From positions 28,679 through 92,678 of the forward strand of contig DAHUYQ010000010.1 in NCBI GenBank assembly GCA_027315115.1: a DNA stretch of 64,000 bases, written 5' to 3'. This document shows, piece after piece, positions 1-64,000 of this stretch. The position numbers and the translations under genes were made by a program. Origin of the DNA: Solirubrobacterales bacterium (lineage in GTDB: Bacteria; Actinomycetota; Thermoleophilia; Solirubrobacterales; Solirubrobacteraceae). Numbering within the stretch: the stretch's first letter is position 1; every line of letters starts with the position of its first letter. Under the pieces are notes generated by a model that was not told the origin of the DNA, did not search any database, and was given only the letters and a program-made list of their open reading frames with translations.

Positions 1-282
1 ATCGAAGAGGTGCTCGGCGAGGTCTTCGGCCTCACGGTCCGCGCCCGCAACATCGGCTCGCAGTTCGGCGCCTCGCTGAAGTCACTGGTCGGCGGTGAGC
101 TCAAGGGGATGACCAAGATGCTCGCCGAAGGCAGGGCGCACGCGCAGCGGCGGCTGGAAGAAGAGGCTGGCGCCAAGGGCGCAAACGCGGTGGTCGCATT
201 TCGGTTCGACACCTCGGAGCTCGGCGCGACCTGGACGGAGATCTGCGCCTACGGCACCGCGGTGCGGGCCAGCAAGCTCTGA
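1..282 (+). CDS. YbjQ/UPF0145 family protein, 5' end outside window
   Basis: GEVFGLTVRARNIG...GANAVVAFRFDTSELG...EICAYGTAV is typical of YbjQ; frame is open from base 1. Confidence 0.85.
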   Translation: MEEVLGEVFGLTVRARNIGSQFGASLKSLVGGELKGMTKMLAEGRAHAQRRLEEEAGAKGANAVVAFRFDTSELGATWTEICAYGTAVRASKL

Positions 283-330
283 TCGACGAGCCCCCGCCCG
301 CCGGCCCGCGCCCGCCCGCCGGCGCCCGCC

Positions 331-352
331 GCGGGGCCGACGTCGGCCCCGC
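331..352. terminator. Perfect 22-bp GC palindrome between convergent genes
   Basis: gcggggccgacgtcggccccgc lies between the stops at 282 (+) and 366 (-); no U-tract. Confidence 0.45.
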
Positions 353-365
353 CGGCCACGCCGCC

Positions 366-824
366 TCAGCGCGGCTCCAGCACGAACAGGGGGATCTCGC
401 GGCTGGTGTGCTGCCTATATTCGTCGAACCCCGAGTACTGATCGTTCATCGCCCGCCACAGCTCTCCGCGCTCGGGCTCCTGCGCCACCCGCGCTCTGAC
501 CGGCCTGCGCTCTCCGCGCACCTGCACCTCGGCGTCGGGGTTTGCGATCAGGTTCAACGACCACGCCGGGGCGCGATCGTTTCCAGCATTGGAGGCGATC
601 ACGATCATGCGCTCGCCATCCTGCATGTAGACGACGGGCGCGGTCCTGGATTCGCCCGAGCGGCGCCCGGTGGTGGTGAGCAGCAGCACCGGCGCGCGGC
701 TGACGGCGCCCATCAGCCTGCCTTTGGTGGCCCTGTAGACGGGCACGTTGACCTTGCCGATGACGCGCAAGGCGGTTCCTCCGATCGCCATCGAGAAGCG
801 CGCGTATGGCCGATCTCCGATCAC
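366..824 (-). CDS. Deazaflavin (F420)-dependent nitroreductase family protein (Ddn-like)
   Basis: LLLTTTGRRSGESRTAPV, ASNAG...PAWSLNLIANP, YQ..TSREIPLFVL motifs; start GTG 824 or ATG 791. Confidence 0.9.
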   Translation of the reverse strand: MIGDRPYARFSMAIGGTALRVIGKVNVPVYRATKGRLMGAVSRAPVLLLTTTGRRSGESRTAPVVYMQDGERMIVIASNAGNDRAPAWSLNLIANPDAEVQVRGERRPVRARVAQEPERGELWRAMNDQYSGFDEYRQHTSREIPLFVLEPR

Positions 825-921
825 GTGGCGATTATCACACGAAACGGGTGGCGTAGTTTTCCGCAGCCATAGGCGACCCGTTGCGGATGCGGGGTCGCCC
901 GCCCGCGGCGAGCATGGTGCC

Positions 922-1854
922 GTGAGCGTGATCGCAGCCGAGATGCTTTCCAAGGACTACGGGTCGGGCCATGGCGTCTTCGAACTGGACTTCGAGGTGC
1001 GGCAGGGAGAGGTGTTCGCGTTCCTGGGTCCCAACGGCGCCGGCAAGACGACCACGATCAGGCTGATGCTCGATCTGATACGTCCGACCGGAGGCAGGAT
1101 CGAGATATTCGGCCTGGACGTGCGGGCGCGCGCGGTGGAGATCCACCGCCGGCTCGGCTACGTGCCCGGCGACCTGCGGCTCTACGAGCGGATGAGCGGA
1201 GGCGAGCTGATCCGCCATTTCGCGGGTCTGCGCGCCATCGGCGACCTCGCGCCCGCAAGGGAGATCGCGCAGCGCCTGCAACTCGACCTCGACCGGCCGA
1301 TCCGAGCTCTCTCCCGCGGCAACCGCCAGAAGCTGGGGCTGCTGCAGGCGACGATGCACAGCCCCGACCTGCTGGTGCTCGACGAGCCCACGAGCGGCCT
1401 CGACCCGCTGGTCCAGCAGGTATTCCACGAGCTGGTGAGAGAGACGACGGCGCGGGGAGGCACGGTGTTCCTCTCTTCCCACGTGCTCTCCGAGGTCCAG
1501 CAGATAGCGGACAGGGTGGCGCTGGTGCGGGCCGGGCGTCTGGCGCTGGTGGAATCGGTGCAGGCGCTGCGAGAGCTCGCCTCGATGCGCGTGGAGGCAA
1601 GCTTCGCGCAGCCTCCGCCCGCCGACGCCTTCCTGCGCGTGCCTGGGGTGAGCGAGCTCGAACGCCACGGCCAGGAGGTGGTCTTCTCGCTGGCGGGGCC
1701 GGTCGATCCGCTGATAAAGGCGCTGGCAGCTCACACCGTGCTGGCGCTCGACATCCACGAGGCCGATCTCCAAGACGTCTTTCTCGACCTCTACCGTGGC
1801 GCTGTCGAGGGGGATGGAGATGATGTGAGAGAGAGCGTGGCGAATGCTCTCTAG
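922..1854 (+). CDS. ABC transporter ATP-binding protein (ABC-2 exporter)
   Basis: Walker A GPNGAGKT, LSRGNRQK signature variant, LLVLDEPTSGLDP; GTG 922 chosen as start. Confidence 0.92.
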   Translation: MSVIAAEMLSKDYGSGHGVFELDFEVRQGEVFAFLGPNGAGKTTTIRLMLDLIRPTGGRIEIFGLDVRARAVEIHRRLGYVPGDLRLYERMSGGELIRHFAGLRAIGDLAPAREIAQRLQLDLDRPIRALSRGNRQKLGLLQATMHSPDLLVLDEPTSGLDPLVQQVFHELVRETTARGGTVFLSSHVLSEVQQIADRVALVRAGRLALVESVQALRELASMRVEASFAQPPPADAFLRVPGVSELERHGQEVVFSLAGPVDPLIKALAAHTVLALDIHEADLQDVFLDLYRGAVEGDGDDVRESVANAL

Positions 1855-2647
1855 CGTGCTCGGCCGGAGCCTGCACGAGATTCGGCGCTCGTTTGGGTGG
1901 TGGGCGCTGGGGATCGTCGGATACGTCGCCCTGATCGTCGCCGTGTGGCCGACCGTGAAGGGGATACCGGCGATCGAGAAGCTGCACAACAGCTACCCGG
2001 AGGCGCTGAAGGCCTTCACCTCCTTCGGCGGCAGCTTCGAATTCGGCACGCCCGCCGGCTATCTGGGAGCCGAGCTCTTCTCTTTCATCGCGCCGCTGCT
2101 GCTGCTCGTCGCCGCGATCGGCGCCGGCGCCAGGTCGATCGCGGGGGAGGAGGAGGCGGGCACGCTGGACCTCCTGCTCGCCAACCCGATCTCACGGGTG
2201 CGCCTGGCGCTGGAGAAGCTCGGTGCCGTCGCGATCGAGATGCTCGGGCTCGGCATCGTGCTGCTCGCGGCGCTGGAGGTGAGCGCGCGCGTCGCCGGCA
2301 TGCGGATCGGCTTCGACAAGCTCGCCGCCGCGAGCGTCAGCGCCGTGCTGCTCGCGCTCGCCTTCGGCGCGATCGCGTTCCTGCTGGGGGCCTCGACGGG
2401 TCGCCGTGGACGCGCGATCGGGATCGCCTCGGCGCTGGCCGTCGCCGCCTACCTGCTCAACTCGCTCGCTTCGCTGATCAAAGAGATCGAGTCGCTGCGG
2501 CCGATCTCACCCTTCTACCACTATGCGGCCTCCGACCCGCTGCACAGCGGGCTGCAGGCCGGGCACGTGCTCGTGCTCGCCGGGATCATCCTCGTGGCCT
2601 CGGCGGCCTCGCCGCTGCTCTTCGACAGGCGCGATCTGGCGGTCTGA
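1844..2647 (+). CDS. ABC-2 type permease
   Basis: About six hydrophobic segments, IAGEEEAGTLDLLLANPISR motif; overlaps the ATPase stop. Confidence 0.88.
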   Translation: MLSSVLGRSLHEIRRSFGWWALGIVGYVALIVAVWPTVKGIPAIEKLHNSYPEALKAFTSFGGSFEFGTPAGYLGAELFSFIAPLLLLVAAIGAGARSIAGEEEAGTLDLLLANPISRVRLALEKLGAVAIEMLGLGIVLLAALEVSARVAGMRIGFDKLAAASVSAVLLALAFGAIAFLLGASTGRRGRAIGIASALAVAAYLLNSLASLIKEIESLRPISPFYHYAASDPLHSGLQAGHVLVLAGIILVASAASPLLFDRRDLAV

Positions 2648-3014
2648 GCGTTCGCCTGGAACGGTCTTCTCAGGAGCGGCCCGACCCCGACCCCATCACA
2701 GGTTCGGCGGGGAACGACCTGGTCCCACGCGCGGGTGATCGTGTCGAGCTCGCGGAGCACGGTCTGGTCCCAGCCGTAGGACCACTTCTGGTCGAGGTCG
2801 GCTCGGGATCGGTCCCACACGTAGGGGCTTGCTCGGGGCTCGATCGCGGGCAGGAATTGCCAGCCCACTCTGAGCCTGTCGAGCTCATCGGGAGGCCACG
2901 ATAGCTCACGGCACCCCGGCGCTTGGCACGCGACGAGGTGTCCAAACGATCGGTGCCGGGCAAGATTGGGGCAGCGGGCTTTTGCCCGGCCACACGCTGC
3001 CGACGCGCAAGACG

Positions 3015-3302
3015 ATGAGCAAGCAACGACCCAGAGACGCTCGCCCCGCCGGCGACGGCGCCGCCTACGGCCTGCTGCTGCTCCGCATCGGCCTGCCGGT
3101 GAGCCTCGCCGCCGCCGGCATCGTCCTGCTGCTCGTCGGGCAGGCCGCGATCGCGATCGTGCTCCTCGGCACCGCGATCATCGCCGTCCTGGTCGGCTTC
3201 TTCGCCCGCATGACCAACGAGAGCGACCTCGACCGCGAACGTGAGGAGCAGGCAAGAAGCACCTTCATGCGCACGGGCCGTTGGCCGGGGAGACGGAGAT
3301 AG
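3015..3302 (+). CDS. Small two-TM membrane protein, unknown function
   Basis: Two hydrophobic helices, then ESDLDREREEQARSTFMRTGRWP; GC3-rich codons. Confidence 0.65.
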   Translation: MSKQRPRDARPAGDGAAYGLLLLRIGLPVSLAAAGIVLLLVGQAAIAIVLLGTAIIAVLVGFFARMTNESDLDREREEQARSTFMRTGRWPGRRR

Positions 3303-3369
3303 CTCCGGCCGGTTGCGCCGGGGAACGCCCGCCGGAGGCGCTGGCCTCGTAGACTTACGGTGTCGCCCT

Positions 3370-3460
3370 GGAGGGGTGGCAGAGCGGTTGAATGCGGCGG
3401 TCTCGAAAACCGTTTCGGGGGTCTAAACCTCCGACGAGGGTTCGAATCCCTCCCCCTCCG
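3370..3460 (+). tRNA. tRNA-Ser(CGA)
   Basis: Acceptor stem GGAGGGG/CCCCTCC, anticodon arm gcggt-CT-CGA-AA-accgt, long variable arm, GGTTCGAATCC T-arm; CCA not encoded. Confidence 0.97.
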
Positions 3461-3590
3461 TTGCCGGGCTTCGTGGGCCTGGATTGTGGCTCTACGGAGC
3501 CAAAACGTGGCCCTGCGATAGGGCAGGGGCGTTCGGCTCGTTTTCAAACCAAGGCACGCTACGGCAAGCTGGTGGCTCGGCCGCTGTCCA
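3458..3590 (+). repeat. Cassette leader repeat, copy 1 (starts at tRNA 3' end)
   Basis: Similar to 4604-4735; identical 25-bp core gttcggctcgttttcaaaccaaggc at 3531-3555 and 4675-4699; both begin ccGTTGCCGGGC. Confidence 0.85.
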
Positions 3591-3770
3591 TGCGGTTGCT
3601 GCCCCAGATTTGGCTCTGGGAAGCCGGGCCGTGGCCTGCGTTGAGGCGTGCCCGTGTCGGTGCCCGCTGAGAAGCGCTGGCGGGGGCTCCAACGGGGCAC
3701 CGGCCATGCCTGGTGGCGAGCACGACGTTCACGGCCTTCAACGCCCACTTCTGCTCGGTAGACTGAAGCC

Positions 3771-4007
3771 GTGAGTACAGCGCGAGCGAGCAAGCCCAAG
3801 GACCACGATCTGGTTGTCGCTCCTGACGGGAGCATCCCTGCCGAGCAGCTTGAGAGCCTCGGCGTATCGCCTGGCACCCATCTGCGCGTGGTGGCGGCGA
3901 GCCCGCCTGGGACGCTCGCAGGCTCGCTACCGCAACTCCCGGATCTGACCTGGGAGGAGTTCGAGCAGGCGAGCGCGCTCGCGACGCATGACCTCACCGC
4001 TACGTGA
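3771..4007 (+). CDS. Antitoxin (AbrB/MazE-like, VapB type)
   Basis: 78 aa; DGSIPAEQLESLGVSPGTHLRV resembles the AbrB fold; GTGA overlap with the PIN toxin. Confidence 0.7.
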   Translation: MSTARASKPKDHDLVVAPDGSIPAEQLESLGVSPGTHLRVVAASPPGTLAGSLPQLPDLTWEEFEQASALATHDLTAT

Positions 4008-4402
4008 GGGTTCTCGCCGACTCACACGCGGTCGTCTGGTACTTGCAGGGCTCAGACCGCTTGTCCGACCGCGCTGCGCAGGCACTCACGGAGTGCGAAG
4101 AAACGGATGGCATCGTAGTCTCGGTCGCCACTCTGATCGATCTGTGGTACGTGACCCAGACGACACGCAAGCTGACTGAGGCACACCTGGCCGGGGTGCG
4201 AAGCGTGCTGCTCTCCTCGACGGCGTTCACCCTTCACCCGATCGACCTGGCCGTCGTGGACGCCACGACCTCGATCGCACGAGACCTGCTCGCCGACCCC
4301 TGGGACCGCTTCATCGTCGGGACCGCCAGTGCGCTGGCCCTGCCGCTGGTAACCAGAGATGAAGCGATCCACGACGCGCAGATCGTGCCTGTCATCTGGT
4401 GA
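4004..4402 (+). CDS. vapC: PIN-domain toxin (VapC family)
   Basis: VLADSHAVVW, SVATLIDL, DPWDRFIVGTA, LVTRD acidic PIN tetrad pattern. Confidence 0.88.
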   Translation: MRVLADSHAVVWYLQGSDRLSDRAAQALTECEETDGIVVSVATLIDLWYVTQTTRKLTEAHLAGVRSVLLSSTAFTLHPIDLAVVDATTSIARDLLADPWDRFIVGTASALALPLVTRDEAIHDAQIVPVIW

Positions 4403-4480
4403 GAAGCGATTCAACGGAGTAGATCGTTAGGTCCGGCTCGCCGCCGGTTTCTGCGCGCCGCTAAGGGATCAGCGCACACG

Positions 4481-4506
4481 GCGTAGCGCCTCTGCGTAGC
4501 GCCTCT
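4481..4506. repeat. 13-bp tandem duplication
   Basis: gcgtagcgcctct x2. Confidence 0.8.
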
Positions 4507-4536
4507 GCGGCGCGACGCCGCGCCTCCTGTCCAGCC

Positions 4537-4610
4537 GGCTCCATCAGCGCCTCCAGCACGCGCTCCAACGCGGCGGCAGGGTTTGCAACCTGTCCCGGTC
4601 TCCCCGTTGC
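4537..4610 (+). repeat. Cassette trailer repeat, copy 1
   Basis: 71/74 identical to 5324-5397; ends TGCAAC-N16-GTTGC. Confidence 0.92.
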
Positions 4611-4735
4611 CGGGCATTGTGGGTCGGTTCGCGGCTTTAGGAAGCCAAACGCTGCCTTGCGACAGCGTCTGGGTGTTCGGCTCGTTTTCAAACCAAGGCG
4701 GGGCTACGGGACGCCCGTGGCTCGGCTGCGGTCCA
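4604..4735 (+). repeat. Cassette leader repeat, copy 2
   Basis: Similar to 3458-3590, including the 25-bp identical core. Confidence 0.85.
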
Positions 4736-4768
4736 CGCGGTGGCCCAGTTTCGTAATACAATTGCTGG

Positions 4769-5005
4769 ATGGAGGTCCATCCGTCGGCGCGTAAGCACGG
4801 CATGGTCGACGAGGACATAGAGCACGCAGTGGAGCACGCAATGGCAATTGACGACCAAGACGACGACACCCGGCTCTATCTCGGGCCGAGTCGTAGCGCG
4901 GCGCTGCTCGAGATCGTCGCGATCGCACGGGAGGATGGCTCGGAGTTGGCGATCCACGCGATGCCCATGCGAGCGAAGTATCAGCGGCTGCTGCCTGGAG
5001 GCTGA
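4769..5005 (+). CDS. Putative toxin (BrnT/RelE-like small actinobacterial toxin)
   Basis: 78 aa MEVHPSARKHG...LYLGPSRSAALLEIV...AIHAMPMRAKY, upstream of an RHH gene; AT-rich gtaatacaattg operator/-10 just upstream. Confidence 0.65.
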   Translation: MEVHPSARKHGMVDEDIEHAVEHAMAIDDQDDDTRLYLGPSRSAALLEIVAIAREDGSELAIHAMPMRAKYQRLLPGG

Positions 5006-5007
5006 AG

Positions 5008-5286
5008 ATGGCTGAGAAGACCTACGGACGGACGGCAAGCGGCGCCCCGATCACCGATGACCTCGTAGACAAGCTGGCTGCCGAGGCGGAGGCCGGGTAC
5101 GACGTGCAGCAGACGCTTCGCCGGCGCGGCGGGCGTCCGCCGATCGGCTCTGCCGCTGCCAGCGTTGAGTCTGTGCGGCTCGACCCGGAGCTCAGAGACG
5201 CGCTCGCGCGCAGGGCAGAGAGCGATCACGAAACAGCTTCGTCGGTGATCCGCAAGGCGTTGCGCGAGTACCTCAAGGCCGCCTGA
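5008..5286 (+). CDS. Ribbon-helix-helix (CopG-type) antitoxin
   Basis: RRGGRPPIG...SVRLDPELRDALARRA....SSVIRKALREYL RHH pattern. Confidence 0.82.
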   Translation: MAEKTYGRTASGAPITDDLVDKLAAEAEAGYDVQQTLRRRGGRPPIGSAAASVESVRLDPELRDALARRAESDHETASSVIRKALREYLKAA

Positions 5287-5323
5287 GCGAGGCCGCGGCC
5301 TTCCGTCGCGCCTCCCCCCCACG

Positions 5324-5397
5324 GGCTCCATCAGCGCCTCCAGCACGTACTCCAACGCGGCGGCAGGGTCTGCAACCTGTCCCGGTCTCCCCGTTGC
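5324..5397 (+). repeat. Cassette trailer repeat, copy 2
   Basis: 71/74 identical to 4537-4610; CTGCAAC-N16-GTTGCAG is a perfect 7-bp inverted repeat. Confidence 0.92.
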
Positions 5398-5493
5398 AGG
5401 TGTTCGTGGGCGCGTGAGGTTTGGCGCGCTTGTCACGTCGAGAGGCGGGGCGGATACGCGCGATCCGTCTCAAGCGCTGAGGATGATGGTGTT

Positions 5494-5622
5494 GTGCCTC
5501 AGATCAGCGTCTTCTACGGCATCGTCATCACGATGTACTTCTACGATCACGAACCGCCGCATTCGAACTGGAGCCGAGCGAAGGATGGCGGAGCTCCCGA
5601 GCCGATCGAGCCGCTGCCGTAA
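5494..5622 (+). pseudogene. DUF4160 (HicA-like toxin) gene with in-frame internal deletion
   Basis: Manual translation MPQISVFYGIVITMYFYDHEPPH|SNWSRAKDGGAPEPIEPLP joins the family N-terminus directly to its C-terminus (42 aa); not in the ORF track. Confidence 0.75.
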
Positions 5623-5631
5623 AATGGGCTC

Positions 5632-5895
5632 GTGGACGTTGTGAGGATCACTTCGGTCGAGGTGCTCGGTCACTATCGGCTGCGGATCGGCTTCAGCGAT
5701 GGCATCTCCCGTGATGTCGACCTTACGGGCGAGCTGCACGGCCCCGTCTTCGAGCCGCTTGCCGACCCCGGCTTCTTCGCGCAGGTTCGCGTGGACGACG
5801 AGCTGGGAACGGTCGTATGGCCCAACGGCGCCGACCTCGACCCGCTCGTGCTGCACGGCGACTTCGAGCCGGCGTCGCGCCTCGCGCATCGCTGA
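5632..5895 (+). CDS. DUF2442 family antitoxin
   Basis: YRLRIGFSDG...VFEPLADPGFFAQV...TVVWPNGADLDP. Confidence 0.88.
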   Translation: MDVVRITSVEVLGHYRLRIGFSDGISRDVDLTGELHGPVFEPLADPGFFAQVRVDDELGTVVWPNGADLDPLVLHGDFEPASRLAHR

Positions 5896-5946
5896 ATCTC
5901 CCCGGCACGGCAGTGGCGGCGATGGCCGCGACGTATGCTGGCCCTG

Positions 5947-6393
5947 ATGTCACGCGCGATCGAGGAGCGCAACAGGCGCATGCTGCGTGCCCGCGACACG
6001 ATGGATCGCGCGTTCGCCAAGCCGCTGGACGTGGCCGCGCTCGCGCGTGTCGCGCACGCCTCGCCCGCGCACTTCAGCCGCCAGTTTCGCGCCACCTTCG
6101 GCGAGACTCCGCACCGCTACCTCCAGCGCCGCCGCGTCGAGCGCGCGATGGAGCTTCTGCGCGAAACGATGGACCCCGTCACCGAGATCTGCTTCGACGT
6201 CGGCTTCAACAGCCTTGGCACCTTCAGCCGCACGTTCCGCGAGATCGTCGGCGAATCGCCCTCGGCCTATCGGGCCGGCCGCGGCGGTGGGTGCGAGGCT
6301 GAGCAGGTGCCGGCCTGCTGGGCGATGGCGTGGACGCGGCCGGCCGGCAGGACAGCAGTTTCGGAGAAGCGCGCCGCCGGCTCGGTGGCCTAG
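5947..6393 (+). CDS. AraC-family HTH regulator (DNA-binding domain only)
   Basis: SPAHFSRQFRATFGETPHRYL, EICFDVGFNSLGTFSRTF. Confidence 0.92.
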   Translation: MSRAIEERNRRMLRARDTMDRAFAKPLDVAALARVAHASPAHFSRQFRATFGETPHRYLQRRRVERAMELLRETMDPVTEICFDVGFNSLGTFSRTFREIVGESPSAYRAGRGGGCEAEQVPACWAMAWTRPAGRTAVSEKRAAGSVA

Positions 6394-6403
6394 CGTGCCA
6401 ACC

Positions 6404-6859
6404 ATGTTCAAGCGAATAACTCACACCTTCATCCATGTGCTCGACCAGGACCAGGCGCTCGACTTCTACGTCGGCAAGCTCGGCATGGTGGTGCAAGTAG
6501 ACGCCGACCTCGGCTTCATGCGCTGGCTGACGGTCTCCCTCCCCGACCAGCCGGAGCTTCAGCTCGGCCTGATGCTGCCGGGGCCGCCGGCCTACGACGA
6601 CGCGACAGCCGAGCAGATCAGGGAGCTGGTCACCAAGGGCGCCGGCGGCGGTGGCGTGATCTTCGAGACCGACGACTGCCAGCGCACCTTCGAGCAGCTC
6701 CGCGCCGCCGGCGTCGAGTTCACGCAGGAGCCGACCAAGCGCTTCTACGGAACCGACTGCGCGCTGCGCGACCCGTTCGGCAATCCGATCCGCTTCACGC
6801 AGCCCCCGGACGGGCCGATCGTAGTGCCCTCACCCGAGGAGCTTCGCGCGCGGGGATGA
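6404..6859 (+). CDS. VOC/glyoxalase family protein
   Basis: HTFIHVLDQDQAL.FY, FETDDC, GVEFTQEP..RFYG.DCALRDPFGN. Confidence 0.9.
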   Translation: MFKRITHTFIHVLDQDQALDFYVGKLGMVVQVDADLGFMRWLTVSLPDQPELQLGLMLPGPPAYDDATAEQIRELVTKGAGGGGVIFETDDCQRTFEQLRAAGVEFTQEPTKRFYGTDCALRDPFGNPIRFTQPPDGPIVVPSPEELRARG

Positions 6860-7437
6860 GCGCCGGCGAGACGCATCCGCGCATCCTGCTCGTGACGGGA
6901 AGCACCCGCGGCGGGTCCACCAACACCGCCGCGTTGCGCTCGGTCGCCGACCCTGGCGGCCGAGCCGTCACGGAGCTCTTCGAGGGGCTCGCCGACCTGC
7001 CGGCTTTCAACCCGGACGACGACCGCGACCCGTTGCCCGCGAGCGTCGAGGCGCTGCGGTGCCAGATGGGGTCGGCTGCGGGAGTCCTGTTCTGCTCGCC
7101 AGAGTATGCCGGAGCGCTTCCGGGCAGCTTCAAGAACCTCCTCGACTGGATGGTCGGCGGAGGCGGTCTGTACGGCAAGCCGGTTGCGTGGATCAACGTC
7201 GCGGGCCCCGGCCGCGCCGCCGCCGCCGATCAATCGCTGGCGGTCGTGCTCGGGTATCTGGGAGCTGAGGTCGTAGAGGCCGCGTGCAGGCATGTCGTCG
7301 TGCCGCGCGATGCTGTGGGCGCCGATGGCCTGATCCGAGACGAGGCCCTGCGCGCCGATCTCGCCGAGGCGATGCGCGCATTCGTGGACCACATCGCGAG
7401 CGGATCGGACGCTCTCGATCCCGGGCGCTCTCCCTAG
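6856..7437 (+). CDS. NADPH-dependent FMN reductase
   Basis: GSTRGGSTN, SPEYAGALPGSFKNLLDW flavodoxin-like motifs. Confidence 0.9.
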   Translation: MSAGETHPRILLVTGSTRGGSTNTAALRSVADPGGRAVTELFEGLADLPAFNPDDDRDPLPASVEALRCQMGSAAGVLFCSPEYAGALPGSFKNLLDWMVGGGGLYGKPVAWINVAGPGRAAAADQSLAVVLGYLGAEVVEAACRHVVVPRDAVGADGLIRDEALRADLAEAMRAFVDHIASGSDALDPGRSP

Positions 7438-8234
7438 CCTCCCGCCAGCGCCCCGGCGTAGACCTGCCAGGCCAGCGCGCTCTTGGCCAGCAGGCTGAGC
7501 CAGAGGTAGGCGCGCTCGGCGAAGACAGGGTCGCGCCACGGGCCGATGCGCCGGTACTGGAGCCACATGTTGACCGCGAAGCTGCTGAAGAGGAGCAGCA
7601 GCGTGAAGAAGATCGCGAAGACGAACGCCGGGATGCGGCCGGTCTGCGCCTGGGAGACCGCGAGCTGGATGCCGATCGCGACCCAGGGCACGGCTCCCGC
7701 GACGCAGCCGAAGAGAAACGGCCGCCACTCCACGCGCTCGCGCCCGAGGTTGACCCGCTCCATCAGCAGGCCGAAGAGGATCATCGCCGCGTTGACGCCG
7801 AAGAGCGCGACCAGGGCCACCGCGGAGCTCACGCCGGCGAGCATCGCGATCAGGACGACCATCAGCGACGCGCTGATCGAGTACTCCCACCAGCGGGCCG
7901 GGTTGACGCCGCGCGCGACGTTGGCCTGATACCAGGCCCTCGCCCACGGGCTGGCCATCGCCAGGTGGTCGATCGCCGCAAGCGCGAGGAAGGCGGCGAC
8001 CGCGAGATCGATGCGCAGATCGAACAGCAGCACCGGCCCGCCGTAGCGGCCGGCGCCCGGCGGGCCGCGCATGTAGGTCAGATCGACCGGAAGCGAGACC
8101 GGCTTGGCCAGCGCCACGATCAGCAGCGCCTGCCCCAGATGGGCGAGCCCAACCAAAACATTCAGGCGCAGAAGCCGCTTGCGCGCCTGCGGCTCAAGCG
8201 GCGACGGGGCTCGCTCGGGTGCTGCCAGACCCAT
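7434..8234 (-). CDS. heR: Heliorhodopsin
   Basis: Seven TM segments; LAHLGQA and IDHL histidines, NPARWWEYSISASLM counterion Glu, AYLWLSLLAKSALAWQ retinal Lys. Confidence 0.93.
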   Translation of the reverse strand: MGLAAPERAPSPLEPQARKRLLRLNVLVGLAHLGQALLIVALAKPVSLPVDLTYMRGPPGAGRYGGPVLLFDLRIDLAVAAFLALAAIDHLAMASPWARAWYQANVARGVNPARWWEYSISASLMVVLIAMLAGVSSAVALVALFGVNAAMILFGLLMERVNLGRERVEWRPFLFGCVAGAVPWVAIGIQLAVSQAQTGRIPAFVFAIFFTLLLLFSSFAVNMWLQYRRIGPWRDPVFAERAYLWLSLLAKSALAWQVYAGALAGG

Positions 8235-8290
8235 GGATCGCATCTAAGCGGAGGCCGAGCTGGCGCGTCTCCCACTAAACTACGGGTTCT

Positions 8291-8364
<74 letters not shown>

Positions 8365-8588
8365 CTTCTTATTGGCTCTGCGAAGCCAAATCTGCGCCGC
8401 GATGGTGAGCGTCCGCGCTTCCGCTTCGCTGGGTGGGCATGCGCGTGAGCAGGGCATCCTCGTCGGTCGTCTGCAACGCTGGGCGCAGTCGTGGTGCTGC
8501 TGGCGGCGCTTGACCGCGTGCGCGACGAGCGTGACGATCCGCTGTTCCTGCTCAAGGGCGGCACGCACGCGATCCTCCGCGGCGGTCC

Positions 8589-9332
8589 TCACGGCGCGAA
8601 CGCCGCTTCCAACGCGGGCGTCACGTCGCGGTAGCCGCGAACCAGGTGCAGCCGGCCGCGACCAGCGAAGGCGAGGTCGCGCGCCATCTCGCGGTCGTGC
8701 TCGGTCGTCACGTCGCAGAGCACGTCGAGTCGGGGCAGCGCCGCCGCCAGCGGGCGCGGGTCTGGCCCGGCATTGTGGACGCAGTCGGAGAGCAGGACCG
8801 CGCGCGCCCCGCGCGCATCGAAGCTCGCGAGCGCGTCGGTCGCGAGCTCCAGCGGGAAGGCGATGTTGGTCAGTCCCCTGGCCGGCAGCGAGAGCAGCCG
8901 GTAGATCAGCTCCGGTGCGCTCAGCGGCTCGTCGGCCACCTGCAACCAGGCGGCGTCCGACCAGAAGGCCAGCACCGCCAGCCGGTCGTGCGTCAGCGCG
9001 CCGCTCAGAGCGCCGACGGTCGCCGCCGTCAGCCGCACTCGCTCGCCACGCATCGAGCCGGACACGTCGACCAGCAACACGACCGTGCGGCGCGCTCGCG
9101 CACGTTCGCGCACGACGATGTCGGACTGCTCCGGCAGCCGCTTGCCGGCGAGTCGCTCCAGCGTGCGCTCGAGGTCGATCTCATCTGACCGCAACCGGTA
9201 CGGCAGCGCCTGCGCCGGCGCGCGTGGCAGCGGTCGCGGCCGCTGCGCGCGCAGCTGATCTAGCGCCAACCGCACCGCGATGCTTCGCGCCGCATCGCGC
9301 GCCGCGCGGTCCTGCTCGTCGGTCCCGGCCAT
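8589..9332 (-). CDS. VWA-domain protein (frame stays open 75 codons upstream, up to the AAA stop)
   Basis: MIDAS VDVSGSM, LTNI, LLSDCVHNAG; DLERTLE pre-VWA segment. Confidence 0.88.
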   Translation of the reverse strand: MAGTDEQDRAARDAARSIAVRLALDQLRAQRPRPLPRAPAQALPYRLRSDEIDLERTLERLAGKRLPEQSDIVVRERARARRTVVLLVDVSGSMRGERVRLTAATVGALSGALTHDRLAVLAFWSDAAWLQVADEPLSAPELIYRLLSLPARGLTNIAFPLELATDALASFDARGARAVLLSDCVHNAGPDPRPLAAALPRLDVLCDVTTEHDREMARDLAFAGRGRLHLVRGYRDVTPALEAAFAP

Positions 9333-9557
9333 CGCCGCGATCGCGGCCTGCTCGCCGGTGATGACGGTGCTCGGGCGGCCGGAGAGCCGAGCGTGCGCGT
9401 CGCCCGCCGGCAGCTCGAGCAGGATCGTGCTGCCGTCCAGCTTGCGCGCCAGCGCGAGCTCGCTCGGACGCTGATCGAGCTGCTTTGGCCGGCGTCGCAG
9501 CGGGCGTGCGCCCCTGGTGCGCGGGCGACGCGGCAGGCAATCGCCGGCCGGCGCTCT

Positions 9558-10469
9558 TCAGCCCGGCGCCGTCGCCGGGCTGGGAATCAGAAGCTGTTCC
9601 CAGAGCTCGCGCAGGATCGCCTCGGGCGTCTGCTCGCAGACCGGGTCCAGGATGATGCGTCCGCCGAGTGCCACCAGCGCCGCGTCGAGCAGCAGCAGGC
9701 CGTAGCTCTCGTCTTCCGGCTCGCGCACATCGCGCATCGCTGCTAGCCCCAGCGCAAGAGCCGCGGTGTCGATCGCGCCGCGCACGCTCGCGCCCTGACG
9801 GATCAGCTCGTGCTCCCTGGTTGCGCGCGTGAGCGCGACCGCATGCTCGACGAGCCGACGATCGAGCGGCCGCCCGCGGTCCACCGGCGCGCGGCGGCAG
9901 ACGATCTCCGCCTCGGCCTGCGCGTCCTGGTAGCCGACCGCCAGCCGGCAGAGGCGATCGTGGATGCTCGCGGAAAGGCGGGTGGTGCCGATGTTGTCGA
10001 ACGGGTTCATCGAGGCGATCACGCGGAAGGAGTCGCGGGCGGCGATCGTGCCGACGCGCGGGATCTCCAGGGCGCGCTCGCCGATCGCCATCAGCAGCGC
10101 GTTCAGCGTCTCCTCGGGCGCCCGGTTGAGCTCCTCTATGTAGAGAAAGCCTCCTTCTCTCATCGCCTGCACCAGCGGTCCGGCGACGAAGTTCTCGGCC
10201 GTGTATCCCTCGCGCAGCACGCGCGCCGGGTCATGGTGCCCCACGAGCTTGGCGGGCGTCAGATCGCCGTTGCCTTCGACCAGCACCAGCGGGATCTGCC
10301 AGGCGCTGGTGATCGCCGCCAGCATCGTGGTCTTGCTGGTTCCCGGCGGCCCCTCGAGCACGATGTCCCGGCCGGTGGCGACCGTCGCCAGCACAAGCTC
10401 CAGCTCGGCCTCGCGGCCGACCAGCTCGGCAGCCACGCGCTCGCGGATCTGTGAGGCTCCCTGTAACAA
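9558..10469 (-). CDS. MoxR/chelatase-like AAA+ ATPase
   Basis: Walker A variant GPPGTSKT, Walker B variant FLYIEELNRA, ASMNP, DRL, SVRG. Confidence 0.88.
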   Translation of the reverse strand: MLQGASQIRERVAAELVGREAELELVLATVATGRDIVLEGPPGTSKTTMLAAITSAWQIPLVLVEGNGDLTPAKLVGHHDPARVLREGYTAENFVAGPLVQAMREGGFLYIEELNRAPEETLNALLMAIGERALEIPRVGTIAARDSFRVIASMNPFDNIGTTRLSASIHDRLCRLAVGYQDAQAEAEIVCRRAPVDRGRPLDRRLVEHAVALTRATREHELIRQGASVRGAIDTAALALGLAAMRDVREPEDESYGLLLLDAALVALGGRIILDPVCEQTPEAILRELWEQLLIPSPATAPG

Positions 10470-10472
10470 CCT

Positions 10473-10652
10473 CTAAGCGCAGCCGATGTCGTTGACCGCG
10501 GCGAGCGGTAGATGGTGGGCCTGCGCCTCGGCGTACAGCAGATCGAGCTGGGCGCGCGCCTTCAAGGGTCGCGCGGCGGCGACGCCGGCCAGGATGCTGA
10601 TCGCCGTGTTGATGGCGCGCGCGCAGGCCGGCTTCGACGCATCGCTGCTCAT
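10473..10652 (-). CDS. 59-aa hypothetical protein, loosely ANTAR-like
   Basis: 53/59 codons end in G/C (counted); INTAISIL...LDLLYAEAQ..HLPLAAV resembles ANTAR helices; same frame as the AAA gene. Confidence 0.55.
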   Translation of the reverse strand: MSSDASKPACARAINTAISILAGVAAARPLKARAQLDLLYAEAQAHHLPLAAVNDIGCA

Positions 10653-10706
10653 CGACGCATTGTCAGGCCTGTGCCCGCGGCGGCGAGTTGAACCGCCCGC
10701 GGCGCG

Positions 10707-10722
10707 TTGGAGCCGATTACAA
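10707..10722. promoter_or_regulatory. TTGK-N8-MCAA palindrome (putative PucR/CdaR-type site)
   Basis: TTGG-agccgatt-ACAA in the divergent gap before the acyl-CoA dehydrogenase. Confidence 0.6.
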
Positions 10723-10795
10723 ACGCGCCGGCTCCAGGCGCCAGGGCGAGCGCCGAGGCGGCGGTATGGTCGCCGCCGCAAACCAAGGAGCCGCG

Positions 10796-12073
10796 ATGAC
10801 ATGGGATTTCTCGACAGAGCCGGAGTGGGAGCAGGAGCTCGACTGGATGCGCGACCTGATGCGGGAGGAGGTCCTGCCGCTGGAGAGCCTGGGCCTCGAC
10901 CATCAGACCTTCATGAAGGCGATTCGCCCGCTGCAGGAGCGCGTCAAGGCGCGGGGGCTGTGGGCCGCGCACCTCGGACCGGAGCTTGGCGGCGCCGGCT
11001 TTGGGCAGGTCAAGCTGGCGCTGATGCACGAGGTGCTCGGAGCGTCCGAGCTCGGGCCGCCGGTGTTCGGCAACCAGGCACCGGACTCGGGGAACATCGA
11101 GCTGATGGCGATCGCCGCGAACGAGGAGCAGCGCGAGCGCTGGCTGGCGCCGTTGCTCGGCGGCGAGGTCCTGAGCGCCTTCTCGATGACCGAGCTGGGC
11201 ACCGGCTCCGACCCCAGGCAGTTCAAGACGCGCGCGGTGCGCGAGGGCGACGAGTGGGTGATCGACGGCACCAAGTGGTTCGTCTCCAACGCCGACCGCA
11301 GCGCCTTTCACATCGTGATGTGCGTGACAGACCCCGATGCGGACCCCTATCGGGGCCAGTCGATGATTATCGTGCCGACCGACGCGCCCGGAATCGAGAT
11401 GCGTAAGCTCGGCATCCTCAACGACCCCCACCACGTCGGGCCGGTCCACGACCACTGCGAAGTCAACTATCGCGGCGTGCGGGTTCCCGCCGGAAACCTC
11501 CTTGGGGAGCAGGGCGGCGCCTTCACGCTCGCGCAGAAGCGGCTTGGACCTGGGCGCATCCACCACTGCATGCGCTGGCTGGGCGTGGCCAGACGTGCCT
11601 TCGACGCCATGTGCGAGCGCGCCGTCTCGATGAGCGTGCACGGGAGCCTGCTCGCGGAGAAGGAGTTCATCCAGGACTTCATCGCGCTCTCGGCGGCCGA
11701 GATCGCGGCGGCACGGCTGCTGACAATAAACACCGCCTGGAAGATCGATCAGGTGGGCGCCTCCAACTGCCGCGTGGAGATCTCGATGATCAAGTACCAC
11801 GGCGCAAAGGTCCTGCACAACGTGCTGGATCGCTCGATCCAGGTGCACGGATCGCTGGGGCTCTCGACCGACATGCCGCTGCAGGAGATGTACGCCTACT
11901 CGCGCTCTGCCCGCATGTACGACGGGCCGGACGAGGTGCACAAGGCGACCGCCGCCCGGCTGATCGCGCGCCAGTACGCGCCGCGCGAGGTCCCGACCGA
12001 TCACATTCCGACGCGTCGCGCGGCCGCGCTGGAGAAGTACCGTGACCTGTTCGACCTCGTCTCGGCGCAGTAG
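10796..12073 (+). CDS. Acyl-CoA dehydrogenase (ACAD10/11 / LvaC-like subfamily)
   Basis: NQAPDSGNIE, AFSMTE, QKRLGPGRIHHCMR, RMYDGPDEVH; aaggag SD upstream. Confidence 0.92.
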   Translation: MTWDFSTEPEWEQELDWMRDLMREEVLPLESLGLDHQTFMKAIRPLQERVKARGLWAAHLGPELGGAGFGQVKLALMHEVLGASELGPPVFGNQAPDSGNIELMAIAANEEQRERWLAPLLGGEVLSAFSMTELGTGSDPRQFKTRAVREGDEWVIDGTKWFVSNADRSAFHIVMCVTDPDADPYRGQSMIIVPTDAPGIEMRKLGILNDPHHVGPVHDHCEVNYRGVRVPAGNLLGEQGGAFTLAQKRLGPGRIHHCMRWLGVARRAFDAMCERAVSMSVHGSLLAEKEFIQDFIALSAAEIAAARLLTINTAWKIDQVGASNCRVEISMIKYHGAKVLHNVLDRSIQVHGSLGLSTDMPLQEMYAYSRSARMYDGPDEVHKATAARLIARQYAPREVPTDHIPTRRAAALEKYRDLFDLVSAQ

Positions 12074-12156
12074 AGGATCACGCGTGTCGTGGTCGCCTTG
12101 CTCTCAGCTTGAGGTGCCTCCACGTTTCTCGCTGAACTGGACAGTCGACGTGGTGG

Positions 12157-12172
12157 TTGGTGAATCATCCAA
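12157..12172. promoter_or_regulatory. TTGK-N8-MCAA palindrome
   Basis: TTGG-tgaatcat-CCAA, intergenic. Confidence 0.6.
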
Positions 12173-12319
12173 CGTGTGAGCGCTCGGGCTCACCCGCGCC
12201 TGCTCGCAGAAGCTAGCTTCGTGTCAGAAGCGCAGGGCGGTCGCGCCGGCATGGCCGTCCGCCGATGACGAACGCGAGGCGCGTGCGCAGCGTCGCAAGC
12301 GCATATGGGAGGAACGCCG

Positions 12320-12742
12320 ATGGCAACCGAGGTGGGTGCGGAGAGCGCGGAGGAGCGCAACAAGCAGCTCGTCACCGAGTTCATGGAGGTGTTCGGCCGC
12401 GGAGATGTGCAGGACATCCTCTCCTACATGAGCGAGAACGCCACGTGGTGGGTGGGCGGCACGATGGAAGGCATCTCCGGCACCAAGGACAGGCAGGCGT
12501 TCGGCGAGATGCTGAGTGGCATATCGGCCAGCGTCAACGGCGGCATCCAGCTCAAGCCGCTCGCCTGGACCTGCCAGGGCGAGCGCGTGGCGGTCGAGAC
12601 CGAATCCTACGCCGAGCTCCACAACGGCCGCATATACAACAATCTGTACCATTTCGTGTTCGTCGTCAAAGACGGCAAGATCGAATGTGTGAAGGAGTTT
12701 CTGGACACCGAGCACACGACGGCTGTCTTCCTGGCTCCCTGA
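12320..12742 (+). CDS. SnoaL-like/NTF2 family protein
   Basis: NKQLVTEF...YNNLYHFVFVVKDGKIECVKEFLDT. Confidence 0.85.
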   Translation: MATEVGAESAEERNKQLVTEFMEVFGRGDVQDILSYMSENATWWVGGTMEGISGTKDRQAFGEMLSGISASVNGGIQLKPLAWTCQGERVAVETESYAELHNGRIYNNLYHFVFVVKDGKIECVKEFLDTEHTTAVFLAP

Positions 12743-12756
12743 GCCCGCGGCAGTGC

Positions 12757-12772
12757 TTGTACAAAGCTCCAA
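12757..12772. promoter_or_regulatory. TTGK-N8-MCAA palindrome
   Basis: TTGT-acaaagct-CCAA, intergenic. Confidence 0.6.
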
Positions 12773-12874
12773 GCGTGTAGGCCTGTGCGCTGTCGGCAGC
12801 TCGTCGCGCGGAGAGATCGTGGCCGGCGACCGCAGCCAGCGAGCAAGACGGCGACCTAAGAGAAGGAGAAGAGT

Positions 12875-13396
12875 GTGACTGACCAGCCCGTCGAGGAGAC
12901 GCCTTTCATCGGCAACACGGTGCAGGTGGCGATCGTCAGCGACGACCTCCACAAGGGGATCGATCAGCTTGCGCGGCTTGGCATCGGGCCGTTCGCCGTC
13001 TTCAAAGTCACACCGGCGAACTGCACCGAGCAGCGTTACGACGGCAAGCCGGCGCGGTTCGAGATGACCCTCGCCTTCACGAACGCCGCCAACATGATGT
13101 GGGAGGTGATCCAGCCGGAATCGGGGCCGACGATCTACCAGGACTTCCTCGACGCCGGCCACCGTGGGATCAACCACGTAGCCGTCGACTGTGGCGAGCT
13201 CACCTACGAGCAGCGGGTCGCCGGCCTGATCGACCGCGGCTACCGCGAGCTGCAGGGGGGCGTGGCGTTCAACGGGGATGTGCCGTTCAGCTACTGGCAC
13301 AACGGTGATCCCGACGCGCCGATCATCGAGATCTTCGACTTCCCCGAGGGCTTCGAGCCGACGCCCGACGAAGTCTATCCGGCGCCTGCCGCCTGA
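12875..13396 (+). CDS. VOC family protein (methylmalonyl-CoA epimerase-like)
   Basis: QVAIV, WEVIQPESGPTIYQDFL...GINHVA. Confidence 0.85.
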   Translation: MTDQPVEETPFIGNTVQVAIVSDDLHKGIDQLARLGIGPFAVFKVTPANCTEQRYDGKPARFEMTLAFTNAANMMWEVIQPESGPTIYQDFLDAGHRGINHVAVDCGELTYEQRVAGLIDRGYRELQGGVAFNGDVPFSYWHNGDPDAPIIEIFDFPEGFEPTPDEVYPAPAA

Positions 13397-13452
13397 CGCT
13401 CGGTCTCCATCCGTCTCTCCACACAAACGAATCCGAGAAGAGGAGGTCCCCG

Positions 13453-14250
13453 GTGGGACTGACGCCTGAGCTCAGCGACTACAAGGATAAGTTCAAACAC
13501 TACAAGCTCGACCGCCAGGACGGGATCCTGCAGGTCACGATGCACACCGACGGCAGCGATCTCGTGTGGGGCTTCGGGCCCGACGAGGAGTGCGGCTTCA
13601 TGCTTGAGCACATCGGCCGAGATCCTGAGAACAAGGTGATCATCCTCACCGGCTCGGGCTCGAGCTTCATCGACAACGAGGAGTTCGGCACCGGCCAGGC
13701 CGATTCGAGCGTCCCGGCGTCCGTGTGGGCCGGCGTGCTGCAGTTCGCCAAGCGGCTGCTGCAGGCGCACCTCGACATCGAAGCGCCGATGATCGCCGCG
13801 ATCAACGGCCCGGCGACCATCCACGCCGAGCTCGCGCTGCTGTGCGACATCGTGCTCGCAGCGGACACCGCTGTGCTGGCCGACCAGCCGCACTTTCCCA
13901 ACGGGCTCGTGCCGGGCGACGGGGTGCAGGTGATCTGGCCGCTGCTGATCGGCTTCAACCGTGCGCGCTACCTGATGTACACGGGCCAGCACCTGACCGC
14001 CCAGCAGTCGCTCGAGCTGGGTCTGGTCTCGGAGGTCATGCCGGTGCAGGACCTGCTTCCGCGCGCCTGGGAGCTTGCCCGGCAGCTTTGTCAGTCACCG
14101 CCGTTGACGCTGCGCCTGACGCGCTCGGTCTTCACATCGCAGCTCAAGCAGGCGCTCGGGCCGAGCCTCGAGTACGGAGTCGCGGTCGAGGGGCTGGCCG
14201 CCACCGAGTTCTGGATCGAGAAGTTCAAGCGCGGCGGCGTAGACGCCTGA
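13453..14250 (+). CDS. Enoyl-CoA hydratase/isomerase family protein
   Basis: PMIAAINGPA..HAELALLCDIVLA, GLVPGDG crotonase fold. Confidence 0.88.
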   Translation: MGLTPELSDYKDKFKHYKLDRQDGILQVTMHTDGSDLVWGFGPDEECGFMLEHIGRDPENKVIILTGSGSSFIDNEEFGTGQADSSVPASVWAGVLQFAKRLLQAHLDIEAPMIAAINGPATIHAELALLCDIVLAADTAVLADQPHFPNGLVPGDGVQVIWPLLIGFNRARYLMYTGQHLTAQQSLELGLVSEVMPVQDLLPRAWELARQLCQSPPLTLRLTRSVFTSQLKQALGPSLEYGVAVEGLAATEFWIEKFKRGGVDA

Positions 14251-14276
14251 TCGCGACGCCGCCGGCGCGGCCGGCT

Positions 14277-14963
14277 TCAGCTCTCTGGCCAGATCACGCG
14301 ATACTCGTCGGCCAGGAAGCCGAGGCCGGCCCCGTCGGTAAGGTCGGCGTCGCAAAGCTGTGCCCAGGCGTCAGCGGCTTGCGCGCGAGACCGCAGGTAG
14401 GCGTCGGCGTCCTCGAACCACAGCTCGTGCACAGCGTCGAACACGGGCTCCGCGAAGGTGTAGGCGTCGGGATGCGCCAGGCACAGCACGTCGCGGCGTG
14501 CGCCGATCGCCTGAGTCTGTGCGCCCGCCAGGCGCTCGTAGCGCTCGGCGAACTCGCTCAGCGAACGCGTCCGGTCGCGGCGCAGAAGATGGACCAGCTT
14601 GACGCCCGGCGCGTCCTGGCGCAGCGGCTCTCCCTCATGCAGCGTGCGCTCCGTCGTGAAGAGGAAGGCAAGGTTGGGCAGATCGATGAAGTTGGGCTCG
14701 TCCGCGCCCGCTCCTTCGATGTAGTTGGGATCTTCCCCCATTTTCAGGCCGACGTCGATCGAGTCGAACCACGCCTCGGCGATGCCCTCGTAGATCGACT
14801 CCGGCAGCCCCGTCGCCGGCTCGTGGAGCCGATGGCTCTGCACGTAGCGGTGGATGGTGGTGATGCGCTTGGTGACCTCGCCATGCGGTTCACGCCAATG
14901 CTTGTGAAACCTGTCGTCCGAGATATCCGGACGCTTCGGCAGGAATGCGAACATCTTCACCAT
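14277..14963 (-). CDS. Tandem EthD-domain protein
   Basis: RFHKHWREPHG, RYVQSH, YEGIAEAWF, then a second FDAVHELWF repeat. Confidence 0.82.
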   Translation of the reverse strand: MVKMFAFLPKRPDISDDRFHKHWREPHGEVTKRITTIHRYVQSHRLHEPATGLPESIYEGIAEAWFDSIDVGLKMGEDPNYIEGAGADEPNFIDLPNLAFLFTTERTLHEGEPLRQDAPGVKLVHLLRRDRTRSLSEFAERYERLAGAQTQAIGARRDVLCLAHPDAYTFAEPVFDAVHELWFEDADAYLRSRAQAADAWAQLCDADLTDGAGLGFLADEYRVIWPES

Positions 14964-15055
14964 CGGGCGCGTGCTCCTCTTGGTTGGAAGGACGAGGACT
15001 GCCGGCGATTATCGGGAGCGCGCGCGCGTGGTGTGGCCGCGTGGCCGGGGGTCCG

Positions 15056-15071
15056 TTGGCGATCCCTCCAA
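15056..15071. promoter_or_regulatory. TTGK-N8-MCAA palindrome
   Basis: cgTTGG-cgatccct-CCAAcg in the divergent EthD/SDR gap. Confidence 0.65.
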
Positions 15072-15189
15072 CGGCCGGCGGCCAATCGCTCGCGCGGGCC
15101 GTCGGCCGCCAATAGCTTGGCGCCGTCACCGTTGCCCGCGGATCAGCCGCGGCCGCGATCCCAAGGCATGAGCAGAGGAGGTCTTCCAG

Positions 15190-16029
15190 ATGAGCAGTCT
15201 CGAGGGCAAGGTCGCGTTCATCACCGGAGCCGCGCGTGGCCAGGGCCGCAACCATGCGGTGCGCCTCGCCGAACGGGGGGTGGACATCATCGCGCTCGAC
15301 ATCAATCGTTCGATCGACACGGTGCCATACGCCGGTCCCAGCCCCGCGGACCTTGCCGAGACGGTGCGGCAGGTCGAGGCGCTCGATCGTCGCATCGTGG
15401 CGCGCGAGGCCGACGTGCGCGACCTGGCCGCGGTGCGCGCGATCGTCGACGAGGGCGTGGCCGAGCTCGGCCGCCTCGACATCGTGGTCGCAAACGCGGG
15501 CGTGGCCTCGACCTCGCCCGCGCGCGAGATGAGCGAGCAGATGTGGCGTGAGATGATCGACATCAACCTCCACGGGCCCTGGCACGCGGTCACCAGCGCG
15601 CTGCCGCACCTGAAGGCCGACGGCAGCGGTGGCGCGATCGTGCTGATCGGCTCGGTGGCGAGCTTCGAAGGGCTGCCCAACCTCGTCCACTACAACGCCG
15701 CCAAGCATGGTGTGCTCGGCATCATGCGCACGCTGGCCAACGAGCTTGGCCCCGAGAGCATTCGGGTCAACGCCGTGTGCCCGACGAACGTCGCCACCGA
15801 CATGGTGATCAACGAGCACATCATGAAGCTCTTCATGCCTGAGCTCGAGCGACCCACGCGCGAGGACGCCGAAAAGCCGGACTCGGCCTACCGGGCATTG
15901 AACGCGATCCCGGTGCCGTGGATCGAGGTGGACGATGTCACCAACGCGATCCTGTTCCTCGTCTCCGACGAGGCGCGGTACGTTACCGGCGTCGCGCTGC
16001 CTGTCGACGCGGGCTTTCTGGTGAAGTGA
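15190..16029 (+). CDS. Mycofactocin-coupled SDR oxidoreductase (carveol-dehydrogenase-like)
   Basis: ITGAARGQGRNHAVRLA, the IDTVPY..PADLAET insertion typical of the subfamily, HYNAAKHG. Confidence 0.9.
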   Translation: MSSLEGKVAFITGAARGQGRNHAVRLAERGVDIIALDINRSIDTVPYAGPSPADLAETVRQVEALDRRIVAREADVRDLAAVRAIVDEGVAELGRLDIVVANAGVASTSPAREMSEQMWREMIDINLHGPWHAVTSALPHLKADGSGGAIVLIGSVASFEGLPNLVHYNAAKHGVLGIMRTLANELGPESIRVNAVCPTNVATDMVINEHIMKLFMPELERPTREDAEKPDSAYRALNAIPVPWIEVDDVTNAILFLVSDEARYVTGVALPVDAGFLVK

Positions 16030-16041
16030 TCGCGTGCGGCG

Positions 16042-16057
16042 TTGGAGAAAGGCACAA
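16042..16057. promoter_or_regulatory. TTGK-N8-MCAA palindrome
   Basis: TTGG-agaaaggc-ACAA, intergenic. Confidence 0.6.
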
Positions 16058-16221
16058 CGCATGCCGGGACGCGACGCGCTGAGGCGGGCTCCAAGGCCGC
16101 CCGCCACGCTTGAGGGCGGGCTTGGGGAAGGACGCGCGTCCATCGACGGGCAGGCACGGTGCTGCCTCTCTGTGGGTGCGCGCCGGCGCCTGCTAGCTGC
16201 ACGCGCGGCGCTGGGCGCGAT

Positions 16222-16237
16222 TTGGCGGACCCGACAA
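16222..16237. promoter_or_regulatory. TTGK-N8-MCAA palindrome
   Basis: TTGG-cggacccg-ACAA, about 100 bp upstream of the ABC SBP. Confidence 0.6.
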
Positions 16238-16337
16238 CGGACTGACGGTGCTCCGCAAACACGACCTGGCGGCAGAACTATGCTCGGCTCATTGTGGGCT
16301 AAGCGTCTTTTGACTTAAGGGAGAAGAAGGGAACGTA

Positions 16338-17651
16338 ATGCGAAGAATGTTGCTTCGGGGCACCACAGGTGTGCTCATATCTCTGGCCGGCGCGTTCGGG
16401 GTGGCCGCCTGTGGCGGCTCCAAATCGAGCTCGGGCAGCACGACCGGCTCCGTCAAAGAAAGCGGTGGTCCCAGCCTCGTCACGGGCAACGGGCCGATAG
16501 TCATCGCCGACGTTCAGCCGCCTGAGGCCGAGGGCGGCTTCGACTTCACCTCAGGGATGTTGGTTGAGGCCAACAAGCTGAACAAAGAAGGCGGAGTCGA
16601 CGGCCACAAGATCGAAGTCAAGGTCTTCAACGAGCCTGGGACGCCCGCCGGGATCGTCGCGGGGTATCGCGCCGCGGCAGCCGATCAGTCGGCGATCGGC
16701 ACGTTCGTGGGAGATGCGGGAGACGAACTCAAGCCGCTCGGCGCGCAGCTCAAGCTCCCGGCGTTGACCGCTACCGGCACCTACTCGGTGATCCAGCCGG
16801 CCGCGCCCTACATCTTCTCCACGACCTGGGGCCCGCAGTATGCGACCTCGTCGACGGTCTGGGGCCTCAAGCACGCGAAAGGCAAGAAGATCGCGTTGCT
16901 CCACTACAACGCCGACTTCTCGGAGACGATCCCGGGAGCGATCAAGGAACTCTGCAAAGAAACGGGCAAGCCGTGGTCGGGCTGCGAAATCGTCGACGAA
17001 GAGGCGTCCACCGCCGAAGCGTCCGTCGAACAGCTGACGCCTCAGCTCGCGAAAATGAAGGCGGCCAAACCGGACGTCTACTACATCGAGGGTCTCGATC
17101 CGAACGGATTCAAGGCTGCCAAGCAGCTCGGGATGATGAGCGAAGGCATCCCGGTGGTCTCCGACCAGTGGCTCGGGGTGCCGGCGATCGCCGAAGCGTG
17201 CGGTGAAAACTGCAACGGAGCCGTGTTCGGCGGGCACAAGTGCAGGCTGAACGGCTCGGAATTCAAGGAACTGAACCAGAGCGAACCGGTGGTAGCGTTC
17301 TGCAAGTCATTCGTCAAGGAATGGGAAGCTGCATATCCGGGCAAGGAATTCGCGATCTACAGCATCTACGGCCACGACACGGTCGAGATTCTGGCGACGG
17401 TCGCAAAGGAACTCCTGGAAGCCAAAAAGCCGGTCACGCGCGCCGCGGTCGCCGAATCGCTGGAACACCGCAACGGGACCCCGGTCACCTCGCATGGGGC
17501 TGTGACCACCCACCCGGGCGATCCGCGACTGACCGGTACCTGGCACGAATCCTACATCAACACCAAGCTGACATATGTGAACGGCAAAATCGTCTATTCG
17601 CTGGCGTCGCCGTCCGAACAGTCGGCTGAAGTGTCGGAAAAGTCCTTCTAG
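16338..17651 (+). CDS. ABC substrate-binding lipoprotein (branched-chain/LivJ-like fold)
   Basis: Signal peptide with lipobox VAAC, Ser-rich linker, GGVDGHKIEV; strong SD. Confidence 0.88.
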   Translation: MRRMLLRGTTGVLISLAGAFGVAACGGSKSSSGSTTGSVKESGGPSLVTGNGPIVIADVQPPEAEGGFDFTSGMLVEANKLNKEGGVDGHKIEVKVFNEPGTPAGIVAGYRAAAADQSAIGTFVGDAGDELKPLGAQLKLPALTATGTYSVIQPAAPYIFSTTWGPQYATSSTVWGLKHAKGKKIALLHYNADFSETIPGAIKELCKETGKPWSGCEIVDEEASTAEASVEQLTPQLAKMKAAKPDVYYIEGLDPNGFKAAKQLGMMSEGIPVVSDQWLGVPAIAEACGENCNGAVFGGHKCRLNGSEFKELNQSEPVVAFCKSFVKEWEAAYPGKEFAIYSIYGHDTVEILATVAKELLEAKKPVTRAAVAESLEHRNGTPVTSHGAVTTHPGDPRLTGTWHESYINTKLTYVNGKIVYSLASPSEQSAEVSEKSF

Positions 17652-17770
17652 CGCGACTGGATTGAGGTTCTCACTGCCGGTCTGCGTGGCGCGGTGCGGA
17701 TTGCCTGCACCGCGCCCGCAGGCGGGCGGCGAGTGGCCTCCTGGATGGTGAAAGAGACCCGACAACTGCG

Positions 17771-19831
17771 ATGGCCCAAGTATTCCAATACATATTCTCC
17801 GGCCTGTCGAGCGGCTGCATATTCGCCCTCATCGCGCTCGGCTTCGTGATCATCGCGCGAGTGACGGGCGTCTACAACTTTGCGCAGGGCCAGTACATGA
17901 TGGTCGGCGGGATGGTGATGGCGTCGACGCACACGGACAAATTCCCGATCGCGGCGTCGGTGGTGCTTTCCGTTGTCGTCGTGGCTCTGGTGGCCGTGCT
18001 GCAGGAGCGCTTCACGGTCTCGATCGTCAGGGACAAGGTCGGGGTCGTGGGCTTGGCCGTGATCAGCCTCGGTGTGGGGGTGCTGCTGGAGGGACTGGCG
18101 CTGATCGTGTGGGGAAAGAACGCCCGCTCCATACCCTCCTTCGAGCCGGGCACGTTCACGCTCCTGGGTGCGCATCTGGACAATCAGACGCTCTGGATCT
18201 GGGGCGCCACGCTGGTTTCGCTGGTGCTCATGCTGGTGCTGTTCCAACGCACCACGCTCGGCAAGGCGATGCGCGCGTGCGCGCTGAACCCGACCGCGGC
18301 GCGGCTGCTTGGCATCCGCCTCGACCGGATGGCGATCCTCGCCTTCGCCATCGGTGGTGGCTTGGCGGGCCTTGTCGGTGCGATTGCGCTGCCACTGACC
18401 AGTGTGTCATGGGAATCCGGGGTCACCGTGGGCCTGGTGGGCTTCATCGCCGCCGCGGTGGCGGGCTTCGACCGGCCTGCGGTCGCGGTGGCGGCCGGCC
18501 TCGGTCTCGGCGTCGTGGAAAACGTGGCGGCGGGCGAGATCTCCTCGTCATATCGCCAGCTCTTCGTATATGGCGTGCTGCTCGTCTACCTGCTGGTGCG
18601 AGACGTTCTCGGCGAGGGCGGCTTCGTGGCACGGGTACGCCTCGCGCGAGCATCCGGCGGCCTGCGGCAGCGCAGGAGGCTGCGCCGAGCCGTGAGCGCG
18701 GGTGCGGGTCACGTGGCCCTCGCACGCGCGAGTGGCGACCGCATGCGCCGCGAGCCGCGATGGGCGATGCTGCTGCCGCTCGTGCTGCTCACGCTGATGG
18801 CGCTGGCCCCACTGGTGCTCGAATCCGGGAGCCAGGCGATGAGCGCGGCGATCGTGATCCTGCTCTCGGCGGTCGCCGCCACCGGTCTGACCTTGATACT
18901 CGGGCTGGGTCGCATGTTCAGCCTCGGGCACGCGGGCTTGGTGCTCATCAGCGGCTACACGGTCGCGATCCTTACCGTCAACCACGCTTGGAATCCGTGG
19001 GTCGCGCTTGCGGTGGGAGTCCTGCTCGCAGTCGTCGGAGCGTTCATCATCGGGTGGCTGACGCTCAGGCTGCAGGGCTTCAACCTGGCGATCGCAACGC
19101 TCGCGATCCACCTCATCCTGCTCGTGTTCGTCACTCAGGCGACGAGCTTCACCGGCGGCGAGCGCGGGATCGTCGGCGTGCCGGCTCTCAAAGTCTTCTC
19201 GCTCACCACGGAAAGCCAGCACGACTTCTACTGGATCACGTTCGTGGCGCTGCTCATATGCCTGCTGGTCGCCCGAAACCTGACCAAGTCGCGCGTCGGT
19301 CGCTCGTTGCGCGCCGTGGGCTCTGAGCAGGACGGCGCCAGCATGCTCGGCGTCAACGCCTTTCGCATGAAGTTGATGGTCTTCGTGATCGGCGGCGCGA
19401 TGGCTGGCCTGGCCGGTGGCCTGTGGGTGTTCTACCTGTCGCTAGCGGCGCCTGAAAACTGGGGCTTCGCCCTCACGATCAGCCTTGTGACATACGTGGT
19501 GGTCGGGGGACTGACCAACGTGTACGGCGGCGTCGTCGGCGCCGTCGTGGTGGGCGCCGTCCAGTACCTGGTCACCTCGCAGACCGCCGGCCTCGGCGAA
19601 TCATCATCCGAGTACGAAGTGCTGCTGAACGGCGCGTTCCTGATCATCTTCCTGCTCATCTTCCGGCAGGGCATCGCGGTGGCGCTCAGCGTCGAGCGGG
19701 TCAAGGGCTACGTCGCCCGCATACGGCGAGGCAAAGGCGCGTTGCGGGGGCCGACGGAGGGGGGCCCGAGCGCGGGACCGATGGTGCAGACGGGCACGGC
19801 CGGCTCCGCGGTGGCTGGAGCGAGTAGATGA
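17771..19831 (+). CDS. Fused LivH-LivM-type ABC permease
   Basis: Two permease units (TTLGKAMRACALN..A.LLGI and SRVGRSLRAVG....A.MLGVN) joined by a basic linker. Confidence 0.88.
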   Translation: MAQVFQYIFSGLSSGCIFALIALGFVIIARVTGVYNFAQGQYMMVGGMVMASTHTDKFPIAASVVLSVVVVALVAVLQERFTVSIVRDKVGVVGLAVISLGVGVLLEGLALIVWGKNARSIPSFEPGTFTLLGAHLDNQTLWIWGATLVSLVLMLVLFQRTTLGKAMRACALNPTAARLLGIRLDRMAILAFAIGGGLAGLVGAIALPLTSVSWESGVTVGLVGFIAAAVAGFDRPAVAVAAGLGLGVVENVAAGEISSSYRQLFVYGVLLVYLLVRDVLGEGGFVARVRLARASGGLRQRRRLRRAVSAGAGHVALARASGDRMRREPRWAMLLPLVLLTLMALAPLVLESGSQAMSAAIVILLSAVAATGLTLILGLGRMFSLGHAGLVLISGYTVAILTVNHAWNPWVALAVGVLLAVVGAFIIGWLTLRLQGFNLAIATLAIHLILLVFVTQATSFTGGERGIVGVPALKVFSLTTESQHDFYWITFVALLICLLVARNLTKSRVGRSLRAVGSEQDGASMLGVNAFRMKLMVFVIGGAMAGLAGGLWVFYLSLAAPENWGFALTISLVTYVVVGGLTNVYGGVVGAVVVGAVQYLVTSQTAGLGESSSEYEVLLNGAFLIIFLLIFRQGIAVALSVERVKGYVARIRRGKGALRGPTEGGPSAGPMVQTGTAGSAVAGASR

Positions 19832-20667
19832 GCGCGCCCGCGGCAACCACGCCGGCAGGCGGCGTCGCGGCCAGCGAGCCGCTGCTCTGCGCGCGAGGTC
19901 TCATCAAGCGCTTCGGCGGGTTCGTCGCCGTCAGCAACGTGGACGTCGACGTGCATGCCGGTCACATCACGGCGATGATCGGGCCCAACGGCGCCGGCAA
20001 GTCGACGGTCATCAACCTGCTCTCCGGCGCGCTGCTGCCCACAAAGGGCAGCGTCACGATCGGCGGCCAGTCGATCGTCGGACGCGGCTCGCACGAGGTC
20101 GCTCGGATGGGCGTGGCGCGCACCTTCCAGACGCCGCGGCTGTTCGACGGGCTGAGCGTCGGTGAGTCGATGATGCTGCCACGGGCGCTGTTCGCCAAGA
20201 GCAGCTATCTGGAGTGCTTCGTGCATTCGCCGCGCACGCGCAAGGACGAGGCCGGAGGGTGGGAGTCGGCGCTGGATTGGCTCTCGTTCGTAGGCCTCGC
20301 AGATGTCGCCGAGATGCCGATGAGCGCATTGCCGGTCGGCAGCCAGCGCCTGGTAGAGGTCGCGCGGGCGCTTGCGCTGGAGCCTGACATCGTGCTGCTG
20401 GACGAGCCTGCGGCCGGCCTGGACCACACAGAGACCGAGCGCTTGGCGCGGCTGATCGAGCAGATCGCGCAGAGCGGCATCGGCGTGCTGCTGGTGGAGC
20501 ACGACATGCACCTGGTGATGTCGGTGGCGGACACTGTGGTCGTGCTGGATGCCGGGGTCTGCATCGCCACGGGCACTGCCACCGCGGTCAGCGAAGACCC
20601 GACGGTCATAGAAGCCTATCTGGGCGTGGTGAACGACAAGGGTGCGGGCGAGGTGAAAGATGTCTGA
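19828..20667 (+). CDS. ABC ATPase (LivG-like)
   Basis: GPNGAGKS, RTFQ, VLLDEPAAG, EHDM. Confidence 0.92.
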   Translation: MSAPAATTPAGGVAASEPLLCARGLIKRFGGFVAVSNVDVDVHAGHITAMIGPNGAGKSTVINLLSGALLPTKGSVTIGGQSIVGRGSHEVARMGVARTFQTPRLFDGLSVGESMMLPRALFAKSSYLECFVHSPRTRKDEAGGWESALDWLSFVGLADVAEMPMSALPVGSQRLVEVARALALEPDIVLLDEPAAGLDHTETERLARLIEQIAQSGIGVLLVEHDMHLVMSVADTVVVLDAGVCIATGTATAVSEDPTVIEAYLGVVNDKGAGEVKDV

Positions 20668-21421
20668 GACGCGCAACGGCGCGACGCCCCACGCGCTCGC
20701 GGTCGAGAACGTCACCAGCGGCTACGGCCCGGTCACCGTTCTGCGTGAGGTGAGCGTGACGGTAGCGCAGGGGGAGATCGTCGCGATCCTGGGTAGCAAC
20801 GGCGCCGGCAAGAGCACGCTGATGAAGACGATCGCAGGGCTGCTGCGACCGAGCGCCGGCCGAGTGCTGGCCTACGGACGCGAGGTGTCCAGGCTCGCGC
20901 CGGAAAAGATCACCTCTGCCGGAGTGATGATGGTGCCGGAGGGCCGCCAGCTCTTCGGGGAGCTCTCGGTCGCGGACAACCTGCTGCTCGGCGCCTACCT
21001 GCACAAGCGGGAGCGTGAGCAGAACAGGAAGCAGTTGGAGATCGTCTACGACCTGTTCCCGATCCTGAAGGAGCGCCTGCGGCAGGCCGCGGGAGGCATG
21101 AGCGGCGGCCAGCAGCAGATGGTTGCGATCGCGCGAGGACTGATGGCACGGCCGCGCGTGCTGCTGCTCGACGAGCCCTCACTGGGCCTTGCGCCCCAGG
21201 TGATTGAACAGGTGTTCGCGGCGCTGGCTCGGCTGCGGGAGCTCGGCACGACGGTGCTGATCGTCGAGCAGAACGCGCTTCAGGCGCTGGATCTCGCCGA
21301 CCGTGCCTACGTGTTGGAGCGTGGCCGCGTGACGATCGAGGGCGCCGCGGGCCAACTGAAGGACGATCCGCGGGTGAGAGCGGCGTACCTCGGCCCGCGC
21401 GGTGAGCCGGCCACGCCATGA
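20660..21421 (+). CDS. ABC ATPase (LivF-like)
   Basis: GSNGAGKS, MSGGQQQM, LLLDEPSLGLAP. Confidence 0.93.
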   Translation: MSETRNGATPHALAVENVTSGYGPVTVLREVSVTVAQGEIVAILGSNGAGKSTLMKTIAGLLRPSAGRVLAYGREVSRLAPEKITSAGVMMVPEGRQLFGELSVADNLLLGAYLHKREREQNRKQLEIVYDLFPILKERLRQAAGGMSGGQQQMVAIARGLMARPRVLLLDEPSLGLAPQVIEQVFAALARLRELGTTVLIVEQNALQALDLADRAYVLERGRVTIEGAAGQLKDDPRVRAAYLGPRGEPATP

Positions 21422-21469
21422 GGTCGCAACGCCCCGGTCGAGGCTCGAGCGCTCGATCCGGTGGGATCG

Positions 21470-23032
21470 CTACGACGAGACGCCCGCGTCTATGCCGAGC
21501 TCGGCGGCCGCCCACGGCCGCAGGTCGCGCTTGAGGACCTTGCCAGACGGCGTTCGAGGCAGCGGCGCATCCCTGATCAGCACCTGTCGCGGACGCTTGT
21601 AGCCGGCCAGAAGCCGCTCGCACTCTCTCTGCACGGCCTCGGGCGTGGCAGCCGGGCCGGAGGGCACGACGATCGCGACGACCGTCTCGCCCCAGCGCTC
21701 GTTGGGCACGCCGACGACAGATGCCTCGGCGATGTCGTCGAGCCGGTAGATGACGTCCTCGATCTCCTTTGGGTAGACGTTCAGCCCTCCGGAGATGATC
21801 ATGTCCTTCTGGCGGCCGGTGATCGTCAGGAACCCACCGGCGTCGATCGTGCCCGAGTCACCCGAGTTGAACCAGCCGTCGGCGAACGAGGCCGCGGTCG
21901 CGTCCGGTCGGCGCCAGTATTCGCGCATGCTCGCCAGCGAGCGCAGGAGCACCTCGCCCTCGCCTCGCGCGGCAATCGCGCCATCTGCCTCGCGCACGGC
22001 GATATGTGTGATCGAGCAGGGCCGACCGGCCGAGCCGGCGTGGCTGATCGCCTCCTCCGGGCGCAGCGCGGTCGCGATCGTCGGGAACTCGGACATGCCG
22101 TAGCCCTGCAGCACGCTGCAGCCCGGCAGCTCCTGATCGACCGCTTCGATCACCGCGCGCGGCACCGGCTCGGCACCGGAGATGATCCAGCGCAGGCGCG
22201 AGTCGCGCAGGCGCGCGAGGTGCTCGGGGCTGGAGAGCAACTGCTTGAGCAACGTCGGCACGAGGAAGGTGTGCGTCACCTCTCCGGCGCAGGCCGCATC
22301 GACGATGCGCTCGATCGTGGCGCCGCCCGTGGAGAGCATCACCGAGTGCCCGCCGATCCACCACAGGGGCAGGATCAGGTTGTTGAAGCCTGCCGCCCAG
22401 GACATCGAAGGCACGGCCAGGTATGAGTCCTCGGCGGTGAGCCCGAAGTCGGCGACCTGGTGGTAGCTGTTCCAGAGCACGCCGCCATGCGTGTGCGCAG
22501 CACCCTTCGGGGAGCCTGTGGTGCCGGATGTGTAATAGAGGATGAAGAGATCCTCGACCCCGGGCCCGGCGAGCTCGTGTGCGCTCGCTCCCTCCAGCAT
22601 CCCCTCGTAGCCGATCGCCGTGGCGCCGGCCGGCGTGGGCACCGCGCCTACGGTCACGAGCAGCTCGGGTAGCCGACCGAGGCCCGCCAGCACCTGCTCG
22701 GCGCCGGCGTCGACGATCAGGCAGCGCGGTTCGCTGTCGTCGAGCACGAACTCGACCTCGTATGTGGAGAGCAGGACGTTGACTGGAACGCAGATCGCGC
22801 CCAATGCGGCGATGCCGAGGAACGACTCCGACCAAGGGTGGCCGTTGCGTAGCAGCACGGCCACGCGGTCGCCGGGGCGCACGCCCGCTTCGCGCAGGCC
22901 GTTGGCCAAGCGCAGAGCGCGCTCGCGAAGCTGCGCGAAGCTGCGGCGCTGCCCGTCGAAGACGAGCGCCGTGCGGTCCGCGTAGGGGCCGCTCGCGATC
23001 CGGTTGACAACCGAGAAGACGTTCTTGAACAC
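21470..23032 (-). CDS. Acyl-CoA synthetase (AMP-binding)
   Basis: YTSGTTGSPKG, GYGMSE, GWFNSGD, DMIISGGLNVYP, PRTPSGK; real start GTG 23032, not 23737. Confidence 0.93.
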   Translation of the reverse strand: MFKNVFSVVNRIASGPYADRTALVFDGQRRSFAQLRERALRLANGLREAGVRPGDRVAVLLRNGHPWSESFLGIAALGAICVPVNVLLSTYEVEFVLDDSEPRCLIVDAGAEQVLAGLGRLPELLVTVGAVPTPAGATAIGYEGMLEGASAHELAGPGVEDLFILYYTSGTTGSPKGAAHTHGGVLWNSYHQVADFGLTAEDSYLAVPSMSWAAGFNNLILPLWWIGGHSVMLSTGGATIERIVDAACAGEVTHTFLVPTLLKQLLSSPEHLARLRDSRLRWIISGAEPVPRAVIEAVDQELPGCSVLQGYGMSEFPTIATALRPEEAISHAGSAGRPCSITHIAVREADGAIAARGEGEVLLRSLASMREYWRRPDATAASFADGWFNSGDSGTIDAGGFLTITGRQKDMIISGGLNVYPKEIEDVIYRLDDIAEASVVGVPNERWGETVVAIVVPSGPAATPEAVQRECERLLAGYKRPRQVLIRDAPLPRTPSGKVLKRDLRPWAAAELGIDAGVSS

Positions 23033-23085
23033 GACGTCAGTCTCCCTGCTCGCCCCGGCCGGCGATCGCCCCTGCCCGCGCGCCG

Positions 23086-23101
23086 CTGGAGCATCCGACA
23101 A
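23086..23101. promoter_or_regulatory. One-mismatch TTGK-N8-MCAA site
   Basis: CTGG-agcatccg-ACAA in the divergent ligase/SnoaL gap. Confidence 0.4.
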
Positions 23102-23194
23102 TCGCCGGCCGCCGCGGTCGCTGCGGCGGCGATTCGGTATCCGATGATTGACCTGCCGGCAAGCCGCCGGACGGAGAACCGATGGAGGGTAACC

Positions 23195-23680
23195 ATGCCT
23201 GACCCGCAGCTCGCGCAACTGATCGATCACCATGAGATCTCGAAGGTCTTGATTCGCTACGCCCACGCTCTCGACGCGCGTGACTGGGAGCTGCTCGGCA
23301 CCTGCTTCGCCGCGGACGGCGTCACCGACTACGGCGAGCTGGGCGGCATCAACGACGGTCGCGAGCGGATCGTCGGGCTCTGCCGCGACGCGCTGTCGGG
23401 CCTCGACGCCAGCCAGCACCTGATCGGCTCTGTGGCGATCGAGCTGAATGGCGACGAGGCGAGCGCGGTCTGCTATCTGCAGGCACAGCACGTGTTCAAG
23501 GGCGCCGATGGCGGAGAGAACTTCCTGGTCGGCGGCACCTACAGAGATCGCCTCGTGCGCGCGCCCGAGGGCTGGCTGATCGCCCATCGCACGCTGCAGG
23601 CGAGCTGGGTGGAAGGCAACCCGGCGGTGTTCGAGCTGGCCGCTGCGCGCTGGGCCAAGGCGCAGCAGCCGCAAGCATGA
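23195..23680 (+). CDS. SnoaL-like (SnoaL_4) protein
   Basis: EISKVLIRYAHALDARDW, SQHLIG, GGTYRDRLVR..EGWLIAHR. Confidence 0.87.
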   Translation: MPDPQLAQLIDHHEISKVLIRYAHALDARDWELLGTCFAADGVTDYGELGGINDGRERIVGLCRDALSGLDASQHLIGSVAIELNGDEASAVCYLQAQHVFKGADGGENFLVGGTYRDRLVRAPEGWLIAHRTLQASWVEGNPAVFELAAARWAKAQQPQA

Positions 23681-24726
23681 CCGTCCGCTCAGGCAGTCCG
23701 ACGATGGATGAGCAGGCGCTGCTTGCCTATCTCGCATCGCAGCTTCAGCTCGACGGTTGCGAGCAGGCCACCGTGAGGCGCTTCGACTCCGGCCATTCGA
23801 ACCTCACCTATCTGGTTCAGGTCGGCGAGCGGCGCTACGTGCTGCGGCGCCCGCCCGCCGGCCCGCTGCCACCGACGGCGCACGACGTGCTGCGCGAGTA
23901 TCGCGTCCTGCAGTCGCTGCGCGGCGTGCGCGCGCCACGTCCGGTGCTCGCCTGTGAAGACCCCTCTGTGATTGGGGCGCCGTTTTACCTCATGGAGTTC
24001 ATTGATGGCTTCATCGTCGGGGAAGCGCTGCCGCCGGAGCTGGGCGACGGACGCGCGGCGGCGCGCCGCGAGGTCGGCGACGAGCTGGTCGGCGCGCTGG
24101 CCGAGATCCACCTGCTCGACTGGCGGGCCGCCGGCCTCGGTGGGATGGCACGCTCCACCGGCTATCTCGAGCGCCAGATGCGGCGCTGGAGCAGTCAGTG
24201 GGAAATCAACCGCACCCGCCGGATTCCCGCGCTGGAGCGGCTCGAGCGGCTGCTGCGGAGTCGCAGGCCGCGCTCGGAGCGCGTGACGCTCGTGCACGGC
24301 GACTACAAGCTCGACAACCTGATCTTCTCGCGCGCGCCACAGGTGCGCTGCCTGGCCGTCGTGGACTGGGAGATGGCCGCGATCGGCGATCCGCTCGCCG
24401 ACCTCGGCTATCTGCTGGCCTTCTGGCTGCAGCCGGGCGAGGCCGCCATCGGCCCGCTGTCGCTCGGGCGCGTCAGCGCCGAGCCGGGCTTCCACACGCG
24501 CGCCGAGCTGCGCGAGCGCTACGAGCAACTGACAGGCTGGCCCACCGACCGGTTGCACTGGTACGAGGCGCTTGCCCTGTGGAAGTTCGCGATCCTGCTG
24601 GAGGGCAGCTACCGGCGCTACCTGGCCGGCACGACCGACGACCCGTTCTTCGCCGAGCTCGACGAGGGCATCCCGCTGATCGCCGAGCGCGCGCTCGCGA
24701 TCCTCGCGGCCGCTGAGGAGCACTGA
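23677..24726 (+). CDS. APH-family phosphotransferase (LvaA/ACAD10-kinase-like)
   Basis: GHSNLTY, VLRRPP, HGDYKLDN, DWEMAAIGDPLADLG. Confidence 0.9.
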   Translation: MTVRSGSPTMDEQALLAYLASQLQLDGCEQATVRRFDSGHSNLTYLVQVGERRYVLRRPPAGPLPPTAHDVLREYRVLQSLRGVRAPRPVLACEDPSVIGAPFYLMEFIDGFIVGEALPPELGDGRAAARREVGDELVGALAEIHLLDWRAAGLGGMARSTGYLERQMRRWSSQWEINRTRRIPALERLERLLRSRRPRSERVTLVHGDYKLDNLIFSRAPQVRCLAVVDWEMAAIGDPLADLGYLLAFWLQPGEAAIGPLSLGRVSAEPGFHTRAELRERYEQLTGWPTDRLHWYEALALWKFAILLEGSYRRYLAGTTDDPFFAELDEGIPLIAERALAILAAAEEH

Positions 24727-24750
24727 GCAGCGAGGGCTCGGCCAGGGCGA

Positions 24751-25254
24751 TCAGCAACTGCCTGGATATGGCAGCTCGAGACCCGGGAAGGCGCCGCGGT
24801 GAAAGAGCAGCGGCCGGCTTCCGCGCTCTACCTCGAGCTCTGTGACGGAGCCGAGCACCAGCGAGTGATCGCCGGTCTCGATCTCGCGCTCGAGCCTGCA
24901 GTCGATCCAGGCCACCACTCCGTCGAGCAGCGGCGCGCCGCTGGGCGCCGGCCTCCAGGTCACGCCCGCGAACTTGTCCGCGCCCGACTGCGAGAAGCGC
25001 CTGCACAGCCCGGCCTGATCGTCGGCGAGCACGTTCACGCAGAAGCGACCGGCCGATCTGATCGGCGGCCAGCTAGTCGACTCGTGGCCCACGAAGAAGC
25101 CGACCAGCGGCGGCTCCAGCGAGACCGATGCAAACGAGCCCACCGCCACCCCGGCCGGTCCTCCCGGGGTGCTGCCGGCGACGATCACGACGCCTGTCGG
25201 GAAGTGGGAGAGCACATGGCGAAAGCGCTTCTGTCGCGTGGTGCAGCCGCTCAC
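24751..25254 (-). CDS. Flavin reductase
   Basis: FRHVLSHFPTGVV, SFASVSLEPPLV, GDH. Confidence 0.92.
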   Translation of the reverse strand: MSGCTTRQKRFRHVLSHFPTGVVIVAGSTPGGPAGVAVGSFASVSLEPPLVGFFVGHESTSWPPIRSAGRFCVNVLADDQAGLCRRFSQSGADKFAGVTWRPAPSGAPLLDGVVAWIDCRLEREIETGDHSLVLGSVTELEVERGSRPLLFHRGAFPGLELPYPGSC

Positions 25255-25262
25255 GTGCTCAT

Positions 25263-26276
25263 TCAGGCCAGGCCGGCGAAGCCGGCTGCCTCCTCGAACA
25301 GCAGGGGCACGTCGGCGGCGAGTTTGCGCGCGTACTCCGAGCTGACGTCGCCCGCCACGAGCAGGGCGTAGGCGCCCTCGACGATCGCCGCCAGCTTCCA
25401 GAAGGCGAGCGCCATGTAGTAGTGCAGATGCTCGACCGAGCGCCCCGTCAGCTCGCAGTAGCGCTCCGCCAGGGCGGCGCGCGACGGCGCCCCCTCGACA
25501 TAGCTGAAGCCCTGGACGCTCGGCATCGCACGTGGCGCCGGACGCTGGTTGCTCCAGAAGGCGAGCAGGAGGCCGAGATCGATCAGCGGGTCGCCGATCG
25601 TGGACATCTCCCAATCGATGATCGCCGCCACTCGCGACGGTCGCGACTCCGTCACCAGGCAGTTGTCGACATGGAAATCGCCGTGGATGATCGCGGGCGG
25701 CTGCGCCGGCGGCCGGTTGGCCTCGAGCCAGACGGCGAGCTCGCGAAAGAGCGGCAGGTCGCGCACCTCGCGCGCCTCGTACTGGCGCCGCCAGCGAGTC
25801 ACCTGGCGGTCGAGGAAGCCCTCGGGACGGCCATATCCTTCGAGCCCCAGCTCGCGCCAGGGTGCCGAGTGCATGCGCGCCAGCGCCTCGACCACGGCGA
25901 AGCCGACCTCGCCGACGGCGTCCTCGCCGAAGCCATCGGGCAGGCTCTCCGTCAGCGCGCAGCCGGGCACGTGCTCCATCACCAGGAACGGCACGTCGAA
26001 CACCTGCGGGTCCTCGCACAGCGCGAGCGCGCGCGGCGCCGGGACGTCGCTGGGCTCCAGCGCGCGCAGGATCCGGAACTCGCGCTCCATGCTGTGCGCC
26101 CCGTGGCCCAGTTGCGCGGCCGGCGGTCGCCGCAGGATGCGCAGACCTGCGTCGGTCTGCAGCAGCATCGTCTCATTCGAGTTGCCGCCGCTCAACGGCC
26201 TCAGCGATCGCACCTGCTCGCCGAGGTTGATCGCCACCCATCGCTGCAGCGGCTCCGTCTGCGTCTCGGCTGGCAT
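25263..26276 (-). CDS. APH-family phosphotransferase
   Basis: GGNSNET, LRRPP, HGDFHVDN, DWEMSTIGDPLIDLG. Confidence 0.9.
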   Translation of the reverse strand: MPAETQTEPLQRWVAINLGEQVRSLRPLSGGNSNETMLLQTDAGLRILRRPPAAQLGHGAHSMEREFRILRALEPSDVPAPRALALCEDPQVFDVPFLVMEHVPGCALTESLPDGFGEDAVGEVGFAVVEALARMHSAPWRELGLEGYGRPEGFLDRQVTRWRRQYEAREVRDLPLFRELAVWLEANRPPAQPPAIIHGDFHVDNCLVTESRPSRVAAIIDWEMSTIGDPLIDLGLLLAFWSNQRPAPRAMPSVQGFSYVEGAPSRAALAERYCELTGRSVEHLHYYMALAFWKLAAIVEGAYALLVAGDVSSEYARKLAADVPLLFEEAAGFAGLA

Positions 26277-26330
26277 CGCGCCATCATGGGCCCCGGCGGC
26301 CGGGCCGTCGCCGTCGCCTGCGCGGAGAGC

Positions 26331-26346
26331 TTGTAGCAATCGACAA
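26331..26346. promoter_or_regulatory. TTGK-N8-MCAA palindrome
   Basis: gcTTGT-agcaatcg-ACAAgc in the divergent APH/CoA-transferase gap. Confidence 0.65.
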
Positions 26347-26479
26347 GCATCGCCCGGCCTCTGCTCGCGCGCCGTGGACCGAAACCTAGGATGCCCTGCG
26401 TGTCGCGGAATTTCGAGAAAGAGCCAGGGCTCGACCGCGCATACCTGGCCCCCCTCGCCTCGCTCGCATCACGCGGCGC

Positions 26480-27742
26480 ATGAGTGGCGCAGCAGACGGC
26501 TTCGACCTCACCGGCCCGCTCGCAGGCGGCCCGCTCGCGGGCGTGCGCGTGCTCGACCTCACGCGCCTGCTGCCGGGCGCCTTCTGCATGTCGCTGCTCG
26601 CGGACTTCGGGGCCGAGGTCGTGAAGGTCGAGCAGCCCGGCATCGGCGACTACATGCGCTGGGGCGAGCCGCGGATCGGCGGCGAGTCGGCGGCCAGTTG
26701 GGTGACTGACCGCAACAAGCGCTCGATCGCGCTTGATCTGAAGCGACCGGAGGGCGTTGCTGTGCTCAAGCGCCTGGCGGCGCAGGCGGAGGTGATGGTC
26801 GAGGGCTTCCGCCCCGGCGTCGTGGCCCGCCTCGGCATCGACTACGAGGCGATGCGCGCTGTCAATCCAGCGCTCGTCTACTGCTCGATCTCCGGCTACG
26901 GCCAGCACGGCCCGCTGACCGCCGCGGCTGGCCATGACATCAACTACATGGGTCGTGCCGGCCTGCTGTCGATCACCGGCCCCGCCGACGGCGACCCGGC
27001 GGTGCCGGGAGTGCAGATCGCCGACCTGGCCGGCGGCGGGTTGCTGGCGGCCGTTGGGATACTCGCGGCGCTGACGAAGGCTCGCGCCGGCGGGAGCGGC
27101 GATCACGTCGATGTGGCGATGACCGACGGCGCCTTCGCGCTGCAGTCGATCCATCTCGGCGACTACTTCGCCAGCGGCGTCGTGCCGGCACGTGAGCAGA
27201 TGGCGCTCAACGGTCGCTACCCGTGCTACGGCGTCTACCGCTGTCGCGACGGGCGGCACATCACCGTCGGCGCGCTGGAGCCGCGGTTCTTCGCCGAGCT
27301 GTGCCGCGGCGTCGGCCGCGAGGATCTGATCGACACGGCTTTCGAGGAGAGCGCCAAGCAGATCTGGCGCGAGGTCTTCCTGGCGCGCGACCGCGACCGG
27401 TGGCTCGCCGACCTGGAGGGCTTCGACGCATGCGTGGGGCCCGTGAACGACTTCGCCGAGGCCTGCCGCGATCCTCAGATGATCGCGCGCGAGATGATCG
27501 TCGAGATCGCAGACCATGCGGGCGGCAGGCACCGTCAGGTGGGCGTGCCGATCAAGCTGCGAGAGCATGCCGGCACTCTCCGCACGCCTGCTCCGCGTCT
27601 CGGCGAGGCAACCCGGGAATACCTGGAGCTGGCCGGCTGCCCGCAGTCGGAGATCGAGCACCTGCTGGCGGAGGGGATTGCGGCGGAGCACGGCTCGGAT
27701 GACCACGCCCGGGTGGCCTCCGAGTCCTCCACGTCGGCCTAG
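26480..27742 (+). CDS. Family III CoA-transferase (CaiB/BaiF)
   Basis: VLDLTRLLPG, DFGAEVVKVE, NKRSIALDLK, GHDINY. Confidence 0.93.
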   Translation: MSGAADGFDLTGPLAGGPLAGVRVLDLTRLLPGAFCMSLLADFGAEVVKVEQPGIGDYMRWGEPRIGGESAASWVTDRNKRSIALDLKRPEGVAVLKRLAAQAEVMVEGFRPGVVARLGIDYEAMRAVNPALVYCSISGYGQHGPLTAAAGHDINYMGRAGLLSITGPADGDPAVPGVQIADLAGGGLLAAVGILAALTKARAGGSGDHVDVAMTDGAFALQSIHLGDYFASGVVPAREQMALNGRYPCYGVYRCRDGRHITVGALEPRFFAELCRGVGREDLIDTAFEESAKQIWREVFLARDRDRWLADLEGFDACVGPVNDFAEACRDPQMIAREMIVEIADHAGGRHRQVGVPIKLREHAGTLRTPAPRLGEATREYLELAGCPQSEIEHLLAEGIAAEHGSDDHARVASESSTSA

Positions 27743-27785
27743 CGTCCGGCCGCCCGCGGTCGTGCCTGCGGTCGCGGTCGCGCCA

Positions 27786-27834
27786 TGCGCCTGCGTCCTG
27801 CGCCTGCGTCCTGCGCCCGCGTCCTGCGCCCGCG
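27786..27834. repeat. 13-bp tandem repeat (about 4 copies) between convergent genes
   Basis: tgcgcc(t/c)gcgtcc x3 plus a partial copy. Confidence 0.8.
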
Positions 27835-27844
27835 CGGACCCCGC

Positions 27845-28579
27845 TCAGCTCATCGGCATGGCGGCCAGCAGGCCGCCGTCCACCGGCACGACAGCACCTG
27901 TCATGTAGGGAGTCCCAGCCACCCAGTCGACGACCGTGGCAATCTCCTCCGGGGTCGCCGTGCGCCCGATCGGGATCGCCGCGATGATCCGCTCGCGCGC
28001 ACGCGGGTCGAGCGCGGCTGTCATCTCGGTGTCGGTAAAGCCCGGCACCACGAGGTTCACCGTGATGCCCTTGCGGGCGAGCTCGACCGCAAGCACCTTC
28101 GTGAGGCCGGTCAAGCCCCCCTTGGCCGCGCCATAGGCGCTGTCGCCCGGAAACCCGCGCAGGCCGACGACTGCGCCGATGTTGACGATCGCCGCACCCG
28201 CCTGCATGTGCCCGAGCGCCAGTCGCGACATCGACCACGGCGCCGCGAGGTCGACGTCCAGCACCGCCGCGAAGTCGTCGGGGTGAAGGCGCGTTATCCG
28301 GCCGCTGCGATGGATCCCCGCATTGTTGACCAGCACATCGAGCGCGCCGAAGCGCGCGACCGTCTCGGACACCATCGCCTCCCGCGCTTGGGGATCGGCG
28401 ACATCGGCGGCGATTCCGAGGGCACGCTCGCCCATCTGCGCGGCGATCTCCAGTACCTCCCGGCCGCGCGCCACCAGAGCGACATTCTCCTCGCGCGCAA
28501 TCGCGCGGCGCGCGAGCGCGAGCCCGACGCCTCGCGATCCCCCTGTGATCAACCATGTGCGTGACACGGCGCGAAGCAT
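27845..28579 (-). CDS. Classical SDR (FabG-like)
   Basis: TGGSRGVG, NNAG, YGAAK. Confidence 0.88.
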   Translation of the reverse strand: MLRAVSRTWLITGGSRGVGLALARRAIAREENVALVARGREVLEIAAQMGERALGIAADVADPQAREAMVSETVARFGALDVLVNNAGIHRSGRITRLHPDDFAAVLDVDLAAPWSMSRLALGHMQAGAAIVNIGAVVGLRGFPGDSAYGAAKGGLTGLTKVLAVELARKGITVNLVVPGFTDTEMTAALDPRARERIIAAIPIGRTATPEEIATVVDWVAGTPYMTGAVVPVDGGLLAAMPMS

Positions 28580-28622
28580 CGCCGAGCCACGACGCTTTCA
28601 CATGCGCCGACGCGGAGGCGCC

Positions 28623-28638
28623 TTGGAGGAATGCACAA
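28623..28638. promoter_or_regulatory. TTGK-N8-MCAA palindrome
   Basis: TTGG-aggaatgc-ACAA in the divergent SDR/LLM gap. Confidence 0.62.
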
Positions 28639-28779
28639 CCCCGGCGGCGTTGGCAGACCACGGCCGCGGCGGCATGGGCGTTAGATGTCGTCAGCTGATT
28701 CGCGGCGCCGGCGGCCGTACGCCGCGGTGGCGCGGCCGCAGACGTCACAGCTTGAAAGCGTCAATCGAGGGAGCCCGGA

Positions 28780-29886
28780 ATGAAGTTCGGTTTGTTCTAT
28801 GTATTGGAGTGCCCCGACCACGATTACCGGCGGGCGTACGCGGAAATGCTCGACCAGATCGAGTATGCCGAGAGCCTCGGCTTCGACAAGGTGTGGCTGG
28901 CCGAGCACCACGGCTCCGACTATGGGTCCATGCCCTCCCCGCAGGTCGCCGCCGCTGCGATCGCCGAGCGCACCAGCACGATGCGGATCGGCGTGGCCGT
29001 CAGCAACATCACCTTCGCTCACCCGGTGCGCATCGCCGAGGACTACGCGATGGTCGACAACATCAGCAACGGTCGCCTCGACTTCGGCGTGGGGCGCGGC
29101 TACCAGCCCCGCGAGTTTCACGCGATGGGCATGGACGACAAGATGTCCCACAGCCGCGAGATCTTCGCCGAGTCCCTGGACATCATCCAGGGGCTTTGGA
29201 GCAACGAGAAATTCTCGTACGAGGGCAAACACTTCAGGCTCGAAGACGTCGACTGCCGTCCCAAGCCCGTGCAGTCGCCGCCCCCGATCTACGTGGCGGC
29301 GATCAGCCCCCAGACATTCGACCTGGTCGCCGAACAGGGCCACAACATGCTGATCACGCCGACGCTGATGACGCTGCCGGAACTGACGGACTTCGCCATC
29401 GAGGCCAAGCGCAAGCTGATCGCGCACGGCCGCGACCCGTTGACGCTGAACTTCCCGATGAACTGGCAGATCCACCTTGCGCCCACCGAGGAGCAGGCGC
29501 TGGCGGAGACCGAGAGCGCGTTCCTGTGGTACTTCGACGAGGTGATGAAGCACGTGCCTCAGGGCGCCAACGTGCCGCCCACCTACGAGCGCTATGCCGA
29601 ACTCGCCGCCGCGGCGGCAGAGGCCGGCGGGCTGTCGGTCGCCGGCCTGCGCGAAGGCGGCATCGTGCTGCTGGGCACGCCGGATGATGCCATCAGCGAG
29701 CTCAGCCGTCTGCACGACGAGATGGGCCTGCAGGAAATCTCCTGCTGGATGCGCATCGGCGGGCTTGACGACAAGGCGGTGCGCTCGTCGATCAAGCTGA
29801 TGGCCGAGGAGGTCATCCCGGCGCTCAAGGATGCCGGGCCGGTCATCCCGAAGCCGCTGCGAGACGAGGCGTCGGTGAACGTGTAG
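28780..29886 (+). CDS. LLM class flavin-dependent oxidoreductase
   Basis: WLAEHH, HPVRIAED.AMVDNISNGRLDFGVGRGY. Confidence 0.93.
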   Translation: MKFGLFYVLECPDHDYRRAYAEMLDQIEYAESLGFDKVWLAEHHGSDYGSMPSPQVAAAAIAERTSTMRIGVAVSNITFAHPVRIAEDYAMVDNISNGRLDFGVGRGYQPREFHAMGMDDKMSHSREIFAESLDIIQGLWSNEKFSYEGKHFRLEDVDCRPKPVQSPPPIYVAAISPQTFDLVAEQGHNMLITPTLMTLPELTDFAIEAKRKLIAHGRDPLTLNFPMNWQIHLAPTEEQALAETESAFLWYFDEVMKHVPQGANVPPTYERYAELAAAAAEAGGLSVAGLREGGIVLLGTPDDAISELSRLHDEMGLQEISCWMRIGGLDDKAVRSSIKLMAEEVIPALKDAGPVIPKPLRDEASVNV

Positions 29887-29903
29887 GCCGACGCGTCGCT
29901 GTA

Positions 29904-29975
29904 GGTCCGGCGGCGGCGTTCTCGTCGCGCCGGACCGGCTTTACGGCCGGGTCGCTCGGGCGGAGCGACCCGGCC
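29904..29975. terminator. Two tandem GC hairpins between co-oriented genes
   Basis: 9-bp stem 29904-29936 and 13-bp perfect stem ggccgggtcgctc/gagcgacccggcc at 29945-29975. Confidence 0.5.
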
Positions 29976-30019
29976 ACGAGCCGGGAGTCCGGTCAAGTGG
30001 AGCGATAGGGAGGTACGAG

Positions 30020-30823
30020 GTGGCTTATCTGGAGGTCGACGGCGGACGTCGTCTCTACTACGAGGACCATCGAGGCGACGGCCGTGCGGTCGTGCTGATC
30101 CACGGTTGGGGCGTGAGCACCCGCTGCTGGGACACGGTGCTGCCGGCGCTCTGGGAGCAGGGCAGTCGCGTGGTCACGCTGGACCTGCGTTGCAACGGAC
30201 GGTCGGACAAGGACTTCTCCGACGTCTCGATCGACGCGCTCGGGGGTGACGTCGTCGCGCTCGTCGACGCGCTGCGGCTGCAGCGGCCCGTGCTCAACGG
30301 CTGGTCGGCCGGGGGCGCGGTGGTGGTCGAGGCGGCCGCGCGGCTCGGAAGCCGTCTCGGCGGGCTCGTGCTGACCGGCGGCGCTACGCCCCGCTACACC
30401 AAAGCGGCCGACTGGGAGTGGGGCGACACGCTCGAGGGGGTGCAGGGCACGATCGCCGCGATCCGAGCCGATCGCGCGACCGTGCTGGCCGGCGTCGCCG
30501 CAGCCGTCTGCAACGTCGACGTCGGCCAGCGCGTGGTCGACTGGATGCACGGCATGTTCCTGGAAGCCGGACCGCGCGGGGACGAGTGGCTGATAGACCT
30601 CGCGCAGGTCGACCAGCGTGGACAGCTCGGCCAGATCGCCGCGCCGTCGCTGGTGCTTGCCGGTCGTCACGACACATTCGTCGCGCACGACGCTCAGGCG
30701 GCGGCCGCCGAGTTGCTGCCCGACGCGCGCCTCGTCAGCTTCGAGCAGAGCGGGCACGCTCCGTTCCTCGAGGAGGGCGAGAGGTACTGCCGCGAGCTCG
30801 TCGACTTCGTCGCCGCGCTATAG
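30020..30823 (+). CDS. Alpha/beta hydrolase (non-heme haloperoxidase/lactonase-like)
   Basis: LIHGW, GWSAGG nucleophile elbow, GRHD, SGHAPF triad. Confidence 0.9.
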   Translation: MAYLEVDGGRRLYYEDHRGDGRAVVLIHGWGVSTRCWDTVLPALWEQGSRVVTLDLRCNGRSDKDFSDVSIDALGGDVVALVDALRLQRPVLNGWSAGGAVVVEAAARLGSRLGGLVLTGGATPRYTKAADWEWGDTLEGVQGTIAAIRADRATVLAGVAAAVCNVDVGQRVVDWMHGMFLEAGPRGDEWLIDLAQVDQRGQLGQIAAPSLVLAGRHDTFVAHDAQAAAAELLPDARLVSFEQSGHAPFLEEGERYCRELVDFVAAL

Positions 30824-30840
30824 CCCACAAGGAGGATCAA

Positions 30841-31902
30841 ATGACCGACGAGACAACGACCTCGCGTGACGAGGTCCGCTTCGGGCTCTGGTACGACTTT
30901 CGCAACCCGGCCCAGTGGCGGCGTCCGTTCGAGCAGCTCTACGCGCAGGTGCTCGAGCAGATCGCCTGGGCCGAGGAGCTCGGCTTCGGCTCGGTGTGGC
31001 TGACCGAGCATCACTTCTGCGATGACGGCTACACGCCGTCCCCGCTGGTGATCGCCGCCGCGATCGGTGCGCGCACCAAGGACATGCGGATCGCCACGAA
31101 TCTGATGCTGCCGGCGCTGCACAACCCCGTGCGACTCGCCGAGGATGCCGCCACGCTGGGCATTCTCACCGACGGCCGCTTCGACCTCGGCGTGGCGATC
31201 GGATATCGCGAGGTCGAGTTCGACGCCTTCGGCCAGCGTGTCGTCAACCGTGTCAGCCTGCTCGAAGAGAGCGCCGCGATCGCGCGCAAGGCCTGGGCTG
31301 GCGAGTCTGTCGCCTTCGAGGGCAAACGCTTCCGGCTGCCAGACGTGCGCGTCTCGCCTGTGCCCACGCGCACCCCCGGGCTCCTGATCGGCGGCATGAC
31401 CGAGCCCGCGATCGAGCGCGCCGCCCGGCTCGGCGATGGCTTCCTGAGCACTCAGAACGAACACCATCAGATGTACATCGACGCGCTGGAGCGGCTCGGC
31501 CGCGACCCGCTCGAGGGTCGCATCTACGCCGGTCAGTGGACGATCGTCGACGAGGACCCTGAGCGCACCTGGGCGGCGATCGGCGACCACGCCCTCTACC
31601 AGCTCAACGAGTACATCGGCTGGGGCTCCTTCGGGCCGCCCGACCAGGTGCCGCGCTTCGAGAATCGCGATCAGATCGTCGAGGGCGGCGGCTTCGTGCT
31701 GCGGGACGGGCCGGCCGAGGTGGAGATGCTGGTCGAGATGCTGACTGCGCGCCCCCAGATCCGCGACGTGCACTTCTGGGCGCGACTGCCCGGGGAGCCG
31801 GTCGAGAGCGGCTCGCGGCGGATGCAGTACATCGCCACTCACGTGATCCCACAGGTCCGTGCGCGGCTGGCCGCGCACTCCTCCGACGCGCTCGCCGGCT
31901 GA
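30841..31902 (+). CDS. LLM class flavin-dependent oxidoreductase
   Basis: WLTEHHF, NPVRLAEDAA.L.ILTDGRFDLGVAIGY; aggagg SD upstream. Confidence 0.93.
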   Translation: MTDETTTSRDEVRFGLWYDFRNPAQWRRPFEQLYAQVLEQIAWAEELGFGSVWLTEHHFCDDGYTPSPLVIAAAIGARTKDMRIATNLMLPALHNPVRLAEDAATLGILTDGRFDLGVAIGYREVEFDAFGQRVVNRVSLLEESAAIARKAWAGESVAFEGKRFRLPDVRVSPVPTRTPGLLIGGMTEPAIERAARLGDGFLSTQNEHHQMYIDALERLGRDPLEGRIYAGQWTIVDEDPERTWAAIGDHALYQLNEYIGWGSFGPPDQVPRFENRDQIVEGGGFVLRDGPAEVEMLVEMLTARPQIRDVHFWARLPGEPVESGSRRMQYIATHVIPQVRARLAAHSSDALAG

Positions 31903-31932
31903 ATGCGCGGGGGTTGACAAGCGGGGTGACTT

Positions 31933-33033
31933 GTGGCCATTCTTGTCGCATGGGGCCATCCAATCGCGGCCGGGGATCGGCAGCCCGAGCCGGGGTGCGT
32001 CGCAGATCATGCCGGTGAGGCTCCGGGCGCCCAGATGCCACGCCGGCGCGGCGGTTGCGCGCGGCGAGCGCTTCCGGGGCATCGTGCACGCGCACCGCTG
32101 GAGCTTCGTGGCGGCCGGCGTCCTGCCCGCAGGTCGCGTGGCCGCCGTTCCGGCGCTGCCGAGCCCGACTGGCAGGCCGCGGAATCGCTCCTGGCGGAGC
32201 TCGTGCACGGCGAGCGTCGCGCCGGTCCGCTGGAGGGCCGCGCGAGCCTGCTCGGCGTCCCGCTGTCAAGGCCACATGTGCTCGTGCTGGTCACCAGTCG
32301 CGAGCGTCGCGTGCCGCTGCCGTCCTCGCGCGAGGTCAGCGGCGCCTTCACGGCCGCCGGCGGGTATGTGACCGTGCTCGCCGCCGGTTTCGCTGGGGGA
32401 GTGGTCGCGATGGTGCCTGTGCCCGACGGTCCCGTGAGAGGCGTCATCGACGCCGTTCGGGAGCTGGTCGCGGGCGTGCTGGAGCGATTGTCGGCCGATG
32501 GCCCGCTGATCGGCGCCGTCTCGACGATCTGCCGCTGTGCGCAGGACTACGTGGGCGCCTACAACGAAATTCGCGAGGTCGCCGAGCTTGCGCAGCGCAT
32601 GTATGGCGAGAGAGTCAACACCGTGCTGGCCGTCGACGACTTCGGAGCCGGCCGTCTGCTCCTGCTCGGCAACGACCGGCATCTGGCCGAGCGCTTCGTC
32701 GTCGATGTGCTCGGCTCGCTGCTGGACCCCGACGACGGAAAGCAGGTCGACCTGCTGAGAACGCTGGCGGCATTTCTCGGCGTCTCGCACAACGTCCGCC
32801 GTTGCGCCGAGCGCCTTGGTGTACACGAGAACACGGTTCGCTACCGCCTCGCTCGCATCGAGCAGATGACCGGCCTGGCCGTCAGCGTCGACTCCGACGC
32901 CCAGTTGACGGTCCAGCTCGCGCTGCTGGTGCTGCGCCTGCAGGGACGCCTGCCGTATGAACATGGCGTCCGGCGCGAGCGGTCAGGCCGATGCGACGGG
33001 GCGCCACCGCCGGCGGCCCACGGCGGAGCTTGA
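31933..33033 (+). pseudogene. N-terminally truncated/degenerate PucR-CdaR family regulator
   Basis: C-terminal LGVHENTVRYRLARIE HTH and GGDEF-like region align by eye with 36477-38372; no GAF domain; 5' part looks out of frame. Confidence 0.6.
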
Positions 33034-33154
33034 GACGACGCCGATGCCGAGCGGTGCGCGTTGCGTGGCTGAGAGCGCCGAGCGGCCTGGCCGGGGGGAT
33101 CTGCCTCGTGCGCGCCCCTGGCGCGATCGGTGGGCTCGGTCGCCTGAGGCGCCG

Positions 33155-34321
33155 GTGCCGGCGGCGATCGCCGAGCTGCTGCGCGGCCGGCCGCTGGTGG
33201 TCGTCGACGAGCGCGGCGATGGCCAGGTGGTCGTCGCGGGCGCGCGGGTGCGACCGGCCACGATCTCGTTCATGGCCGTGCATGCGTGCGGGCCGGTGTC
33301 GGTCGCGATCGCGCCCAAGCGTGCAAATGAGCTTGGCCTGCGCCTGCAGCCGGGTCGTAGCGGCCGACCGTTCCTGGTGTCGGTCGAGGCGCGCTCAGGC
33401 GTGACGACCGGCATCTCGGCGGCGGATCGCGCTCGAACGATCGCATTGCTCGCCGAGGTGACCACGGCGCCGGCGCAGCTCACGACGCCTGGCCACATCG
33501 CGCTGATCGCGACCGACGTCGACGGCGTGCTCGGCAGGAGCGGAGTCGAGGAGGCGGCGGTCGATCTGACGCGGCTCGCCGGGCTGCAGCCGGTTGCGGC
33601 TGTCTGCCCGATCATGGACGGTCAGGGTCGGCCGGCGAGCGGCGCCACCGTGTCGGGCTTCTGCGCCGAACACGGTCTGCGTCTGCTGCGCGCAGCCGAG
33701 CTGATCACATACCGTCGCTGTCGCGAGGAGGCTGTCGAGCGGGTCGTCGAGACGCGCCTGCCGACGTCTGCCGGCACTTTCCAAGCGCTCGGCTACCGTT
33801 CGCTTTGCAGCGGCGACGAGCACCTCGCGCTGGTCTGCGGCCAGCCGGGCGGGGCGCAGCGCGTCCCTGTGCGAGTCCAGCGCCATTGCGTGCTCGGCGA
33901 GGCGCTGCACGCGCGCAGCTGCGGCTGTCGCGCGCATCTCGACGCGGCGATAGCGGCGATCCAGGCGCACGGCTGCGGCGTGATCGTCCAGCCGGCCGCG
34001 CACCGGGCGCCCGGCATCTCCGCCCACTGGCCGGCGAGCCCGGCGGCCGCCCGCGCCGGGCGTGGATGCGAAGCGCAGGCAGATCACGTCGGAGGCGAGA
34101 CGACGGCGGGCGGTCCGGCCGAGCTGGCTGCGCTGCGCCACGAGAACGCGCTGGTGGCGCGCATCCTGTGCGACATCGGCCTCGGATCCGCGGTGCTGCT
34201 GTGCGCTCCCGGTGAGTGCCCGCGCCACCTCGAGCCGCACGGCGTGGCGGTCGCAGGCCACGCGGCCCTCGACTTCCAGCCAGCAGACATCCGATCAGCA
34301 GAGGGAGCGGCAAGTGCCTAG
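33155..34321 (+). CDS. Degenerate RibBA-like (DHBP synthase/GTP cyclohydrolase II) protein
   Basis: TTGISAADRARTI, PGHI, EAAVDL, LPT..GTF and three GCHII Zn Cys are kept, but catalytic motifs of both domains are altered. Confidence 0.75.
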   Translation: MPAAIAELLRGRPLVVVDERGDGQVVVAGARVRPATISFMAVHACGPVSVAIAPKRANELGLRLQPGRSGRPFLVSVEARSGVTTGISAADRARTIALLAEVTTAPAQLTTPGHIALIATDVDGVLGRSGVEEAAVDLTRLAGLQPVAAVCPIMDGQGRPASGATVSGFCAEHGLRLLRAAELITYRRCREEAVERVVETRLPTSAGTFQALGYRSLCSGDEHLALVCGQPGGAQRVPVRVQRHCVLGEALHARSCGCRAHLDAAIAAIQAHGCGVIVQPAAHRAPGISAHWPASPAAARAGRGCEAQADHVGGETTAGGPAELAALRHENALVARILCDIGLGSAVLLCAPGECPRHLEPHGVAVAGHAALDFQPADIRSAEGAASA

Positions 34322-34658
34322 ATTGCAGGGTGCCTACTATCTGACCGGCGACATGGACCGGGCCGTCGCCTTCTATCGCGACACGCTCGGTCTTGCGTTG
34401 AAGTTCCAGGACGGACTCGAATGGGCCCAGTTCGACGGAGGGGGAGCGAGCTTCGCGCTCGCCTCGCCGGCCGAGGGCGCCAGCGGTGCGGTCGGGGCGA
34501 CGGTGATCTTCGAGGTCGACGACCTCGATGCCCGCCGCGCGGCGCTCGAGCGGGTGGGCGTGGAGATCGTGGAAAGCCGCGAGGTCTCGCACGGTCGCTC
34601 GCTCGCTTTCAAGGATCCTGACGGCAACCTCGTGCAGCTCTTCCAACGGGCGGGCTGA
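34314..34658 (+). CDS. VOC family protein
   Basis: DMDRAVAFYRDTLGL, FEVDDLD, FKDPDGN. Confidence 0.88.
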   Translation: MPRLQGAYYLTGDMDRAVAFYRDTLGLALKFQDGLEWAQFDGGGASFALASPAEGASGAVGATVIFEVDDLDARRAALERVGVEIVESREVSHGRSLAFKDPDGNLVQLFQRAG

Positions 34659-34662
34659 GGGC

Positions 34663-35424
34663 GTGGTGGGCTACCGCAGCGCGGGCCATCATGCGGTGCT
34701 GACGATCGAACGGCCGCAAGCGCGCAACGCGGTCGACCCGGCCGTCGCGACCGGCATCGAGCAGGCGCTCGACCGCGCTGAAGCCGACCGGCAGGTGCGC
34801 GTGGTGATCCTCACGGGCGCACCGCCCGCGTTCTGCGCCGGCGCCGACCTGAAGGCCCTCGCCGCCGGTGAAGGCGACCGCCTGTCGACCGCTCGCGGCG
34901 GCTTTGCGGGGATCGTCGCTCGTCGCCGCAGCAAGCCGCTGATCGCCGCCGTCGATGGACCGGCGCTGGCGGGCGGCACCGAGATCGTGCTGGCCTGCGA
35001 TCTGGTCGTAGCCTCGCGCGCCGCCAGCTTCGGCGTGCCCGAGGTGAAGCGTGGCTTGATCGCCGGCGCCGGCGCCCTCTTCCGATTGGGTGCCAAGCTG
35101 CCGCCCAATCTCGCCATGGAGATGGTGTTGACGGGCGACCGCCTCGACGCGGTCGCCGCCCACGCGCATGGCTTGGTCAACCGCCTGTGCGCGCCCGGCC
35201 AAGCACTCGCCGGCGCTGTCGAGATGGCAGAGCGGATCGCCGCCAACGCGCCCCTGGCGCTCGCCACCGCTCGCGCGGTGATGCTCGACAGCGCAGGCAT
35301 GACCGAACGCCAGGCCTGGGCCCGCACCGCCGAGGGCAACCGCACGGTGCTCGCCTCCGAAGATGTGCGCGAGGGCATCGCGGCCTTCGTCGAGAAGCGC
35401 ACACCGATCTGGACCGGGCGCTGA
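34663..35424 (+). CDS. Enoyl-CoA hydratase
   Basis: AFCAGADL, ALAGGTE, PEVKRGL. Confidence 0.93.
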   Translation: MVGYRSAGHHAVLTIERPQARNAVDPAVATGIEQALDRAEADRQVRVVILTGAPPAFCAGADLKALAAGEGDRLSTARGGFAGIVARRRSKPLIAAVDGPALAGGTEIVLACDLVVASRAASFGVPEVKRGLIAGAGALFRLGAKLPPNLAMEMVLTGDRLDAVAAHAHGLVNRLCAPGQALAGAVEMAERIAANAPLALATARAVMLDSAGMTERQAWARTAEGNRTVLASEDVREGIAAFVEKRTPIWTGR

Positions 35425-35486
35425 CGGTGCGAGGGCGCGGCTTCTCCGAAGGCGTGGGCGGTGATTCGGTGATTGGATGCGGACAC

Positions 35487-36248
35487 CTACCAGTTGCGCC
35501 CGTTTACCGACCAGCCTCCGTCGACCGGATAGGTGAGGCCGCTGCAGAAGTCCCCGTCGGGCGAGAAGAAGTAAGCCATCATGCCCGCTATCTCCTCGGG
35601 CCGGCCGAGCCGCTTGATCAGGTGCGAGTTGGCGTTCGATTCGCGCATCTCGTCGGTGATGTCCTTGAGGATCGGCGTGTCGATGGTGCCGGGCGCGATC
35701 GCATTGACCAGGATGTTGTCCTTGCTGAATTCGAGCGCGGTCTGGATCGTAAGGCCCATCACGCCGGCCTTGGCGGCGGAGTAGGACGCCAGGTTCTCCA
35801 ACCCCTTGATCGCCGCCAGGGAGGAGATGTTGACGATCTTGCCGCCGCCCTGCTCGATCATGCCGGGAATCACGGCCTGCATCCCGAGCCACACGCCTCG
35901 CAGATCGGTGCCGATCACGGTGTCCCACGCCTCGTCTGTGAGGCCGACGACGTTGTCGGGAGAGAGCATGTTGACGACGCCGGCCACGTTGCCGAGCAGG
36001 TCGACGCGACCGAAGCGCTCCCTGGTCTCGGCGACCGCGCGCTGCCAGTCCTCGCGCTTGCGCACGTCCATCACCACGCGGTGCGCCTCGCCGCCGGCGG
36101 CGAGTATCTCCTGCACGGTGGTGTCGTCGTCTTGGATGTCGCAGATGACCACCTGGGCGCCCTCCTGCGCGCAACGTTGCGCGCATGCGCGCCCTATGCC
36201 CTGCACTCCGCCGCTGATGATCGCGACCTTGCCGTCGAGTCTTTTCAT
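35487..36248 (-). CDS. Classical SDR oxidoreductase
   Basis: ISGGVQGIG, NISS, YSAAK. Confidence 0.92.
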   Translation of the reverse strand: MKRLDGKVAIISGGVQGIGRACAQRCAQEGAQVVICDIQDDDTTVQEILAAGGEAHRVVMDVRKREDWQRAVAETRERFGRVDLLGNVAGVVNMLSPDNVVGLTDEAWDTVIGTDLRGVWLGMQAVIPGMIEQGGGKIVNISSLAAIKGLENLASYSAAKAGVMGLTIQTALEFSKDNILVNAIAPGTIDTPILKDITDEMRESNANSHLIKRLGRPEEIAGMMAYFFSPDGDFCSGLTYPVDGGWSVNGRNW

Positions 36249-36329
36249 CCTTCACCTCACCTGGTTCATAGTGACGCTGCCAGTGTCTTGCACAGCGGCT
36301 GGCGCGCTGCCAGCCTCGCCACGTATCCG

Positions 36330-36345
36330 TTGGCGAGATCTCCAA
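36330..36345. promoter_or_regulatory. TTGK-N8-MCAA palindrome
   Basis: cgTTGG-cgagatct-CCAAgc in the divergent gap in front of the GAF-PucR regulator. Confidence 0.65.
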
Positions 36346-36476
36346 GCGAGAGGCGGCGGCCGCCATGACCGGCGCGGCAGCATCGGTAGTCGCCATCCTC
36401 GAGTGCGCCGGCGGTAATTTCACCATCGCAGCCGCTTGCGTCACCAGAATTGTGCTTTGAGGGAAGGGAGAGATGT

Positions 36477-38372
36477 ATGGCTCAGTGGCAGGACACAGAC
36501 TCGATTGACGCCACGCAGTATCGGGAGATCGTGCATTCGTTCGGTGAGGTTGCTGCCGCACTGGGCGAGTTGAAGGATCTGACGCCGCTGCTGAGGATGA
36601 TCGCGACCCGCATCTGCCTCGTCACCGGAGTGCCACGCTGCAGCGTGTATCTGCGCGACGACGAGACGGGACTGTTCCATGGGCAGGTTGGCCATGCAGA
36701 CCAAGACATCGACGCGCTCGTCAAACGACTCGTCGCGGCCTCGGAAGGCGACGCCTTCACGCACGAGATCCTCGACACCAAGGGCCCTGTGCTGGCGGTC
36801 AACGCCCAGAACGATCCGCGGCTCGTCTGCTCCAGGATGCGGGCTTGGAAAGTGCGTTCGATGCTCGGGGTGCCGATGATGCTCCGGGGAGAGGTGATCG
36901 GCATCGTGTTCCTCGACGCGGAGGACGAACAGTGGACCTTCACGGATCGGGTGATCGAGGTCGCCTCGACCTTCGCCGACCTCGCGGCGGCTGCGATCGC
37001 GCAGGCGCGCCTGACCATAGATCTGCGAAACAGCCTCACGACCGTCGCCAAGCAGAACAAGCTCTTGCGCCAAGCAAGCGCGGTGGACGAGCGGCTCGGG
37101 ACGCTCTCGGTGGAAGCCGCGACCATCGCCGAGATAGCCGAGGCGGTTGCGGAGCTGACCGGAAAGCCGACGGGAGTCTATGACCACGAGCACCGCCTGC
37201 TCGTCGAATCGGTCCCGCCGTGGTTGGAGCGCTCCGATGCGCCCAATATGCCCGACGGGAGCATCTGGAAGCGGCCGGATGTGTCTGCCGCGGTCGCCGC
37301 TCTGAGCGATGTGCGCAGCCCGGTGCTCGCGCCGATGCTCGACGCCGGGTTGCAGCGGCGCCTGCTGATCGCTCCGGTCGTCATGCGTCACACGGAGTGG
37401 GGAAGGCTCGTGGTGATGGAGCACGGGGTCCGCTTCGGGGCGCTCGATCTTCACGTCGCGCGGCGGGCGGCCATCAGCGTGTCCCTGGAGATGTCGGCCG
37501 AGCGTCGGGCGGCACGCTCCGAGTGGGATGCCCGTTCGTCCCTGCTTGGAGAACTCATCCGCGGCAATCGCGACAGCGAGTCGCTCGCACGACGTGCGCA
37601 GCACCTCGGCATCGACCTGTTCGCTCCGAAGGCGCTCTGCCTGGTCGCCGCCGTGGACTCGCTCGACGCCCAGCTTCCGGTCGCGTCCGATGTCTCGGCG
37701 GCAGTGGTGGAGGCGCATGGCACGCCCGTGCTCGCCACGGGTGTCGCCGAGGGCGTGCTGCTTGCACTCGATCTCGATCCGCGGCTGTCGAGGCGGCAGG
37801 CCGGCGAGCGGGCGCGCGCCTCCGTCGAGGCTGGTCTGAAGGCGCTCGAGCCCCTCGCTGGACCGCTTGTCGCCGCGCTCTCTGGCCGATGCGCCGCCGC
37901 CTCCGAATACACGCGTGGATACAGCGAGACCTGCGAGGTGCTCGACTGCCTGATGAAGATCGGCGATCCGCACGCATCGAGCGTGCTGTGCGCCGACGAC
38001 CTCGGTCCGGCACGCCTGTTGCTCGCATCGACCGACCAGGCCGCGGCGCTGCGCTTCTCACGCGATGCGCTCGGCCCGCTGCTGAGCCCTGAACGGGGGA
38101 TGGTGGATCTGCTGGAGACGCTGCGGGTCTTCTTCGACTGTGGGCGCAGCGTGCGGCGGTCCGCCGAAGCGCTCTCGGTGCACGAGAACACGATCCGTTA
38201 CCGCCTGGCACGAATCGAGGAGCTGACGGAGCTGCTGGTCAGCGACAGCTCCGACGATCAGTTGACAGCTCAGCTTGCCCTGCTGATCCTGCGTATCAGC
38301 GGTGAGCTCGACGGCGAGCAGAACGCTGAAGAGCCGATCCCGTCGCTGGCGCTCCAACAGTCCGCCTGCTGA
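36477..38372 (+). CDS. GAF-domain PucR/CdaR-family transcriptional regulator
   Basis: GAF (RCSVYL...SMLGVPMMLRGEVIG) plus C-terminal LSVHENTIRYRLARIE HTH. Confidence 0.9.
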   Translation: MAQWQDTDSIDATQYREIVHSFGEVAAALGELKDLTPLLRMIATRICLVTGVPRCSVYLRDDETGLFHGQVGHADQDIDALVKRLVAASEGDAFTHEILDTKGPVLAVNAQNDPRLVCSRMRAWKVRSMLGVPMMLRGEVIGIVFLDAEDEQWTFTDRVIEVASTFADLAAAAIAQARLTIDLRNSLTTVAKQNKLLRQASAVDERLGTLSVEAATIAEIAEAVAELTGKPTGVYDHEHRLLVESVPPWLERSDAPNMPDGSIWKRPDVSAAVAALSDVRSPVLAPMLDAGLQRRLLIAPVVMRHTEWGRLVVMEHGVRFGALDLHVARRAAISVSLEMSAERRAARSEWDARSSLLGELIRGNRDSESLARRAQHLGIDLFAPKALCLVAAVDSLDAQLPVASDVSAAVVEAHGTPVLATGVAEGVLLALDLDPRLSRRQAGERARASVEAGLKALEPLAGPLVAALSGRCAAASEYTRGYSETCEVLDCLMKIGDPHASSVLCADDLGPARLLLASTDQAAALRFSRDALGPLLSPERGMVDLLETLRVFFDCGRSVRRSAEALSVHENTIRYRLARIEELTELLVSDSSDDQLTAQLALLILRISGELDGEQNAEEPIPSLALQQSAC

Positions 38373-38383
38373 CAGCGGAGCCT

Positions 38384-39772
38384 TCAGCCGCGCCCCACCG
38401 AGAGCACCGGCAGCAGCGCCCGCGTCTGGCGGTGCGCGATCGCCCCCCGCCAGACGCCTGCCGCGTAGGCGAGGTCGTCCAGGAGCCCGAGCGCCGCGGC
38501 CCGCAACAGGTCCAGCTCTCCGCTTGCGCGAGCCTGGAGCAGCGCCGGCAGCGTGAGCAGGCCAAGCACGGCCCGCGCCCTCCGGCGCGTGACGATCATC
38601 AGGACCGCCGGCACGCCAAGGGTGTCCGCGGGGCTGCCGAGACGCAGCAGCGTCTGACCGCTCGCCTTGGCAAACCAGCCGGCGGCGGCGTCGAGCGGCA
38701 CTCCACGCCGGCGCGTGCCGCGCGCGAACAGCAGGCCGTCGGCGAGCACGAGCGCCGCGCCCAGCCTCGGGCGACCGCAGAGCGCGAGCGCCGTGCCGGC
38801 CACCGCCGCTCGCCGTAGCGCCGACGGCGCGACCCGGCGGCCGTGGCGGGCGGCCAGTGGCCCCGCCGAGCAGCCGTAGTGGAAGCGCCTGGCCAGCATC
38901 GCCGCGAGCGTCGAGGGCTCGTCGTGCTCCACGGTCACGGAGGGGTCGTACCGGACGCTCCATCCCGCATCGTGCAGGCGCCAGACGAGGTCGACGTCCT
39001 CTCCGTAGCGCAGTGACTCGTCGAAGCCCTGGCCGAGCGCGGACCTGCGCACAAGCAGCGCAGCGCTCGGCACGTATGCGACCGCCGCGCCGGGCCGCAC
39101 GGCGGCGGGGCGCGCGCCCATGTCCAGCGGGCTGCGGGCGGCGAGGTAGGAAGCGATCGCACGGCGTCGGCGCCGCGGCGCGCTGGCGCCGGCCGGCCGC
39201 ACGCGCGGCGCGACCGCCCCGAGCGCCGGGTCCGCGAAGTGCCCGACCAGCAGGCGCAGCCAGTCGCGCGAGGGCACGCAGTCGCTGTCCAGGAACGCGA
39301 CTATCTCGCTCTCCATCCCATCCAGCGCCGCGTTGCGTGCCGCGGCCGGGCCGCCGGAGCACGGGCGCCGTATGAGCCGGGCGCCGTGACGCGCGGCGAT
39401 CGCCGCGATCGCCTCGCCCTGCTGCTGGGAGCCGTCATCCACGATCCTCACGGCAACGCCCTCCTCCAGCGCCTCCAGGCAGCGGGCGAGCTGCCGGGCT
39501 CGATCCCGCACCGGGATCACCACGGTGACCAGCTCACGCGGATCGTGCGGCGCCGGGTGCGGGTGTGCGACGCCCGCGTCCAGCAGCCGTCGCGCCAGCA
39601 GCCGCGCGGCCGGAGACTCGGCGCGGCCCTGCGCAAGCTCCTGCAACGCCTGCCGGCCAGCGGTCGAGAGCCGCAGCAGGCGGCGCGGCGATCCGCCGAT
39701 CAGCACCCCGTCGGTTTCGTGCCGCAAGCGGCCATCCAGGGTGACCTTCAGCCCGGCGGGCAGCGGTCTCAC
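38384..39772 (-). CDS. mftF: Mycofactocin glycosyltransferase MftF
   Basis: GGSPRRLLRL N-terminus, GT2 motifs VIPVRDR, VDDGS, AFLDSD, YVPSAALLVR, GEDVDL; position in the mft operon. Confidence 0.93.
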   Translation of the reverse strand: MRPLPAGLKVTLDGRLRHETDGVLIGGSPRRLLRLSTAGRQALQELAQGRAESPAARLLARRLLDAGVAHPHPAPHDPRELVTVVIPVRDRARQLARCLEALEEGVAVRIVDDGSQQQGEAIAAIAARHGARLIRRPCSGGPAAARNAALDGMESEIVAFLDSDCVPSRDWLRLLVGHFADPALGAVAPRVRPAGASAPRRRRRAIASYLAARSPLDMGARPAAVRPGAAVAYVPSAALLVRRSALGQGFDESLRYGEDVDLVWRLHDAGWSVRYDPSVTVEHDEPSTLAAMLARRFHYGCSAGPLAARHGRRVAPSALRRAAVAGTALALCGRPRLGAALVLADGLLFARGTRRRGVPLDAAAGWFAKASGQTLLRLGSPADTLGVPAVLMIVTRRRARAVLGLLTLPALLQARASGELDLLRAAALGLLDDLAYAAGVWRGAIAHRQTRALLPVLSVGRG

Positions 39773-40587
39773 AGCGCCAAGCCGCCGTCGACCGCGACGT
39801 CCGCGCCGGTCATCGCGCTTCCGTTTGGTCCCGCGAGCCAGGCGATCATCGCGGCGATCTCCTCCGGCTCCAGCAGGCGCTGGATCGGCTGCTGGGCGGC
39901 GAACTGCTCGCCGGAGGAGAGGTCGTAGAGGCGCGCGCTCTCCCTCAGGATCACGGTGTCCGTGGCCCCGGGGCTGACGGTGTTCACGGTCACGCCGCTG
40001 CCGCGAAGCTCCAGCGCCAGCGCTCGCGCCATGCCGGTGATGCCGGCCTTCGCCGCGCAGTAGGCCGCGAGCATCGGCATCCCGCGGGAGGCGGCGGTCG
40101 AGGCGACCGCGACCAGGCGCCCGGACCGCGGCTGCGGCCGGCGCAGCAGAGCCGGTATGCCGACGCGAGCCGCTGTGAGCGCGCTGCCGAGATTGCCCTC
40201 GATCACCGCGGCGAGCTGCTCGCTCGGCATCTCCCAGAGCGGAACCCCGCCGGCGATCACGCCCGCGGCCGCCACGATCACCTCGACGCCGCCGTGGTCG
40301 CGCTCGGCCGCGGCGATCACCTGCTCCATCTCCGCTGCGTCGCGCGCGTCCGCGAAGGCAGCCTGCACTCGCTCGCACCCTGTCGACTCCACGACCGCCG
40401 CGAGCTCCTCGCGCGTGCCGAGCGCATAGGGCAGCCGCGGGTCATCCTCGCCACGGTCGACCGCGACCACGCTCCAGCCGTCGAGCGCGAGCGCGCGCAC
40501 CGTCGCCGCGCCGATGCCGCGTGCGGCGCCGGTCACGATCGCGGCGCCTCTCGCAGGCGCCTTCGTGCGTGCACGCTCCCCGCTCAT
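39769..40587 (-). CDS. Mycofactocin-system SDR oxidoreductase
   Basis: TGAARGIG, DDPRLPYALGT insertion, YCAAK; lies between mftE and mftF. Confidence 0.9.
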   Translation of the reverse strand: MSGERARTKAPARGAAIVTGAARGIGAATVRALALDGWSVVAVDRGEDDPRLPYALGTREELAAVVESTGCERVQAAFADARDAAEMEQVIAAAERDHGGVEVIVAAAGVIAGGVPLWEMPSEQLAAVIEGNLGSALTAARVGIPALLRRPQPRSGRLVAVASTAASRGMPMLAAYCAAKAGITGMARALALELRGSGVTVNTVSPGATDTVILRESARLYDLSSGEQFAAQQPIQRLLEPEEIAAMIAWLAGPNGSAMTGADVAVDGGLAL

Positions 40588-41270
40588 GCGCTCGACCAGT
40601 TGTCCAGCAGGTCGAGCATCTGGCGGGTCGCGTGGTCGAGCAGCATGCGGCCGTGCTCCGCTGTGGCGCCGGTGGGATCGCCGAGCACGCCGTTGGGGCT
40701 CACGCTGCGCACGCCCTCGCGCGCCAGCCGCGGCAGGATCTTGCCCAGCGGGGCGCGCTCGCCGGGCTCGGCCAACTCCAGGCGCACCCGCGAGGGATCC
40801 AGCGCGAGCATGATCGAGGTCTCGACATGCCCGGCATGCGCGTCGCCGGGCAAGCGCGGGAAGAAGGCGCGCACGTCGCGTCCCTCGGCGCGCAGGCGCC
40901 GCTCGGCGTTGTGGACGGCCTCGCTGTTGCCGCCATGCGTCGAGACGATCAGCATCCGCGAGAACCGCTCGATCGCCGAGCGTCCGAGCTCCACGAGCAG
41001 CAGCTCGATCGCTTCGGAGCCGATCGAGAGCGTGCCGGCGAAGGCTGCGTGCTCGCCGCTGGAGCCGTAGGCGACTGGCGGCGCGACGACCACGCCGCCG
41101 CGCCTGCCGGCCAGTCGGAAGGCGAGTGCCTGGGCGATGTCGGTGTCGGTCGAGAGCGGCAGATGACGCCCATGCTGCTCGGTCGCGCCCACCGGCACCG
41201 CCAGCAGCGCCCCGCCGGAGGCGAAGTCGTCGGCGTCCACCCAGGTGAGCTCGCCCAGCGCCGTGCTCAT
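40584..41270 (-). CDS. mftE: Mycofactocin peptidase MftE (creatininase family)
   Basis: PVGATEQHGRHLPLSTDT, GSSGEH, HGGN, DAHAGHVETS, SPNGVLGDP. Confidence 0.95.
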   Translation of the reverse strand: MSTALGELTWVDADDFASGGALLAVPVGATEQHGRHLPLSTDTDIAQALAFRLAGRRGGVVVAPPVAYGSSGEHAAFAGTLSIGSEAIELLLVELGRSAIERFSRMLIVSTHGGNSEAVHNAERRLRAEGRDVRAFFPRLPGDAHAGHVETSIMLALDPSRVRLELAEPGERAPLGKILPRLAREGVRSVSPNGVLGDPTGATAEHGRMLLDHATRQMLDLLDNWSSA

Positions 41271-42466
41271 CCGGCCGCTTGCACCTCTTCCCTCTCGCCG
41301 CCCAGCCGCCGGACGAACCCCTCTGGGACCAGGACGTCGCTTGCCCGCAGCGAGCCGACCGAGTCGCGCGCGAGCCCCAGCAGCGCCGAGTCGATCCCGC
41401 CGCGCAGGATGTCGAGCACGTTCTCGACCCCGGCCTGGCCGTTTGCCGCAAGGCCCCACAGGTAGGGGCGGCCGATCATCACCGCTCTGGCGCCGAGCGC
41501 GAGCGCCTTCACCACGTCCGCGCCGCGGCGGATGCCGCCGTCCAGCAGCACCTCCACGCGATCACCGACGGCGTCGACGATCGCCGGCAGCGCGCGGATC
41601 GAGGCCGGGGTGCCGTCGAGGTTGTTGCCTCCGTGGTTGGAGACCGAGATCGCGCTCGCGCCGATCTCCGCCGCCCGCCGCGCGTCGTCGACGCGCATGA
41701 TCCCCTTGATCATCAGCGGCCCGTCCCACTGCTCGCGCAGCCACCGCAGGTCCTCCCAGGAGGGCGGCGGCGTCTGCATCCACTCGCCGTATGCCTCGAA
41801 GAACCTCGGTGGCGCCTCTCCGGGCAGCGCCATGTTGGGGACCGTCAGGTCTGGTGGCCCTCCGGCGCGCAGCCAGCCGGCCAGCCACCTCGGTCGCGAG
41901 AGCGCGGAGGGCGCCAGGCGCAGCATCGCCGCGACGCTCATGCTCTCCGGGATCTGCGGGCTGCCCCAGTCGCGCGCGTGGGAGAAGGTCCAGTCGAGAG
42001 TCACGATCAGGCCCGCGGCGCCGGCCTGTCGCGCGCGTGCCAGTCGCTCCGAGATCCGCTCCCGCGCACCGGCCCAGTAGACCTGCATGAACGTCTTCGG
42101 GTTGACGGCCAGCACATCCTCGATCGGACTGCTCGCGAACGCGCTCAGTCCCATCGCCGTGCCGCGCGCGGCGGCGGCACGGGCGACGGCGACCTCGCCT
42201 TCTGGATGCACCGCCTGCACGCCGACCGGCGAGATCAGCACCGGCAGCGCGATCTGCTGTCCCATCGCCGTCGTCGCGATCTGGCGTTGCGCAGGGGCGC
42301 CCGCGACGTGCGGCGCGAAGCCGAGATCCCCGAAGGCGGCGGTGTTCGATGCCAGCGTGACGCCTGCCTCCGCCCCCGCGCGAAGCGCCATGTAGACCGA
42401 GCGCGGCAGCGCCCGCTCGGCGCGCCGCTGCGCCTCGGCGACGCTCTCGAACCATCCTCCCGGCAT
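41267..42466 (-). CDS. mftD: Mycofactocin FMN-dependent deaminase MftD
   Basis: WFESVAEAQRRA, SPVGVQAVHP, HARDWGSP, SVSNHGGNNLDG, LDGGIRRG. Confidence 0.96.
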   Translation of the reverse strand: MPGGWFESVAEAQRRAERALPRSVYMALRAGAEAGVTLASNTAAFGDLGFAPHVAGAPAQRQIATTAMGQQIALPVLISPVGVQAVHPEGEVAVARAAAARGTAMGLSAFASSPIEDVLAVNPKTFMQVYWAGARERISERLARARQAGAAGLIVTLDWTFSHARDWGSPQIPESMSVAAMLRLAPSALSRPRWLAGWLRAGGPPDLTVPNMALPGEAPPRFFEAYGEWMQTPPPSWEDLRWLREQWDGPLMIKGIMRVDDARRAAEIGASAISVSNHGGNNLDGTPASIRALPAIVDAVGDRVEVLLDGGIRRGADVVKALALGARAVMIGRPYLWGLAANGQAGVENVLDILRGGIDSALLGLARDSVGSLRASDVLVPEGFVRRLGGEREEVQAAG

Positions 42467-43722
42467 CAGGGCGCTCGCAGGCCGGTCGATGCGTGAGCGG
42501 GCTCGCGGCGGTCCGGGCCCACAGGGCTCTGGTCGCACAGGCGAGAGGGCGGGGACTCGATCACCGGAGAGGGCGGGGACTCGATCACCGGCAGCCTGCG
42601 CGGCGCGCGTCGGGAGGGCCGCCGCTTGGACATGTCCACCGATGGCATCGGCCGCGGTCCTTTCCCGTGTGCCGCCAGCGCCCGCTCGCCGTGGCCGAGC
42701 ACGCACTCCGGGTCGGGCCCCTGCAGAGGCAGGCCGGTGAAGAACTTGGCGGCCATGCAGCCGCCGCGGCACGCGTCGAAGAAGCCGCAGCTCCCACACG
42801 CCCCCGCCGACTGGGGCTCTCGCAGCTCCCGCAGCAGCGCCGAGTCTCGCCAGACGCCGGCGAAGCCTCCGGGCTCGCGCACGTTGCCGGCCAGGAACTG
42901 CTCGTGGATCGCGAAGGGGCAGGCGTACACGTCGCCGACCGGGTCGATCAGGCAGACCACGCGGCCGGCTCCGCACATGTTCAGGCCCGGCAGCGCCTGC
43001 CCGTATGCGGATAGGTGAAAGAAGGAGTCTCCCGTGAGAACCTGCTCGCCCTGCGCCAGCAGCCAGGCATGCACCTCGCGCTGCTGCTCGGCCGTCAGCC
43101 GCAACTGGTCCCACACCTGCGCGCCGCGCCCGGATGGACGCAGGCGCGTGAGCCGAAGCTGCGCCCCGAAGCGGTCGGCGATCGCCTTCAGCGCGTCGAG
43201 CTGCCCGGCGTTCTCCCGCGTCAGCACGGTGGAGACCTTGAACTCGCCGAAGCCCGCCTCGGCGAGGTTGCTCATCGCGTCGACCGCCGTCTGGAAGGAG
43301 CCCTGCCCGCGCACCGCGTCGTTGACCTCCGCGGTGGCGCCGTCGATGGAGATCTGCACGTCGACGTAGTCGCAGGCCGCAAGCCGCGCCGCGGCCTGGG
43401 CATCGATGCGGCTGCCGTTGGTCGAGAACTTCACCCCCACGTCGTGGGCCTGCGCGTGGTCGAGCAGCTCCCAGAAGTCACGCCGCACGGTCGGCTCTCC
43501 GCCGCCGATGTTCACGTAGAAGACCTGCATCCGCTGCAGCTCCTCGATCACCGCCTTGCACTCCCGCGTGCTCAGCTCGCGCGGGTCGCGCCGCCCCGAG
43601 CTGGAGAGGCAGTGCGCGCACGCGAGGTTGCAGGCGTAGGTCAGCTCCCAGGTCAGGCAGATCGGCGCGTCGAGACCGGCTTCGAAGTGCTCGACGAGGC
43701 TCCTGGCCGTCGCGGCGCTCAT
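42466..43722 (-). CDS. mftC: Mycofactocin radical SAM maturase MftC
   Basis: APICLTWELTYACNLACAHC, SPASM CGAGRVVCLID, C..C..FDACRGGCMAAK, DPEC. Confidence 0.97.
   Translation of the reverse strand: MSAATARSLVEHFEAGLDAPICLTWELTYACNLACAHCLSSSGRRDPRELSTRECKAVIEELQRMQVFYVNIGGGEPTVRRDFWELLDHAQAHDVGVKFSTNGSRIDAQAAARLAACDYVDVQISIDGATAEVNDAVRGQGSFQTAVDAMSNLAEAGFGEFKVSTVLTRENAGQLDALKAIADRFGAQLRLTRLRPSGRGAQVWDQLRLTAEQQREVHAWLLAQGEQVLTGDSFFHLSAYGQALPGLNMCGAGRVVCLIDPVGDVYACPFAIHEQFLAGNVREPGGFAGVWRDSALLRELREPQSAGACGSCGFFDACRGGCMAAKFFTGLPLQGPDPECVLGHGERALAAHGKGPRPMPSVDMSKRRPSRRAPRRLPVIESPPSPVIESPPSRLCDQSPVGPDRREPAHASTGLRAP
42543..42590. repeat. 24-bp tandem duplication in the mftC tail
   Basis: gagagggcggggactcgatcaccg x2 (encodes PVIESPPS x2). 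Confidence 0.85.
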
Positions 43723-44006
43723 GCCGACGCGCCTTTTTGAGGATGGATCATGCCGGCGGCGGCGAGGCTTGCGAGCGCCCGCGCGAAGCGCGGCATCTCC
43801 TGCTCGCAGACGCCGGCCGCCAGGCATGCCTCGCGCGCGGTCGCGCGCGTCCCGAGCGTCCTGGCCACCTCATGCAGGCGGCGGTCCTTGAGAAAGCTCA
43901 GGCGGCGCGTTCCGAAGTGGTAGGCCAGCGCGCCGAAGCGCTCCGGTCGCAGCGCGACCTGAGAATCGAGTCGCCAGGCGCGATCGAGGTCGATGTGGGC
44001 CGACAC
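43719..44006 (-). CDS. mftB: Mycofactocin chaperone MftB (RRE)
   Basis: QVALRPERFGALAYHFGTRRLSFLK. Confidence 0.95.
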   Translation of the reverse strand: MSAHIDLDRAWRLDSQVALRPERFGALAYHFGTRRLSFLKDRRLHEVARTLGTRATAREACLAAGVCEQEMPRFARALASLAAAGMIHPQKGASA

Positions 44007-44014
44007 GGCTGCCC

Positions 44015-44176
44015 TCAATAGACGCCGCACATGCCGTCGATCGAGACTTCCTCGACGAGCAGGTCTTCGAGCACCAGAGCGTCGTCCGACTCGCCCGCGG
44101 TCGCGACGGCGTGTACGCGGACTTGCTCCGGCGCCTCGGGCGTCGCCAGGTCTGCCTCCAGGGTCTTCTCAGTCAT
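44015..44176 (-). CDS. mftA: Mycofactocin precursor peptide MftA
   Basis: Ends LLVEEVSIDGMCGVY; start MTEK at 44176 (or MEDP at 44188). Confidence 0.97.
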   Translation of the reverse strand: MTEKTLEADLATPEAPEQVRVHAVATAGESDDALVLEDLLVEEVSIDGMCGVY

Positions 44177-44244
44177 GGGATCCTCCATCCTCTTCTTGCG
44201 GCCGCGGATCCACCGGGGCTGCGTTCTCAATACAGCTACCATGT

Positions 44245-44263
44245 TTCGTCACCCGGTGTCAAA
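44245..44263. promoter_or_regulatory. Putative MftR operator
   Basis: T-tc-GTCA-cccgg-TGTC-aa-A, two substitutions from the mycobacterial T-N2-GGCA-N5-TGCC-N2-A pattern as I recall it; lies in the mftA/mftR divergent gap. Confidence 0.65.
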
Positions 44264-44277
44264 TTAAATCCGAGCGG

Positions 44278-44931
44278 ATGCCCGTCGACGCGCAAAGACG
44301 ATCGGGACGCCCGCGCACGAGCTCTCGCGAGGAGGTCTCCGAGATCGCCCTGCGGCTGTTCGTGCGACGCGGCTTCGAGCAGACCACGCTGCAGGACGTG
44401 GCGGACGCCGTCGGCGTCAGCAAGCGCACGCTCCTGCGCTACTTCCCTTCCAAGAACGACATCGTCTGGGGCGCCTTCGACGAGCAGCTCCAGGCGCTGC
44501 GCGCGCGACTGGCCGACGCAGATCCCACGCGGCCCATGATGGACGTCCTGCGAGAGGCGGTCGTCGCCTTCAACGACTACGGCGAGGCGGTGCTCCCCGA
44601 GCTGCGCGACCGGATGACGCTGATCACGTCCGTGCCCGCCCTGCAGGCGCACTCGATGCTGCGCTACGCGGACTGGTGCGCGGTGATCGCGGAGTTCGTG
44701 GCGCGGCGCCTGAGCCTGGAGCCAGATCACCAGTTCCCGCAGGTGATAGCGAGCGCCGCTCTGGGCACCGCGATGGCGACCTATCGCTGCTGGGTCGTCG
44801 ACCCCGACCTCGACCTGCTGGCAGCGCTCGACGAGGCGTTTCGGCTGCTGGCCGCGGGGTTTGACGCGCAGGCGCTCGGAGCCGGAAGACCCGCTCATGC
44901 CGGCAGCCGGGGAGCATCGCGGGCGCGCTGA
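44278..44931 (+). CDS. mftR: TetR-family regulator MftR
   Basis: GRPRTSSREE...GVSKRTLLRYFPSKNDIVWG, LITSVPALQAHSMLRYA.W; divergent from mftA. Confidence 0.95.
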   Translation: MPVDAQRRSGRPRTSSREEVSEIALRLFVRRGFEQTTLQDVADAVGVSKRTLLRYFPSKNDIVWGAFDEQLQALRARLADADPTRPMMDVLREAVVAFNDYGEAVLPELRDRMTLITSVPALQAHSMLRYADWCAVIAEFVARRLSLEPDHQFPQVIASAALGTAMATYRCWVVDPDLDLLAALDEAFRLLAAGFDAQALGAGRPAHAGSRGASRAR

Positions 44932-46880
44932 GTCGCGGCCAGGCCGGCGGCAAGCGCCTGGCCCTCGCGAATCGCAGCGGAGGCATCGCGTGGCGTCAGC
45001 GCGTCGCCGATCAGGATCGTGGGAACGCCTGCCGCGCCGAGCTGCGCCTCGATCTCGGCGCCGTCGGGGATCGGCGTCGAGGAAGCCACGATCGTCTCGG
45101 CGGGCACGGTGGCGGTCGCGCCGGAGTAGACGTTGAGGATCTCCACGCCGCTGTCCCCGGCGCTCACCGCGACGTGGTCGGTGATCATGCGCACGCCGGC
45201 GATCACGAGCTCGCGATAGAGGGAGAGGAAGGTGGGGCCGTCCAGATCCGCGCCCACGAGCGGGCCCGGCGTCACGAGCGTGATCGTCTCGATCCCTCGA
45301 AGATGCGCCTCCAGGGCGGCGCTCCACAACGGCGGCCCGGCGGCGCCGAGGTCCAGCAGCGCCACGCTCTCGGCGTCCCGCCGGCTCAGAAGGAACTCCT
45401 CCAGGGACAGCGCTCCGTCCAGCGCTGCGGGCGCCGGGGCCGGACGCGCGCCACATGCGAGCACCACCAGGTCGGGCGCGAGCGCCAGGATCGAGTCCGC
45501 GCTCGCCGCCTGGCCAAACCGCAGCTTCACTCCGTGGCGGCGGACTTCGGCTGCCGCCCACTCGACGTACTCGCCCCAGCCGTCTCGCCGGCCGGTTGCC
45601 GCCGCCAGCGCGAGCCTGCCGCCCACCGCCTGCTCGCGCTCCAGCAGAATCGTCTCGTGGCCGGCGCGCGCCGCCGCGCAGGCCGCCTCCATTCCCGCCG
45701 GCCCGGCGCCGACGACCACGACGCGCTGCCCGCCGCCGGCGGTGCCGGCGGGAGCTCGCTCCCCGGCGCCGACCCATGGGTTGACCGTGCAGCCGACGGG
45801 CAGCAGCTTCATCGAATTGCCGACGCATAGCTGATTGCAGCCGGTGCACGGCCTGATCCGCTCGCGCTCGCCGCGCAGCGCCTTGGCGGCGAAGTCGGGG
45901 TCGGCGATCAGCTCCCTGGCCATCCCGATCGCGTAGGCGTGCCCTTCCTCCAGCAGCCGCTCGGCGTACTCCGGCGTCCTGATGCGACCGAATGCGACGA
46001 TCGGCACGCCGACCTGTCCGGCGGCGGCCGAGAAGGCCTCCTGCGCGTATCCCTCGGGTGTCGGCATCGGCGCCACGACCCTGTCCACGCTCGCCCAGAT
46101 GCCGACGTCGGCGCAGATCCCGTCCACCAGCCCGGAGTCCGCGAAGGCACGGGCGAACGCGAGCCCTTCCTCCAGTCCGTAGCCGCCGGGCAGGCACTCG
46201 TCCAGGACCAGCCTGACGCTCAGCGCGACTCCGGGGCCGATCGCCTCGCGCACCGCGGCGGCGATCTGCAGCGGGTAGCGCATCCGGTTCTCCACGCTAC
46301 CTCCGTACCCGTCCCGGCGGTCGTTGCACAGGGGGGAGAGGAACTGCCGCAGCAGACCGTCGTGAGCGACCTTGATCTCCACTGCGTCGAAGCCTGCGGC
46401 CGCGAAGCTGCCGGCCCCGGCGGCGAAGTCCCCGCGCACGCGCTCCATGTCGGCCTCGTCCATCGGGCGGGAGGACTCTCGCATCGCCGCGTCGGGCAGC
46501 CGCGAGGGACCGATCAGGGGCGCCCGAGTCACCAACTGGGCGGCCTGATTGCCGTAGTGGGTGAGCTGCCCGGAGATGCTCGCGCCGTGGCTGTGCACGG
46601 CCGCCGCGATCCGGGCGTAGCCCTCGACGCAGCCGGGATCGCTGGAGAGCACCAGCGGCGCGCCCTGCTGGCCGTCGAGCGAGACGACCGAGGACTCCAC
46701 GCACACCAAGCCGACGCCACCGGCCGCGCGGGCCTCGTAGTAGCGCAGGTGCGCCTCGGTCGGGCGCAGCGCTCCGCGCTCGGCGAAGAACAGCCCGTGC
46801 GGAAGCAGCACGATGCGGTTGGCCAGCTCCATCGGCCCGATCCGGCCCGGGCTTGCCAGCAGGGGAAAGGCACTGCTCAT
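44895..46880 (-). CDS. OYE/FadH-family flavin oxidoreductase (mycofactocin-associated type)
   Basis: NRIVL, DGYGGSVENRMR, CTGCNQ.C...CTVNP Fe-S motif, VGAGPAG Rossmann motif. Confidence 0.9.
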   Translation of the reverse strand: MSSAFPLLASPGRIGPMELANRIVLLPHGLFFAERGALRPTEAHLRYYEARAAGGVGLVCVESSVVSLDGQQGAPLVLSSDPGCVEGYARIAAAVHSHGASISGQLTHYGNQAAQLVTRAPLIGPSRLPDAAMRESSRPMDEADMERVRGDFAAGAGSFAAAGFDAVEIKVAHDGLLRQFLSPLCNDRRDGYGGSVENRMRYPLQIAAAVREAIGPGVALSVRLVLDECLPGGYGLEEGLAFARAFADSGLVDGICADVGIWASVDRVVAPMPTPEGYAQEAFSAAAGQVGVPIVAFGRIRTPEYAERLLEEGHAYAIGMARELIADPDFAAKALRGERERIRPCTGCNQLCVGNSMKLLPVGCTVNPWVGAGERAPAGTAGGGQRVVVVGAGPAGMEAACAAARAGHETILLEREQAVGGRLALAAATGRRDGWGEYVEWAAAEVRRHGVKLRFGQAASADSILALAPDLVVLACGARPAPAPAALDGALSLEEFLLSRRDAESVALLDLGAAGPPLWSAALEAHLRGIETITLVTPGPLVGADLDGPTFLSLYRELVIAGVRMITDHVAVSAGDSGVEILNVYSGATATVPAETIVASSTPIPDGAEIEAQLGAAGVPTILIGDALTPRDASAAIREGQALAAGLAATQRARDAPRLPA

Positions 46881-48400
46881 GTGTGGGTCTCCCCGCCCTC
46901 GTCCGGGCCGGGTGCCTTCGCCTGAGCCGGCGCCTCGCTCGGCGCGGAGACCGCCGCATCGACTGGCGCGGAGACCGCCACATCGACCGGCGCGGTGCGC
47001 GACGGGTCGATCGGATGCCAGTGCGGCGGGCTCAGCAGCGCGCGGCGCGCCTCCGCGTCCGGCTTTTCCCCGGGCCCGTAATGGCGGCCGTCGATCGGCC
47101 ACACGTAACCCTCAAGCTCGTCGCTGCCCTTGCCGAGGATCTCGCCGCCGCTGGCCACGAAGTGGCTGCTGACCGCATCCAGGCCGTATCGCTGGACGGG
47201 GCAGACCTTCATGCAGACCGCGCAGCCCTCCGCCGTCGCGACGACCGGGAAGCACCGCTCGGTCTTGATCTTCACCTTCCGGATTCCGCGGTGCTCGCCG
47301 CGGCGGTTGGGGATCGCTCCCACCGGACAGCGCTGCACGCACGCCTGGCATGCATCGCAGATCGCGTGCACGCCGTAATCGACCGGCTCGTTGTGGACTA
47401 GCAGCGCGTCGGTGGTGATCAGGCTCAGGCGGGCCCGCGACCCGGCGGCCGGCGTCAGTAGCTGGCCGTTGAGGCCCAACTGGCCCAGGCCGGCCTGCAC
47501 GCCGTAGTGAATCGCCACCGCCTCACCGGTGAAAGAGTGCGGATGCGCGCGGTGGCCCTGGCGCTCGACGAACTCCGCGAGCGCGACCGCACGGGTCTGC
47601 AAGCCCGCATAGGCGCGGAACGCGGCACGCTCGGAGCGCGCGCTGGGGGCCGTCTGCGTGGCCGCCCAGTCCTGCTCGTAGACGCAGACGATCACGCTGC
47701 CCTGGTCGTGGCTGCCCGCGTACTCCGCGAAGGTGTACTTCGGGTCGTAGGCGGCGAAGCCGACGGCACTGATGCCAAGCCGGGCCGCCTCGGCGCGGAT
47801 CTGAGCGCTCAGCCGCGCGGCGTCGAGCCTCTGGCCGGTTGCGGCCGCGGTCGCCGCTGACCCCTGGTCGGCCGCGGTCGCCGCGGGCCTCTGGTCTGCC
47901 GCCCCGCCGGCTGCCGCGGGGCTGCGGCCCGCGAGCGCCGCCCCGCCCCGCCGTTGGGCCCCCCGCGCGCTGGCCAGCATCGGGACCCGTGCGAGCGCCT
48001 TGGCCATCTCGGGCGCCGCCGGCAGCACGAAGTGCCAGCTATGCCTGAGGATCGCGGGCAGGTTCTCGCTGTGCACGCGCATGAAGTCGTGCAGCGGACG
48101 CTCTCGAAACGCGGCCTCTTCGGCATCGGCGTCGCGCCAGATCCCCGCCACGGTGCGAAGCTGCTGCGGGGTCTCGGTGCTCGAAGCCGGCCACACCGGG
48201 GCCGGCGCGACCCGGCGCAGCGAGCGCGGCAGTGCCGGTAGGTGGCGCATCCAACCGACGCCCTCGGGGTCCAGGCTGCTGCTCGTCAGACGCCCGACCA
48301 TCGGATCGAGCGACATGCGCGCGCGCCGCAGCGCGGTGCGCAGCCGCGGCGGCAACGCCAGCCATAGGTCGTGACTGTCATCTCCCCACTTCACTTGCAC
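46877..48400 (-). CDS. Reductive dehalogenase/QueG-family cobalamin 2x[4Fe-4S] protein
   Basis: AGLGQLGLNGQLLTP..GSRARLSLITTD, CDACQACVQRCP, C-X9-CAVCMKVCP; no TAT signal seen; gaggaaagg SD before GTG 48400. Confidence 0.8.
   Translation of the reverse strand: MQVKWGDDSHDLWLALPPRLRTALRRARMSLDPMVGRLTSSSLDPEGVGWMRHLPALPRSLRRVAPAPVWPASSTETPQQLRTVAGIWRDADAEEAAFRERPLHDFMRVHSENLPAILRHSWHFVLPAAPEMAKALARVPMLASARGAQRRGGAALAGRSPAAAGGAADQRPAATAADQGSAATAAATGQRLDAARLSAQIRAEAARLGISAVGFAAYDPKYTFAEYAGSHDQGSVIVCVYEQDWAATQTAPSARSERAAFRAYAGLQTRAVALAEFVERQGHRAHPHSFTGEAVAIHYGVQAGLGQLGLNGQLLTPAAGSRARLSLITTDALLVHNEPVDYGVHAICDACQACVQRCPVGAIPNRRGEHRGIRKVKIKTERCFPVVATAEGCAVCMKVCPVQRYGLDAVSSHFVASGGEILGKGSDELEGYVWPIDGRHYGPGEKPDAEARRALLSPPHWHPIDPSRTAPVDVAVSAPVDAAVSAPSEAPAQAKAPGPDEGGETHT
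46941..46995. repeat. 24-bp tandem repeat in the Rdh-like C-tail
   Basis: ggcgcggagaccgcc(g/a)catcgac(t/c) x2 plus a partial copy. Confidence 0.8.
47842..47895. repeat. 27-bp tandem repeat in the Rdh-like linker
   Basis: cggccgcggtcgccgc...ctggt x2. Confidence 0.75.
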
Positions 48401-48550
48401 CCGACCACCCTTTCCTCTTCCCGAGGACTCGCCCGTCGCGGCCACGAAGGTGTTCGGTGGCGGCAGCGGGCTTGGCTTTTCGAGCATACCAGTGCAACGC
48501 CAGCACAAGCGGTCGCCGCGAGCGTCTCGCAAAAAAATCGCGACCAAGGG

Positions 48551-48613
48551 TTGACTTATGCAGCCGTCAGCGAATATGGTCGGGTCTAGGGAAGGATCAA
48601 ACAAACGATTGGT
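48551..48613 (+). promoter_or_regulatory. Sigma70-like promoter plus palindromic operator
   Basis: TTGACT-N18-TATGGT (48551-48580), then AACAA-acga-TTGGT (48600-48613). Confidence 0.5.
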
Positions 48614-48762
48614 GCATTGGGTGATGGGGTGCAGGCGCTCTCGGGATCGCGTCAGCGCATGCCGGCGCTTGCGCGCTCTGGCATTGGCTTTGCGGGAACG
48701 AAGCGCGTCGAGCAGGCTCCGCGGCCCTGGCCCAACAGAACCAGGAGTAGTGAGGCGTTCTC

Positions 48763-49506
48763 ATGATCAAGCTCTTGTACTGCCTGCGCCGCCGTCCGGA
48801 GTTGACCCTTCAGGAGTTTCAGCAGCATTGGGCCGAGCACCATTCCCAGTTCGGCCGCGCCAACCGGCAGGTTCTGCGCTACGTGCAATACCACGCGCTG
48901 CAGGACGACCCGATCCGGCAGGCGCTGCCGCAGGCCGGCGCGGGACACGATGACCCGGCCCCCTACGACGGCATGGCCGCCGCGTGGTTCGAGAGCCCGA
49001 GCGCGCTCGCCGAGAGCATGACCTCCCCGAACGTCGCGGCGGCTCTCGAGGACGAGAAGCTGTTCATCGATCACTCCCGCTCCAGCGCGGTCCTTTGCGA
49101 TGAGCATGTGATCGTCGAGCCGGAAGGGCAGGGCCCGATCGTGCTGGTCGAGTGTCTTGCGCGCCGCGCGGACATCGACCGCCGCTTCTTCAGCGAGCGC
49201 TGGCTGGCGCACGGGCACATCGGACGCAAGGCCAACGAGCTCGGCCTGCTGCAGGGCTACATCCAGAACCATGCGCTCGTTGAGGACGACGCGCGCGTGC
49301 GCGAGCTCGAGAAGCTGGGGACCGCGGCGCAAGGGTGGGACGGGATCGTGACCGCCTACTTTCACAGCATCGCGGTGGCAAAGGCGCTGTTCGGCAACCC
49401 GCTCGCCTCAGAGGAGTCCTTCGAGGACGAGAAGCAGTTCATAGACCACAGCAAGGGTCAGTACATGCTCGCGCGCAGGCACGTGGTCAAGGACTTCGTG
49501 CGCTGA
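48763..49506 (+). CDS. Tandem EthD-domain protein
   Basis: EFQQHWAEHH, RYVQYH, YDGMAAAWF...EDEKLFID, then a second GYIQNH/WDGIVTAYF/EDEKQFID. Confidence 0.85.
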   Translation: MIKLLYCLRRRPELTLQEFQQHWAEHHSQFGRANRQVLRYVQYHALQDDPIRQALPQAGAGHDDPAPYDGMAAAWFESPSALAESMTSPNVAAALEDEKLFIDHSRSSAVLCDEHVIVEPEGQGPIVLVECLARRADIDRRFFSERWLAHGHIGRKANELGLLQGYIQNHALVEDDARVRELEKLGTAAQGWDGIVTAYFHSIAVAKALFGNPLASEESFEDEKQFIDHSKGQYMLARRHVVKDFVR

Positions 49507-49532
49507 GCGGGCGCCGATACGGGAGTCATTCG

Positions 49533-50621
49533 ATGATCGAGCCATATACAGCAGTCGCTCTCTCACCGCGCGTGTCCGCGTGCGCCGACCGCGGCGACTA
49601 CATGCGCAACATCGAGCACATCAAGTCATTCATGGACACCGCCTACGGCATGGCGAGCACCGATGGCCCGCCGGTCAAGCTGATGGTGCTCCCCGAGGGC
49701 GCCTTCCAAAGCCTGCTGGTGGACTTTCGCGGCGGAGATCGGCGTCGCGAGGCAGAGATGGCGGTCGAGATACCCGGCCCCGAGACGGCGGCGCTGGGCG
49801 AGAAGGCGCGCGACCTCGGGACGTTCATAGCCGGCAACGCCTACGTCGTGCGCGACGACGACTTCCCCGACCGCTACTTCAACCGCGCGTTCCTCATAGA
49901 CCCGCGGGGCGACGTGGTCTACACGCGAACCAAGCTGCAGGTGGAGCCCTTCGAGCCCGAGGTGGTCAGCACCTGCGTGCCGCATGACGTCTGGGACCGG
50001 TGGATCGAGGTGAAGGGAAATGGCGATCCGATGCAGGCGCTCTACCCGGTCGCCGACACCGAGATAGGCCGCATCGGAATGATCATCTGCATGGAGGGTG
50101 GATACCCCGAGATCGGCCGGGGCCTGGCCCTGAACGGCGCGGAGATACTGCTGCGGCAGGTCTACCACGAGCCGTATGTGAGCAATGGATGGTGGGAGCT
50201 GCAGAGCCGCTCCTTCGCGGTGGCCAACAACGCCTACGTCGTGGCGCCCAACCTCGGGCCGCAGAGCTACAGCTTCGACGGGCCGCTGTATGACATCGGC
50301 GGGGGCAAGTCGATGATCGTCGACTTTCGCGGCCACGTGATGGTTCAGCGCGAGTTTGCCGCCGCCGACACATTCGTCTCCGAGTGCCTGGACGTCGAGG
50401 CGCTGCGGCGCTACCGCAGCCAGAACGGGTTCGGCCGCTGGTTCAAGGACCTGCGGATGGAGCAGTTCGCCGCTATCTACCAGCGGCCGATCTATCCGAA
50501 GAACCAGTACCTGGAGGAGCCTCCGACGGAGGGATGGGGAGAGCGCGAGCAGGCCGTGCTGGCGGCGAACATCGAGCGTCTGAAGCAAGGGGGAGTGCTG
50601 GCGTCGCCCGCCGGCGCCTGA
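49533..50621 (+). CDS. Nitrilase-related carbon-nitrogen hydrolase
   Basis: Triad candidates: LPEG Glu, TRTK Lys, IICMEG Cys. Confidence 0.85.
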   Translation: MIEPYTAVALSPRVSACADRGDYMRNIEHIKSFMDTAYGMASTDGPPVKLMVLPEGAFQSLLVDFRGGDRRREAEMAVEIPGPETAALGEKARDLGTFIAGNAYVVRDDDFPDRYFNRAFLIDPRGDVVYTRTKLQVEPFEPEVVSTCVPHDVWDRWIEVKGNGDPMQALYPVADTEIGRIGMIICMEGGYPEIGRGLALNGAEILLRQVYHEPYVSNGWWELQSRSFAVANNAYVVAPNLGPQSYSFDGPLYDIGGGKSMIVDFRGHVMVQREFAAADTFVSECLDVEALRRYRSQNGFGRWFKDLRMEQFAAIYQRPIYPKNQYLEEPPTEGWGEREQAVLAANIERLKQGGVLASPAGA

Positions 50622-50733
50622 GCCGAGTCGCTCTCTGTGCGGGACGAGGAGGGGAAGCCCGCGGGTCTGCTGCAAAAACGACGCGTCCATCGAACGCCCT
50701 GCCAAGCACGGCTGCTGAAAGGAGCAGACTTCC

Positions 50734-51612
50734 ATGCCCGAACCCGTATTTCCGCACACGGAGTCCAAGGTGCGCGACGTGCGCCAGGTCAACTGGGACT
50801 TCCGCGGCGAGGTGGTCCTGATCACCGGCGCCGCGCACGGACAGGCCCGCACCCATGCCCTCGCCTTCGCGAAGGCCGGCGCGAGCCTCGCCCTCTGCGA
50901 CGTCTGCGAGAACGTGGCCAGCATTCACTACCCGATGGGCACGGAGGCCGAGCTGGAGCAGACGGCCGAGCTTTGCCGTGCGCAGGGCGCGACCGTCATC
51001 ACGCGCAAGTGCGACGTCCGCAGCGACGCCCAGGTGAGCGCTTTCGTCGAGGACGCTGTCGCCGAGCTTGGCCAGATCGACATCGCGATCGCGAACGCCG
51101 GCGTCGCCTCCATCGTCGAGGTCGCGGACATGAGCGAGCAGGAGTGGGACGTGCTGCTCGACATCAACCTGAAGGGCGTCTTCCTCACGCTCAAGCACGT
51201 GGCTCGCCAGATGATCGAGGCCGGCGGCGGAGGCCGACTGATCGCCACCGGCTCGGTGCACAGCTTCACCGGCGTGCCCGGCAGCGCGCACTACGTGGCC
51301 TCCAAGCATGGTGTCGCCGGCCTATGCAAGTCGCTCGCGATCGAGCTTGCTCCGCACAAGATCCGCGTCAACTACGTCTGCCCGACGGCGGCCAACACGC
51401 ACATGGTCGAGGCGATGAACGATCCGCGCGTTCCCGCCGACCACGGCGAGCGTCTGTTCGCCACCACGGGTAGCTGGAACATGCTCGACTACGGCTCACC
51501 GCCCATCGAACCATGCGAGATCACCCAGGCGATCATGTGGCTCGCCTCGGACTCCTCGATGTACGTCACCGGCGCCGCGCTGCCCGTGGACGCCGGCTTT
51601 CTGACCAAGTAA
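50734..51612 (+). CDS. Mycofactocin-coupled SDR oxidoreductase
   Basis: ITGAAHGQARTHA, SIHYPMGTEAELEQT insertion, HYVASKHG, CPTAANT. Confidence 0.9.
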   Translation: MPEPVFPHTESKVRDVRQVNWDFRGEVVLITGAAHGQARTHALAFAKAGASLALCDVCENVASIHYPMGTEAELEQTAELCRAQGATVITRKCDVRSDAQVSAFVEDAVAELGQIDIAIANAGVASIVEVADMSEQEWDVLLDINLKGVFLTLKHVARQMIEAGGGGRLIATGSVHSFTGVPGSAHYVASKHGVAGLCKSLAIELAPHKIRVNYVCPTAANTHMVEAMNDPRVPADHGERLFATTGSWNMLDYGSPPIEPCEITQAIMWLASDSSMYVTGAALPVDAGFLTK

Positions 51613-51645
51613 GCGCCTTTTAATGGCGCGAAATGATCAGACCGC

Positions 51646-51674
51646 TTGACAATCAATCAACCGTTTGATAGAAA
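51646..51674 (+). promoter_or_regulatory. Promoter -35 with a palindrome in the spacer
   Basis: TTGACA 51646-51651; ATCAA-ccgt-TTGAT 51656-51669; weak -10. Confidence 0.5.
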
Positions 51675-51797
51675 CACTTGTCCGCAGCGTGGACGGCAGA
51701 TCGCCGCTATGCGGCGACAACTCGCCGGTGTCTCAGCAGGGAACTGAGCACGGGGGGATGGAGGACGACTACCCACATGAGCAGAGGTGACTGGAAT

Positions 51798-53054
51798 ATG
51801 AAAATGAGACGGCTCGCTGCCGGCTTTCTGATCCTGCTGGCGATCCCAGTGGCGATCGCGGCCTGCGGGGGCTCTAGCAAATCGTCGAGCAGCGAAAAAG
51901 AAGAATCGAGCTCGACCAAGAGCAAGGGCACCATCAACGTCGGCAACATCTCCTCGATCGCCAATCTCGGAGGCACATTCAACGCATTCCGAGCGGGCGT
52001 GGAGGCGTACTTCGAATACAACAACGCCAAGGGCGGCGTGGACGGCTACAAGGTCAACCTCACGGCGCTTGACGACGAAGCCAACCCGAGCAAGGCCACG
52101 CAGGACGCGCGCACGCTCGTGGACGAAAACAAAGTCGTGGCGATCGTCGGTGAGGCGAGCCTCGCCGATGCGGCGACGCAGAAGTACTTCGAAGCGCAGA
52201 ACATCCCCGTGATCGGGGGCTGGGCCACCAGCAGCGGCTGGGAGAGCCCTTCCAAGAACATGTTCGTGAGCCTGCAGGGCCCGCAGAAGCCTGACTGCGT
52301 GGTGTGGTCCAACTACACCGCCAAGGCGCTGGGGATCAAGAAGATGGCCTTCATCGCCGAAGACTTCCCGGACGCGGTGGCGGACGCCGAATGCCGCGAG
52401 GCGGGCGCGAAGTACGAGGGCATCGAAGTGCTCGGCAAAATCATCACGACCTCGCTGACGCAGACCGACTACCGGCCCGCGATCCAGCAGGCGATGGCGA
52501 CCGGAGCCGAAGCGATCTACTTCTCGACCGGCGCCGGTGGGCAGATCCACGGCATGGAAGCGGGCGTGCAGCTCGGCTTCAAAGGCCTCTACATCGCGAC
52601 GCAGCCCTCGGGTCTGCTCAAGCCGCTCGCGCCGATCGCGAGCAAGCTGGAAGGTCACCTGATCACGGAGGCCTTCTCGTTGATGCCCAACGACCCGAGC
52701 TCCTACAGCCCCGAACTGGCGGCGTTCAAGGAAGGCATGGCGAAGTACCAGCCTGAATACAAGAACGAAATCACCGCGGTGAGCGGCTGGGCGGCGGGCG
52801 TCGAGTTCGCGGAAGCGCTCAAGAACGCCGGCCCCAACGGCCCGAAGATGATCGAATTCATGAAAAAACTCACGAAATTCGACTTCGGCGGGCTACAGGG
52901 TGAAATGAGCTACACCGAAGGCAGCCTGCCGAACACCTGCACGCTGCCGCTGACCATCAAGAACGACGAATGGGTACGCGCATCGAACGCAAGCAAGCCG
53001 CCCGCGTTCAACTGCAACCCGTTGGTCAACCTCGAAGGCAAGGAACTCAAATAA
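51798..53054 (+). CDS. ABC substrate-binding lipoprotein (branched-chain-type)
   Basis: Lipobox IAAC, Ser/Lys linker, GGVDGYKVNL..LDDEANP. Confidence 0.9.
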   Translation: MKMRRLAAGFLILLAIPVAIAACGGSSKSSSSEKEESSSTKSKGTINVGNISSIANLGGTFNAFRAGVEAYFEYNNAKGGVDGYKVNLTALDDEANPSKATQDARTLVDENKVVAIVGEASLADAATQKYFEAQNIPVIGGWATSSGWESPSKNMFVSLQGPQKPDCVVWSNYTAKALGIKKMAFIAEDFPDAVADAECREAGAKYEGIEVLGKIITTSLTQTDYRPAIQQAMATGAEAIYFSTGAGGQIHGMEAGVQLGFKGLYIATQPSGLLKPLAPIASKLEGHLITEAFSLMPNDPSSYSPELAAFKEGMAKYQPEYKNEITAVSGWAAGVEFAEALKNAGPNGPKMIEFMKKLTKFDFGGLQGEMSYTEGSLPNTCTLPLTIKNDEWVRASNASKPPAFNCNPLVNLEGKELK

Positions 53055-53106
53055 CCCTGGTCGGCAATGACGCCGTGCTGACCGAATAAGAAAGACGCCT
53101 GCGACC

Positions 53107-55020
53107 ATGTTCAACGCCACTCTGCTCATATCAGTGCTCGCAACAGCGATGATCTACCTGTTTGCGACCTACGGGCTCGTGGTGACCTACAGGGTCGCGG
53201 GCGTCTTCAACTTCGCCCTGGGCTTCCAGGCGGCATTCTCGGCGTTCGTCTACTGGCAGATGGTCACGGGCTGGCACATCGACCGCTACCTGGCGGCCGC
53301 GCTGGTGGTGCTCGTGATCTCGCCGATCTTCGGCATCGCCGTCCAGCAGTCCCTCTTCCGCAGGCGGCGCGAGATCCTCTCGGCGATCATCATCACGCTC
53401 GGGCTCGGCACGGGCCTTGACGGACTGATCGGCGTGCTGTGGGGAGAGAGCGCCGAAGTGCGCACCGCGCCCTCGCTGTTCGGGCGCAAGTATTGGCACA
53501 TCGGCCACGCGGTGCTCACCGCCAACGAGGTCGGTGTGATGGCGATCGCGATCGTGGTGGGCCTGCTGGTCTGGCTTCTGATGAGCCGTAGCCGGCTCGG
53601 CCTTCAGATGCGCGCCGCGGTCGACGATCCGGAGCTGGCCGGCGCGACCGGCACCCCCTACGGCCGCGTGGGGTCCTCGGCCTGGATCATCGGGGTGATG
53701 CTCGCCTCGATCGCCGGCATCATGCTGGCCCCCGAAGTCAATCTCGAAGTCAACCTGCTCAACGCGCTTGTGGTCAACGCCTTCGCGGTGGTCGCCTTCA
53801 GCGGCATGACCAGCCTGCGGATGGCGGTGCTGGGCGCTCTGATCCTCGCCTACGCCCAGGCGCTGGTCCAGCGCTACCCGGAAGTCTTCTCCTTCGTCGG
53901 CGCCGGCGCGCCCGACGTTGTGCCGTTCGTGATGCTCGGGATCGTGCTGCTCGTGCACCCGGCGGCACGCCGCACGGTGCGCGTGGTGGGCGGCGGGATG
54001 CAGCGGCGGCTGCGCGAGCGCGCGTCCGGCAACTTCTCCTTCGCGCTGGTGCTCGGCGTGCTGCTCACGGTGGTGGCGCTGCTGCTCAACCAGTCGTGGG
54101 CGTTTGCCGCCGAGCTCTCCGCCTGCTACGCGCTGGCCGCGCTCTCGCTGGTCCTGCTCGTCGGCGCCTCGGGGCAGATCTCGCTGTGTCAGGTCTCGTT
54201 CATGGGCATCGGCGCGATAGTGCTTGGACAGCTCAGTTCCCTGCCCTGGGGTGTTGGGCTGATCATCGCGGTGGCGGCCGCGGCGGCCGCGGGCCTGCTG
54301 GTCTCTCTGACGGCGTTTCGCCTGCGCGGGCTGTTCCTGGCGCTCGTGACCTTCGCCTTCGCCTACGCGGTCAACGTGCTCCTGTTCGAAAACCCGCGCG
54401 TGATCAGCTTCGCCGGCCTGACCGTGGCGCGGCCGGCCTTCTTCGGCATCGACTTCGTCAACGAACGCAACTTCCTCATCCTGCTCACCGTGATCGTGCT
54501 CGTGGCGATCGCGATCGTCGGCACCATCCTGAAGGGGCCGTGGGGCAGGGCGCTGCAGACGCTCAGCGCCGGCGACTCCGTGGCCAGCGTGTCCGGGCTC
54601 TCGGTGCGCACGTGGAAGATGGTGGTGTTCACCGTCTCGGCGGGCATCGCGGGGCTGGCCGGCGCGCTGTTCGCGGCGGTCAACCAGACGGTGACGGGCA
54701 GCTCGTTCATCCCCGAGCAGTCTGTGTTCCTGCTGGTCTTCGTCGTGGTCGGCGGCGTGACCACGCCCGTCGGCGCTCTGATGGCCGGAGTGATCGCCGG
54801 GGCAAGCGGGCAGATCCTGCACCTGGTCGTGGCCAACCCCGGCTCGTGGTCGCTGGTGCTCTTCGGGGTGATGGCGATTCAGATGGCGATCCAGTACCCG
54901 GCCGGCTACGGCGGGATGCTGCCGCGCTCGCTGCCCGGCCTGGAGCGCCTCGGCGCCCGGCTGCGGACGCGCTTCCTCGAAAAGGAGCCGGTCCCACCGC
55001 TTGCGGGGAACACGCCATGA
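53107..55020 (+). CDS. Fused LivH-LivM-type ABC permease
   Basis: SRLGLQMRAAVDD unit and GQISLCQ/GPWGRALQTL unit in one ORF. Confidence 0.88.
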   Translation: MFNATLLISVLATAMIYLFATYGLVVTYRVAGVFNFALGFQAAFSAFVYWQMVTGWHIDRYLAAALVVLVISPIFGIAVQQSLFRRRREILSAIIITLGLGTGLDGLIGVLWGESAEVRTAPSLFGRKYWHIGHAVLTANEVGVMAIAIVVGLLVWLLMSRSRLGLQMRAAVDDPELAGATGTPYGRVGSSAWIIGVMLASIAGIMLAPEVNLEVNLLNALVVNAFAVVAFSGMTSLRMAVLGALILAYAQALVQRYPEVFSFVGAGAPDVVPFVMLGIVLLVHPAARRTVRVVGGGMQRRLRERASGNFSFALVLGVLLTVVALLLNQSWAFAAELSACYALAALSLVLLVGASGQISLCQVSFMGIGAIVLGQLSSLPWGVGLIIAVAAAAAAGLLVSLTAFRLRGLFLALVTFAFAYAVNVLLFENPRVISFAGLTVARPAFFGIDFVNERNFLILLTVIVLVAIAIVGTILKGPWGRALQTLSAGDSVASVSGLSVRTWKMVVFTVSAGIAGLAGALFAAVNQTVTGSSFIPEQSVFLLVFVVVGGVTTPVGALMAGVIAGASGQILHLVVANPGSWSLVLFGVMAIQMAIQYPAGYGGMLPRSLPGLERLGARLRTRFLEKEPVPPLAGNTP

Positions 55021-55784
55021 GCGGGCCGGTGTTGCAGGCGCGCGACGTGACGCTGCGCTTCGGCGGCTTTGCCGCACTCGACAAATTCAACCTGGAGGTG
55101 CGGCCCGAAGAGGTGCACGGGCTGATCGGGCCAAACGGCGCGGGCAAGACCACCTCCTTCGACGTGATCACCGGCGTCTACCGCCCCAACGAGGGCTCCG
55201 TGCTGCTGGAGGGGCGGGACATCACGCGCTGGCGCTCGCACCGGCGCACGCGGGCCGGCATCGGCCGCTCCTTCCAGACGGTCGGGCTCGCGCCCGGACT
55301 GACCTCGCACGGCAACGTGCTGGCGACCGTGGAGGCCGTGCAGCGAGTGTGGGCGCCGTTCCCGGCTCCCGCCGCCAGGGCGCGCAGGCGCGCCGAAGCC
55401 GACGAGCTGCTCGCGTTCTTCGGGCTCCAGGACGTCGCCGACACGCAGGTCACCGAGCTTCCGCTCGGGCTCACCAAGCTGCTGGAGCTGGCCAAGGTCT
55501 TCGCCGGGCAGCCGAAGGTCGTGCTGCTGGACGAGCCGTTCGCGGGCCTCTCCACCGGTGAGGCGAGCGAGCGGGTGAAGCTGATCTCGGAGCGACGCAA
55601 GCAGGCCAGAACCGGTGTGGTCATCGTCGAGCACGACGTGCCGCTGCTGCTCGACCTGTGCGACACCCTGACAGTCCTGGATGCCGGCTCGGTCGCGGTC
55701 TCCGGCATCCCGCATGAGGTGATGTCCGACGCCGCCGTGCGGGAGGCATACATGGGCGAGGTAGTGGAGGAGGCGGGCGTATGA
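55017..55784 (+). CDS. ABC ATPase (LivG-like)
   Basis: GPNGAGKT, RSFQ, VLLDEPFAG, EHD. Confidence 0.92.
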   Translation: MSGPVLQARDVTLRFGGFAALDKFNLEVRPEEVHGLIGPNGAGKTTSFDVITGVYRPNEGSVLLEGRDITRWRSHRRTRAGIGRSFQTVGLAPGLTSHGNVLATVEAVQRVWAPFPAPAARARRRAEADELLAFFGLQDVADTQVTELPLGLTKLLELAKVFAGQPKVVLLDEPFAGLSTGEASERVKLISERRKQARTGVVIVEHDVPLLLDLCDTLTVLDAGSVAVSGIPHEVMSDAAVREAYMGEVVEEAGV

Positions 55785-56590
55785 GCGCGGGCTCCCAGCC
55801 GGACTCGCAGGGCGCGCAGTCGGTGCTGCAGGTCAGGGACCTCGAGGTCCACTACGGGCCGCTGACGGCGCTGCAGGCCACGAGCTTCGACGTCGCCGCC
55901 GGCGAGATCGTCGTGCTGCTCGGCGCAAACGGGGCGGGCAAGTCCTCGCTGCTGAAGGCGATCATGGGCCTGGAGCCGATCGCGGCGGGCACGGCGTCCT
56001 TCGACGGGCGCGACCTTGGCCGCCTGCCCTCCCACAGACGGGCGCGTCTCGGCATCGGTTATGTGCCCGAGGGGCGGGGCGTGTTCCCGACGATGAGCGT
56101 CGAGGAGAACATCTTCGTGGGACTGCGCAAGGACGGCGCACGGGAGAAGGTGCTGAGCACCGTCTTCGAGCTCTTCCCGGTGCTCTCCGAGCGCCGCCGC
56201 CAGGTCGCCGGCTCGATGTCCGGCGGTGAGCAGCAGATGCTCGCTCTGGCGCGCGCGCTGGCCGGCGAGCCGCGCCTACTGCTGATCGACGAGCTCTCGC
56301 TCGGGCTGGCGCCGAAGATAGTGGCGCGCCTGTTCGAGAAGGTCGCGCAGCTTCGCGACTCGGGCATCTCGATCCTGCTGGTGGAGCAGTTCGCACACGC
56401 GGCACTGCGCGTCGCCGATCGCAGCGGCGTGTTCGTGCGCGGCGAGATGACGGCGTTCGGCGCGGCCGCCGAGCTGGCGGCGCTGACACCCGCCCAACTG
56501 ACCGAAATGTACTTCGGAACCCGTGGTTCCAACGTTGCCAACGGCAGCGAGGCTGCGGCCAACTCGACAACGGAGGTGCAACAGCAATGA
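55781..56590 (+). CDS. ABC ATPase (LivF-like)
   Basis: GANGAGKS, MSGGEQQM, LLIDELSLGLAP. Confidence 0.92.
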   Translation: MSAGSQPDSQGAQSVLQVRDLEVHYGPLTALQATSFDVAAGEIVVLLGANGAGKSSLLKAIMGLEPIAAGTASFDGRDLGRLPSHRRARLGIGYVPEGRGVFPTMSVEENIFVGLRKDGAREKVLSTVFELFPVLSERRRQVAGSMSGGEQQMLALARALAGEPRLLLIDELSLGLAPKIVARLFEKVAQLRDSGISILLVEQFAHAALRVADRSGVFVRGEMTAFGAAAELAALTPAQLTEMYFGTRGSNVANGSEAAANSTTEVQQQ

Positions 56591-57594
56591 GCGTTGTGGC
56601 CAAGACGCCGTCGCTCGTAGGGATGTACGAGTCGATCAAGCGCATTCGCGAGTTCGAGGAGACCGCGATCTCACTCTTCCAGGACGGGATCGTCCCGGGC
56701 TTCACCCACACCTACATCGGCCAGGAGGCCGTCGCGGTCGGTGTCTGCTCCGCGCTCACGCCCGGCGATCGCGTGGCATCCAACCACCGCGGCCACGGGC
56801 ACATCATCGCCCGCGGCGCCGACACCTCGCGGATGCTGGCCGAGATCCTCGGCAAGAAGGACGGATACCTGCAGGGGATGGGGGGCGAGCTCCACATCAT
56901 GGATGCGAGCATCAACATCATCGGCGCCAACGGGATCGTCGGAGCCGGCATCCCGATCGCGGTCGGCGCGGCCCTCTCAGACCAGATGCAGGGCAACGAC
57001 AACGTGACCGTGAGCTTCTTCGGCGACGGCGCCACCAGCGAGGGTTACTTCGCGGAGGCGATGAACCTCGCTGCGATCTGGCGCCTTCCGATCGTCTTCG
57101 TCTGCGAGAACAACATGTACGGGGAGTTCACTCCTGCCGCCGAGGTCTGCGCCGGCGTCATCTACAAGCGCGCGGAGGGCTATGGGATTCCGGGCGTCGA
57201 GGTGGACGGACAGGACGTGGTCGCGGTGCGCGACTGCGCGCTGGAGGCAGTGGAGCGCGCGCGCAGCGGCGGCGGCCCCACGCTGATAGAGGCCAAGACG
57301 TACCGCTGGTACGGCCACTTCTACGGCGAGGAGGCGATGATCGGCAGCTACTCCTACCGCAGCAACGAGGAGATCGCGGACTGGAAGCAGAACCGCGATC
57401 CGGTCACGCTCACGCGCCAGCGCGTGCTCGACGAGGGCATTGCCGAGGAGGCCGAGCTGGCCCGCGTCGACCAGGCGATCGCGGAGGAGATGAAGCGGGC
57501 CTCGGAGTTCGCCCAAAGCTCGCCGCTGCCGCCCGCGGAGCAGGCGCTCGACTTCATCTTCGCCGAGCCCGTCTACGGGCCCGCACAGGCCTGA
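56587..57594 (+). CDS. TPP-dependent dehydrogenase E1 alpha (AcoA/PdhA-like)
   Basis: HRGHGH, FFGDGA...VCENN TPP motif, TYRWYGH. Confidence 0.93.
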   Translation: MSVVAKTPSLVGMYESIKRIREFEETAISLFQDGIVPGFTHTYIGQEAVAVGVCSALTPGDRVASNHRGHGHIIARGADTSRMLAEILGKKDGYLQGMGGELHIMDASINIIGANGIVGAGIPIAVGAALSDQMQGNDNVTVSFFGDGATSEGYFAEAMNLAAIWRLPIVFVCENNMYGEFTPAAEVCAGVIYKRAEGYGIPGVEVDGQDVVAVRDCALEAVERARSGGGPTLIEAKTYRWYGHFYGEEAMIGSYSYRSNEEIADWKQNRDPVTLTRQRVLDEGIAEEAELARVDQAIAEEMKRASEFAQSSPLPPAEQALDFIFAEPVYGPAQA

Positions 57595-57610
57595 AAGGAC
57601 CAAGCTGAAA

Positions 57611-58597
57611 ATGCCACGCAACATCACCTACATCCAGGCGCTCAAAGAGGCCATCGACGAGGAGATGGCTCGCGACGAGTCCGTCTTCGTAATGGGCGAG
57701 GACGTCGTCGTGGGGACCTTTGGCGTCACCACCGGACTGGCGGACACATACGGCACCAGCCGAATCCGCAACACGCCGATCTCCGAGGCGGGATTCGTGG
57801 GCGCCGGCCTCGGCGCCGCGATCGCCGGGTCGCGGCCGATCGTGGAGGTCGAGTTCGCGAGCATGGTCTACATGTGCTTCGACCAGCTCGTCAACCAGAT
57901 CGCCAAGACCCGTTACATGAGCGGCAACCAGGCGCACGCGCCGTTGACGATTCGCACCGCGGTGGCGATGGGACTCTCCGCCGGCGCCCAGCACTCCGAC
58001 ACGCCGCACGCGCTGTTCATGCACATGCCGGGCCTCAAGGTCGTCGTGCCCTCCGGGCCGCGCGACGCGAAGGGTCTGCTCAAGACGGCGATCCGCGACG
58101 ACGACCCGGTCATCTTCCTGGAGAACATGGTGCTCGCCGCCAGCAAGGGCGAGGTGCCCGACGAGGAGGAGCTGATCCCCTTCGGCCAGGCCAACCTCGT
58201 GCGCGAAGGCCAGGATCTGACGATCGTGGCGCTCGGATCGGCGCTGCCGCCGGCGCTCGCCGCCGCCGACGCGCTGATCGCGGAGGGCGTCTCGGTCGAG
58301 CTGCTGGACCCGCGCACGCTGGTGCCGATGGACTGGAAGGCGCTGTTCGCCTCCGCGCGCAAGACCGGCCGCGTGGTGGTGGTCGACGACGCCACGCCCT
58401 ACTGCTCGTTCGCAAGCGAGGCGTGCGCGGCGATCGCCGAGTACTGCTTCGACGATCTCAAGGCGGCGCCCCGCCGCGTCACGCGCGAGAACACGCCGGT
58501 GCCGTTCTCGCCCCCGATGGAGCAGCACATCCTGATCAACCAGGAAAAGGTGGAGAACGCCTGCCGCGGGCTGCTCTCGCTTGAGGCCGCTCGATGA
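57611..58597 (+). CDS. TPP-dependent dehydrogenase E1 beta
   Basis: MGEDV, NTPISE, AQHS, DDPVIFLE. Confidence 0.93.
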   Translation: MPRNITYIQALKEAIDEEMARDESVFVMGEDVVVGTFGVTTGLADTYGTSRIRNTPISEAGFVGAGLGAAIAGSRPIVEVEFASMVYMCFDQLVNQIAKTRYMSGNQAHAPLTIRTAVAMGLSAGAQHSDTPHALFMHMPGLKVVVPSGPRDAKGLLKTAIRDDDPVIFLENMVLAASKGEVPDEEELIPFGQANLVREGQDLTIVALGSALPPALAAADALIAEGVSVELLDPRTLVPMDWKALFASARKTGRVVVVDDATPYCSFASEACAAIAEYCFDDLKAAPRRVTRENTPVPFSPPMEQHILINQEKVENACRGLLSLEAAR

Positions 58598-58833
58598 GGC
58601 GCGAGGTGAAGATCCCCAAGTGGGGGCTGACGATCGAGAAAATGACCATCCTCTCCTGGCTCGTCAAGGTCGGGGACGAGGTGAAGAAGGGCGACGCGCT
58701 CTGCGAGGTCGACACCGACAAGGCGCAGACCGATCTCGAATCGCCCGCGGACGGGCGCGTGGTCGAGCTGTCCGTGCAGGAGGGCGACGAGTGCACGGTC
58801 GGCCAGACGATCGCGGTGCTGGAGACCGAGTGA
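58594..58833 (+). CDS. Stand-alone lipoyl domain
   Basis: 79 aa, EVDTDKA lipoylation motif; stop immediately after the domain. Confidence 0.9.
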   Translation: MRREVKIPKWGLTIEKMTILSWLVKVGDEVKKGDALCEVDTDKAQTDLESPADGRVVELSVQEGDECTVGQTIAVLETE

Positions 58834-58873
58834 GCGGCGCCCATCCCAGAGCTCAACGACCAACGAGGTGACC

Positions 58874-59698
58874 ATGGAGAAGCGATTCGAGGGCAAGGTT
58901 GCGTTCATCACAGGCGCGGCGCGCGGCCAGGGCCGCTCGCACGCGCTGAACTTCGCGCGTGAAGGAGCCGCCGTCGCGGTGTCCGACATCTGCGCCGATG
59001 TCGCGACCGTGCCCTACGGCCTGAGCAAAGACGGCGACCTGGAGGAGACGGTCCGCCTCTGCGAAGCGGAGGGCGTGCGCGCGATCTCCGCGCGCGTGGA
59101 CGTGCGCGACTACGAGCAGGTGGCGGCCTTCGCCGCGCGCACGCGCGAGGAGCTCGGTGAGATCGACGTGCTCGTCGCGAACGCGGGGATCTTCACCTTC
59201 GGAACGCTCACCGAGATGAGCTCAGAGCAGTTCGACGACATGATCGACACGAACCTGAAGGGCACCTGGCACACCGTCAAGGCGGTGGTGCCCGGCATGG
59301 CGGAGCGCAAATACGGGCGGGTCGTGATCATCGGCTCCTCGGCCTCGCTGATCGGGTATCCGAACGTCGGTCACTACGTGGCCAGCAAGCACGCCGTCTG
59401 GGGGCTGACCAAGAGCCTCGCCCTGGAGCAGGCCCCGAACAAGGTCACAGTGAACTGCGTCTGCCCGACGGGGGTGCACACGACCATGCTGGAAAACGAG
59501 GCGGCCTACGCCCTGATGAACCCGGAGAACCCCACGCTCGAAGGCGCGCTGCCGGCGCTGGCGTCGTTGAACCCGCTCGGCGATCCGTGGCTGGAGCCCG
59601 AAGACGTCTCGCGCATGGTCCTCTTCCTGGCCTCCGACGAAGCGCACTACATCACCGGCGCGGAGTTCAAGGTGGACATGGGGCTGACGGCGCCGTGA
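58874..59698 (+). CDS. Mycofactocin-coupled SDR oxidoreductase
   Basis: ITGAARGQGRSHA, VATVPYGLSKDGDLEET insertion, HYVASKH, CPTGVHT. Confidence 0.92.
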   Translation: MEKRFEGKVAFITGAARGQGRSHALNFAREGAAVAVSDICADVATVPYGLSKDGDLEETVRLCEAEGVRAISARVDVRDYEQVAAFAARTREELGEIDVLVANAGIFTFGTLTEMSSEQFDDMIDTNLKGTWHTVKAVVPGMAERKYGRVVIIGSSASLIGYPNVGHYVASKHAVWGLTKSLALEQAPNKVTVNCVCPTGVHTTMLENEAAYALMNPENPTLEGALPALASLNPLGDPWLEPEDVSRMVLFLASDEAHYITGAEFKVDMGLTAP

Positions 59699-59737
59699 GC
59701 GGATCGTGCAAGTCAAATCGATCGGGAGGCCAATGAG

Positions 59738-60106
59738 ATGAAGCGCACCGTTCTGCACGTCTTCGACGAGGGCGAGAAGACCCGTTTCAGGGATGGCGAG
59801 GTCGAGCTCGCCGCGATCGAGGGCGTCTCGCCCGGGGGCGTCTTCGACGCCGCGTCGCTCGGTGAGGGCGCGGTCGCGCTGGCGGTCTTCGCGGCGGGCT
59901 TCAACTGCGGCTTTCACAACAGCCCGGCGCCGACGTGGATGTTCATGATGACCGGCGAGATGGAGTTGGAGGTCAGCGACGGCGAGAGCCGCAGGATCGC
60001 CGCCGGGGACCTGGTGCACTTCGCCGACGCGAGCGGCCAGGGCCACCGCTCGCGGGTGCTCGGCGACCAGGACGTCGTGGTGGCCACCGCAGGGTTCGCG
60101 CCCTGA
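59738..60106 (+). CDS. Cupin-domain protein
   Basis: FHNSPAPTW.F.MTGEMELEVSDG, DASGQGHRS. Confidence 0.85.
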   Translation: MKRTVLHVFDEGEKTRFRDGEVELAAIEGVSPGGVFDAASLGEGAVALAVFAAGFNCGFHNSPAPTWMFMMTGEMELEVSDGESRRIAAGDLVHFADASGQGHRSRVLGDQDVVVATAGFAP

Positions 60107-60148
60107 GAACCAGACCGCGCGTCATTCGGGCGCGCGTAAAGGAGGAGC

Positions 60149-61396
60149 ATGCTTTTCAACCGGCCTCGCGCCCATGAGAAGATGGAGCAGTACGGCGTGG
60201 ACGCCATCGTGGGCGCCACGCCGAGGAACTTCTACTACGCCTCCGAGTACTGGACGACGGTGGCGAAATGGGGCCATCAGGAGAACATCTTCGCCGCGAT
60301 CGTGCCGCACGACGAGAGCGTCGAGGCGCAGATGGTGATACCCGAGGGCTTCTTCGGGAACATCTTCTTCTATCCGACTTGGATACCGAAGGTGCGCCCG
60401 GTGGAGATGATGAACACCTCCGTGATCGCGCACGAGCCCGAGGAGGTGCGGCTGGAGCCCTTCCAGTCCGATGCGGAGGCCGCCTACGCGCAGCGCGTGG
60501 TGGCGCCGCTGGCCGAGAGCCTGATCGAGGGCATCGTCGAGGGTCTGATGGACATGGGCCTGGCCTCCGCGCGGGTCGCCTTCGACGATCTGAGGATCGC
60601 CGGATACGTGAAGGCGAGGCTTGACGCGCTGCAGGTGGTCGACGGCCACGACCTTTGGCTGGACATTCGCAAGGTCAAGACCCCGGAGGAGATCGAGCGG
60701 CTGCGGATCGGCGCGAGGATCAACCAGGACGCGATCGAGCACGTCATCCCGATGATCGAGCCGGGCGCAGTCTGGGGAGAGATCGCCGGCGCCTACTGCC
60801 AGTTCGTGCGCGACCACGACGCGGAGGTGATCGCGCCCGAGCGCGCGCTGCAGTTCGGCAGCCAGTACGAAGGCGAGTACTACCCGGACATGCTCTTCGG
60901 CGACGTCGATTGGCGTGTGCGCGAGGGCAAACCGATCATCTTCGAGAGCTGGGGCACCTACAAGGACTACCACTTCGACTTCTCCCGCACCGTGTTCGTG
61001 GGTGAGCCGAGCCGCGAGTACGTCGAGATGTGCGAGCGGATACATGCGGCCTGGCAGGAGGGCATCCAGAGCAAGCTGCGTCCTGGCATCAGCACGAGCG
61101 AGCTGTTCAAGAGCGGCATGGAGCTGCTCTACGACGCGGCCGACGTGCCCACGCCGAAGAAGACGCTGCCGTTCTTTCACAGCATCGGCCTTGACATCAT
61201 CGAGCACCCGAGCGGATATCCGGCATTCGGACGCCTGAAGCCGTGGGACATCGAGGAGAACACCGTCCTCAACTGTGAGTTCCTCTATTTCGGCCACACG
61301 CTCGACCCGTTCCACATCGAGAGCACGTTCGTGGTCACGGCCGACGGGGCCGAATGCTTCCAGACGATGCCCGAGAAGCTGCGGATACTGGTCTGA
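60149..61396 (+). CDS. M24 family hydrolase (Xaa-Pro peptidase/creatinase fold)
   Basis: KTPEEIERL, YHFDFSRT, HSIGL, NCE, HIE. Confidence 0.85.
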   Translation: MLFNRPRAHEKMEQYGVDAIVGATPRNFYYASEYWTTVAKWGHQENIFAAIVPHDESVEAQMVIPEGFFGNIFFYPTWIPKVRPVEMMNTSVIAHEPEEVRLEPFQSDAEAAYAQRVVAPLAESLIEGIVEGLMDMGLASARVAFDDLRIAGYVKARLDALQVVDGHDLWLDIRKVKTPEEIERLRIGARINQDAIEHVIPMIEPGAVWGEIAGAYCQFVRDHDAEVIAPERALQFGSQYEGEYYPDMLFGDVDWRVREGKPIIFESWGTYKDYHFDFSRTVFVGEPSREYVEMCERIHAAWQEGIQSKLRPGISTSELFKSGMELLYDAADVPTPKKTLPFFHSIGLDIIEHPSGYPAFGRLKPWDIEENTVLNCEFLYFGHTLDPFHIESTFVVTADGAECFQTMPEKLRILV

Positions 61397-61397
61397 T

Positions 61398-62084
61398 ATG
61401 AGCTCAGAGGAGAACGCACAACAGGACGAGGTCTCCACGCGCGTGCCGCTGTCGCGGATGCGACGTGCGATAGCCGCCTCGATGAACGTGAGCGCCCAGG
61501 TGCCGCAGTTCACGCTCGACCGAGCCGTCGGGCTGGCGCAGGCGGCCGCCCTGCGCGAGCGGCTGCGCGCCGGCGGCGCGGCCGCGTCCTGGGAAGACCT
61601 GCTGGTGGCCGCGTGCGCTCGGGCGCTGCGCGAGCACCCGTGGGTCAACGCGAGCTTCGACGATGACGGGATCGAGCTGCACTCCGGGATCAACATCGGC
61701 CTGGCGACCGCGTTGGAGGACGGGCTGGTCAGCCCCGCGGTGCTCGACGCGGACAAGCGCACGCTCGCCGAGCTCGGCGAGGCGCGGCGTGAGCTCCGGG
61801 AGAAGGCGGCGAGCGGCGGCCTGCGCGGCGCCGTGCTCTTCGGCGCGACGTTCACGATCTCCAACCTCGGCCCGTATGGCATCGACCGCTTCAGGGCGCT
61901 GGTGATTCCCCCGCAGGCAGCGATCCTCGCCTGCGGGCGGATCATGGAGATCGACGGGGAGCCGAGCATGAGCCTCACGCTCTCCTGCGATCACCGCGTC
62001 CTGGATGGGGCGCCCGCGGCGCGCTTCCTGGCCAGCGTCTGCTCGCTGCTGAGCGAGCCAGCCTGGCTGCAGGAGCTGGCCTGA
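61398..62084 (+). CDS. 2-oxoacid dehydrogenase E2 acyltransferase, catalytic domain only
   Basis: Starts at PLSRMRRAIA; TFTISNLG, LSCDHRVLDG; no lipoyl or subunit-binding domain. Confidence 0.9.
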   Translation: MSSEENAQQDEVSTRVPLSRMRRAIAASMNVSAQVPQFTLDRAVGLAQAAALRERLRAGGAAASWEDLLVAACARALREHPWVNASFDDDGIELHSGINIGLATALEDGLVSPAVLDADKRTLAELGEARRELREKAASGGLRGAVLFGATFTISNLGPYGIDRFRALVIPPQAAILACGRIMEIDGEPSMSLTLSCDHRVLDGAPAARFLASVCSLLSEPAWLQELA

Positions 62085-62144
62085 TCGGGCGCGGGCCTCC
62101 GGCCGGGGCGCTGGCATCCCTCGGCGGCGCCCCGCCGCCTGCCC

Positions 62145-62651
62145 TCAGCCAAGCGCCTCTTCGCACTCCGGGGGATCGTGGGCGCCGCACTCGGCATCCG
62201 GGCACTCGTGTGCCGGAAGCTGGTCCCCAGCCGCCCGCAGCAGGAGGGCGTGGAGGGTGTCGCGCTCCTCTTCGCTGAGCGCTCCGAGCACGCGGTCCTC
62301 GACGCAGGCCAGCCGCTGCTCGGTGTCCTGCAGCGCCGCGTGCCCGTCGTGTGCGAGCTGCACGATGTGGCGGCGCCTGTCGCTCGGGTCTCGCGTGCGG
62401 CTGATCAGATGACGCTGCTCGAGCTCGTTGAGCAGGCCGACGAGGTTGCTGGGGTCCAGGCGTAGCGCCTCCGCGAGGCCCTGCTGGCCGACCGCGCCGT
62501 GGTCGCGCAGCAGAGTGAGCGCTACGAGGTGCCTGGGACGCAGCCCGCCGCCGTCGAGCACGGCGTCGGCCTCCCGGCGCGCAACTCGTGAGAGGTGGTT
62601 GAGCAGCGCGAGTGACTGATGCGCCGCGGCCTGCTTGGCGGTCGTGGCCAT
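62145..62651 (-). CDS. MarR-family regulator
   Basis: QQGLAEALRLDPSNLVGLLNELE..LISR.RDPSDRRRH. Confidence 0.93.
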   Translation of the reverse strand: MATTAKQAAAHQSLALLNHLSRVARREADAVLDGGGLRPRHLVALTLLRDHGAVGQQGLAEALRLDPSNLVGLLNELEQRHLISRTRDPSDRRRHIVQLAHDGHAALQDTEQRLACVEDRVLGALSEEERDTLHALLLRAAGDQLPAHECPDAECGAHDPPECEEALG

Positions 62652-62733
62652 GAGGCAATGGTAGTGGCGCCGGGGAGCGTCGCAACGTCCGGCGCGGCCG
62701 CCGCGACCGGCGACCGGCCACGGAGCCAGCCGC

Positions 62734-62762
62734 TTGCTAGCTTACCAAACGATCGGTAGATT
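62734..62762 (+). promoter_or_regulatory. Promoter with a palindromic operator in the spacer
   Basis: TTGCTA-N17-TAGATT enclosing ACCAA-acga-TCGGT (62744-62757). Confidence 0.55.
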
Positions 62763-62832
62763 ACGGGTGACCCCCGCCTTCAGGGACGAATCTCAGCCGG
62801 CGGCTGCCGGCGCAACGAAAGGGAGCGCATAG

Positions 62833-64000
62833 ATGGGCAAGGTGGACGTTGTTGTGATCGGCGCCGGAGCGGCGGGGTTGACGGCCGCGGCGCTGCTGGC
62901 CAAGGAGGGCCGCAGCGTGAGCGTCGTTGAGGCCAGTCCCTGGCTCGGCGGTCGCGGCATGGCGGTGCCGGAGGAGGGCTTCCGGCTCAACCTCGGCGGT
63001 CATCTGCTGGAGGACAGCGGTGGCGGCCTCACGAAGGTCTTCGAGTACCTCGGTCGCAAGCTCGGCCACGGGGCCTCCAACAGCGACATGGTCGTCTGGG
63101 ACCACGAGCATGACCGCTGGGGCTCGATCAGGGACCGCTACTCGGGCGAGAAGTCGGAGCTCAAGAAGGTCATCAAAGTGTTGCTGGACACACCCTACGA
63201 GGAGCTCGACCGCCTCGACGACCAGCCGATGCGCGCGTGGCTCTCCAAGTACACCAGCGATCAGGGGGTCTTCGACCTCTTCGAGTTCATCGCGGTGCTG
63301 GAGTGCATGACCGACGACTGGTGGGACCACTCCGCCTCGGACAACCTGATCTGCCGCAAGATGCACTACGAAGAGGCGGGCAGAGCCGCGTACTCCTTCT
63401 GGCCTGAGGGCGGCTGGGACGGGCTCTTCCAGGAGCTCCATGACGCGGTGATCGAGAACGGCGGGCAGGTGCTGATGGGCACGCCGGTGGAGACCGTGAT
63501 CATCGAGAACGGCGAGGTCAAGGGCGTGCGCCTGGGTCGGGAAAAGGTGCTGCCCAACGAGATCCTGGAGGGCGAGGTGCTGGAGGCCGACTGCGTGATC
63601 TCCACCCTGCCCGTGTGGAACGTTCTGCGCGTCGTGCCCGAGAGCCTGCTGCCGGACTGGTACTCCGCGCAGATCCGCTTCCTGGCCGCCGATCATCTGC
63701 GCATCTCCTGGCTTGGCCTCTACATGGCCACCAAGGAGCCCGTCCACATCAACAGCGAGCACGAGCTCGCGACCTGGTTGCACGCGCCCACCAGCCGGAT
63801 CTCGGGCTTCTTCTTCAACCAGACCGCGATGGACCCCACGACCTCCCCGGCCGGCACCAACCTCTATGTCTGCGGCGGGATGATCCCGGGCTCCAAGGCT
63901 CGCGACATGCAGTACGTGCAGCGCATGTTCGAGGCCTTCGAAGCCGACTTGAAGGTGATGTACCCCGGTCTGGAGGGCACCTACTGGCGCCGGCGTCACC
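62833..64000 (+). CDS. FAD-dependent oxidoreductase (phytoene desaturase/amine oxidase superfamily), runs off the window
   Basis: Manual translation MGKVDVVVIGAGAAGLTAAALLAKEG..VEA..LGGR..., WPEGGWDGL; absent from the ORF track because there is no stop in the window. Confidence 0.85.
   Translation, partial: MGKVDVVVIGAGAAGLTAAALLAKEGRSVSVVEASPWLGGRGMAVPEEGFRLNLGGHLLEDSGGGLTKVFEYLGRKLGHGASNSDMVVWDHEHDRWGSIRDRYSGEKSELKKVIKVLLDTPYEELDRLDDQPMRAWLSKYTSDQGVFDLFEFIAVLECMTDDWWDHSASDNLICRKMHYEEAGRAAYSFWPEGGWDGLFQELHDAVIENGGQVLMGTPVETVIIENGEVKGVRLGREKVLPNEILEGEVLEADCVISTLPVWNVLRVVPESLLPDWYSAQIRFLAADHLRISWLGLYMATKEPVHINSEHELATWLHAPTSRISGFFFNQTAMDPTTSPAGTNLYVCGGMIPGSKARDMQYVQRMFEAFEADLKVMYPGLEGTYWRRRH

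What the first reader, a model, noticed from the sequence alone, without database searches (positions are those of the whole stretch)
3458..5895. tRNA-Ser-anchored array of three different toxin-antitoxin cassettes joined by conserved repeats
Seen: three units begin with GTTGC. The first starts exactly at the tRNA discriminator G (3460), the others at 4606 and 5393 (unit lengths 1146 and 787 bp). Units 1 and 2 share a ~130-bp leader (25-bp identical core) and a 74-bp trailer (71/74 identical), but carry unrelated cargo: VapB/VapC in unit 1 and a toxin/RHH pair in unit 2. Unit 3 has a partly similar start (GTTGCAGGTGTTCGTGGGC vs GTTGCCGGGCTTCGTGGGC) and carries DUF4160/DUF2442. No integrase or transposase is in the window. 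Inference: this looks like a cassette-capture array at a tRNA 3' end, serviced in trans or a relic, rather than a simple duplication.
Basis: partly seen in the sequence, partly recalled or inferred. Interest (0 to 1): 0.68.

Follow-up and report, generated by a model that had tools for sequence, protein, structure and literature searches.

The report
Recombinase-less gene cassettes stacked behind tRNA-Ser
Behind a serine tRNA gene lie two roughly 1-kb toxin-antitoxin cassettes that keep only the two end pieces of a mobile-element family whose serine recombinase gene straddles its own attachment site, so integration splits off the gene's last ~40 codons.

Summary
tRNA-Ser(CGA) is followed by two units of 1146 and 787 bp. 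Each has a conserved left end ("leader") and right end ("trailer") and unrelated toxin-antitoxin cargo. A third unit has no right end.

The same ends follow two other tRNA-Ser genes and one tRNA-Leu gene in this genome. They also form arrays of 1-5 units (median about 1.2 kb) behind tRNA-Ser, -Gln, -Lys and -Leu genes across Solirubrobacterales.

The trailer has two parts:
- a mimic of the 3' end of the anchoring tRNA;
- a reverse-strand reading frame of 35-45 codons under purifying selection.

Related genomes carry full-length elements. In these, a large serine recombinase (LSR) gene abuts the tRNA 3' end, antisense, and reads into it. All 19 such junctions use one reading phase, and the trailer frame has the same phase. 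Two complete elements carry the LSR at the left end and a trailer at the right end; joining their ends in silico is in frame.

So the trailer is most likely the detached C-terminal segment of the LSR gene plus the right attachment site. The window's units are non-autonomous cassettes of this family. No such LSR was found in this 91%-complete genome, so the array is probably dormant or needs a recombinase in trans. Verdict: new variant of a known kind.

The parts
3369..3460 (+). tRNA-Ser(CGA), the anchor (attB side); the first unit starts right after its discriminator G
   Evidence: ARAGORN; Rfam RF00005 59.1 bits
3461..3600 (+). Left end (leader) of unit 1, a member of a ~95-nt left-end family containing the palindrome GGCTY-NNNN-RAGCC
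   Evidence: 78% identical to leader 2; aligns with left ends from 9 other genomes
3771..4007 (+). 78-aa ORF overlapping vapC by 4 nt, a putative VapB-type antitoxin with no family assigned
   Evidence: no significant family hit
4004..4402 (+). PIN-domain toxin (VapC-like), cargo of unit 1
   Evidence: PF01850, E=6e-9
4461..4606 (-). Right end (trailer) of unit 1. It holds the reverse-strand tail ORF (conserved part 4485-4586, stop codon 4461-4463) and the tRNA-3'-end mimic core 4579-4606, GGGTTTGCAACCTGTCCCGGTCTCCCCG
   Evidence: coding signature; same phase as the LSR-tRNA junctions
4607..4744 (+). Left end (leader) of unit 2
4769..5005 (+). 78-aa ORF, putative toxin partner of the RHH gene with no family assigned. 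About 77% nt-identical copies occur in the first unit behind tRNA-Ser(GCT) in three other species (L160, L169, L177/L045) and as the second of five stacked units in L151
5008..5286 (+). Ribbon-helix-helix antitoxin (RHH_1; YlcI/YnfO_N-like)
5290..5393 (-). Right end (trailer) of unit 2. The tail ORF is frameshifted after ...LMEPVG; the core is 5366-5393
5394..5895 (+). Unit 3. It has a 19-nt leader-like start, a truncated DUF4160 ORF (5494-5622) and a DUF2442 ORF (5632-5895), but no trailer. It is either a decayed cassette or the native flank
   Evidence: no matches in related loci

Best explanation
Units 1 and 2 are non-autonomous cassettes of a Solirubrobacterales-specific family of integrative elements. 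These elements insert site-specifically at the 3' end of tRNA genes using a large serine recombinase (LSR).

In the autonomous elements the LSR gene sits at the left end, antisense to the tRNA, and its reading frame runs across the attachment site. Integration therefore separates the last 35-45 codons and places them at the far right end, next to a mimic of the tRNA 3' end. That right-end package is the 'trailer' (the attR / P arm). The 'leader' is the conserved left arm (P').

Successive insertions at the tRNA push older units outward and build a tandem array.

The cassettes in this window keep only the two arms plus toxin-antitoxin cargo. No matching LSR was found in this assembly. They could therefore move only with an LSR supplied in trans, and are otherwise dormant.

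Shown here: the anatomy, the distribution, the coding signature of the trailer, the LSR-tRNA adjacency and the reading-frame continuity. Inferred: that the LSR acts on these sites, that the cassettes are or were mobilised in trans, and what the tail does.
For: 1. The same ends lie behind three of the four tRNA-Ser genes and one tRNA-Leu gene of this genome, always on the tRNA strand and ending ...TCTCCCCG|TTG.

2. The trailer ORF occurs in 39 of 301 genomes of the order. A scan of GTDB species representatives found 38 loci, all in Solirubrobacterales. Arrays hold 1-5 units with a median size of about 1.2 kb. In 22 of the 38 loci a same-strand tRNA lies on the expected side: 17 Ser, 2 Gln, 3 Lys.

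3. The trailer core copies the acceptor end of whichever tRNA anchors the array...CTCCCCG for Ser...GCCCAG for Gln...GGCGCA for Lys...CCGCA for Leu.

4. The trailer ORF looks coding. Entropy at codon positions 1/2/3 is 0.73/0.58/1.34. Median pS is 0.60 against pN 0.26, and this relation is reversed in the other two frames.

5. In a search of 1.84 billion proteins the motif was found only at the C-terminal end of ORFs. One hit is a Recombinase + Zn_ribbon protein.

6. LSR genes abut the 3' ends of tRNA genes, antisense, in most loci examined. In the G209-like clade all 19 junctions use one reading phase, in which the T-loop is read as G-F/L/I-E-P. The trailer ORF has the same phase at its junction.

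7. Two complete elements carry an intact LSR (Resolvase + Recombinase + Zn ribbon) at the left end and a trailer at the right end: G209 behind tRNA-Ser(GGA), 25.6 kb, and G268 behind tRNA-Leu(TAG), 14.5 kb. Joining their ends in silico gives an in-frame LSR that ends with the conserved tail.

8. LSR 3' remnants lie directly against Ser-type trailer cores in three further loci.

9. Cargo is dominated by toxin-antitoxin genes (PIN, MNT/HEPN, MazF, HicA, AbiEii, DUF433), and no recombinase family appears among the 25 listed.
Against:
- The genome holding the window has no LSR of either clade. The assembly is only 90.65% complete.
- Repeat copies within the array are only 78-91% identical, so no recent movement is evident.
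- The unit-2 cassette is about 77% identical across species and sits in the first unit behind tRNA-Ser(GCT) in three of them (L160, L169, L177/L045). That pattern also fits long vertical inheritance.
- The cassette leaders show no detectable homology to LSR 3' coding ends.
- In the related tRNA-Asp-specific LSR clade all three reading phases occur and no tail ORF is present at the right end. The split-tail design is therefore not universal.
- LSR remnants next to Ser-type trailers in L144, L180 and L189 are in a different frame from the neighbouring tail.
- For G209, the 25.6 kb between the LSR and the trailer was not examined for further att cores.
Confidence: 0.68

Rival explanations
1. Footprints only. 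Each unit is what is left after a full-length LSR element integrated at the tRNA and then lost its interior by deletion. The 1-kb units never moved as cassettes and are fixed relics.
For: No LSR was found in this genome. The ends are only 78-91% identical. The unit-2 cassette is conserved at about 77% identity in the first unit behind tRNA-Ser(GCT) in three other species. Decayed LSR fragments occur inside arrays.
Against: Dozens of units from many genomes keep both a ~95-nt left end and a ~140-nt right end around unrelated cargo, with a tight size mode of 0.65-1.4 kb. Independent deletions would have to stop at the same points each time. The unit-2 cassette is at a different tRNA and slot here and in L151. 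The leaders are not detectably LSR-derived.
Confidence: 0.2
2. The trailer ORF is an independent small gene, for example a recombination directionality factor or regulator, placed next to the attachment site. [quoted passage not shown]
For: In Lys- and Leu-type trailers an in-frame ATG is formed exactly at the junction, giving MRSRVQR.., MRRAGQR.., MVGASGQ... Purifying selection is seen in copies with no LSR nearby. LSR remnants of the Asp-related clade are out of frame with the adjacent tail.
Against: Ser- and Gln-type copies, the majority, have no start codon at or near the core (ACG or ACT instead). All 19 LSR-tRNA junctions share the phase of the tail ORF. Both in-silico circular joins are in frame.
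Confidence: 0.2
3. Cis-mobilisable elements serviced by a tyrosine integrase or by XerC/D acting in trans.
For: tRNA 3' ends are classical targets of tyrosine integrases. This genome has at least 6 tyrosine recombinase genes.
Against: In 15 array-bearing genomes no PF00589 hit lies within 10 kb of an array, and G268 has only 3 such genes. Homologous full elements carry LSRs at the junction instead.
Confidence: 0.05
4. An integron-like array. The trailers would be attC-type folded sites (GCAAC-N16-GTTGC) and the tRNA end would act as attI.
For: Cassette size, tandem order, toxin-antitoxin cargo and a G|TT junction resemble chromosomal integrons.
Against: No IntI-type gene was found. The GCAAC/GTTGC inverted repeat is absent from most other trailers, which read GGTTCGCACGTCG. 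The trailer is protein-coding. The left ends are conserved for ~95 nt, unlike integron cassettes.
Confidence: 0.02

Closest known systems
Dehalococcoides ssrA-specific genomic islands (DsiB serine recombinase; McMurdie et al. 2011, PMC3146451)
   Same: Tandem islands lie downstream of a small stable-RNA gene, each bounded by a repeat of its 3' end. A ~540-aa serine recombinase sits on the reverse strand next to attL. Many islands lack the integration module and were interpreted as cis-mobilisable elements.
   Different: The target there is tmRNA, with a plain 20-bp direct repeat. Islands are about 10-30 kb and carry a 6-gene integration module. No recombinase ORF crosses the att site, no conserved coding tail lies at attR, and there are no ~1-kb cassettes.
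SSV1/pTN3-type 'suicidal' integrases of Archaea (review PMC8371274)
   Same: The attachment site lies inside the recombinase gene, the target is a tRNA gene, and integration partitions the gene to the two ends of the element.
   Different: Those are tyrosine recombinases (PF16795). That review describes self-splitting integrases as found exclusively in Archaea. The split there removes an N-terminal part and inactivates the enzyme. Here the enzyme is a bacterial large serine recombinase, and only a ~40-aa C-terminal tail is exchanged for a tail encoded by the antisense strand of the tRNA.
CIMEs / accretion of ICEs and IMEs (reviewed in PMC5704250)
   Same: Elements without recombination genes that keep attL and attR and sit in tandem with related elements at a tRNA site.
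   Different: CIMEs are usually single, several-kb remnants of tyrosine-integrase ICEs. Here there is a large family of ~1-kb units with standardised ends and diverse cargo, in arrays of up to five.
Chromosomal integron cassette arrays / CALINs
   Same: Tandem ~1-kb units, one or two genes each, frequent toxin-antitoxin cargo, and a recombinase that can be absent from the array.
   Different: There is no IntI, no attC hairpin architecture and no attI. The anchor is a tRNA 3' end, and the conserved ends are a coding tail with a tRNA mimic on one side and a 95-nt left arm on the other.
Tycheposons of Prochlorococcus (bioRxiv 10.1101/2020.12.28.424599). Seen here only as a search hit with title and abstract start; the details are from my own knowledge.
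   Same: tRNA-targeting elements that pile up in tandem and leave partial-tRNA repeats and cargo-only remnants.
   Different: Different recombinases and hosts, larger elements, and no split recombinase gene or standardised mini-cassettes described.

Membership tests
Non-autonomous (cis-mobilisable) derivative of a tRNA-targeting LSR integrative element | Unit bounded by attL/attR-type ends, with a copy or mimic of the tRNA 3' end at the distal end, in the tRNA's orientation | tested here: met
   the cores match the acceptor end of the anchoring tRNA (Ser, Gln, Lys, Leu)
Non-autonomous (cis-mobilisable) derivative of a tRNA-targeting LSR integrative element | Autonomous relatives exist with the same ends plus the recombinase | tested here: met
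   G209 and G268 elements carry the LSR at the left end and a trailer at the right end
Non-autonomous (cis-mobilisable) derivative of a tRNA-targeting LSR integrative element | Excision or integration of the unit (circular junction, empty site) | not testable with these tools
Non-autonomous (cis-mobilisable) derivative of a tRNA-targeting LSR integrative element | No recombinase inside the unit | tested here: met
   no recombinase family among the 25 listed for 86 cargo ORFs
Large serine recombinase (for the relatives' enzyme) | Resolvase catalytic domain + Recombinase domain + zinc-ribbon domain | tested here: met
   (G209 LSR and G268 LSR#1)
Self-splitting ('suicidal') integrase arrangement | The recombinase ORF continues across attP, so integration partitions it | tested here: met
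   All 19 junctions use one phase (three were assigned by eye) and two in-silico joins are in frame. This is sequence-level evidence only; no excised form was seen
Self-splitting ('suicidal') integrase arrangement | SSV-type tyrosine recombinase (PF16795), archaeal host | tested here: not met
   The enzyme is a serine recombinase in Actinomycetota. It works like this family but is not a member
Integron / CALIN | attC site: imperfect palindrome with R''/L''-L'/R' boxes, non-coding, at each cassette's 3' end | tested here: not met
   The trailer is coding, and the GCAAC/GTTGC repeat is not conserved
Integron / CALIN | IntI tyrosine recombinase next to attI in complete versions | tested here: not met
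   No PF00589 hit near any array
Generic intergenic repeat (REP/MITE) | Many dispersed copies unrelated to a specific target | tested here: not met
   Only 6-7 copies in the genome, all downstream of tRNA-Ser or tRNA-Leu
Type II toxin-antitoxin (VapBC) cargo | PIN toxin preceded by an overlapping small antitoxin gene | tested here: met
   PF01850 and a 4-nt overlap. The antitoxin family is unassigned

The most novel reading that the evidence does not exclude
Solirubrobacterales carry a bacterial counterpart of the archaeal 'suicidal integrase' design, built on a large serine recombinase. The attachment site lies inside the 3' end of the recombinase gene. The excised form would encode an LSR with a conserved ~40-aa tail. 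The integrated form would encode an LSR whose tail is read from the antisense strand of the tRNA. This swap could act as a built-in switch of recombination direction. The same att arms have been reduced to ~1-kb cassettes, giving a tRNA-anchored, integron-like cassette system that mostly stockpiles toxin-antitoxin genes.
Probability: 0.4. Interest if true: 0.8.

Novelty: new variant of a known kind. Interest (0 to 1): 0.66.

Why it matters
Tandem islands at tRNA and tmRNA genes, and integrase-less passengers within them, are already known. Three things here would be new.

1. A serine recombinase gene that is split by its own integration. A 2021 review states that self-splitting integrases are known only in Archaea and only among tyrosine recombinases (PMC8371274).
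2. A possible control of recombination direction through exchange of the recombinase's C-terminal tail. This is directly testable with two protein variants and plasmid att sites.
3. A standardised ~1-kb cassette format that stacks toxin-antitoxin and defence genes behind tRNA genes in an abundant, uncultured soil lineage.

The LSR family also shows repeated retargeting among tRNA genes (Asp, Ser, Leu, Lys, Ala, Pro), with the att mimic changing to match. That is of interest for understanding how LSR site specificity evolves.

Tried and rejected
- **Known RNA family.** An Rfam scan of 3000-6500 found only the tRNA.
- **Structured RNA in the leader.** The consensus fold of 13 left ends gives only one short, almost invariant hairpin with negligible covariation. 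Rejected as evidence for a structured RNA.
- **Promoters and terminators.** None found by the consensus scan.
- **A real 76-aa ORF spanning leader 2 and trailer 1.** It has no Pfam or database relatives. Leader 1 carries two 1-nt indels that break the frame. Not supported as a conserved gene.
- **Phage origin.** A viral-contig scan with a 17-mer gave only chance hits, and a peptide profile found nothing.
- **Linked tyrosine integrases.** None near any array.
- **Leader as a remnant of the LSR 3' coding end.** No significant nucleotide similarity.
- **P0096 as proof of an in-frame LSR-tail fusion.** The fusion comes from a frameshifted, N-terminally truncated LSR. It served as a lead only.
- **Metagenome scan for intact Ser-type LSRs of the P0096 clade.** All 80 loci are tRNA-Asp-type or undeterminable.
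- **A tail ORF at the right ends of Asp-type elements.** None present.
Full report
**1. Observation**

The window is contig C24:28679-92678 of a 3.3-Mb, 65-contig, 90.65%-complete assembly. Titles of related records place it in Solirubrobacterales (Thermoleophilia).

tRNA-Ser(CGA) ends with its discriminator G at 3460. GTTGC recurs at 3460, 4606 and 5393. Units 1 and 2 share a leader of about 140 nt (78-80% identity, with an identical 25-mer). They also share a trailer that differs at 3 positions before GTTGC.

The cargo differs between units:
- Unit 1: a PIN toxin with an overlapping upstream ORF.
- Unit 2: an unassigned 78-aa ORF with an RHH antitoxin.
- Unit 3: a truncated DUF4160 ORF with a DUF2442 ORF.

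Unit 3 has only a 19-nt leader-like start and no trailer.

**2. The ends are tied to tRNA 3' ends, not spread through the genome**

Within this genome the ends recur in only three other places:
- Behind tRNA-Ser(GGA), at C24:28143 down to 26575 on the minus strand, just upstream of the window. The cargo is a DUF6338 membrane protein.
- Behind tRNA-Ser(GCT) on contig C35. The cargo is an MNT/HEPN pair.
- As a variant, 2 kb behind tRNA-Leu(CAA) on contig C10.

tRNA-Ser(TGA) has none. Every trailer ends ...TCTCCCCG|TTG. Its last ~28 nt resemble a tRNA T-arm plus acceptor strand: GGGTTTGCAACCTGTCCCGGTCTCCCCG compared with GGGTTCGAATCCCTCCCCCTCCG.

**3. Distribution**

- A profile of the trailer's reverse-strand peptide hits 39 of 301 genomes of the order.
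- Among one genome per GTDB species, it hits 38 loci. All are Solirubrobacteraceae, Conexibacter, Thermoleophilaceae or unclassified Solirubrobacterales.
- Trailers form same-orientation arrays of 1-5 units behind tRNA genes. Of 38 loci, 22 have a tRNA on the expected side within the fetched flank: 17 Ser, 2 Gln, 3 Lys.
- The 46 unit lengths range from 417 to 4577 bp, with a median of about 1.2 kb.
- The end of the trailer core changes with the anchor: CTCCCCG for Ser, GCCCAG for Gln, GGCGCA for Lys, CCGCA for Leu. This is the signature of an element-borne att site that mimics its target.
- The sequence downstream of tRNA-Ser(CGA) differs in every relative examined.
- The unit-2 cassette occurs at about 77% nt identity in the first unit behind tRNA-Ser(GCT) in three other species (L160, L169, L177/L045), and as the second of five stacked units in L151.
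- The 86 cargo ORFs are dominated by PIN, MNT/HEPN, DUF433, MazF, HicA and AbiEii, plus a few IS transposases.

**4. The trailer is partly coding**

The reverse strand of every trailer encodes (T/A/M)GRSGRRANPxxxLDRLVEALMEPVGRxARRRAAEAIRx*. Across 34 copies:
- Third codon positions vary about twice as much as first and second positions (entropy 1.34 against 0.73 and 0.58).
- Median pS is 0.60 against pN 0.26, and pN is below pS in 99.8% of pairs.
- The relation is reversed in the other two frames.

One caveat: the copies were collected with a protein profile.

Most Ser- and Gln-type copies have no start codon. Lys- and Leu-type copies have an ATG formed exactly at the junction. The peptide has no Pfam family. 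In a library of 1.84 billion representative proteins it matches only 124, always at the C-terminal end of ORFs of arbitrary length.

**5. The recombinase**

No tyrosine integrase lies within 10 kb of an array in 15 genomes.

The lead came from one long hit, P0096. It is a Recombinase + Zn-ribbon protein whose ORF runs into a trailer. It proved to be a frameshifted, truncated LSR, but its position was informative. Three lines of evidence followed.

- *Its intact relatives target tRNA-Asp.* They sit antisense against the 3' end of tRNA-Asp or of 43-44-nt exact tRNA-Asp repeats. This holds in genomes and in 45 of 63 determinable soil-metagenome loci.
- *A more distant LSR clade targets many tRNAs.* In 17 of 19 loci (and in further loci) its members abut tRNA-Ser(CGA/GGA/GCT), Leu(CAG/GAG/TAG), Lys, Ala, Pro or Asp in the same geometry.
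- *That clade always reads the junction in one phase.* All 19 LSR-tRNA junctions read the tRNA antisense strand so that the T-loop is translated G-F/L/I-E-P. Three were flagged '?' by my pattern but read G-I-E-P by eye. This is the phase of the trailer ORF at its own junction: x|CG GGG AGA... compared with x|CG GAG AGG....

**6. Two complete elements**

| | G209:C21 | G268:C1 |
|---|---|---|
| Anchor | tRNA-Ser(GGA) | tRNA-Leu(TAG) |
| Relation to this genome | same family | same genus |
| LSR | intact, reads into the tRNA | intact, reads into the tRNA |
| Nearest same-orientation trailer | 25.6 kb away | 14.5 kb away; core TGGTGGGAGCG mimics the tRNA end TGGTGCGGGCG |

Both LSRs have Resolvase, Recombinase and Zn_ribbon domains. 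Joining the left and right ends in silico gives in-frame ORFs ending ...ESRLAGRSGRRANLDRLVQLLMVAVGRDARRQAAAAFWRATL* and ...SPTMMVGASGQGANPAPDLDILLELLMEPVGRKARRRAADALLTKI*.

I therefore read the trailer ORF as the terminal segment of the LSR gene, separated from the rest by integration. In the integrated state the LSR ends instead with residues read from the antisense strand of the tRNA.

**7. Supporting detail and open points**

- The T-loop-like motif lies 23 nt from the junction in the tRNA but 28-29 nt from it in trailers. From my own knowledge of LSR att sites (Rutherford et al. 2013), attP half-sites are about 5 bp longer than attB half-sites. This fits but proves nothing.
- By eye, the trailer core aligns at least as well with the tRNA-Asp 3' end as with tRNA-Ser. 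That suggests descent from an Asp-type att site. This is inference.
- About 7 of 80 trailers have a 1-nt shorter spacer that puts ...GTTCEP... in frame with the tail. That is the frame used by the Asp-related LSR remnants next to trailers in L144 and L180.
- The leader is a ~95-nt family conserved across genomes and anchors. It contains the palindrome GGCTY-N4-RAGCC and ends ...TGTGCGAACC, an inverted copy of the trailer's GGTTCGCAC. It shows no RNA covariation, no promoter match and no similarity to LSR 3' ends. Its role is unknown; a P' arm or accessory binding site is my guess.

**8. What this means for the window**

No LSR of either clade was found in this assembly. The repeat copies are 78-91% identical. 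Units 1 and 2 are therefore old, non-autonomous cassettes. They are either dormant or movable only with an LSR supplied in trans.

Whether they ever moved as cassettes, or are deletion footprints of full elements, cannot be settled without read-level or strain-level data.

**9. Comparison with known systems**

- The closest described system is the Dehalococcoides ssrA islands. They have a serine recombinase on the reverse strand next to attL, tandem islands, and module-less islands regarded as cis-mobilisable (PMC3146451).
- The split-gene aspect resembles archaeal SSV-type 'suicidal' tyrosine integrases. A review states these are known only in Archaea (PMC8371274).
- The array is not an integron (see the membership tests).

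I classify it as a new variant of a known kind.

Noticed in passing
L021 12111-14234 (= C24:26110-28233, just upstream of the window): The trailer of the tRNA-Ser(GGA) cassette abuts the stop codon of a tadA-like deaminase gene in inverted orientation. In 10 relatives tadA is followed 20-85 nt later by tRNA-Ser(CGA) on the same strand. In relatives it is tRNA-Ser(GGA), not CGA, that precedes tRNA-Arg(ACG). This suggests a rearrangement with a breakpoint at an att site.
   Followed up: partly
G000 C10:85902-85991, 2 kb downstream of tRNA-Leu(CAA) at C10:88013-88096: A Leu-type trailer variant whose tail ORF starts with an ATG formed exactly at the junction (MRSRVRDRNPEGLLEDLMEPVARQARRR...). Lys-type trailers do the same.
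   Followed up: partly
L220-L228 and L229-L308: There is an abundant soil-metagenome family of 5-7 kb elements with an LSR reading into tRNA-Asp(GTC). Some are flanked by exact 43-44-nt repeats of the tRNA-Asp 3' half. All three reading phases occur at the junction, and no tail ORF is present at the far end.
   Followed up: partly
window 5494-5622: The DUF4160 ORF is only 42 aa and matches only the first 17 positions of the 65-position Pfam profile. It is probably a truncated gene next to an intact DUF2442 partner.
   Followed up: no
L171 7688-8785, L188 7637-8743, L151 1760-3040: IS630-type (DDE_3) and IS701/IS4-type (DDE_5) transposase genes lie inside cassette arrays, so arrays also collect insertion sequences.
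   Followed up: no
L022 9375-10289 and L189 1556-2485: In the MNT/HEPN cassettes the tail ORF, MNT and HEPN genes all read in the same direction and overlap, as if co-transcribed from the array-distal side.
   Followed up: no
L333 16560-16720: Between two adjacent trailers in G268 lies a T-arm-like hairpin, GGGCGGG-ATGCGAA-CCCGCCC, possibly a further degenerate att core.
   Followed up: no
It is unrelated to this finding and was not examined.
   Followed up: no

Follow-up and report, generated by a model that had tools for sequence, protein, structure and literature searches.

The AAA+ ATPase gene and the VWA gene described here probably form one translational unit with a programmed and conserved UGA readthrough site, as judged from the comparison of homologous sequences. 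Both lie in a stretch of 64,000 nt (the window hereafter) from a Solirubrobacterales bacterium (assembly GCA_027315115.1, contig DAHUYQ010000010.1, positions 28,679-92,678 of the forward strand). Our census comprised 159 related loci, namely 83 genomic junctions (window included) and 76 metagenomic loci, and covers part of the 395 + 452 relatives positive by tblastn. The AAA and VWA parts were in one frame and split by exactly one stop in 83/83 genomic and 76/76 metagenomic loci, and this stop was TGA in 159/159 loci. An initial annotation of the window had suggested that UGA readthrough may yield a short AAA and a long AAA-linker-VWA protein; we infer the same two products, and the presence of the in-frame TGA throughout the census supports them. 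In the literature accessible without subscription, we found no prior description of readthrough at an AAA-VWA locus.

Organization of the Locus

The two genes are encoded on the minus strand of the window. The ORF of the MoxR-class AAA+ ATPase (9558-10469, 303 aa, listed start TTG) ends with ...ATAPG-TGA in the ORF list and its translation, and carries the Walker A motif GPPGTSKT at 10329-10352, which does not vary in alignments A2 and A4. The in-frame UGA, the proposed recoding codon, occupies 9558-9560 and would correspond to residue 304 of the joined product. It is directly followed by an AGA codon for Arg (9555-9557), which provides the +4 A of a UGA-A context. Past the TGA, exactly 75 sense codons (9557-9333) follow in the AAA frame before an ATG at 9332. 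None of these codons is ATG, GTG, or TTG, since the ORF listing begins the VWA ORF only at 9332. Sequence and ORF listing thus confirmed the single frame, the single TGA and the 75 start-less codons reported initially. The VWA ORF counted from this first canonical start (8589-9332, 247 aa) matches the Pfam families VWA_2 and VWA_CoxE and would form the C-terminal part of the long product. The MIDAS motif DVSGSM of its translation is found at 9051-9068, with D164, S166, G167, S168, and M169 invariant in alignment A1.

Two other features are located within the 75 codons, which would form the flexible tether of the long product. The motif PLRRRPKQL (9477-9503; family consensus PLRRKPKQL) contains positions R22, P24, K25, and L27, invariant in alignment A1, and an in-frame CTG (9534-9536), codon 8 after the TGA, is the sole near-cognate initiation candidate upstream of this motif. 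GC3 was 0.88 in the 75 codons, 0.89 in the AAA part, and 0.90 in the VWA part. From base composition alone, a 75-codon gap in the same frame and free of both stops and starts has a chance of ~0.008, and the open frame by itself is unremarkable (P ~0.29 in DNA of 72-75% GC). The observation within the window alone is only suggestive, and its weight derives from the other loci.

Conservation of the TGA and of Its Context

The codon after the TGA was AGA or AGG (Arg) in all loci examined, and TGAAG was invariant in 83/83 genomic junctions, which exhibited the consensus GGN TGA AGR GNN. Elsewhere in the AAA and VWA genes of these TGA-type loci, AGR accounted for only 5.7% of Arg codons. The true stop of the VWA gene behaved differently in the 83 genomic loci, being TGA in 71, TAG in 9, and TAA in 3 (12/83 not TGA), with an A at +4 after only 6/71 of the TGA stops. 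The identity of the internal stop and its 3' context, both invariant unlike those of the true stops, therefore point to selection for leakiness. The leakiness of UGA followed by A, already invoked in the initial annotation, is a published property: according to the statement in PMC5289835 that cites Engelberg-Kulka 1981, the tRNA-Trp of E. coli misreads UGA especially readily in this context. The evidence on the UGA-A context was obtained in E. coli and yeast rather than in Actinomycetota.

In our phylogenetic tree, all TGA-type loci formed a single clade, in which the labels name 11 actinobacterial families. Since they form one clade, the 159 observations are not independent origins and their conservation is partly inheritance. 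The sister clade consisted of constitutively fused proteins of 600-650 aa, as seen in both the tree and the alignment. Within the TGA clade, Microbacterium kribbense exhibited TCA-AGA, a one-base change of TGA, and the relatives with a sense codon at this position carried Ser or Glu, not Cys. A search of 5.8 billion proteins recovered only two fused proteins near the TGA clade. Proteins with the size of a stand-alone product included 2,383 relatives at E <= 0.001. Judging from these sequences, a fused AAA-VWA protein is viable, yet the stop has been retained in the TGA clade.

Apparent exceptions occurred in the metagenomic set. Two of them (L144 and L184) formed a GPT-TGA-AGA subtype. In another one (L164, on a 2.2-kb contig), PG-TGA-AGR was kept and the VWA domain was in another frame, probably following an indel.

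Coding Signal Downstream of the TGA

The third-position wobble ran unbroken across the TGA in the genomic junctions. In the 51 loci without an early start, pN/pS was 0.49 over the first 11 codons after the TGA, compared with 0.43 just upstream of it and 0.9-1.6 in the other two frames. No stop was present in frame 0 in the 24 codons after the TGA in any locus. The peptide encoded there was conserved as R-x-V-E-A-D-S-P...PLRRKPKQL, the PLRRKPKQL motif being located 18-28 codons past the TGA in most loci. Wobble and purifying selection (pN/pS) thus continue across the stop and, together with the conserved peptide, indicate protein-coding conservation directly past it. The RRxPKQL motif, put forward initially as part of a conserved linker, was thus recovered as conserved coding sequence among homologues. 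The 75 codons are not a mere linker: they encode the N-terminus of the VWA module, which is conserved, and free-standing VWA homologues of 305-335 aa span 94-100% of this region together with the VWA part.

Protein Family and Predicted Structure

The AAA part matched Pfam AAA_5 (PF07728) with 82.1 bits (cut-off 22) and AAA_3 with 50 bits. Its Walker A motif and the LYIEE motif were invariant in the alignments, as expected from the Walker A/B signature of a MoxR-class AAA+ ATPase. The top Foldseek matches of the AAA module were NorQ (9qh9/9qh4) and CbbQ (6l1q/5c3c), with E-values of 1e-16 to 1e-11 and target TM-scores of 0.77-0.84. Sequence and model comparisons thus indicate that the ATPase is of the NorQ/CbbQ-like MoxR class, its activity as a hexameric ring being a prediction. 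In the paired VWA part, DVSGSM, GLTN, and SDC were invariant, corresponding to an intact MIDAS (DxSxS...T...D).

Membership in the ChlD/BchD or CobT-type chelatases was considered and rejected. The scores were below the cut-offs for PF01078 (17.5 bits vs 20.3), TIGR02442 (46 vs 779), and CobT_C (17.6 vs 21), and the fold, with its best matches to NorQ and CbbQ, likewise spoke against ChlD. The ChlD/BchD type named in the initial annotation is therefore an analogy and not a membership, the proteins being a NorQ/CbbQ-type MoxR ATPase with a VWA partner. The neighbors seen were mycofactocin genes, SDRs, and an FMN dehydrogenase, with no chelatase genes among them, and the AAA-VWA family was found in mycofactocin gene neighborhoods.

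The AF2 model of the joined product was confident for residues 1-295 (AAA) and 419-626 (VWA). Its pLDDT was ~30 over residues 297-320 and 64-74 around the PLRRRPKQL motif. In this model, the stop falls in a disordered tether between two confident domains.

Alternative Explanations

The same arrangement would be observed if the UGA were a full stop and the VWA protein were started just downstream, either through coupling of reinitiation to termination or at a non-canonical start codon; an ancient gene fission would then have left the shared frame and the gap of six bases as relics. Given the fused sister clade, such a fission through point mutation is plausible, and gene callers annotate full-length VWA proteins from codon +3. 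An ATG, GTG, or TTG was indeed present at this codon in 21/83 genomic loci, and two codons past the stop in 28/74 metagenomic loci; in the loci with GTG or ATG at that place (approximately one quarter to one third), the VWA protein could also be produced separately via translational coupling. In the window, the CTG at codon 8, which falls roughly opposite the ATG in homologues whose annotated product begins MRRPGP..., is a candidate that could act as a weak start. We nevertheless consider separate synthesis as the general rule unlikely, because the supposed start was not conserved. Codon +3 behaved as an ordinary Val/Ile codon in the genomic loci (GTC 43, GTG 18, ATC 9), GTC being two positions off AUG, and GTG was if anything under-represented (0.28 of Val codons there vs 0.48 elsewhere). 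Close relatives toggled at this codon, between GTG, GTT, and GTC in Agromyces and between ATG and ATC in Leucobacter. The first canonical start was located beyond PLRRKPKQL in 28 of the 72 loci in which the motif could be located (up to 34/83 overall), as far as 106 codons downstream, and the window itself has none for 75 codons. A plain fission relic also leaves the invariant +4 A, the rare AGR codon, and the exclusive use of TGA unexplained. The second ORF is thus in the frame of the first, with one stop between them and without a conserved initiation codon; the check on homologues recommended initially gave a frame kept across the stop and, for most homologues, no start codon there. The sequence GAAGRG was also considered as an SD-like ribosome-binding site for a start at +3, and rejected, since the loci do not share a start codon at that position and the spacing of 3-4 nt was judged too short.

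Explanations that depend on the UGA itself or on the window copy appeared far less probable. Selenocysteine insertion in the source organism, the other decoding suggested initially, was supported by the presence of a tRNA-Sec (64 bits) adjoining selA (449 bits) in the source genome, but selA was present in only 4/26 genomes with the same TGA junction and absent from 22/26. Sec decoding was rejected as the family mechanism on this distribution. No SECIS hairpin was found directly 3' of the UGA: RNAalifold gave 0 conserved pairs from -24 to +75, the single-sequence fold downstream of the UGA in the window was no better than that of shuffled sequence (z = -1.04), and Rfam returned noise only. The position of the codon in a disordered tether and not in a catalytic site, and the Ser or Glu of the sense-codon relatives, also make selenocysteine highly improbable in the source organism. 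It is similarly improbable that the TGA has a cause private to the window, whether a nonsense mutation, the decay of a pseudogene, or faulty assembly, in a locus gained by horizontal transfer. Among 40 relatives of the source genome (24 of the same genus), we detected no orthologue of the locus, only distant AAA paralogues, and no closer relative of the window copy was found in metagenomes above ~55% identity over the full length. This copy sits on a long branch (1.2), is <= 58% identical to any relative in the tree, has a more diverged N-terminal peptide past the TGA, and lacks the usual Val codon at +3. However, PG-TGA-AGA is found universally in the family, so that nothing is "broken" in comparison with the homologues and an assembly error at the TGA is very unlikely; both domains keep their catalytic and MIDAS motifs and an intact frame, and GC3 is high throughout. 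An in-frame ribosome hop (bypassing), or another unconventional event skipping the UGA without an inserted amino acid, would give a product almost indistinguishable from the readthrough product, and in-frame stop hopping could underlie some presumed cases of readthrough (Atkins et al., 2016, PMC5009743). We would give it hardly any credence here, since there was no conserved matching pair of take-off and landing codons around the stop (GGN TGA AGR GNN) and no natural case is known (PMC5009743).

Proposed Mechanism

In the readthrough mechanism that we infer, from the occurrence of readthrough and the inserted amino acid to its efficiency, the ring stoichiometry, and the client, ribosomes would initiate at the AAA gene and most of them would terminate at the UGA (9560-9558), releasing a ring-forming NorQ/CbbQ-like MoxR AAA+ ATPase of ~33 kDa. 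In a minority of ribosomes, a near-cognate tRNA, most probably tRNA-Trp, would decode the UGA of the UGA-A context, and translation would continue in frame for another 322 codons. The long product would comprise 626 aa and ~68 kDa, with the AAA module, a flexible tether, and the VWA/MIDAS domain, and its predicted tryptic junction peptide in the window is ELWEQLLIPSPATAPG-X-R, in which X would be W, C, R, or G. Long and short forms may co-assemble in a ring bearing a sub-stoichiometric and covalently tethered VWA adaptor, reminiscent of NorQ/NorD, for which one NorD binds one NorQ hexamer (PMC9976466). The ratio of short to long forms would be set by the readthrough frequency, as it is by frameshifting in chlD and by readthrough or frameshifting in retroviral gag-pol. 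As no conserved stimulatory RNA structure is present downstream, the efficiency could be only basal. Because of the gene neighborhood, the likely clients would be mycofactocin-linked dehydrogenases.

A stronger version of this proposal, which we put forward tentatively and hold to be slightly less probable than not from the sequences compared, is that the VWA adaptor is never a free protein, being made solely when the UGA of its own ATPase gene is read through. The motor:adaptor ratio of a mycofactocin-linked chaperone would then depend on how efficiently translation terminates at a single UGA-A, in a chromosomal, non-Sec case of programmed readthrough conserved across a large part of Actinomycetota.

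Comparison With Known Systems

In phage Q-beta, the leaky UGA between the coat and A1 proteins is read by tRNA-Trp. In the proposed mechanism too, an ordinary tRNA would occasionally read a UGA with A at +4, and the second product would carry a C-terminal extension. In bacteria, such readthrough is known from phage genes or as sporadic cases, whereas the present site belongs to a chromosomal family and is conserved across many actinobacterial families. Bacterial selenoproteins also have an in-frame UGA conserved among homologues, and the source genome can make Sec; the locus differs from them by the lack of a SECIS-like conserved structure, by the absence of selA from most carriers, by the disordered tether, and by the Ser/Glu sense variants.

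Frameshifted chlD of Mg/Co-chelatases was reportedly described by Antonov and colleagues in 2013. A single gene produces short AAA+ and long AAA+-linker-VWA subunits in this system (Kuznetsov, Milenkin and Antonov, 2022, PMC9227772; reviewed in PMC5009743), which thus resembles the proposed one in its two products and in its conserved recoding signal at the domain boundary. In chlD, however, the ribosome shifts between two frames at a slippery A_AAA_AAR, whereas here the frame is the same in all loci, with a UGA between the two parts and no slippery run at the junction, and the family is NorQ/CbbQ-like AAA_5, with chelatase models scoring below cut-off. Retroviral gag-pol expression also yields its short and long products at a fixed ratio, which related elements set either by frameshifting or by reading through an in-frame stop (PMC5009743), but these elements are viral and eukaryotic and use stimulatory pseudoknots, none of which was seen at the AAA-VWA junction. 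NorQ/NorD and CbbQ/CbbO, which include the best structural matches of the AAA module, likewise have a partner with a VWA-MIDAS domain. In these pairs, the adaptor is translated from its own start as a distinct polypeptide and has a large N-terminal domain. On the readthrough reading, by contrast, the chain of one ATPase subunit would run on covalently from its C-terminus into the N-terminus of the adaptor; the mycofactocin link is another difference.

Implications

Viruses and eukaryotes offer well-established cases of programmed stop-codon readthrough. Selenocysteine aside, hardly any case is known to us among conserved chromosomal genes in bacteria. The site proposed here is sharply defined, as PG-UGA-AGR without RNA structure, and is kept in every locus examined. 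If confirmed, readthrough would join frameshifting as a route to AAA+ and AAA+-VWA subunits from one gene, and would account for the incorporation of a sub-stoichiometric adaptor into MoxR rings. Thousands of genes now annotated as "vWA domain-containing protein" with guessed starts would have their annotation corrected, and the AAA-VWA family would indicate that the mycofactocin redox system has a helper machine that has so far escaped study.

Organization of the AAA and VWA Reading Frames

The AAA ORF (9558–10469, minus strand) ends with ...ATAPG-TGA, the TGA lying at 9560–9558, and the callable VWA ORF (8589–9332, minus strand) is headed by an ATG at 9332. The two are separated by exactly 75 open codons in the AAA frame, from which ATG, GTG and TTG are absent since the first callable VWA start in the ORF listing is the one at 9332. 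The ORF listing and the translation thus confirmed the initial annotation, which had described both ORFs and the start-less stretch as a single frame split by a TGA. GC3 of the gap, whose second half the annotation had noted as coding-like, was 0.88, equal to that of both flanking ORFs. The GC content of the region is 72–76%, so that an open frame is unremarkable per se (P about 0.29), and the chance of a same-frame gap that also lacks starts was about 0.008. Taken alone, the window observation is no more than suggestive. Three bases separate the TTG start of the AAA ORF from the terminal TAG of a 109-aa ORF without Pfam match (10473–10802, minus strand), which might open the operon or have arisen by chance in high-GC DNA.

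A protein search with the 322-aa translation running from the codon after the TGA through the VWA ORF end matched thousands of stand-alone "vWA domain-containing proteins" of 305–335 aa (query coverage 94–100%, identity about 50–55%). The supposed linker aligned with their conserved N-terminal region, which contains the motif PLRRKPKQL, and R22, P24, K25, L27 and P31 were invariant in the alignment. The 75 codons are thus genuine coding sequence of the VWA module, start-less in the window.

Conservation of the In-Frame TGA

Three loci picked by protein identity all exhibited ...PG TGA AGR GCN GTG... with AAA and VWA in one frame. A second sample of 80 loci from species-representative genomes was chosen solely on similarity to the VWA part, and 79 were analysable (L101 being truncated at its 5′ end). 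When traced upstream, the VWA frame met exactly one stop, always TGA, in the 79 loci, with a Walker A motif upstream in the same frame in 74 of them. TGAAG was invariant among the 83 junctions formed by these two samples and the window, and third-position variability continued unbroken across the stop. In an independent metagenomic sample (80 loci, 74 analysable), the junction was identical in 73 loci, and TGA-AGA was also present in the exception and in two loci skipped by the motif search. Homologues thus kept the TGA in frame in 159 of 159 loci.

In one metagenomic locus (L021:1051-2994), an IS element (DDE_Tnp_1 transposase, 290 aa) interrupts the AAA gene, the junction PG-TGA-AGA-GCC-GTG and the VWA gene being intact. 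Two loci carry odd labels: the contig of a "Mucilaginibacter" MAG (L041) clustered with Microbacteriaceae and a "Rhodococcus" MAG (L082) was tagged Cyanobacteriota in the tree labels, likely because of bin contamination or mislabelling.

The true VWA stop of the same loci provided a matched control. There, TGA (71 loci) coexists with TAG (9) and TAA (3), and A follows only 6 of the 71 TGAs, whereas TGA is followed by A at the junction in every locus. The conserved Arg after the junction TGA is encoded by AGA or AGG in all loci, although these two account for just 5.7% of the Arg codons at other positions of the AAA and VWA genes; this spelling keeps an A after the TGA. In L114, the single distant fused relative with a sense codon at the junction, this Arg is CGG. 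In E. coli and yeast, tRNA-Trp is reported to misread UGA especially readily when the next base is A (PMC5289835, with reference to Engelberg-Kulka 1981). No conserved RNA structure was detected past the stop (zero pairs from −24 to +75 with RNAalifold); the downstream fold of the window itself had z = −1.04, and Rfam gave no match.

Readthrough or Separate Initiation

The main rival explanation is that the VWA protein is initiated separately after termination at the UGA. The third codon after the TGA is ATG, GTG or TTG in just 21 of 83 loci; it is most often GTC (43), followed by GTG (18) and ATC (9), and GTG represents 0.28 of its Val codons versus 0.48 elsewhere in the same genes. It also toggles among close relatives (GTG/GTT/GTC in Agromyces, ATG/ATC in sister Leucobacter strains) and behaves like any other Val/Ile codon. 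PLRRKPKQL precedes the first canonical start in 28 of the 72 loci in which this motif was located (up to 34/83 overall), and some loci have that start 85–106 codons downstream. Conservation nevertheless extends to the peptide right after the stop (R-[AE]-[VI]-[EPA]-A-D-[ST]-P-...). In the 51 loci without early start, pN/pS was 0.49 over the 11 codons that immediately follow the TGA, against 0.43 just upstream of the stop and 0.9–1.6 in the other two frames; frame 0 was free of stops for 24 codons past the TGA in every locus. These data indicate that the post-stop sequence is translated and that in most species it has no start codon of its own from which to be reached. We thus regard separate initiation as unlikely and programmed UGA readthrough at the AAA-VWA junction, yielding the short and long products proposed initially, as probable on the strength of the comparative test that the initial annotation had suggested. 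Our literature searches found no description of readthrough at an AAA-VWA junction.

The same annotation had considered Sec insertion. We did find selA (449 bits) and tRNA-Sec (64 bits) near each other in the window's own genome (C35:64733-67760), so the organism can make selenoproteins, but selA was present in only 4 of 26 genomes sharing the TGA junction. No SECIS-like element was found with RNAalifold, the window fold or Rfam, and the sense-codon relatives have Ser or Glu at the UGA position, not Cys. Together with the predicted disorder of the site, these results rejected Sec as the family mechanism, and Sec decoding of this UGA is unlikely in the window's organism. The tRNA-Sec model had one further above-cut-off match (C24:32048-32137), which represents the tRNA-Ser(CGA) of the window (3369–3461).

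Evolution of the Junction

The TGA-type loci formed one well-supported clade in the tree, adjoining a distant large clade (37–41% identity; Pseudonocardia and others) in which AAA-VWA is a single 600–650-aa protein. No AAA-only gene adjoined the fused gene in the two fused loci inspected. In L195 and L196, a Zn-dependent alcohol dehydrogenase gene immediately precedes the fused gene (617–619 aa), which suggests a dehydrogenase-specific helper. The pair had no orthologue in 40 genomes related to that of the window, and no relative closer than about 55–58% identity was found in the metagenome search and tree set. The copy in the window is therefore a divergent family member, with a long branch in the tree and a Solirubrobacteraceae MAG as its sister.

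Within the TGA clade, Microbacterium kribbense (L113:3001-4983), nested beside Gryllotalpicola, reads GGG CCG ACC TCA AGA, a single base change from TGA to TCA (Ser) that yields a fusion of 660 aa and, unless it is a sequencing error, offers a useful natural control. A search covering 5.8 billion proteins yielded just two fusions of this clade, against the 2,383 relatives at E ≤ 0.001 counted among stand-alone-size proteins. Fusion is thus viable yet very rare in the TGA clade; the stop has been kept, and kept in frame as a leaky TGA-A, the pattern expected if short and long products were both needed. Because of their single origin, the 159 loci are not independent events, and the argument is instead that the junction, unlike the matched control, has shown no turnover over a long divergence.

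Predicted Structure, Neighbourhood and Possible Role

The proteins matched the Pfam families AAA_5, AAA_3, VWA_2 and VWA_CoxE. Chelatase family models scored under their cut-offs and the solved structures nearest to the AAA module were the MoxR ATPases NorQ and CbbQ; a ChlD assignment is not supported. An AlphaFold2 model of the window readthrough product, based on an alignment of 57 readthrough translations, had a mean pLDDT of 77.8. It was confident for the AAA module (1–295) and the VWA domain (419–626), intermediate in the motif region and disordered around the stop (residues 297–320, pLDDT about 30). One NorD binds the NorQ hexamer (PMC9976466); the same geometry would result if the VWA module were covalently tethered to the C-terminus of a single ATPase subunit, and a low readthrough rate would give a low adaptor-to-motor ratio. 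The outcome would be shared with the published chlD case, the AAA-VWA pair differing by the in-frame UGA as mechanism and by its NorQ/CbbQ-like family.

In the window, an acyl-CoA dehydrogenase gene adjoins the pair, and the VWA gene is closely followed downstream by a tRNA-Arg(ACG) (8291–8365, plus strand) and then by a heliorhodopsin gene (7434–8243, minus strand; PF18761, 285 bits). A complete mycofactocin cluster (38384–44242, minus strand) is located about 30 kb from the pair and includes, all on the minus strand, MftA (C-terminal 23 aa within 44015–44242), MftB (43719–44030), MftC (42466–43827), MftD (41267–42496), a mycofactocin-coupled SDR (about 39772–40540) and MftF (38384 to about 39800). 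Another mycofactocin-coupled SDR (15190–16029, plus strand; TIGR03971, 385 bits) is 58% identical to the SDR adjoining the pair in Agromyces (L020). Among the 80 genomic loci, an MftD-type FMN dehydrogenase or MftC homologue was present within 2.5 kb in 54 and an SDR homologue in 70, single loci carrying MftA, rSAM/SPASM, FMN_dh, GT2 and TetR genes. It is a reasonable guess that the AAA-VWA proteins mature or reactivate mycofactocin-dependent dehydrogenases.

Follow-up and report, generated by a model that had tools for sequence, protein, structure and literature searches.

The analyzed window, a stretch of 64,000 nucleotides, carries on its minus strand a gene (46877..48400) for a predicted RdhA-like cobalamin/2x[4Fe-4S] protein of 507 aa, here called RDHL, which was assigned from its TIGR02486 score (below the cut-off), profile matches in the PDB and AF2/Foldseek analyses. 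This ORF starts with GTG, preceded by GGAAAGGG, and the database gene call (P0001) places the start at an upstream ATG, yielding 536 aa. A 4-bp ATGA stop/start overlap, read directly from the sequence (46877..46880, minus strand), joins RDHL to a downstream gene (44895..46880, minus strand) for a FadH/OYE-family FMN/[4Fe-4S]/FAD flavoenzyme of 661 aa, referred to as OYE and assigned by means of NCBIfam, Pfam and solved structures. Its product presents Oxidored_FMN and FAD/NAD(P) domains and a C-x2-C-x3-C-x11-C motif. The 3′ end of OYE is overlapped by 37 bp by the convergent mftR ORF (43993..44931, plus strand), which scored 241 bits with TIGR03968, above the cut-off of 224.9. The MftR model covers residues 103-290 of this ORF, the gene was called at 217 aa in a related locus (L081), and the true mftR start is probably later than the ORF start. 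The adjacent mycofactocin cluster includes mftC and mftD (41267..43827, minus strand; ORF limits, with approximate boundaries), with scores of 633 bits for TIGR03962 and 663 bits for TIGR03966, both above their cut-offs. Divergently from RDHL lie the genes for a tandem EthD-domain protein (48763..49506, plus strand; PF07110, 1.6e-25) and a CN-hydrolase (49533..50684, plus strand; PF00795). Both the ATGA coupling of RDHL to a flavin/Fe-S OYE gene and the ending of this gene against mftR had been pointed out in an earlier note on this DNA, and both were verified here. A promoter/terminator scan returned nothing decisive.

Architecture of the RDHL protein

The first ~155 residues of RDHL (47936..48400, minus strand) were delimited by conservation and model pLDDT as a family-specific helical N-terminal domain. 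This domain presented no match in Pfam or NCBIfam, was modeled with an AF2 pLDDT of about 80-89, and preserves W50, P55, P58, W70, P78, A97, P102, H110 and W122 among homologues; it matched 35 representative proteins out of 1.84 billion, nearly all of them at their own N-terminus. The region had been described as an unrecognized N-terminus, which holds for the domain databases, but residues ~10-150 constitute a conserved helical domain of the family and not an unrelated add-on. It is followed by a low-complexity Ala/Gly-rich linker insert (residues ~156-189; 47834..47935, minus strand), evidenced by alignment, pLDDT and a tandem repeat. This insert arises from a tandem repeat (47842-47902) with a 27-bp unit present in 2.3 copies, has a pLDDT <50, and is missing in homologues of <89% identity.

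The Rdh-like core, located at about residues 190-340 (47381..47833, minus strand), is by residue alignment of the corrinoid-binding type and contains Tyr264 and Arg324. C-terminal to it, two [4Fe-4S] motifs (47186..47371, minus strand; Fer4_7, 4.2e-07) are formed by C348, C351, C354, C358, C383, C393, C396 and C400, with the RdhA-type spacing C348-x2-C351-x2-C354-x3-C358-P and C383...C393-x2-C396-x3-C400-P, and these eight Cys were invariant in an alignment of 21 homologues. The order proposed beforehand, an RdhA/QueG-type core and two Fe-S motifs behind an N-terminal region, here of ~190 aa, is thus present in the sequence. In the same type of alignment, the tail beyond residue ~470 was not kept in homologues, and a repeat scan revealed a 24-bp tandem repeat (46940..46995, minus strand) in this lineage-specific tail, which itself runs into the OYE start. 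No 19-residue window of RDHL displayed the hydropathy of a membrane segment or a TAT h-region, the maximum KD(19) being 1.42, on the Fe-S motif, and no rdhB-like small gene was noticed near RDHL among the neighboring ORFs and gene calls. This agrees with the earlier note, which saw neither a TAT signal nor an rdhB-like anchor gene, and RDHL is predicted from its sequence to be cytoplasmic and soluble.

Placement of RDHL on the RdhA side of the superfamily

RDHL scored 88.1 bits with the RdhA model TIGR02486, below the curated cut-off of 160.35, and 44.9 and 39.6 bits with the QueG model TIGR00276, below the cut-off of 200; PF13486 gave no match at E<=0.01. The profile search of the PDB with RDHL retrieved PceA (5.8e-33), NpRdhA (7e-28) and QueG (1e-10), and Foldseek with the AF2 model (pLDDT 79) placed RdhA structures (~1e-12, probability 1.00) ahead of QueG (~3e-6). 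Residue Y264 aligned with PceA Y246 and NpRdhA Y426, and R324 with PceA R305 and NpRdhA K488. Both Tyr264 and Arg324 were invariant among RDHL homologues, as was the motif GLGQLGLNGQLLTPxxGSRxR. The two cobalamin domains of NpRdhA aligned to the single RDHL core, over residues 186-405, leaving the N-terminal 150 aa unmatched; neither a duplicated cobalamin domain nor a C-terminal PDOR reductase domain was revealed by the NpRdhA alignment and Pfam. The comparison of profiles (88 vs 45 bits, below both cut-offs) and the structure prediction, with its aligned catalytic Tyr/Arg pair, agreed in presenting RDHL as RdhA-like, and within the RdhA/QueG superfamily both its sequence and its modeled fold assign it to the RdhA branch and not to QueG. 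Since RDHL is below the RdhA cut-off and does not match PF13486, reductive dehalogenation is attributed to it only by analogy, and its cobalamin binding is putative.

The search for RDHL homologues returned 1036 matches with a query coverage of 85-92%, distributed among Solirubrobacterales, Pseudonocardia, Nocardioides, Acidimicrobiales and Dehalococcoidia. Judging from these matches, RDHL belongs to a large unnamed family (>1000 proteins) from Actinomycetota and SAR202 Chloroflexota, in which the SAR202 proteins stand as sisters to a clade of aerobic Actinomycetota that includes RDHL.

Gene context of RDHL and OYE

The synteny sample comprised ~150 loci, a part of the RDHL family represented mostly by the distant Dehalococcoidia type, and the ORFs of high-GC loci, obtained by crude GC3-based calling, were used only if confirmed by Pfam. 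Within this sample, RDHL was adjoined by OYE and mft genes in the window and in just one other locus, L081, whose RDHL is 89% identical and where the 4-bp ATGA overlap is also present; none were found near RDHL in about 145 other loci (~140 of these searched at E<=1e-8). Among the latter, two contigs with RDHL relatives of 70-72% identity carried ADH_zinc downstream. Three OYE orthologues (68, 59 and 57% identity) had an SDR gene directly upstream, in the slot occupied by RDHL in the window: in L143 and L144 this SDR overlapped the OYE start, and in L145 a truncated SDR ended just before OYE. The L144 locus shares its transporter/SDR genes with the window and has mftC-E within 7 kb of the OYE orthologue, and no mft genes were found within 7 kb in L143 and L145. 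A tblastn search with three SDRs, aimed at an SDR remnant within the RDHL tail that precedes OYE, revealed none and matched nothing but the remaining SDR genes of this DNA. Searching genomes at class level for OYE was also negative, a weak result because only three candidates were scored per genome.

None of the 36 further species in the genus has RDHL, a close OYE or mftC. The most persistent neighbor of RDHL was EthD, observed in the window, L081, L082 (EthD 79% identical) and L093; the CN-hydrolase gene also accompanies RDHL and EthD in a 70% relative, and is 84% identical to that of L082. Besides these two genes, the window and L082 have in common a bare E2 domain (69%). Other loci presented distinct redox genes, such as a ferredoxin-reductase-type NAD(P)H flavoprotein gene overlapping RDHL by ATGA (L005), a small ferredoxin gene upstream of RDHL (L087), and P450 genes overlapping the RDHL 3′ end (L084 and L091). 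A foreign base composition of RDHL and OYE was considered and rejected, since their GC content of 0.73 lies within the 5-95% range of the genome (0.646-0.738) and their GC3 matches that of their neighbors.

According to the earlier note, its proposal would be refuted if the association with OYE/mft were missing elsewhere, and a module of Rdh, OYE and mycofactocin was not recovered beyond the single 89% relative. The comparison of these loci showed the operon fusion of RDHL with OYE beside mftR to be a recent, lineage-restricted rearrangement within an accessory island. No literature linking RdhA with OYE or mycofactocin was found. The association with mycofactocin concerns the OYE gene and not RDHL, since it is already curated for FadH/OYE proteins in TIGR03996/TIGR03997; its basis is the NCBIfam model names and PMC11162802, because Haft 2011 (PMC3023750) does not mention these families. 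The best NCBIfam match of OYE was TIGR03997 (mycofact_OYE_2), a family annotated as of unknown function, with 537.4 bits against a cut-off of 793.15, which makes OYE a sister group and not a member by the NCBI threshold. Moreover, since it converges on mftR, OYE lies outside the transcription unit of the mft genes. Co-expression of RDHL and OYE is probable, and the two proteins may serve a common pathway, yet they do not form a conserved pair. As the ATGA overlap is kept in both genomes that carry the two genes together, a real functional coupling may exist in this lineage, and OYE may supply electrons to RDHL, an idea that the comparison of loci does not support.

Candidate functions and likeness to known systems

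The FadH/OYE enzyme could be a dedicated partner of RDHL, providing NAD(P)H-derived electrons by way of its FAD and [4Fe-4S] or processing the next intermediate, and thereby tying B12 chemistry to mycofactocin-dependent oxidation. This is unlikely, despite the retention of the ATGA overlap in the window and L081, the lack of a reductase domain in RDHL and the similar coupling of a different NAD(P)H flavoprotein in L005. The solved structures closest to OYE, 2-naphthoyl-CoA reductase (6qkg), histamine dehydrogenase and FadH (1ps9), are also of the FadH/TMADH class, whose enzymes bear a [4Fe-4S] cluster, and TMADH hands electrons from this cluster to an external partner. However, the pairing occurred in one close relative and in 0 of about 145 other loci, the OYE orthologues were paired with SDRs, OYE converges on mftR instead of being transcribed with the mft genes, and the literature is silent on such links. 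It is likewise unlikely that FadH/OYE was recruited in this lineage, beside mycofactocin, as an NAD(P)H-driven RDHL reductase that delivers electrons from its FAD and [4Fe-4S] to the clusters of RDHL; if true, the two proteins together would correspond to a self-sufficient catabolic dehalogenase, with reductive B12 chemistry and mycofactocin-linked oxidations serving one acquired catabolic island. The idea that RDHL is no catalyst and chiefly passes electrons to neighboring oxygenases draws on the P450 genes overlapping its 3′ end in L084 and L091, and is very improbable given the invariance of a full corrinoid-type core with its catalytic residues and the separate small ferredoxins of P450 clusters.

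The identification of RDHL as the epoxyqueuosine reductase (QueG) of the organism, a label given by JGI to many of its homologues, is hardly credible. The genome (90% complete) has Tgt and no QueG or QueH match besides RDHL, but QueA is absent from it, so that no epoxyqueuosine would be made; RDHL is also missing in the 36 congeneric species, sits in a catabolic island, stays at 40-45 bits with a model whose cut-off is 200, and is matched far better by RdhA structures. Grouping with bona fide QueG, raised earlier as a way to overturn the RdhA assignment, was accordingly opposed by profile, fold and gene content. A reading with some plausibility, though not the one favored here, is that RDHL is a B12/Fe-S reductase with non-halogen chemistry on a catabolic intermediate, for instance the reduction of an epoxide, an ether or a different leaving group, which would represent a third activity in the RdhA/QueG superfamily. 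The score below the RdhA cut-off, the wide occurrence of the family in aerobes without a known organohalide niche, and the neighborhood of P450s, EthD, SnoaL-like proteins, SDRs and acyl-CoA enzymes instead of halo-compound genes speak for it; the invariant PceA-type Tyr/Arg pair and the fact that the nearest solved RDHL relatives are all dehalogenases speak against it. Taken together, it is rather probable that RDHL is a soluble RdhA-branch enzyme, TAT-less and RdhB-less, with a recent and lineage-restricted fusion to OYE.

For this RdhA-branch enzyme, electrons from a low-potential donor would reach a base-off corrinoid by way of both [4Fe-4S] clusters, and the resulting cob(I)alamin would promote a dehalogenation-type reductive cleavage in which Tyr264, tuned by Arg324, is the putative proton donor. 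The family-specific helical domain at the N-terminus is likely to form a cap over the active site, and the substrate probably arises as an intermediate within the catabolic island around RDHL. B12 use by the cell is indicated by one cobalamin riboswitch and five B12-binding-domain proteins; CobS was not found in the genome (90% complete). These results remove a tempting but unsupported tie of B12 dehalogenase-type chemistry to mycofactocin and shift attention to a very large clade of cytoplasmic RdhA-like proteins from aerobic soil Actinomycetota and marine SAR202, which retains the dehalogenase catalytic pair and whose varied redox neighbors (ferredoxin reductase, ferredoxin, P450, EthD and OYE) suggest the type of electron sources used by RDHL proteins. 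The substrate of one member would annotate >1000 genes and show whether aerobes widely use corrinoid reductive chemistry in catabolism.

Among the known systems, QueG (PDB 5d08, 5d6s) shares with RDHL the superfamily fold and Fe-S arrangement, but it is a much weaker match, far under the cut-off, and the RDHL genome is devoid of QueA. The respiratory PceA (PDB 4uqu, 8q4h) was the best sequence and fold match, with its Tyr246/Arg305 pair conserved; unlike PceA, RDHL has no TAT leader, membrane anchor or RdhB gene noticed nearby, falls below TIGR02486 and comes from an apparent aerobe. Similarly to the catabolic NpRdhA, BhbA and JtRdhA (PDB 4ras, 6zxu), RDHL is cytoplasmic and non-respiratory with a B12-type core and 2x[4Fe-4S], as deduced here from sequence. 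It keeps the catalytic Tyr of NpRdhA, and K488 is replaced by another basic residue, Arg, as in PceA. RDHL differs from this type in lacking both the vestigial second cobalamin domain and the PDOR domain; no R552 equivalent was identified, and the fold-search identity is ~19%. The RDHL genes of L005 and L087, with redox partner genes nearby, resemble the 'truncated' catabolic RdhA, which depends on separate ferredoxin and ferredoxin-reductase genes in its vicinity, and the NpRdhA gene context described in the same study matches these electron-supply neighbors (PMC10463259). As for OYE, TIGR03997 was the model it resembled most, and it adjoins the mft cluster in the window and L081, but it reached 537 bits vs the cut-off of 793. 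Finally, the uncharacterized 'simplified cytosolic' RdhA-like proteins of ~400 aa, described in Chloroflexota and Desulfobacterota with no mention of Actinomycetota (Han et al. 2025, PMC12219181), likewise have no TAT signal or RdhB and a single cobalamin core with 2x[4Fe-4S]. Relatives of RDHL from SAR202/Dehalococcoidia show 44-48% identity to it over the core and have the C-terminal tail in common with it, and RDHL is distinguished from the described proteins by its actinobacterial branch, diverged N-terminal domain and aerobic catabolic islands; it is considered a new member of these already known cytosolic RdhA-like proteins.

Gene arrangement and assignment of RDHL

The RdhA-like cobalamin/Fe-S protein (RDHL) is encoded on the minus strand of the window by an ORF of 507 aa (46877-48400), within high-GC DNA from a 3.3 Mb assembly that is 90% complete and whose nearest matches are Actinomycetota MAGs. 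The ORF starts with a GTG, with GGAAAGGG before the start codon; the database gene call chose an upstream ATG, yielding 536 aa. In the sequence, the TGA stop of RDHL overlaps the ATG start of the next gene as ATGA (46877-46880, minus strand). This gene, OYE (44895-46880, minus strand), codes for a FadH/OYE-type enzyme of 661 aa that combines an Oxidored_FMN barrel with FAD/NAD(P) Rossmann domains and carries the motif C-x2-C-x3-C-x11-C. The mftR ORF is convergent with OYE, their 3′ ends overlapping by 37 bp; after it come mftC and mftD, each scoring above its curated cut-off. On the opposite strand, a divergent operon comprising EthD, CN-hydrolase, SDR and ABC transporter genes begins 363 bp upstream of RDHL. 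This layout therefore confirmed the arrangement described in the earlier note, in which RDHL is coupled by ATGA to a FadH/OYE gene that ends against mftR.

The placement of RDHL on the RdhA rather than the QueG side was also sustained, since the NCBIfam, structure-profile and fold rankings all put RdhA ahead. The best NCBIfam match was the RdhA model TIGR02486 (88 bits; cut-off 160), followed by the QueG model (45 bits; cut-off 200), and Pfam recognized ferredoxin motifs only. When a family profile built from 21 sequences was compared with solved structures, it matched PceA 8q4h (5.8e-33), NpRdhA (7e-28) and S. multivorans PceA (1.8e-27), and QueG at just 1e-10. Similarly, fold comparison with the AlphaFold model (pLDDT 79, pTM 0.81) ranked RdhA (about 1e-12) ahead of QueG (about 3e-6). 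Residue-level alignments revealed that Tyr264 corresponds to PceA Tyr246 and NpRdhA Tyr426, and Arg324 to PceA Arg305 and NpRdhA Lys488. Both residues are invariant in the family alignment, as are the eight cysteines of the Fe-S motifs and the GLGQLGLNGQLLTPxxGSRxR loop. No hydrophobic segment was found in RDHL, and the protein is therefore considered cytoplasmic.

It is very unlikely that RDHL is itself the QueG of this organism. RDHL was the sole QueG-like sequence of its genome, reaching 39.6 bits, and QueA, QueH and a true QueG were all absent from the 90% complete assembly; lacking QueA, this organism should not make epoxyqueuosine. A tgt gene scoring above its cut-off was present in the same genome (contig C41, 222371-223528), and Tgt without QueA, QueG and QueH suggests salvage of queuine or preQ1 that skips the epoxyqueuosine steps. 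The use of B12 was indicated by one cobalamin riboswitch (contig C26, 11840-12018) and five proteins with B12-binding domains. CobS was not found in this 90% complete genome, which suggests either B12 salvage or an assembly gap.

Both the alignment and the AlphaFold model revealed that residues ~10-150 of RDHL form a conserved helical domain, modelled confidently, which had just 35 matches among 1.84 billion representative proteins, almost always at the N-terminus. The Ala-rich linker insert (residues 156-189) and the tail after residue ~470 are lineage-specific, of low complexity and missing in homologues below 89% identity. These two segments were created by in-frame tandem repeats, of 27 bp × 2.3 in the linker (47842-47902) and 24 bp × 2.3 in the tail (46940-46995). 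An unconserved, repeat-bearing tail running into the OYE start fits a young junction.

Conservation of the pairing and of the neighbouring genes

The earlier note had suggested that RDHL and OYE may act together and be linked to mycofactocin; a recurrent module of Rdh, OYE and mycofactocin genes was not upheld by the synteny search. The window OYE, MftR, MftC and MftD were used as tblastn queries against 142 loci (80 genomic, 52 metagenomic and the remainder obtained by looking up exact proteins or genomes), including two that belonged to the window's own genome; overall, the synteny sample covered ~150 loci out of a family of more than 1000. OYE/mft genes lay beside RDHL in a single foreign locus, L081, where RDHL was 89% identical and the entire layout was as in the window, and they were not found next to RDHL in the other foreign loci among the 142. 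The next closest relatives (70-72%), on two independent contigs, were flanked upstream by SnoaL-like genes and downstream by a zinc-ADH and a bare E2 domain, and more distant members by P450s, SDRs, acyl-CoA dehydrogenases, CoA ligases, Rieske proteins and amidohydrolases.

Conversely, all three OYE orthologues (68, 59 and 57% identity) had an SDR gene directly upstream, overlapping the OYE start in two loci (L143:6255-7004 and L144:6193-7038) and truncated, ending 6 nt before it, in the third (L145:6593-6994), so that SDR-OYE looks like the usual pair. L144 also shared the ABC transporter and the 292-aa SDR with the window and had mftC-E nearby, so that this locus resembles the window island, except that an SDR stands where RDHL would be. 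Moreover, the 70% RDHL and the 68% OYE came from one metagenome sample on separate contigs, probably from a single organism that carries the two genes apart from each other. The pairing of OYE with RDHL thus appears, from gene neighbourhoods, to be lineage-specific and not conserved. A link between FadH/OYE proteins and mycofactocin is already curated as TIGR03996/7, annotated as of unknown function, and no paper linking RdhA with mycofactocin or with OYE was found in the literature searched.

EthD persisted with RDHL in the window, L081, L082 and L093. The window (48763-50684 and 61434-62090) and L082 (10540-15328), where the 70% relative of RDHL is encoded, shared EthD, CN-hydrolase (84% identity) and a bare E2 acyltransferase domain (69%), the set being 69-84% identical and differently ordered; it would constitute a mobile catabolic gene set. 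None of the 36 other species in the genus had RDHL, a close OYE orthologue or mftC, and therefore the whole island, comprising the mycofactocin system and its clients (38384-64000), is accessory in this genome, while not being set apart by base composition.

Electron supply and proposed mechanism

In the proposed mechanism, electrons would pass via two [4Fe-4S] clusters to the corrinoid of RDHL, and cob(I)alamin would then carry out a reductive cleavage, with a proton supplied by Tyr264/Arg324. The electron source seems to vary across the family. For example, in Pseudonocardia xishanensis a ferredoxin-reductase-type flavoprotein gene (Pyr_redox_2 and Reductase_C; L005:6721-7959) overlaps the RDHL homologue, which begins at 7956, by ATGA, and its product is a plausible cognate electron donor, and in L087 a small ferredoxin is encoded just upstream of the homologue. 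In two loci, a P450 gene (L084:9352-10611 and L091:2396-3631) overlaps the RDHL homologue (56-60% identity) at its 3′ end, and L084 is a six-P450 cluster. At other sites, the window's genome encodes one ferredoxin-reductase-type reductase, one small ferredoxin and about nine P450s. The closest matches of the OYE protein were 2-naphthoyl-CoA reductase, histamine dehydrogenase and FadH. In principle it might hand electrons on to RDHL, a route suggested by the adjacency of the two genes.

RDHL among RdhA-like proteins

The family comprises more than 1000 proteins matching over 85-92% of the query, under generic database names such as 'ferredoxin', 'epoxyqueuosine reductase' and '4Fe-4S dicluster'. 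Full-length relatives were found in members of Solirubrobacterales, Baekduia, Pseudonocardia, Nocardioides and Acidimicrobiales. Relatives from Dehalococcoidia/SAR202 genomes have 417-429 aa, a core identity of 44-48%, the same C-terminal tail as RDHL and an N-terminus that is divergent yet recognizably related. One Baekduia genome carries two paralogues on opposite strands, separated by 2.7 kb (L003:7956-9245 and 11936-13234), and the homologue P0006 (62% identity; L148:6001-7944) was called at 647 aa, ~200 aa over the family norm, which may reflect a fused protein or an ORF that was called too long.

With the fold, the clusters and the catalytic pair observed, RDHL probably works like RdhA, its chemistry being deduced from these features. 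It differs from curated RdhA in falling below the family threshold, from respiratory RdhA in missing the respiratory features, and from characterized catabolic RdhA in missing their vestigial domain and reductase. Han et al. 2025 (PMC12219181) catalogued an uncharacterized 'simplified cytosolic' RdhA-like type, to which this family corresponds, and RDHL is most suitably assigned to that kind as a new actinobacterial member.
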